Positions 1 to 64,000 of a stretch of DNA of 64,000 nucleotides are shown in pieces; the first letter of the stretch is position 1, and each line of letters opens with the position of its first letter. Source of the stretch: Octopus vulgaris. Its lineage: Eukaryota. Position numbers and translations under genes: made by a program. Where the stretch lies: positions 38,130,001 through 38,194,000 of the forward strand of contig OX597839.1 of NCBI GenBank assembly GCA_951406725.2. Direction: 5' to 3'. The notes beneath the pieces are model-generated. The model worked only from the letters and a program-made list of their open reading frames with translations, made no database searches and was not told the DNA's origin.

Positions 1-95
1 TTGGATGTTTAGAAGTTGTAAGGTGTAAAAGAAACAAGGAAAACCAAGCAATTCAACCTCCCATATAGGCCTGAGAACAAAGACAGTTTTTTAAA

Positions 96-1325
96 ATGTC
101 TTACATACCTAATACACTTTTAGTGAAAGTTAAAAAATCCCACGACCTAGGTCTCGGATTCGCGGTTAACGAAAGGCCTTCAAAACCCCATGTGATGATT
201 AGCGAGGTCTTTCTTAATGGACCGGCCAAAGAAACTGGACAGATCTACGTCGGTGACTCAATTCTGCGAATCAATGATATTGACGTTAGTGACATGAATT
301 TCGACCAAGTGGCCGACATTCTGAAGAACGTAGTCGTGGACGAAACCGTGACGTTATTTTTGAAAGGTCCTGAAGGCAGCATGACGCATTTAGAGACCAT
401 ATTTCTGGATAATGGAACCCCTCGTACCATGCGAGTGACAAAACCGATCCCTAATGAATCGTTTGTCAACAGATTAAAGCGGACGTTCGGTCCATCTGTT
501 CCGTCGGCAGTGAACCCTATTCGACGGTTTTATCACATGGACTCTGGAAAGACTAAGAAAAACAATGCGTCCCCTAAAAAGGAACCGTTTTTTCCCAACG
601 ATAAAACATCGTCTCTGACGTCGTCGACGTCGTCCTCGTCAACGACCCCGAAAAGAAAGACACATTCGTTTTCGGACGGCTCAGACATCATTCGAAACGG
701 TTCGCTCCCTGTAGATTGTCCGGATCGTTCGGACGTGAACTGCCAGACGCGCAAGAATATTGTCAACACTGCGCCAAACCCCGCTAACGCCGTCAAAGAG
801 ACTGTCTTGGAAGATAGTAGAAACGGGTCTCCAAAGATCACTTTGACCGCTGTGCAGAGTGTTCCTGGAGATCCGAATTCCACTAACTTACAGAACCAGA
901 TGTCTGGAGATCGCGGTATCGGAGGCGGTGGTGGCGGTGGCGATGGTGGCGGTGGTGTTAGAGGTGTCCGTAGCGACGGTTATGGGGATTATGATGTGAT
1001 AGTGATCAAACAGGAACAAAACCAGATCAAAGTGATAATGGCGAATGAAGACGGCGGCAGCGTGTCGGAAACGATAAGAGACGACAAGAGCAACACGAAC
1101 GCGGTGATTGGGGACGAAAAGAAAACTGCCGCCGTGAACGACGTCGTCAACGGAACGCCAACTAAAAGCAGGTCTCGCAGCGGCAGCAGACACAACCTGT
1201 ACTGCGAGAACACTGGTCGAGGGTCACCAGAACGCAGAGGGTCGAGCCCCGTGAAATACTGCAAACTGAAATGCTACCAAACTGAGAAAGTGACCACGGA
1301 TATGTTGCACTTGAAAAGTGTTGAG
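96..1325 (+). CDS. NOS: Nitric oxide synthase (nNOS-like), coding exon 1: PDZ domain, beta-finger, long low-complexity linker
   Basis: ATG at 96 in AAAATG context with in-frame TGA at 72-74; GLGF PDZ loop (DLGLGFAV); THLETIFLDNGTPRTMRVTKP resembles the nNOS beta-finger; ends TDMLHLKSVE then GAG|gtaag donor, phase 0. The ORF track reads through into the intron to 1391. Confidence 0.93.
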
Positions 1326-1493
1326 GTAAGATTAATTTTTTATAAAAAACATTCTCTCTGTTTCTTTTTTTCTTTTCTATTTCATATATGAGTGTGTGTG
1401 AGAGTGTGAAGGCGTGTGTGTGTGCATGGGGTGGGGTGTATGTGTGTGTGGGGGTAGTACACGAGGGTGTGTATATACGTGTGTGTGCGTGTT

Positions 1494-1708
1494 AGCTGGC
1501 AGAAACGGTAGCACGCCGGGCGAAATGCTTAGCAGTATTTCGTCTGCCGCTGCGTTCTGAGTTCAAATTCCGCCGAGGTTGACTTTACCTTTCATCCTTT
1601 CGGGGTCGATTTAATAAGTACCATTTACGCCCTGGGGTCGATATAATCGACTTAATCCGTTTGTCTGTCCTCTCTGTGTGTAGCCCCTTGTGGGCAGTAA
1701 AGAAATAA
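1494..1708 (+). mobile_element. SINE family A (tRNA-type head; core gcctttcatcctttcggggtcgat...aagtacc)
   Basis: Near-identical copies at 13560-13785(+), 21155-21392(-), 25176-25410(+), 37171-37406(-); partial or degenerate copies at ~9667-9870, 34975-35180, 38745-38843, 39908-40080, 47730-47825, 50936-51368, 52920-53135, 57706-57823, 60205-60435; B-box-like gagttcaaattcc. Confidence 0.85.
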
Positions 1709-1786
1709 AATAGATAGACAGACAAGCAGAAAGACAGACAGATAGAGAGATGGATAGTAGATACACAGATAGACTATACATATAGT

Positions 1787-2130
1787 GGCACTCCGTCAGT
1801 TACGAAGACGATGGTTCCAGTTGATCTGATCAACGGAACAGCCTGCTCGTGAAATTAACGTGCAAGTGGCTGAGCACTCTACAGACACGTGTACCCTTAA
1901 CGTAGTTCTCGGGGAGATTCAGCGCGACACAGTGTGTGACAAAGCTTGCCCTTTGAAATGCAGGTACAACATAAACAAGAAGAAAGAGTGAGAGAAAGTT
2001 GTGGTGAAAGAGTACAGCAGGGTTCACCACCACCCCCTGCCGGAGCCTCGTGGAACTTCAGGTGTTTTCGCTAAAAAAAAAACACTCACGACCGCAGGTT
2101 CGCTGCCCTAACCCCTGGGCCATTGCGCCT
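1787..2130 (-). mobile_element. SINE family B (tRNA-like head gcaatggcccagtggttagggcagcggactcgcgg...ggtttcgattccc)
   Basis: Reverse complement of 25811-26170; other copies or fragments at 6447-6710, 8260-8400, 49552-49730, 50439-50742. Confidence 0.82.
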
Positions 2131-2295
2131 CCACACTTTACACATATATACATATACACATGCATAATGTATATACCTATATCTTTAAATGTATACGTAC
2201 ATGCACACACACACACACACACTCACACACATATGCATTACTATATGTATACGTATATATGAGTCTGTGTAAGAAGTTATGTGTGTGTGTGTGTG

Positions 2296-2520
2296 TACAC
2301 AATGGTGTGCTGAAAAGTTTCTGGCTTTGAGTAAAAGAAATTACAGGAGGGTCGCTCAATTATGGTTGTAGCCAAAATATCACCCCACTCCCTTAGATTC
2401 ACACACTTATTGCAATGGCCCTTCAGTTTTTCTAAGCCTTGTAAAAGAACTCAGATGGTAGGGCCGCCAACCAGGACCATTGCGACACCCTTAAAGCTAG
2501 GAGCTTTTCAGCGCCTTCGC
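2296..2520. mobile_element. Possible mariner-type transposon end fragment
   Basis: Begins ...ggtgtgctgaaaagtttctggc, resembling mariner TIRs from memory; no partner TIR seen. Confidence 0.35.
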
Positions 2521-2568
<48 letters not shown>

Positions 2569-2601
2569 TTTATTTAAAAGCAGCAGAAAATTCAACAAAA
2601 C

Positions 2602-2639
2602 CTGTTACTCTGAGTTTCACGTTTCCGTTCGTCGGACAG
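2602..2639 (-). ncRNA. Type-I hammerhead-like motif, U4C core
   Basis: Minus strand: cugu CCGACGA ACG-GAAA-CGU GAAA CUC-A-GAG UA acag; stem I extended by a 25-bp perfect IR (2568-2592/2653-2677). Confidence 0.6.
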
Positions 2640-2920
2640 TTTTTGCTAGCAAAATTTTCTGCTGCTTTTAAATAAAGCATATTACTCTACCACTGGTATT
2701 TGAGTACTCTTTTTTCCACCTTGTTTCACATTTACGTGTTTACTCCGGTATATATATATATATATATATATAAGTAGTTGAATGAGTTGTCTTAGTATGG
2801 ATAATTCGGTTAACCGATACCTGGGTAGCAAATTCACGTCAGAAAAACACGGCTGAAGCTACATGCCAAGGGCAGAGATCACGTGCTTTCGTGTGGAAAT
2901 TTGTGTGTTTTTTAATACAA

Positions 2921-3002
2921 ATAAATGAAAGAATGGAGTTGAACGACGATTTAACAAAATTCCCAGGAATTTTGTTAAATCGTCGTTCAACTCCATTCTT
3001 TC

Positions 3003-3008
<6 letters not shown>
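2921..3008. repeat. Perfect palindrome, 43-bp arms, 2-nt spacer
   Basis: 2921-2963 is the exact reverse complement of 2966-3008. Confidence 0.95.
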
Positions 3009-3039
<31 letters not shown>

Positions 3040-3125
3040 CAACAATTGAGGGTAAAATTAATTAATCAATTTCACCAAGTGTTCAGTATGTAAAAGGACC
3101 ATTTAAGGCGAATTCAAAATATTAC

Positions 3126-3460
3126 ATTATATAATTAGGGCTTAGTAAAATAAAATAAATTACTTTGCCACATACTGAACTTAGTAGAAATAGCAGCCAA
3201 AAAAAAATTTTTTAGCCGTTTCTACAACTTAAAGAAAATTTCTCTCAGATAATGTTTACTCCAGACAGCTCACGAAGGTTTGGAGGTAAATACAGAAAAA
3301 TATCTTACCTCCAAACCTTCGTGAGCTGTCTGGAGTAAACATTATCTGAGAGAAATTTTCTTTAAGTAGTAGAAACGGCTAAAAAATATTTTTTTGGCTG
3401 CTATTTCTACTAAGTTCAGTATGTGGCAAAGTAATTTATTTTATTTTACTAAGCCCTAAT

Positions 3461-3468
<8 letters not shown>
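3126..3468. repeat. Long inverted repeat, 164-bp arms, 15-nt loop
   Basis: 3126-3289 vs 3305-3468, about two mismatches by eye. Confidence 0.95.
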
Positions 3469-3518
<50 letters not shown>

Positions 3519-3627
3519 TTAGTATGTGTGTAAACGTATACCTGTGATTGTTGAAGAGATAGCAATACCGTTGATATACCGTGTAAAATAAATTTTGTTT
3601 TAACGTCGCTATTTCTGTGTGTATCAG

Positions 3628-3770
3628 CCAGTGACCTGTTCTCCCAATGGCTGCAAAGGATCTATAATGTTCCCACGTGTGAAGAAAGCCAGAACAGACC
3701 CGAGACCAAAGGAAGAAGTTTTGGTCCAAGCAAAAGCATTCATGGATGAATATTTCTCTTCGATAAGGAG
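3628..3770 (+). CDS. NOS: NOS coding exon 2: Zn-tetrathiolate CxxxxC and start of oxygenase domain
   Basis: cag|CCA...AG|gtaagg, 143 nt; PVTCSPNGCKGSIMFPR...RPKEEVLVQAKAFMDEYFSSIR; phase matches exons 1 and 3. Missed by the ORF track. Confidence 0.93.
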
Positions 3771-4070
3771 GTAAGGCTCTTCTTGCAGTTATTTAGAGAG
3801 GAAAAGGATTTTTGTTGGCGTTGTGGTTGAAGATGATATAAAAAGAGATGGGACGGGGAAAAAGGCGAGTGCAGTAGGAAGATTAAGAGAGGTAACGTGA
3901 TAAAATAAATAGTGATGTAAAGTGTGATAATAAAAGGAACTTCTCTTTCTCTAATCTTAGTCTCTCTCTTTCTCTTCCTTTACTCTTTTTACTCTTTTAC
4001 TTGTTTCAGTCATTTGACTGCGGCCATGCTGGAGCACCTCACTCTCTCTCTAGACCTTTCACTCTCTTTA

Positions 4071-4110
<40 letters not shown>

Positions 4111-5011
4111 CTAGCAATAAACATAACATACGTACAATTGTATATCCATGTGTGAGTGTGTATGTGCGTGTATGTATATTTATGTATGTGTGTGTAACCA
4201 CACACATGCTTTTCTTCCACCACTTAATATTTGTCTCATTCCCTCTCTCTCTCTCTCTCTCTCCGCCTCTCTCTCTCTCTCTCTCCGCCTCTCTCTCTCT
4301 CTCCGCCTCTCTAACTCTTCTTCTTTCTCACTGTCTCTTTCCTCCCTTTTCTCAATGCTTGATTCACAACTCTCTTTCCCAATATTTGTCGCTCTCCCTC
4401 TCTCTCTCCCTCTCTCTCTCCCCCCTTTCTCTCTCTCTCTCTTTCCCTTTCTCAATGTTGTTTTCTCTTTCTTTTCCCAGTTTAGTTTCTTTCTCTTTCT
4501 AAATGTTTATCTCTCGCTGCTTTTTTAATGTTTGTCTCTCCTCCTTTCCAAATGTTGATCTCTCTCTCTCTCTCTTCTTTTCTCAGTGTCTGTCTGTCCC
4601 TCTCTCTCTCTCTCTCTCTCTTTCTCTAACTTTCTCAATGTTGTTTTCTCTCTCTCTCTCTCTCTCTTTTTTTCTCTCCCCTTTTTCACAATGTTGCTCT
4701 CCCTCATTTCTCCCTTTCTCAAACTTGCTCTCTGTCTGTCCGTCCCTCTCTCTCTCTCTCTCTCTTTCTCTAACTTTCTCAATGTTGTTTTCTCTCTCTC
4801 TCTCTCTCTTTCTCTAACTTTCTCAATGTTGTTTTCTCTCTCTCTCTCTCTCTCTCTCTTACTCTCTCCCCTTTTTCACAATGTTGCTCTCTCTCATTTC
4901 TCCCTTTCCCAAACTTGCTCTCTGTCTGTCTGTCTGTCCATCTCTCCGTCTCTTTCACTCTCTCTCTCTCTCACTCACTTTGTGTCACTCTCTATTCTTT
5001 TCCCGAAACAG

Positions 5012-5174
5012 GCTGAACACACCAGCGCACCAGAAACGCTGGCAGGAAGTCATGCAGTCCATTGAAAAAACCGGTACCTATGACCTCACCAAAACTGAGC
5101 TGACCTTTGGCGCTAAAACAGCTTGGAGAAACGCTCCCCGATGCATTGGTCGGATTCAGTGGTCAAAACTACAG
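5012..5174 (+). CDS. NOS: NOS coding exon 3: heme-ligating Cys
   Basis: cag|G...CAG|gtaagc, 163 nt; [34 protein letters not shown]. Confidence 0.98.
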
Positions 5175-5257
5175 GTAAGCGACACAAATACTAACAACTG
5201 CAGTGAACCGAGGGTCTTGTGAACACATTGTCGTCGGAAAAGAAAGTTGTTCTCCGG

Positions 5258-5367
<110 letters not shown>

Positions 5368-5370
5368 GTT

Positions 5371-5426
<56 letters not shown>

Positions 5427-5508
5427 CACATTCAAAATGTGACCTCGTGTGTACCGTTGGCGATTTTTTTCCTCTGTCTTCCCTTCTCTGAATCTTTCCT
5501 TTTCCTAT

Positions 5509-5543
5509 GTTTCCGACGAAGAGCTCCGCTCGAAACGTTAAAC
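5509..5543 (+). ncRNA. Minimal type-I hammerhead-like motif, U4C core
   Basis: guuu CCGACGA A GAGC-ucc-GCUC GAAA CG UU aaac. Confidence 0.55.
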
Positions 5544-5639
5544 CCTCCTTCTTTTCCTTCTTTCCTGAGCGTCCAATAATACTATATTTGTTCCACGTTC
5601 TCGCGTTGTTGTGTTTTTTTTTTGCTTTCTTGTTTGGAT

Positions 5640-5718
<79 letters not shown>

Positions 5719-5974
5719 ATACACACAACTTATAAACAAGGGCAAAAGAAAAATGATTTCACACTGTTCCAGGTTCAGTCCCTATGCGTAGCACCTTCGG
5801 CAAATGTCTTCAGCTGCAAATTCGTTGAGGGCAGATTCTCTAGGTTTTTGCCGAGAATTCCGTGTCGCTTTTGTCAGACGTAAATGGCAGACAAGAAGCA
5901 CAAGCAGATTCAAAGGCGAAATCTTTGATCCAAAAACAATTGCTCTGATATATACGCTTCTCTGTGTGTGTGTG

Positions 5975-6049
<75 letters not shown>

Positions 6050-6741
6050 GAGCAAAACGCTCCCCGTCTAGTGGATGGTGCTGAGTTGTCAAACATTTAA
6101 ACCAAATTTTCTCAAAACAACTTGTCTGACCATCCCATAGGCTTCCCCTTTGAGAAACACTGATTTAACCTAAATTTGAGACGCAGCAAAGAAGAAATAA
6201 AGATAGACTCTTTTTCTATTCCAAGAAAAACGATTTTACAAATGCACGTTCCCACGGCTTTATCGATTGCATTCTCACCTGGAATCGATTTTTGTAATTT
6301 TATTCAAGACTTATACACGCCCTGATACCGTCGGTATCTACATGCGAAATTTGAGCGCAATCGGGTGAAGGATGCCCGAGATCCTAGAAGACACACACAC
6401 AGACAGAACGGATTTTATATAATAGATGTGTGCGTGCGTGTGTGTGTGAGTTCAATTCCTGGCGACGTGTTGTGTCCTTGAGCGAGACACTTTATTTTCA
6501 CGTTGCTCCAGTCCACTCAGCTGACAAAAAGGAGTAACACCTGTACCTCAAAGGGCCAGCCTTGTCACACTGCGTGTCACGCTGAATCTCTCTCAGAATT
6601 ACATTAATGGTAGACGTGTCCGTAGAGTGGAATGCTCAACTACTTGCACGTTAATTTTACGAGCAAGCAGTTCCGTTGATCGTATCAGCGGGGACTCTCG
6701 TCGTCGTAATCGACTTCACTGCCTCCCATATACACACACAT

Positions 6742-6779
<38 letters not shown>

Positions 6780-6996
6780 GTTTTTGTTGTTATTATTGCT
6801 TTTGTTGTTGTTGTTATTATTGTTTTTGTTGTTGTTGTTGTTGTTGCTGTTGTTGTTGTTATACTTTGTTATTGTACCAATATTGAATAACTAGATTTTA
6901 TAAATAATTCTTTACTTTGGATTGAACCGGCGAACTTGGATGTTTAACATCCCTTTGAAGGATTTGGGTCCTTACTTCTATTATATATATATATAT

Positions 6997-7032
<36 letters not shown>

Positions 7033-7095
7033 GTGTGTGTGTGTGTTTTTATAAATATATATATGTACACATGTATGTATATAAGTATGTGTATG

Positions 7096-7128
<33 letters not shown>

Positions 7129-8663
7129 ATGTATGTATGTGTGTATATCACTTACTCAGAGTTGAGGCACTGTGTGGAGTGGAGCATAGCATCGTGTGAG
7201 TGAGAGACATAAAAAGAGATGAGAAGAGGAAGACAAAGAAGGGGAGCGGGGAAGCGAAAGAGACGAAGAAGAAGAAGAAGAAGTGAAGGTGATGGAAAGG
7301 AGCGAAAGGGGGGAAAGATGTGCCTGTAGTGGTGGTTGTGGTGGTGGTGGTGGTAGTGGTTGTGGTGGTGGTTGTTGTGGTGGTGGTGGTGGTGGTGGTG
7401 TTTGATGGGGGTGAGGTGGGAGAAGTCAACATTACTGAAAGGCATCGCAGGAATTCGGTGAGAAGCCAAGTTTATATATATTACCTTGTCTTGCCAAATA
7501 TATACACCTGCATATATAAAGGCACATATACACATATATATATATATATATGAATACTGACAAACAGAAATATACACGCTTGAATATACATACATACGTA
7601 TGTTATACACTTGTATGGATGTTTGTGTGTAGACAGATATAGCTATGTGTGTGTGTGTATGTATATGTGTGCTTGCATCTGTGTCCGCATATATGTGCGT
7701 ATATGTATACGTATATATACTAACATAAATACATACCTACGGGTGTGACATCAATGCGTTTGGTCTTGCTATGAATATATGTATAGAATTATGTATATAA
7801 GAATGAGTATATATATATAAATTAGAGGTTGTTTTAACCTCATTAGGAGATGGTTTCATCCAAGGAAAATCTGGTTTAATACCTAGTATTTTTGGAGAAT
7901 TAACTTCCTTTAATTAAATAGGTATATTTATAAAAACATTTAGTTTATATTCATTTAGAAAATGGAAGACAAAACGGAGATTAGGAAGTTAATAAATTGT
8001 TTATTATTAATACCAAAATGAATCCATAGACACATATAAAAAAAACCAAGGGTATTTATTTTCCCCTCTGAAAACATTATGCTGTGGTCATATAAATATA
8101 AATTTAATATTTACTGAGTATTAATTGAAATAGCTGTAAGCAATTATGATTAATCTACTGCTAATAATAAACAATTATTAACCTCCCGATCTCCATTTTC
8201 TTTTTCATCTGTTATATATATATAACGTTATATATATATATCTGTTATATATATATAACGCCTAAAAGCTCCACGAGGCTCCGGCAGGGGATGGTAAAAA
8301 GTGAAAAAACTACAGAAGGCTTGTTTTAAAACTTAAAAAATCTATACTTTTCACTTCCTTTTCTGTTGTACCTATATATTCAACCACGGCCTTGTCAACT
8401 CTCATATATCACGCTGATATATATATATATATATATATATAATCAATATCTGTGAAGTGCTCAGCCACTGATAACGTAAACTACAGGTCCCTCTGTAGCG
8501 TCTTGTTGCTCTATAACTCACGTTGGACGAGGGGGGTTACAGAGTCTCATTCGTACTTTTTGAATTCGTTAGTACTAGCGGTCGAAGATGGTTTGTCTGG
8601 GATTACTCATATCAGACGTGTATGTTCGATTTTTAGTGCTCTCAAAGCCAAACCTAAAGAAAT

Positions 8664-8726
8664 CTTGGGCTGATGACGGAAATGTTGATCTCTATATCCA
8701 ACTAATCCAGAAACGGCGTTCTCAAG
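8664..8726 (+). ncRNA. Type-I hammerhead motif, canonical core
   Basis: cuuggg CUGAUGA C GGA..GUUG..CAAC..UCC A GAAA CG-G-CG UU cucaag (6-bp stem I with one G-U). Confidence 0.65.
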
Positions 8727-8909
8727 TAATCGATGTACGTGTGAGCTTTCGTTATTTTTCCCTCTATACCTGCGTGAATTATTTTTGCGTATACATTGTC
8801 TGAGAGACTTTTCTTATAGTAGAGGAAATAGCTAAAATTTTTTGCTGCTATTTCTAAAATTTCGGTGTGTGGTAAAATAAATTATTTTACTGAACCCTAA
8901 TTATATAAC

Positions 8910-8956
<47 letters not shown>

Positions 8957-9023
8957 CACACACACATATATATATACGTATGCACATATATACATATGTA
9001 TATGTATATATATTGTACACACT

Positions 9024-9086
<63 letters not shown>

Positions 9087-9237
9087 TATATTAATTATTA
9101 CTTAACCATCCTCTCACACCGTCTCAGATGATGGGATATAATTAATAAATATCCTGGAAACGGCTGTAAGACCTTCTATCTATAAATGTTCTAATATCTA
9201 CACAGCCTTGTTTTGGCAAAAATTCTTTATATATATA

Positions 9238-9270
<33 letters not shown>

Positions 9271-9513
9271 TATGAAGAAAGAGAAAGAAAGAAAGAAAGA
9301 AAAAAGGAAGGCAGGAAGAATGAATGAATGAAAGAAACAAAGTAGGAAGGAAAGAACGAAGAAAGAAAGAAAGAAAGAGAGAAAGAAAGTGCGATTGCTA
9401 CCTTGCTAGATATTTATTTCAAATGTTGGCCCAAAGTCAGCAGTTTCGGGTATGGGGCTAAGCTGTTTATATCGACCTCGGTGCTCAACTGGTGCTTATT
9501 TTATCGTATGAAG

Positions 9514-9555
<42 letters not shown>

Positions 9556-9610
9556 GAAAGAAGGAAGAATGAATGAATGAAAGAAACAAAGTAGGAAGAA
9601 AAGAAAGAAA

Positions 9611-9667
<57 letters not shown>

Positions 9668-9990
9668 TGCGATTGCTACCTTGCTAGATATTATTTTCGA
9701 ATGTTGGCCCAAAGTCAGCAGTTTCGGGTATGGGGCTAAGCTGTTTATATCGACCTCGGTGCTCAACTGGTGCTTATTTTATCGTACCCCGAAAGGATGA
9801 AAGGCAAAGTCGACCTCGGCGGGAGTTGAACTCAGGATGTAAAAAACGGTCGAAATGTCGCTAAGCCGCCAATGACATTGATGCGTATAGGTTCAAAACT
9901 TGCACACAGATAGGTAAACATACATATATGCATACATGCGTACGTACAGGCATATACATTTTCATACATATATATATATATATGATATCT

Positions 9991-10215
<225 letters not shown>

Positions 10216-10318
10216 GCGCGAAGGCGTTCGTACAAATGTGCTTTTAACTAATGTGAGTAAAGATAAGTTCTATTGGCGCAATGGTTCTCTTCGTTTTGCC
10301 AATGACGATGTTTATGAA

Positions 10319-10367
<49 letters not shown>

Positions 10368-10959
10368 GTGGTGGTAGTGGCAGTGGTGGCGATAGTGATG
10401 ATGATGATGATAATGGTGATGATGATAATGATGATAATGATGATAATGATGATAATGGTGGTGATGATAATAAGGAGGAAGAGGGGAGGAGAAGGAAGAG
10501 GACGTGGAGGAGAGGGATGAGGAAAGAGGATTCTGCTGCTGCTGCTGATGATAAGGATGATTACGTATATGATGGTAATGATGAGGAGAAGGTTGAGGAT
10601 GATGATGGTGATAAGGAGGAGGAGGAGGAATGGTGGGAGGAAGAAGAAAAGAAGATTAGACAGGAGCATGACGGTGCTGCTGCAACTAATTGTAGATGTG
10701 GTGGTCGTCGTATAGGCGGTGGTGGTAGTGGTGGTGGTGTTAGTGGTGGTGTTAGTGGTGGTGTTAGTGGTGGTGTCAGTGGTGGTGGTGGTGGTTTACT
10801 GTTAATGATAGTTGTGATGATGGTGGTAATAGTTGTGACGTTGTTGGCGCTGGTAACGGTTAGAGGTGGTGGTGGTGGTTGGTGGTGGTGTTGGAATGGT
10901 GGGAAAGAGAGGGTGAGAGAGACAGAAGAGAGAGAGTGATGAAGAGAATGAGAGAAAGA

Positions 10960-11010
<51 letters not shown>

Positions 11011-11257
11011 TGTGTCTATGGAAAGACGTAGATGTATTGTGTGATTGTATTTCTGACGTTGGCCAAAGAACCGGGAGGAATGTGGAAGAATTTGACAAGA
11101 GAAATTCTTCATTCTTGGAATGTACAGAGAGAGAGAGAGGGAGAGAGAGAAAGAGAGGGAGAGAGAGAGAAGCGGGGAAGATACGAAGATAGAAGGGGAG
11201 GGGAAGGATGGTTTGATATGTAATCAACTACATGATGATAATGACAATGATGATGAA

Positions 11258-11319
<62 letters not shown>

Positions 11320-12512
11320 GTGATGATGATGGTGATGATGATGATGATTATGATGCTGATGATGATGATGATGATCATGATGATGATTATGATGATGATT
11401 ATGATGTTGATAGTAATAACGATGCTAATGATAATGATGACGATAAAAATGATGATGATGATGATGACAATGATGCTGATGATGATGATGAGGAAGAGGA
11501 AAAGGAGGAGGGGGAGGAGGAAGGTGAAGATGGTAGTGGAGGTCGTGGTGATGATGTAGATGACGATAACGATGATGAAGGACGATGAGGAAATTGGAGA
11601 ACGCAAGAATAATATAGTAGCCACCACCACCACCACCACCACCACCACCACCACCATCACTACCATCCCCCTCACCACCATCACTACCATCACCACGACC
11701 GCCATCACCACATCCACCGCCACCATCACCACCACCATCACCACCACCATCACCAACACCATCACATCCACCAACACCCCCACCACCACCACCACCAGCA
11801 TCACCACCACCACCACCGCCATCACCTCCACCACTATCTTCGATATGACCAATACCAAACGCAAACAACATCAACAACAACAACAATATCGCTAACAGAA
11901 ATAAACTAAGACGAGCTTCCTTACCCACCACCACCACCACCACCACCACAACCACCGACAATAACAAAGCAACAACAACAAAGCAACAACAACAACAACA
12001 ACAACAACCACAGCAACAACATCAACACCAAAATCCCAAGAGAAGAACACCCCAATGAAATAAGTAGGTGAACTTGTTGAAAAATAAATTAGAAAAAGAA
12101 TTCCTAAAGGCACAGATCTACCTTCGTCTTTGTCGGCCATTTTGCTAAATAAAGAAACAGAAGGAAGGGAGAGAGGGTGGGAGAGAGGGACGGTGGGAGG
12201 GAGGGACTTAACTAGCAAGGAAGGGTGGGGAGGAGAGGGAGGGGGAGGGGGAGGGAGAGGTTGCAGGGAGAACAATGACATCGCTGGTATTTTAGTGCGG
12301 AGATACGGAGGAGGTAGTGTAGGGTGGGGTGGGTGGTGTGAGGATGGGGTGTTGGGTGTGAGTTGGGGCGGGGTGGAGAGTCGGGGGGTGTCTGTTATTG
12401 ATGAGCGGATGAAAGGAAGATCCAAATATAACCCCACATCGTCATCGTCGTCGTCGTCATCATCGCCGGCGTTAACATCATCATTGTTGTCGTCATCATC
12501 GTTATCATCGTT

Positions 12513-12553
<41 letters not shown>

Positions 12554-13559
12554 ACCAATGATAATCATCTCTATTCATCAACATCATCATCATCATCATT
12601 ATCGCCATCATCATCGCAATCATCATCATCATCATCGCCTTCATCACCATGATCATCATCGCTATCATCATCGTCATCAACATCATCATTCATTAATACT
12701 CACGGTGTTTCTAATCAGTTTCCTCATCCTTCTAAGAAAAAGAACAAAATATACTTCTAATTTTGTTACAGTCATATATATGCGCACGCACTATTTATAA
12801 TTAATCGCATTATTCATTTAATTTTGTTGTGTGTCTTTAATTAGTTAACCTAGCTTATCTTATAATCCACCAACATATTTGTAGATACTTTCCAAAGATG
12901 TTTTTTCCATAATTTGATAGAGTCACATTAAACACCCGCATTATACCCAGTTTTACTTTTCAACCATTTATTATGGCTCATATAAAATTCTGTCTCTTTA
13001 CTGAAGTATATTGTTTTGATTTGATATTTGTTTATTGTTTTAGCATAATTAGTAACCCAAAATGCCATTATCGGTAATGTTGGTGAATTCATTTATTCTA
13101 AGATTTTCTTTATCCTATTTGCATAAATATTTTGCATAATATTATATATTATATACATTATGCATTATTATGTGTGTGTGTAAATATATGTATATGCATA
13201 TGTATATATGTATGTATATATATATAGTCAATGTACATAGATTTTAAGACTTAAATACAATTGAAAACTTATAAAGTTTAAAATTAATTAAAAATAATTT
13301 TGGAGTTAATTTTATAATTTTATATACAATTATATATTTACAAATACTTTTAAAATTAAAAATTCAATTTAACATATGTTAATGAACTTTTAAAGTTATT
13401 ACTGACGCGTAAAGTTTTCAACAGTTTTCAAGTTGTAAAGACTGTTTCCGTTTTATAAATATAATTTAAAGTTATCAATATCTTTTTGAATTTATGAATA
13501 CAATTTAAAGAGAAATCCATTTTTAAAATTATAAAATATTAAATCGTTTCAAACGCGTC

Positions 13560-13785
13560 GAGCTGGCAGAATCGTTAGCACGCCGGGCGAAATGCTTAGC
13601 GGTATTATATCTGCCGTTACATTCTGAGTTCAAATTCCGCCGAGGTCGACTTTGCCTTTCATCCTTTCGGGGTTGATAAATTAAGTACCAGTTACGCACT
13701 GGGGCCGATATAATCGACTTAATCCGTTTGTCTGTCCTTGTTTGTCCTCTCTGTGTTTAGCCCCTTGTGAGTAGTAAAGAAATAG
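13560..13785 (+). mobile_element. SINE family A copy
   Basis: Matches 1494-1708 along its length. Confidence 0.85.
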
Positions 13786-13829
13786 GTGTGTAACACACAC
13801 ACTCTCACATACACTACACACATACACAT

Positions 13830-13878
<49 letters not shown>

Positions 13879-13880
<2 letters not shown>

Positions 13881-14739
13881 GGGTGACCCAAAAGTCACTG
13901 ATGGGTTTCAATTTTTAATAACTTCCTTAACTTTACAAATAAACGCATGAAATGTTGATACAATATAAAGGACATAATGGAAATTAATATGTATGAGTCA
14001 AATTTTGCAACACCACTACATTACATATAAAAAAATGACATTGCTTAAATGGCAGCCATTTTCGGCTTCACATACCCATGCTCTTTCCAAAACATGTACC
14101 ATAACACCCTCAAGAGTTTCAGACCCCGCTTCTCTGATTTCTCTATTGATGTTCTCCTTCAGCTGCGCCAGGGTCTCCAGTTTGTTGACATAAACCCTCT
14201 CTTCCAGGTATCCCCACGAGAAAAAATCTGGTCTTGTCAAGTCTGGGGAATGTGAAGGCCAGTTGACATTGCTGTAGCGGGAGATTATTCTCTCTCCAAA
14301 GCAGTGCTGTAGAAACCGCATTGTTTCTCCTGCAGTATGAGCAGTTGCCCCATCTTGGTGGAACCATGTGTGAGGTCTACTTTGAATGGCCAGACGCAAA
14401 AGGTTCTCAATCATGGTTCTGTACCGTTCTCCAGTCACTGTGAGAGCATTTCCGTCTTCCTACTCAGAGAAATAAGGACAGATAATTTCATCTTCTGTCA
14501 ATCCACACCACACCGTGAACCATACGTTGGTATACTGTTCTCGGTTTCCCAGAGCGCCCAAAACGGCAATTTTGTTTGTTGACGAACCCATTCAAATGAA
14601 AATCTGAAAACGAGAGAAAAGGTTAAATAATTAATTTCCATAATGTCCTTTGTATTGTATCAAAATTTCATACATTTATTTGTAAAGTTAAGGAAGTTAT
14701 TAGAAATTGTAATTCATCAGTGACTTTTGGGACACCATG
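13879..14739 (-). mobile_element. Internally deleted Tc1/mariner transposon, DD41D (rosa) group
   Basis: ~110-bp imperfect TIRs (cagggtgacccaaaagtcactgatg... / ...catcagtgacttttgggacaccatg|TA); minus-strand transposase fragment WFHQDGATAH...WPSHSPDLTRPDFFSWG with 41 residues between the last two catalytic Asp; upstream FHLNGFVNKQNCRFW is frameshifted. Confidence 0.92.
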
Positions 14740-14782
14740 TATAAATATGTGTGTGTATTTATATGTATATATATATATATAT

Positions 14783-14895
<113 letters not shown>

Positions 14896-15322
14896 TCTTT
14901 TACTTTCTGTGGAACTATAAAATGAACAAGTAAAACAGCCCCAGAAGAGCTATTTCGTTTAGTCGGTCTTTTGGGCAACCATAGGCGTCAGGGAATACAC
15001 CGAAAGGAAATACCGAAAATGGTTTGCTAAACTAGAATCTATATTCTTCCTAAACTCGTACGCTTGTTATTCTTGGCTAAATAAATCTCGGCTTATCTAA
15101 AATAAATTAAACATATAGACGCACTTCCAACATATATTTCTATTGAGAATTTTCATGTTTTTCTATCATAAAATAAACACAAACTGTACATATGTATAAA
15201 TATATATACTTTTGCATGCATATATCTAAATTTATATATATGTATGTGTATGCGTGTGTGTGTGTGTGTGTATGTGTGTGCGTGCGTGTGAATAGATATG
15301 TACATATATATATAACTGCATG

Positions 15323-15357
<35 letters not shown>

Positions 15358-15603
15358 ATAATTAAATATTTTTGTGCAAATAACTATAAACGAATATATG
15401 CGTATAGGAAGAGAGATGTGTGCATTTGTATAAATGTAAGAAAGAAAAGCTTCTCATTACCGAGGGCAGTGCTCCAGCTCGGCCGTGGTCCACAAACAGG
15501 AACGAAAGAATGCATGTTGCGGAGTTTTATTTATTCATCAACTCGAATTCGGTGACTCATTCTCTCGCAGAGGGCGATCCTGTGTCATGAAGCTACACAC
15601 ACA

Positions 15604-15634
<31 letters not shown>

Positions 15635-15744
15635 TAATATACATGTCATATAGTATATATGCATGTAGAGACTTGTATATATATCTATATGTATATGTGT
15701 AAGAAAATGTATTATATAATAAACATACACACATACATGCATAC

Positions 15745-15861
<117 letters not shown>

Positions 15862-16075
15862 CAGATAGATAGATATAAGCAATTGTATGTCTATATGCGT
15901 GTGCTTACGTAAATATGTGTTTTAGGTGAGGTGAGAGTACTCGTTAAACAAGAAGTACCACGGGTATTTCACCTCAGCATTCTTATTGCCAGCACCCCAG
16001 CTGGGAGGAACGAGGTGAAGGGGACTTTGAAGTCCTGTGCACTCAACGAACAACAACAAGCGAATATATATATGT

Positions 16076-16167
<92 letters not shown>

Positions 16168-16837
16168 ATATATACATATATATATGTCTACCAATATGTA
16201 TGTCTACATATTGGTAGACAGATAAATAGGTAGATATACATACATTCATAATATCGATATATACATACACATACATACATACACACACACACGCGCGCAC
16301 ACACACAGATATTCCAAATAGGTGCGTATGCACTGAATGACGTACGCAAGTGCAATTTGCTTATGAACTGAGATACGATTCTTAGTTGGAGTAAGAAAAC
16401 ATCAGATATAGAAATGAAAAGAAAAATAGAAAACCTAAACCTAGCGGTAATTGCCAAACCCTTCAAGACTAAATGAGAAATAATTTCAAAGAATTTACAA
16501 TCTATTTCAAAATAAAATTAATTTTCATGATTGACGGAAAATCACTTTCTTTTAATTATGAAAGCGAGAATGGTGGGAGTTGAGGAGTGTTTTCGACCTC
16601 AATGAAGCCCGTCCAAATATGGCTGAAACTGCGTTTCACCCTCTGACCAATAGCTGACGAAGAATTGATCTTCTGTTTTCTGTTCGTCTGTATATTTAGT
16701 ATAGTTTGGTTGTTTCATTTCTGCACGTTTTTTTCAAATTATATATTTAGGTTAGTCATATTTTCCGTTTGTTGTTTTTTTTAATCCAAACCAGAAAATA
16801 TTAGTTATGTAACGAACACACTCATTAATTTGTTACC

Positions 16838-16908
<71 letters not shown>

Positions 16909-17049
16909 CGGGAAGCTTTATGAAAATAAACAAAAGACGAAGGCAGGTGGAAAACAAACGAACAATTGTATTAGTATGGCGCTCAGGAAATATAAATAAA
17001 ACAAGTCTTTAACGTTTCGAGCCTACGCTCTTCAACAGAATATATACAT

Positions 17050-17330
17050 ATGCTCTTCAATATCCTCCCGAAGAACCTGAGAGACCTGAATAGGGTGGAT
17101 GCAGATGTCTTTAAAATAAAACTGGATCTCTTCCTGTCAGGTGTCCCAGATGAACCAACTTCACGGCAGGAGGTGCAGATGAGGGCAGCTGCATCGAACT
17201 CTCTCATGCACCAAATGGCAATTGCTAAAAAGCATTCGTGAAGTAAAATCATGTAGCAACACCAAATGGCGGTGCCCCAGCATGGCCACAGCTCGTGAGC
17301 TGAAACTAGATACAATAAAATAAAATAAAT
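17050..17330 (+). mobile_element. 3' end of a CR1/L2-group LINE (ORF2 C-terminus, short 3'UTR, (taaaa)n tail)
   Basis: LFNILPKNLR...FKIKLDLFL...PDEP...RAAASNSL, a typical LINE ORF2 end; 3'UTR shared with SINE family C. Confidence 0.7.
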
Positions 17331-17718
17331 ATATATATATACATATGGGTAAAATAGTTGTTGACTCTGTCCGTTATTCAAACTGCGTTCTTTTTGTTTG
17401 TTTGGGCGCATGTGTGTAGGTCAGTGTGTGTGTGTGAGTCAGTGTGTGTGTGTGGGTCAGTGTGTGTGTGTGTGGGTCAGTGTGTGTGTGTGTGGGTCAG
17501 TGTGTGTGGGGGGGTCATTGTGTGTGTGTGTGGGTCAGTGTGTGTGTGTGGGTCAGTGTGTGTGGGTCAGTGTGTGTGTGGGGGTCAGTGTGTGTGTGTG
17601 GGTCAGTGTGTGTGTGTGTTTGTGTGCATACACATGTATGTATGTTTTATGTATGCATGTGTGTGCAGATGTATATATGTGTTCTGCATATTCTGCAGAA
17701 TGCATGAATACATGCATA

Positions 17719-17762
<44 letters not shown>

Positions 17763-17769
17763 ACCAGAT

Positions 17770-17891
17770 TATAATTGCGAAGATGATCCGGTTCTTGACT
17801 GAAGATTGAAGGCTTCGAATGTCCCGTCCGTGTTTTTTGTGTCGTCTTCTAAATGTTTCACGTTCTTGTCCCAGTTTGTATATTTTTTTAC

Positions 17892-17895
<4 letters not shown>
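17770..17895. repeat. Short dispersed repeat flanked by microsatellites
   Basis: Near-identical copy at 62376-62490. Confidence 0.8.
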
Positions 17896-17976
<81 letters not shown>

Positions 17977-18499
17977 TTGTGCGTCTGTATTGTCGCCCCC
18001 CATCCTCCCTTGACAATCGATGTTGGTGTGCTTAGCCGTTCGGCAAAAGAGACCGATGAAATAAGTACTAGACTTACGAAGAATAAGTTGCAGGGTCGAT
18101 TTGTTCGACTGAAGGTGGTGCTCCAGCATGGCCGCAGTCAAATGACTGAAACAAATAAAAATAAAAAAAGTAAATGAATATATGTATGCATGTATGTATG
18201 TATGTATGTCTGCATGTATGTATACCGAGAGAGTGGGGAGCAGTGAGTGGTGGTGGGTGTGGGCACGTCGAGTTTCTAAATTCACGCGAGACACACATAT
18301 TGGCCAGGATAATTACACCTCAACTGGTGTTTAAATAGACGCGCGGTCCATTGAAGCATGAATAATGCAGGATATCTATGACGTCAACAGGTAGACATTC
18401 TGATTGGTTAGATCTGGGATGGGGCCACGTGATTACTGGTGGCCACAGTCATGGTGGTGCTGCTGGCTCCGAGGGTGTTGATTACGGAGATATTTGCTG

Positions 18500-18889
18500 T
18501 TATGGTGGTGGTGTTGGTGGTGGTGGTGGTGGTGGTGGTGGCGGTGGTAATAGTGGTGGTGATGGTAGTGATGGAAATGATGATAGTGGTAGTGGTGGTG
18601 GTGGTGGAGGTGGTGGTGGTGGTGGTGGTGGTGGCGGCGGTGGTAGTGGTGGTGGTGGTGGTGGTAGTGGTGATAATAGTGATGGAAATGATGATAGTGG
18701 TAGTGGTGGTGGTGGTGATGACGGTAGTGACTGTTGTGATGGTGGTGTTGGTGGTGGTGGTGGTGGTGGTGTTGGTGTTGGTGGTGGTGGTGGTGGTGAT
18801 AATAGTGATGGAAATGATGATAGTGGTAGTGGTGGTGGTGGTGATGACGGTAGTGATTGTTGTGATGGTGGTGTTGATGGTGGTGTTGG

Positions 18890-18920
<31 letters not shown>

Positions 18921-19170
18921 GGTGGTGATAGTAGTGATGGAAATGATGATAGTGGTAGTGGTGGTGGTGGTGATGACGGTAGTGATTGTTGTGATGGTGG
19001 TGGTGTTGGTGGTGTTGGTGGTGGTGTTGGTGTTGGTGGTGGTGGTGGTGGTGGTGGTGTTGGTGGTAGTGGTGATAGTAGTGATGGAAATGATGATAGT
19101 GGTAGTGGTGGTGGTGGTGGTGATGACGGTAGTGACTGTTGTGATGGTGGTGGTGGTGTTGGTGATAGTA
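18500..19170. repeat. (GGT)n-derived minisatellite, five units marked by gatggaaatgatgatagtggtagt
   Basis: Marker recurs five times at ~110-150 bp spacing. Confidence 0.85.
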
Positions 19171-19966
19171 TGCTGTGGTGGAGGTGGTGATGGTGCTGAT
19201 TAGTGTTGATGAGGTTACATATGGAAGAGGGAATGGTAGAGGCGAATTTATTGCGGGTGGAAGAGATGGCGGTGCTGTTGTTGTTGTTGTTTGTAGTGGT
19301 GGTGGTGGTGGTGGTGATGGTGGTGGTGGTGGTACGAGTGACGGGTCCGCATATAGTTGCTTATGTGTCGGTCGGGCGGTGGAGGTGCGGTTGGCGGTAG
19401 GGATGATTATAGTGGCGGCGGTTGTGCGTTCGGGGTGGGATGGAGGCAGAGACGGAGACTGGGGTGGTGGTGGTGGTGGTGGTGGGGTGTTTTAGGATGC
19501 GTATGTGTGCGTTTGTCAGGATTAATTAATAAGCAGGTGTTAGATCTCATCGAATTTGGGTAAGAGCCACGGGTGGTACGGTGTAGAGCAGGGTAGAAGA
19601 GGAGCGAAGTGGGGAACTGGGGTAGTGGTGGTGGTGGTGGTGGTGGTGGTGGCGGTGGTGGTGGTGGTGGACGTAGAGCTAATGAAGAACCGAGGCAGTA
19701 GAGCAAGGTTTTGGGGGGTAGGTAATCGGGGTGGGGTGAAGGAAAGGAAATGGTTGGCGTCTGAAGAGTTTGCTGCTTTATACATTCTTTGTTCTGCTAT
19801 AGAGAAAAACGGCGCAATAAACTTTGGTCTGGAGGCTAAGGTAGCTACGAAAAACGGGTGGCGGGGGGTGGGGGTGGGACGGGGTGTCGGTTCTCTAATT
19901 AATGTAGTTCAGGGTAACTAGGGTGGGAATATAAAATTATATTTGAGATTGTCATGGTCGCTGTCG

Positions 19967-19998
<32 letters not shown>

Positions 19999-20212
19999 GC
20001 TGCTGTTGGTGTTGGTGTTGGTGGTGGTGGTGGTGGTGGTAGTGGCGGTGGTAGTGGTGGCTGTTGTTGTTTTATTCTCAAGTCACCCATGATTGAGCAA
20101 CCAAGCTGAAGAAGACCTTCATATTTCATACGTCTAAGGCATGGTATATCAAGGACTACATTATCCAAAAGGCCGTATCTCATCATCATTATTATTATCA
20201 TCATCATCATCA

Positions 20213-20279
<67 letters not shown>

Positions 20280-20296
20280 CATCATCATTATTATTA

Positions 20297-20351
<55 letters not shown>

Positions 20352-20376
20352 CATCATCATCATCATTATTATTATT

Positions 20377-20408
<32 letters not shown>

Positions 20409-20413
20409 CATCA

Positions 20414-20448
<35 letters not shown>

Positions 20449-20487
20449 ATTATTATTATTATTATTATTATTATTATCATTATTGTT

Positions 20488-20523
<36 letters not shown>

Positions 20524-20921
20524 ATCATATTCTTTTTCTTCTCCTTCTTCATCATCATCATCATTATTATTAATATAGGACTTGAGGGTATGAGTTGAGA
20601 AAGATATTTTAAAGCAGTTTTTGGCAAGAAAATGAACTACATACATGCGTATATATGCACACGTATATATATATATACGCATACTTAAGCATATACATAT
20701 ATACATATACAACAATCTATAATAGATAGACTAATGTGACTCTTTTTAATGGAAGAATTCAAAGGCAGCCTTCTACTTTCTTTATTCCAAAGGGTTTTTC
20801 AACCCAGTTATTTATAGATTTATGTATTTCGAGATCCAGTTCCTCAAAATTAATTATTTCATGTTCTCTCCGAAGTCTAGAAATTCTTCCGACATCAACA
20901 ATACATACATACATACATACA

Positions 20922-20981
<60 letters not shown>

Positions 20982-21067
20982 TGTATGTATGTATGTATGT
21001 ATGTATGTATATATGTATGTATGTATATATATATGTATATATATGTATGTATGTATATATATATATG

Positions 21068-21123
<56 letters not shown>

Positions 21124-21154
21124 CACTCACGCACTTAGAACGTAGCGGCAGATG

Positions 21155-21392
21155 AAATACTTATTTCTTTACTACCCACAAGGGGCTAAACACAGAGAGG
21201 ACAAACAAGGACAGACAAACGGATTAAGTCGATTATATCAACCCCAGTGCGTACTTGGTACTTATTTAATCGACCCCGAAAGGATGAAAGGCAACGCCGA
21301 CCTCGGCGGAATTTGAACTCAGAACGTAGCGGCAGACGAAATACCGCTAAGCATTTCCCCCGGCGTGCTAACGATTCTGCCAGCTCGCTGCC
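21155..21392 (-). mobile_element. SINE family A copy
   Basis: Reverse complement of 13560-13785. Confidence 0.85.
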
Positions 21393-22031
21393 TTTTCGAT
21401 TATTATGATATTAATAACATCATCATTTTGATTATCAGCAACAACTCTTTCGAAATATCTACAAATTCTCCGCTGTATACTTAACTAATGATATTGCTTC
21501 GATCGCGTTCGATATTTGGATTGGATTAAATCAATCTACCACGAAGAAGTTGATTACGATATTGATGATGAATTATCGATTACGGATATTGGCTATAACG
21601 GATGTCAAAATGGTTTACTCTGTACAAAGAAGAAACTGGAACCTGTCCGAAGTGTATGCATTGCGTGGCTCTGCGAGGTGTTGTGTGGGGTTGCTTGTTA
21701 TGCTGTGCTGGAAAGATCTGAGGGAAGAATTTCCAACCAAAACAAAGAATTCTGCGATAATTTCGATCGCCATTTTTATCGTTTTATTTTATTTGCTTTT
21801 TTTTTTTACCTTCATCGACTTGGGATGGATTCAAAGAATTTTTACATTAACACAAACATTACACGCACACACACACATGCATATATATCTATGCAATATA
21901 TATACTTATGTATGTAGATGTGTGTTTGTACAGGTGCATGTATATATATATATATATGTAGATAGATGAATAGATATATACATGCATATATACATACATA
22001 CATACATACATACATACATACATACGCTCAC

Positions 22032-22087
<56 letters not shown>

Positions 22088-22653
22088 TAAGAGTTTGTTG
22101 TATAGATTAATTTTTCACGGCCAGTTTAACGTAGGAATCTGGCCTTGCCAACTTCGGGTCGGTTCTTTGCTATTAAAAGGTCGTCCATGGTTTTTCGATT
22201 CATCAATTTCGTATTCATGGCTGAATCTCTCAGAGAAAGCTTCATAAAAATAATTCAACAGTAACAATAACAACAACCACAACAACAATAATAATAACTA
22301 TGAGAAGGATGAAAATGATGATGATGATGGTAGTTGTGGTGGTGGTGGTGGTGGTGGTGGAGGTGGCGGTGGCGGCGGCAGCGTTGCCGGTGGTAGCGGT
22401 GGTGGTGGTTGTGGTGATGGTGGTGGAGGTGGTGGTGGTTGTGGTGTTGTTGTTGTTGGTGGTGGTAGTGTTGGTATTGGTGGTGGTGGTGGTGGTGAAG
22501 ATGATAATGATGATTATAATATGAGTAGTAGTGGTAGTCATAATAATATGAATAGTAGTAACAGTAGACTTACCCCCTACCCGAAATTGCTAGCCTTGTG
22601 TCCAAAATTTGAAACCATTAGTATTGTCATTATTATTGTTATTATTATTATTA

Positions 22654-22768
<115 letters not shown>

Positions 22769-22770
22769 CA

Positions 22771-22822
<52 letters not shown>

Positions 22823-22827
22823 CATCA

Positions 22828-22877
<50 letters not shown>

Positions 22878-22979
22878 GTTATTGTTATTATTATTAATTT
22901 CAATAAGATTAATATTATTACTAATATTAACGTTAACATTAATAGCAACAACAACAACAACAACAATGATATTAATAAC

Positions 22980-23015
<36 letters not shown>

Positions 23016-23815
23016 CATAATAATAATACGAAAACGCCGCCGACAGCAACACACTGTCGTCGACTACGGGGACATCGTCTATTATGATGATGAATATATT
23101 TTTGTAATAAGCTAAGCAATGAAATGTTTGCACCGGGAAGCACACAAAACGAAATACTTTACTCTATTTGACACACTTCTCGTTTCGTTTTTAGTTCTAA
23201 TCCTAGCCACAAGCAATCTCGTAGTTGATTCTTTATGGCGTGCTTAAAATAACGAAGTACCAGTTAAATATTATGATCGATTGTTTTGGTTACAATTTCT
23301 CCTGGCAAATTGTTAGTACTTGTGTTTATGTTTGAAGAAATAATGGAAAATAAAGAAGACCGGCGGGGAAAATTTTGGCGATTCTACTCCAACCAAGATG
23401 GCGGTTCTCTATTCTGTATTCGGATGTGGTTCTCAAGTTTTTATGGATTCGTACTTATTCGTTTACATACATTATGAGCAGCACAGAAGTAGGTTTTCAG
23501 GTCTGGTACGAGTATGTACTGCTTTGTCTAGGCTTAGCAACGATGGGCGCTTCTTGTAGTCGGTGTTCTGAGAGTTACCACTCACTCTCAAACATGCTTC
23601 TATTCCGTCATTGAACTTTTCGTTGAGTGTTTTATCTCTTTTGACAACAGCCAGCCATGGTATGCAACACATAAGACAGAAATAAAGATATAAAAATCAC
23701 GTGATGTCTTTGCTTGAGAGCTTTTAATGTGAGGAAAGGTGTTTTACAGGATGATTCCTTTCACATTTCTCTGATAAATAACAATACCACGTGTTGTGTA
23801 TGCTTGTTGGTTGCG

Positions 23816-24487
23816 TGTAAAATGATAAACAACACACACTTACAATTAACAATTAACGATTAACAATTAACAAAGGCTTTATTTATTGAATAGAGTGTGT
23901 TCTGTGTTGGTCTTTAGATGAAGAATGAAACGACAATTCGTACTCACCGGGAGAGACAAACTCTGGTCCGTATCAATCTGTGACTAGTCCGAGTATAACT
24001 TGGGAAATATCGCACTAAATTCATAACGGCAAATCTCTATCTTCATCTCTACATCTTGAGAACGAAAGAAATTAGAATCGAGTTGTTGAAACAACTCCAT
24101 TCTCATTCTCAAGTTACCGCCAAAAATTTGCTTAAGTCTTCTGTCCCACCGGGTCATGAAGAGGCCGGCCACATCTTCAGCTACACCGACACCAACGGCT
24201 GCATCTTGAACCTGCATGCGTTATTTTTTTTTATTAAACTATACTATTTGGTTCTCCTATGTGGTTTTTACACTGGCCCCTATTGCATGTGCAATCATTT
24301 CTATCACCTGATTCTCAAGTTACCGCCAAAAATCTACCTTTTATAAAACTCATTAGAAGGTTCTAGAAAGTCGAATCACATGGTGGCTTGATACTGATTG
24401 ATCACTTAATCGACCGATGACGTGAAACGATGTTCTAAGTGTGGCGTCCGCACGGCTGTCCGGCGATTCGGTTTCGAATTCGTTACA
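23816..24487 (-). mobile_element. Possible solo/relic LTR
   Basis: Ends TGTAA...TTACA; on the minus strand a TATAAAA (~24340) precedes AATAAA (~23885); no target-site duplication found. Confidence 0.3.
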
Positions 24488-25087
24488 CTATGTTTATTTT
24501 TTTAAACCCTTGTGTTGATTGTTTAATGCGGTTTTAGCTTCTATCTTTTAGGGTTTATCCATTTTTCTTTTTTCAGTCATTCGACAGTGGGCACCGCTTT
24601 CAGGGGTTTTAGTTGAACAAAATTGACTCCAGGACTTATGCCTTTTTAAAAATGATACGTATTTATCGGGTCTTTTGCCGAACTGCTAGGTTACGGGGGG
24701 TCATAACTGAACTAGCACCGGTCGTCAAGCGGTGTGGCGGAGGAAAAGCACACACGCACACACACACACACACATACACACACATACACACACACACACA
24801 TACACATACATATATACGTACACACACACACACACACACACACATACACACACACACACAAATACACATACATATATACATACACACACACACACACATA
24901 CACACACATACACACACGCACACACACAAACACACACACACACTTATATATTTTCTGTAGTTTCAACTCAGAGCTGCGGCCATGCTGATGCACCACCGTT
25001 TAAAAAAATGATCATCTTTAATCTATTATTCGAAACCTTATTAGGATCTCATCAGAGGTGTCCACATTATTCTGAGAGTCTCTGGCA

Positions 25088-25154
<67 letters not shown>

Positions 25155-25175
25155 GTGTGTATGTATGTAGGTATG

Positions 25176-25410
25176 CCAGCGGTGAGCTGGCAGAAGCGTT
25201 AGCACGTCGGGCGAAATGCATAGCGGTATTTCGTTTGTCGCTACGTTCTGAGTTCAAATTCCGCCGAGGTCGACTTTGCCTTTCATCCTTTCGGGGTCGA
25301 TTAAATAAGTACCAGTTACGCACTGGGGTCGTTATAATCGACTTAATCCGTTTGTCTGTCCTTGTCCGTCCCATCTGTGTTTAGCCCCTTGTGGGTAGTA
25401 AAGAAATAGG
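25176..25410 (+). mobile_element. SINE family A copy
   Basis: Matches 13560-13785. Confidence 0.85.
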
Positions 25411-25669
25411 TATGTATTTATACAACGGCTTCCACACCGTTTCCGTCTACGAAATTCTTCACTCAGTTCATTGGTCGGCCCTGGGCTATTGTAAAAGACA
25501 CATTCCCAAGATGCTTCGCGGTGTAACTACGTTTGATCTAAGATGTCGGTCGCCTTTTATGCCATCAAATACTGCATTTGTTATAATATATATCGTGTAC
25601 ATTATATCATTTGAATATTTCATAATTTGCAAATTCCATAAAAAAAAACAAACTTGTTTTCTATTGCAG

Positions 25670-25761
25670 GTATTTGACTGCCGTCATATTACCTCCACCC
25701 GTGAAATGTTTGAAGCGATTTGCAATCATATCAAATATGGTACTAACAAAGGGAACATCAG
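25670..25761 (+). CDS. NOS: NOS coding exon 4
   Basis: ttgcag|GTA...AG|gtaaga, 92 nt; [31 protein letters not shown]. Confidence 0.97.
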
Positions 25762-25810
25762 GTAAGATTCCATGCATGTGTTGAGTGAAGAGAGAGGGGG
25801 GATTAGGAGG

Positions 25811-26170
25811 AAGGGTAGCGGACTCGCGGTCATAGGATCGCGGTTTCGATTCCCAGACCGGGCATTGTGAGTGTTTATTGAGCGAAAACACCTAAAAGCT
25901 CCACGAGGCTCCGGCAGGGATGGTGGTGATCCCTGCTGTACTCTTTCACCACAACTTTCTCTCACTCTTACTTCCTGTTTCTGTTGTACCTGTATTTCAA
26001 AGGGCCGGCCTTGTCACTCTCTGTGTCACGCTGAATATCCCCGAGAACTACGTTAAGGGTACACGTGTCTGTGGAGTGCTCAGCCACTTACACGTTAATT
26101 TCACGAGCAGGCTGTTCCGTTGATTCGGATCAACCGGAACCCTCGTCGTCGTAACCGACGGAGTGCTTCC
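25811..26170 (+). mobile_element. SINE family B copy 50 nt downstream of exon 4
   Basis: B-box-like ggtttcgattccc; body shared with 1787-2130 and 50439-50742. Confidence 0.82.
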
Positions 26171-26614
26171 AGGAGGAGGAGGGAAAAGGAAATAGAAGTG
26201 ATTTCGATTCCTGGACTGGGCGATGCGTTGTGTTTCTACAGCAAACCCCTTCATTTCACGTAGTTGCAGTCCACTCAGCTGGTGAAAATGAGTGACCCTG
26301 CGACGGACCGGTGTCCCGTCCATGAAGGAGTATACACGTCAGGGAAACCGGAGAAACCGATGCTATGCTCCTTATGGAGTAAATGGTCTCGTCAAAAAAT
26401 GGTTTTTTAATAATCTGTTTTATTTCAAGGTTGTGAAAAATTTCTTTTCGGAAATTAATATTCGTTTCATCATTTTTGTACAGCGATGTACTCGCATAGC
26501 AAGTGACTTGATCTGAGATCGTGTGCTGGAACGAAAACAATTGCAGCGTGGAAGGTGTTTGTAAGCCATTTAAGAAACACACAAAAGCCGTTCGATTCAG
26601 ATGCAGCACGGATT

Positions 26615-26665
26615 TTTGTCAGTGAACAGGTCGCGGTCTTAAAGCGACGAAAATATTTTGACAAA
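26615..26665 (+). ncRNA. Type-I hammerhead motif with G3-C8 covariant core
   Basis: uuuguca GUGAACA G GUCGC-ggucuuaaa-GCGAC GAAA AUAU UU ugacaaa (7-bp stem I, 5-bp stem II). Confidence 0.7.
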
Positions 26666-57680: not shown

Positions 57681-58760
57681 ATATATATATATATATATAT
57701 ATTTCCCCGAAAGGATGAAAGGCAAAGTCGACCTCGGCGGAATTTGAACTCAGAATGTAACGGCAGACGAAATACCGCTAAGCATTTCAACCGACGTGCT
57801 GACGTTTCTGCCAACTCGCCGCCTTATTCATACGATATAACTGGGCAATGACATATATATAATCATGCACTTTATGTGCACGAAGGAAAGGAAAACTACT
57901 CAATTCTTTTTGTAGAATATATATCTATAATATTTATGTATACACTCTTAGATTCATAGAGACATATACACGTATACAGGCAAAAGACACACACACATAC
58001 ACACCTGCTTGTATATATGCATATACGAGAATAGGTGTTTATATATGCACACAAATGAGCGAGTGTGCAAGATGGTGTGCGTGTGCGTAAGTGTGTGTGT
58101 GTGCGTATGTGCGTGCGTGCGTGTGGTGTGTGAGTGTGCCCGCCTGTGCATGCGTGCGTGTGTAATCAAATTTATTTTCATACAACCTTTTAACCCATAC
58201 TTCCAACATATTTAACCTTATATCAAAATAAGGCAAAACAAAAATGCTTTGTCGTCGATGTTAACGACGTTCATTTTGTGGCGGTAAGGATAATAAAATG
58301 GCGGCCGGCTGGGTGGGCGAAAATAGAAGAACAATAACAGAAAGGAAAACAATTTCTCTTTGAAGAGATTCCAAACTTTATTATTGAATTCTATCCCGAA
58401 GTAGGCGTTACCTAGTTCTTCAAAATGCCGTGCGGAAAATATAGCTTGTAGCGAACTTCACTGGATTGACATGGCGGATTTCTTGTCGATTAAATTTTCA
58501 CCTAAGTAGAACACTTTATGCCTGTATAACCTTTATATATCATGGCTCTCATTTGTAAGTTATGCCCGCAATCGGTATTAAATATTCGTGCCGCATGGCG
58601 CTGTATTCCTATCCCTCACGTATTACTCCCCATTAAACTTAGTTTGGAATTAAAAGTTGCAGGTTCGAGTTCTCAAATATGTATGTATGTATATATGTAT
58701 GTGTAAGTGTATATATGTACATTAATATATATTTGCATATACACAGATACACACACACAC

Positions 58761-58814
<54 letters not shown>

Positions 58815-59041
58815 GTATATGTATATATATATATACATACACATATATGTACATATATATATATAGGTACATACACTATGTAAGGGAATTATATGTATCT
58901 CTCTCATTCTCTCCCTCTCCTTCTTTCTCTCTCTCTCTCTCTATCTACATATATATATTGTATATATTCCATGTGAAAAGTAAGAGAAGAATTCATACAT
59001 ACTTGTATAAAAATATATGCATGTATACATATATATATATC

Positions 59042-59086
<45 letters not shown>

Positions 59087-59568
59087 GTGCCTACATATAT
59101 GTAATATAAACAAATATTTTAGCGTGTATGTACGTATTTATGTATGTGTGAGAGTATACATACATTCCTACACATGCACAGCAAATAAATACACACACAC
59201 GCGCGCGCGCGCGCAACATATATACCTACATCTATACCATCATCTACCAAGGGATATTATCTTAACGGAAAATAAAAAGAAAACAGTAAGATATATATAT
59301 AAAAAAAAACTACAAAAATGTAAAAAAGGAAGACTTGAATTTTTTGAAGCTATTTCGTATTCACCTAGTCTAAAACTGCCTCCGCTCACACACTAAATAC
59401 TAAATACTAAATACTAAATACTAAACAAATACTTGAAATAATACTAAGACAAAAAAAACAGTAACTGTTACACATAACAAAGTTTCGACTTTGCATGACT
59501 AAATCTTCAGGAATTTTCACTTTGACGCTTATTTTCAGCTTCTTTTTTTTAATGTTTTTTTGTTGTTG

Positions 59569-60200
<632 letters not shown>

Positions 60201-60433
60201 AAGGGCGCTGGGCTAGGCAGAGTCGTTAGCGCCCTTGGAGAAAATGTTTAGCGCTGGTATCTAAGTCCGTCTTAACGTTCCTCTTTCAAATTCTACCCAG
60301 GTGGAGTTTGCCTGTCATAAAACATTGGGAGTGGGGGAGGTCAATAAAATAAGTACCTGATGGGATCTGCGGTGGATGTAATCGATTTGGGCCCTCGCCC
60401 TAAACTAGCTGGCCTTGCGCCAAAATTTGAAAG

Positions 60434-60494
<61 letters not shown>

Positions 60495-60687
60495 ATTATT
60501 ATTATTATTGAGTGAGAGAGCAGTGCATGCCATCAAAGTGACCGGGGTAAAATATGCGAAATAACCCATCATGACTACCTGTCTAATAAGGGTACACTAG
60601 GCACATGCATCACAACCATATGTGCGCGACTTGGTGATCTCATATCAAGATAAACAGCGCATGACCTTGCAGGTGGGGCCCAGTTAG

Positions 60688-60765
<78 letters not shown>

Positions 60766-60767
<2 letters not shown>

Positions 60768-61057
60768 GCTTGACTTTTGCTATATATTTGTACAAGTTGG
60801 CTCCAAGTCTCACCCAGAGACCTCAAGAGACAACAGGCTGGAAGTTCATGTTATTGTTTTGCCTAGTGTGCCATATATTTGGGTTTTTTTGGTGTCGTAC
60901 TAGTGAATGTCAAAAAAAAAAAAAAACGAAACTTACGTTTGTTTTAAACCCTGAGATTACATAGAAAGTATTTTGCGTAGGATATGAGCAGTTCCCATGA
61001 GCACTATCTTTTGAATTTCTGCCATTTTTGGGTTTCCTGGTATCTGAGTTAGGTAGC
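60766..61057 (-). mobile_element. R4/Dong-clade 3' end inserted between (ATT)n and (AAT)n tracts
   Basis: Minus strand YLTQIPGNPKMAEIQKIVLMGTAHILRKILSM*. Confidence 0.8.
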
Positions 61058-61167
<110 letters not shown>

Positions 61168-61403
61168 ATATTATTATTATTATTATTAATCATCATCATC
61201 ATCATCATCATCATCCTTATCATCCTCATCCTCATCATCATTATATTCATCATCATCAATTATTATTATTATAATTATTATTATTGTTATTATTATTATT
61301 ATTTTTATCATTATCATCATAATTATTATTATTGTTATTATTATTATTATTTTTATTATTATCATCATCATCATCATCATTATCATCGTCATCATCAACA
61401 TCA

Positions 61404-61446
<43 letters not shown>

Positions 61447-61499
61447 CATCATCATTATTATTATCATCATCATCATCATTATCGTCATCGTTATTATTA

Positions 61500-61539
<40 letters not shown>

Positions 61540-62348
61540 CATCATCATCATCATTATCATCATCCTCACCCTCATCATCATCATTATCATTATTTTCATT
61601 ATTATTATTATTATTATTATCATCATCATCATTATTAATATTTTTACTGTTGTAGTAGTTGTGAATGTTATCCTTCTTAACTACTTAGATAATTCGTAGA
61701 TGCGAGGTAGTTATAGCTGCTTTTTTTGCCAAGTTGAGTGACCACGTGGATGTTTTGGTTATTATTAATGTCGCGTTTGTTGTTTTCTTTTTTCGTTCTG
61801 TCGTTTTATTCATTTATATTTTTTTTATATTTTTCGGAAAAATATCCTTTTTCATTTTGCTCTGTTTTGTTTTTGTAATAACAACAACAAGAAAAGATAA
61901 AAAATAACAACAGCAATTGTAACTGCAACAATAGCATCATAAACGACAACATACCCACAGGAAAATTTTTCGTAACTTAACGGTCCGACAAAAGTAACTC
62001 AATAGAATAAGTATAAATATATAAAAAAAAATTAATGAGCACCCGTGGGATAGGGAAGGGCATTTGTTCGGCTAAATCATTCAAGGCGGTGCTCCAGCAT
62101 GGTCACCGTCCAAAGGTTCCTCGGAGTCATTGAAATGACGGACAACCATGCGATTTTAAATACTATCCTAAGTAAACATGCACTTCCTATATTAGTGGGC
62201 AAGTGTCTTTCACTATAGCTTTGGGTCGGCCAAAGCCTTGTGAGTGGACTTGGTAGACGGAGGCTGTAAGAAGCCTTGTTTGTCCCCTCTATGTTTAGCC
62301 CCTTGTGGACAATAAAGGAAAAAATAGGAAACTGTAAGAAGCCCGTTG

Positions 62349-62379
<31 letters not shown>

Positions 62380-62492
62380 GCGAGGATGATCCGGTTCTTG
62401 ACTGAAGATTGAAGGCTTCGAATGTCCCGTCCGTGTTTTTTGTATCGTCTTCTAAATGTTTTGCGTTCTTGTCCCAGTTTGTATTTTTTTAC

Positions 62493-62559
<67 letters not shown>

Positions 62560-62672
62560 AAAAGGAGATGTGGAACACGAGTTGTGATATATAAAAAAAA
62601 GAAATGAAGAAATGCTGACAAAATAATTTAAGTAAGGGAGAGTGTATTAATTATTGAGTTCGTTGCCATTGT

Positions 62673-62799
62673 TTGCTTATCAAAAGATATATTTTTAAAG
62701 AGATAGATTCCTTCGATAGATTTTTTCTCTTATCTGAGAAAAGAGAAAAAATCTATCAGAAGGAACTCTATCTCTTTTAAAAATATCTTTGATAAGCAA
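62673..62799. repeat. Imperfect hairpin (~58-bp arms)
   Basis: ttgcttatcaaa...gatagattttttctctt / aagagaaaaaatctatc...tttgataagcaa. Confidence 0.85.
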
Positions 62800-62868
62800 C
62801 AAAGAACGAAGAACTTCACTAATTAAATACACTCTCCACTTAAATTATTTTGTCAGCATTTTCATTTC

Positions 62869-62910
<42 letters not shown>

Positions 62911-63703
62911 TTATAAATTATATCAAATATTTATATATGCGTATGTGTATCTCCGCGTGTGTGTGTGTGTGTGCGAGTGTGTGTGCGTGCGTGTCTCTGT
63001 GTCTGTGTTTCTCCCCCTTCACTGCTTTACAACCCGTGTTGGTATGTTTACGTCCGCTAATCTAATCTAGCGGTTCTGCAAAAGAGATCGATAGAATAAA
63101 TACTAAGCTGTAAAAAAATAATTGCAGGAGTCGATTTGTTCGACTAAAGCCCTTGAAGGTGGTGCCCCAGCATGGCCGAAAACAATACATATAGATCTTT
63201 CGAGCAGCGGAGACACAATGTGTTACGATACATAACTTATACATGACTTATCGCGCTGGTTTACTGTTTGTTATAAACTATATATCACAAAATAACTGAC
63301 ATAGGTTTCTGTGATTGCTTTAATAAAGTAGTGCACCCCAGAACACATACGTAACACATTCGCTGATCTGTAAATACTCGAACGTTTTTTCTGAAAATAA
63401 CTGGATGTTGCCAAAGTTTGTGTTATATAGAGAGAATAGTCGAGATTCCGGAAAGAATAACAGTTTGGCATTATAAGACATATCTGAGTTCCGGCTTCTT
63501 AAAATAACAACCCGAACCCAACACAGACACCTACCGCCAACAGACAAACAGATAGGCAGACAGACAGGCAGACAGACAACGTAATACAGAGAAATGCTTT
63601 TCAGACGTCTTTGCGCGTATCAACAGTCAAAAACAAACCTGGATACCTATATGTATGTGAGTGTGTGTGTGTAAGTGTATAATGCATGCATGTATGTATA
63701 TAA

Positions 63704-63751
<48 letters not shown>

Positions 63752-64000
63752 CTATCTATATATGTGTATATATATATATATATGTATATATAGATATATG
63801 TGTGTGTGTATTCCTTGTGTGTACGTATGTGTGTATGTATGCATATGTGTGTATCACTGTTATGCTTATATATCAAATTTCAATGTAGGCGGTGCTCCAG
63901 CATGGCCACAGTCAAATGACTGAAACAAGCAGAAGAATAATACTAAATAATACTAAATCGAATTTTTCCCTGTAAGTTTGGAGCTATACTCCCTAATATT

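Follow-up and report, generated by a model that had tools for sequence, protein, structure and literature searches.

A hammerhead ribozyme motif in an intron of an octopus nitric oxide synthase (NOS) gene is a member of a high-copy repeat family in which core position 4 is C (C4) throughout. It is a type I hammerhead, and the family likely represents the 3' terminus of a Penelope-like element of the Hydra clade; we consider it fairly probable that the ribozyme is, as predicted, a slowed, dimer-dependent self-cleaver. The window (the whole 64-kb stretch of DNA that was analysed) is AT-rich, microsatellite-laden animal DNA. A domain search placed the NOS gene on its plus strand, with a PDZ domain in the frame spanning 99-1337 and an exon for NO_synthase at 5043-5177. 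The hammerhead lies in the intron between these two, on the minus strand and antisense to the gene, within an insertion of 181 bp that sits between two (TA)n runs (Table 1). Since the gene is on the opposite strand, the host pre-mRNA would carry the complement of the hammerhead, and the motif at this locus is likely inert. The NOS-intron insertion and its long hairpin are in themselves ordinary. No further copies of the C4 element were found in the 64-kb window. A 147-residue frame at 14016-14459 (-) reads like a remnant of a Tc1/mariner transposase; it gave no Pfam match at E 0.001.

Table 1. Coordinates of the features in the window (a dot marks features listed without a strand).
Feature	Position	Strand	Remarks
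PDZ-bearing (neuronal-type) nitric oxide synthase gene	75-1391, 5043-5177 and later exons	+	domain matches
(TA)22 target microsatellite adjoining first terminus of element	2524..2567	.	
Left arm of 25-bp inverted repeat, the 3' end of the forward copy	2568..2592	.	
Forward copy, 5'-truncated 3' end of element	2568..2645	-	whole hammerhead and 38 nt beyond predicted cut
Stem I, 5' strand	2639-2636	-	4 Watson-Crick pairs with 2605-2602, then A.G mismatch and more pairs
Catalytic core C3-C4-G5-A6-C7-G8-A9 (CCGACGA)	2635-2629	-	C4 = 2634, N7 = 2631
Stem II	2628-2626/2621-2619	-	closed by GAAA loop 2625-2622; 2 constant pairs and variable outer pair
G12-A13-A14-A15.1 (GAAA)	2618-2615	-	
Palindromic stem III, 9 nt	2615-2607	-	free central base 2611
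Predicted cleavage site after A17 (GUA; H17 = 2606)	between 2606 and 2605	-	hammerhead numbering
Perfect 14-nt palindrome at head-to-head junction	2641..2654	.	~7 nt untraced to family
Inverted second copy, more deeply truncated	2653..2748	+	right arm 2653-2677 and tail
One-sided tail, 71 nt	2678..2748	+	bulged hairpin 2683-2706
(TA)12 target microsatellite adjoining second terminus	2749..2772	.	
Fold-back insertions of different families, by (TA)n or (TAA)n	2924-3005, 3134-3460, 35964-36449, 47523-47626, 51915-52297, 54132-54415, 54838-54934, 62556-62872		mostly one-sided tail of 39-151 nt
Second C4 hammerhead, other family, single copy	5509..5543	+	minimal type, between (TA)n runs, sense to host intron
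A6U minimal hammerhead family, core CUGU[A/U]GA, ending on (TA)n	17040-16860 (-), 28500-28305 (-), 51410-51590 (+), 54780-54570 (-), 56025-56200 (+)		5 copies in all; second fixed non-canonical core in genome
Third motif, hammerhead-like core (54877-54883) and stem II	54838..54934	-	within its own inverted duplication

The motif at 2602-2639 (-) is a real type I hammerhead with an open stem I. Set against the canonical core (CUGANGA / GAAA / UH) it deviates at position 4, which is C and not U, and every other core position fits. The minus-strand hammerhead, CCGACGA core, GNRA-capped stem II and GUA site (2606/2605) of the preliminary description were thus borne out from the sequence, cleavage at that site being a prediction. 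A strict descriptor, composed after the motif had been seen, allowed at most one core mismatch and required at least 4 Watson-Crick pairs in stem I, at least 3 in stem II and a fully palindromic stem III; it matched two places (2635 on the minus and 5513 on the plus strand), whereas 30 block shuffles averaged 0.03 matches. Rfam at gathering score gave no matches in the 64 kb.

Folding did not agree with the earlier claim that all three helices form. When a 110-mer was folded as a monomer, stem I pairs had probabilities of 0.60-0.98, those of stem II 0.42-0.43 and those of stem III 0.10-0.12, and the active fold lay 1 kcal/mol above the minimum. The energy of the 110-mer (-42.2 kcal/mol, z -7.7) is owed nearly entirely to the 25-bp repeat. 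The palindrome of stem III was predicted at -7.4 kcal/mol between two molecules versus +2.1 as a hairpin; the model places three helices around the core, but stem III solely as an intermolecular palindrome, and so predicts that stem III requires a dimer. For two short monomers the lowest-energy fold differed from the active dimer. These energies leave out the tertiary energy of the core. Stem II has 2-3 bp as a whole and 2 bp in its constant part.

The hammerhead stretch was found, whole or in part, in 22 of 24 listed sequencing runs. The four largest runs with different organism labels (X1, X3, X5 and X9, from three studies) were aligned to the window with cut-offs of 80% likeness and 3% for variants, the contigs being of DNA type and no RNA set being among the listed ones. 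Contigs aligned in numbers befitting a high-copy repeat (12,772, 4,244, 4,269 and 2,060, respectively). C4 made up more than 97% of family depth in each run, and U4 never reached 3%. A G>A variant at or above 3% occurred at exactly one place per run, 2631 (position 7), and not at 2634 (4/4 runs). Position 7 was U in 12, 30, 30 and 41% of depth in the same order of runs, these shares, like all those given here, being depth-weighted over short contigs. The base at 2624 in the GNRA loop was G or C in 96-98% of depth (GGAA 35-52%, GCAA 46-63%); the loop was GNRA in all alleles, and the GAAA of the window is a rare private one (about 2-4% of depth). Position 11.1 (2619) was G in 17-26% and A in 16-40%, and not U in 38-59%, whilst the palindrome centre (2611) varied in 5-13%.

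Within 2602-2639, then, 4 of 38 sites were variable (2631, 2624, 2619 and 2611) and 34 were invariant at 3%. Three of the four fall on positions that the hammerhead model leaves free, namely N7, the N of GNRA and the palindrome centre (p 0.002-0.009, assuming 4-6 free positions and with the free set picked after the fact). No variant reached 3% at G5, A6, G8, A9, G12, A13, A14, the 15.1-16.1 pair, H17 or stem I, and no compensatory pair changes were found in the hammerhead stems at this threshold in the four runs. Sequence constraint therefore follows the hammerhead fold.

Since U4 stayed below 3% in all four runs while free positions varied, C4 is the state of a propagating family and not decay. 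The preliminary description had preferred a tolerated variant to random decay, and had proposed that position 4 be tabulated across copies; run for this C4 family only, the tabulation gave a consensus of C and not U, and C4 is not sporadic. The support that had been drawn from recurrence of the core in three sequence contexts fails, the motif at 5513 being a single copy with U4/A6U relatives and that at 54883 doubtful. That C4 might have arisen as a mutation private to one decayed copy of a U4 family is the least credible of the explanations weighed here. This copy does hold one private change, the loop base at 2624, but the lack of U4 at 3% in 4/4 runs contradicts such an origin unless alignment bias hid a U4 majority. 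Since depth over the core was no more than 14-28% of the family peak, U4 subfamilies that had diverged could have escaped alignment, and a variant 7 nt from the point where the window departs from the family may be undercounted.

Simple decay of CpG cytosines runs from C to U, and not from U to C. C4 and C7 both precede G, so decay would make them U; position 7 has changed in some lineages and position 4 has not. This difference is suggestive of selection for C4, but is not proof of it, since 34 of the 38 sites are invariant anyway.

In the NOS intron, two truncated copies of the 3' end meet head to head, one ending at the inner terminus and the other extended by a 71-nt tail. The perfect 25-bp inverted repeat described previously is present (arms 2568-2592 and 2653-2677, complementary at 25/25 positions), but what had been called a 25-bp extension of stem I is an inverted second copy of the 3' end of the element. 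We base this on three results: a collapse of depth at the junction, the sense orientation of the tail-side segment in normal copies, and a second terminus on (TA)n. Family sequence parts from the window beyond 2641-2643, and depth has a trough at 2645-2651, amounting at 2650 to 0.46-0.87% of the family peak (4 runs). The 3' half of the hammerhead stands directly before 2656 (+ strand) in 73, 64, 63 and 49 contigs of the four runs, so that normal copies run in one direction from the hammerhead through the 2656-2748 segment to (TA)n; ordinary copies carry this segment once, downstream of the hammerhead. Many family pieces span 2656-2750, whereas no listed piece covers the whole stretch. A terminus equal to that at 2568 adjoins (TA)n in every one of the four runs (84, 26, 20 and 15 contigs), and altogether there are two recurrent (TA)n-adjoining termini, 71 nt apart and lying 38 and 109 nt downstream of the cut site. 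The same inverted form with other breakpoints was seen among the joints (15 of 60 joints listed).

The 25-bp repeat is therefore likely a by-product of how this copy inserted, and not a ribozyme feature. That selection lengthened stem I in this way, or that the repeat is a MITE terminus, is very improbable. The arms do complement each other without a mismatch and lock stem I in the fold, but few copies have the junction, as its depth shows, and other copies break elsewhere. A MITE was also rejected on the ground that the repeat is not terminal, 71 nt lying outside one arm, and that the arrangement is rare in the family. The neighboring microsatellites are placed much as described before, (TA)22 adjoining 2568 and (TA)12 standing 71 nt past the second arm, but on the ribozyme strand the adjoining run is downstream and not upstream. 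A depth step at the cut site, or an inverted arm beginning there, would be a genomic trace of cleavage; no such trace is claimed, contigs being unable to show ends and the arm being traceable only from 2653, ~13-17 nt beyond the position that matches the cut. Within the tail, the bulged hairpin at 2683-2706 (+) is a candidate protein-binding or initiation signal; its variable sites lie in the loop (2692, 2694) and the bulge (2701).

Nine fold-back insertions were picked by hand in the window. In 8/9, a microsatellite lies at most 13 nt from one arm, the other arm being 39-151 nt distant; the remaining insertion adjoins a microsatellite on both sides. Such insertions, whether sense or antisense, would bring long double-stranded stretches into the host pre-mRNA. 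Beside one of them, 35900-35953 is directly repeated at 36322-36375, like a pseudo-LTR.

The repeat probably represents the 3' end of a Penelope-like retroelement of the Hydra clade. It appears to be built like Hydra, an assignment that draws on RNA build and target, whereas the clade itself is defined by protein features (RWK, DKT, a CxCX5C linker, no CCHH) and reverse transcriptase (RT) phylogeny. The traits that it shares with Penelope-like elements are a hammerhead near the 3' end, interspersed high-copy repetition, an inverted 5'-truncated copy and a one-sided tail. Its Hydra-type traits are insertion in (TA)n and, by eye, an acNN-N-NNgt palindrome with loose 10.1/11.1 positions; (TA)n insertion is common to Hydra, Naiad and Neptune, and so is not diagnostic. 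A full Penelope-like element would have an ORF for a telomerase-like RT and a GIY-YIG endonuclease. No Hydra-type protein motif was found in the 64-kb window, and short probes of the family core and ends matched no consensus in the supplement of PMC8557442, where line breaks can hide matches.

That paper (Craig et al. 2021, PMC8557442) allowed a closer comparison. File S2 holds 26 hammerhead rows from 25 of 27 Hydra-clade families, with U4 in 26/26 rows, the search behind it having used canonical descriptors; the actc-N-gagt palindrome stands in 5/26 rows, a GNRA loop in 5/26 and unpaired U/U at 10.1/11.1 in 14/26. File S1 enters 26/27 families as inserting in (TA)n, and inverted 5'-truncated copies with a one-sided tail of 30-40 bp are given as typical of Penelope-like elements. 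The nearest hammerheads are those of Hydra-2_aMil, Hydra-2_aJap and Penelope-3_HM. Hydra-2_aMil has the same stem I, palindrome and A17 as the C4 family, and downstream of the Hydra-2_Amil hammerhead is a bulged hairpin that by eye resembles 2683-2706. Hydra-clade hammerheads are likewise of type I, with a palindromic stem III that has one free centre, a short and often GNRA-capped stem II, loose 10.1/11.1 positions, a place near the 3' end, (TA)n insertion and inverted 5'-truncated copies. They differ in having U4, a stem II of 3-7 bp in all 26 rows against a constant 2 bp here, and a tail of 30-40 against 71 nt, and no ORF is linked to the family described here. Hydra-1_Obim, the sole octopus Hydra family published there, has a different hammerhead, with U4.

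The metazoan Penelope-like hammerheads of Cervera and de la Pena 2014 (PMC4209133), with a minimal or palindromic helix III, are similar in their dimer-dependent stem III, their lack of canonical tertiary loops and their low expected activity, and their elements are mostly solitary truncated copies. They differ in a U4 consensus and a reported core covariant, U3-A8. The supplement passages searched, one file lying outside the search, hold no CCGA core.

Alternatively, the family could be non-autonomous, like a retrozyme or SINE, and use the enzyme of a Hydra-type element rather than consist of truncated autonomous copies, although this seems to us unlikely; it would alter the element class only, leaving the ribozyme and inversion readings unaffected. 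The very high copy number without a visible ORF favors it, as do the two or more different upstream sequences that join the hammerhead (at 2641 and 2643), and animal retrozymes have been reported as derivatives of Penelope-like pLTRs. The locus, however, has no tandem monomers. The copy there stands alone, is inverted and bears a tail, in the manner of truncated Penelope-like copies, and no back-going joints occurred among the 15 of 60 joints listed. The shortness of the family contigs confines this reading of tandem arrangement to the locus. Animal non-LTR retrozymes (Cervera and de la Pena 2020, PMC7229834; bioRxiv 10.64898/2026.07.22.740005) are also high-copy, non-coding and provided with a type I hammerhead, but form tandem 170-400-nt monomers with canonical cores.

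For the likely Hydra-clade element, we propose that its protein would nick the (TA)n run and that two cDNAs would start from the two nicked strands, the use of two initiation sites leaving one end with a tail and one without. Both cDNAs would then stop early and join head to head, giving the 25-bp repeat by a twin-cDNA route that we infer. A similar course has been described for PAc, a Poseidon element of the green anole (Frangieh et al. 2024, PMC11167929), in which the tail is defined by two initiation sites, and cutting and extension take place on both strands of AT-rich DNA. Unprocessed RNA is the main substrate there, cleavage is assisted by and needs protein, and insertion has no need of cleavage. 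PAc is of another clade, with a canonical core and a hammerhead that overlaps the ORF start.

With both termini of the octopus element downstream of the cut site, cDNA synthesis has to pass it, and as the forward copy spans the cut site, its template was presumably uncut. If reverse transcription starts downstream of the hammerhead and has to cross it, fast cleavage would cost the element; a slow ribozyme would suit an element that needs such read-through. Monomers may stay uncut by means of the palindromic stem III that needs a second copy, a U-turn weakened by C4, and a C4-dependent hairpin between core and stem II. Slow cleavage could still be allowed in tandem transcripts or with the protein of the element bound. 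We incline slightly towards a ribozyme that is slowed but alive.

In the folding model, C4 makes pairing possible between C3-C4-G5 and the beginning of stem II. For 18 allele backgrounds, which were folded by a nearest-neighbour model only and with alleles combined unphased, the probability of stem II was 0.75-0.99 with U4 versus 0.01-0.94 with C4, and that of the competing hairpin 0.00-0.01 versus 0.01-0.96. Stem II stayed at or above 0.79 with C4 in 4/18 backgrounds, those having U at 11.1 plus either U7 or a GCAA loop. A stronger form of the proposal, that C4 was actively selected and the hammerhead tuned down for read-through, with a weaker U-turn and a hairpin that holds it off until protein or a second copy refolds it, is put forward only tentatively.

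It is rather unlikely, but deserves weight, that the ribozyme is catalytically dead, a U4C founder having been amplified with cleavage dispensable and the fold kept as a binding site for the protein of the element. The predicted misfolding of stem II by C4 agrees with this, and so do hammerhead mutants that leave insertion in vitro unimpaired (PMC11167929), Naiad elements that thrive without canonical hammerheads, and the second family in the window with A6 replaced by U in 5/5 copies. A dead ribozyme fits less well with core positions and a stem I that are free of variants at 3% while free positions vary, and with a natural U4C that keeps function in a viroid (second-hand, in PMC3088659). Less probable again is full compensation of C4, for instance by a contact of the GNRA loop with a stem I bulge, in a ribozyme of normal speed with an alternative core. 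The constant GNRA type of the loop would allow this, loose ends at 2641 and 2656 suggest a stem I of 6 bp, a 3-nt bulge and 5 more pairs (by eye, in one subfamily), and compensation of this kind is proposed for core variants in PMC3088659. Against it, stem II is only 2-3 bp long, stem III depends on a partner molecule, the folds predict competition with stem II from C4, and the Penelope-type hammerheads tested so far were slow according to PMC4209133. A slowed, dimer-dependent ribozyme is the reading that we prefer.

Nearly all hammerhead searches take U4 to be invariant, and U4C has rarely been met in nature. The viroid with a U4C hammerhead (that of Ambros and Flores 1998) is reportedly peach latent mosaic viroid. 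Lunse et al. 2017 is said to hold dimeric Penelope-associated hammerhead variants, in alignments that may include C4 cases. Perreault et al. 2011 (PMC3088659), in the passage that cites Ambros and Flores 1998, states that U4C considerably lowers activity in vitro yet supports viroid infectivity. That hammerhead is comparable in having a natural core change that is slower in vitro and sufficient in vivo, but is a single variant of an RNA replicon with tertiary loop contacts, and not fixed in a DNA repeat family. A recent virome survey (PMC13481778) used the descriptor CYGANGA, so that Y was allowed at position 4. No transposon (Penelope-type) family fixed for C4 was found in the literature and supplements searched, a search outside which Lunse et al. 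2017, Repbase and Dfam lay. Natural U4C is thus already known from a viroid, whilst a eukaryotic transposon family fixed for C4 is apparently new.

The C4-fixed family, with several sub-lineages and four organism labels, is a natural experiment on the role of hammerheads in Penelope-like elements. A C4 ribozyme that is slow but alive would speak for the view that a mostly non-cutting ribozyme is what these elements need, and a dead one would mean that the fold is kept for protein binding. The family also implies that such motifs are undercounted in animal genomes. If C4 was indeed selected, large classes of such ribozymes would be invisible to CUGANGA-based searches, and reports of Penelope-like clades without hammerheads would need re-examination.

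Each hammerhead-like family in the window has a non-canonical core (C4 or U6), and a descriptor survey of the 64 kb found no complete hammerhead with a canonical core. The CCGACGA 7-mer was seen 5 times against 1.63 expected, a count reached in 2/100 shuffles. It does occur in the two other motifs named in the preliminary description (5513-5519 on the plus and 54877-54883 on the minus strand), but only the former is complete, and it stands also at 5231-5237 (-) and 38934-38940 (-), without hammerhead context. The motif at 5509-5543 has an extra A after A9, a 4-bp stem II and an ACGT palindrome, forms no monomer stem III, and closely fits the minimal consensus of PMC4209133. Five relatives of it in the window, with 72-74% likeness over the aligned parts, have U4, and U for A6, in 5/5. 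Naiad 3' ends were considered for these two families and rejected, short probes being unmatched in the Naiad consensus file. The motif at 54883 has stem II and GAAAC, but its stem I is unclosed, with C3/C4 in the loop of the inversion junction, and it is doubtful as a third C4 example. At 24414-24440 (+), CCGAUGA is followed after 3 nt by GAAAC, which looks like a C4 core without stem II; no stem I was found there.

A metagenome scan for C4 hammerheads with the same stem I returned 10 loci (GC 0.47-0.58), none from the C4 family, and 8/10 look like chance. Two sediment metagenome contigs with the same sequence (L002:2985-3055 and L005) have no convincing stem II, but show an extended, bulged stem I pairing and may hold a prokaryotic type I C4 hammerhead.
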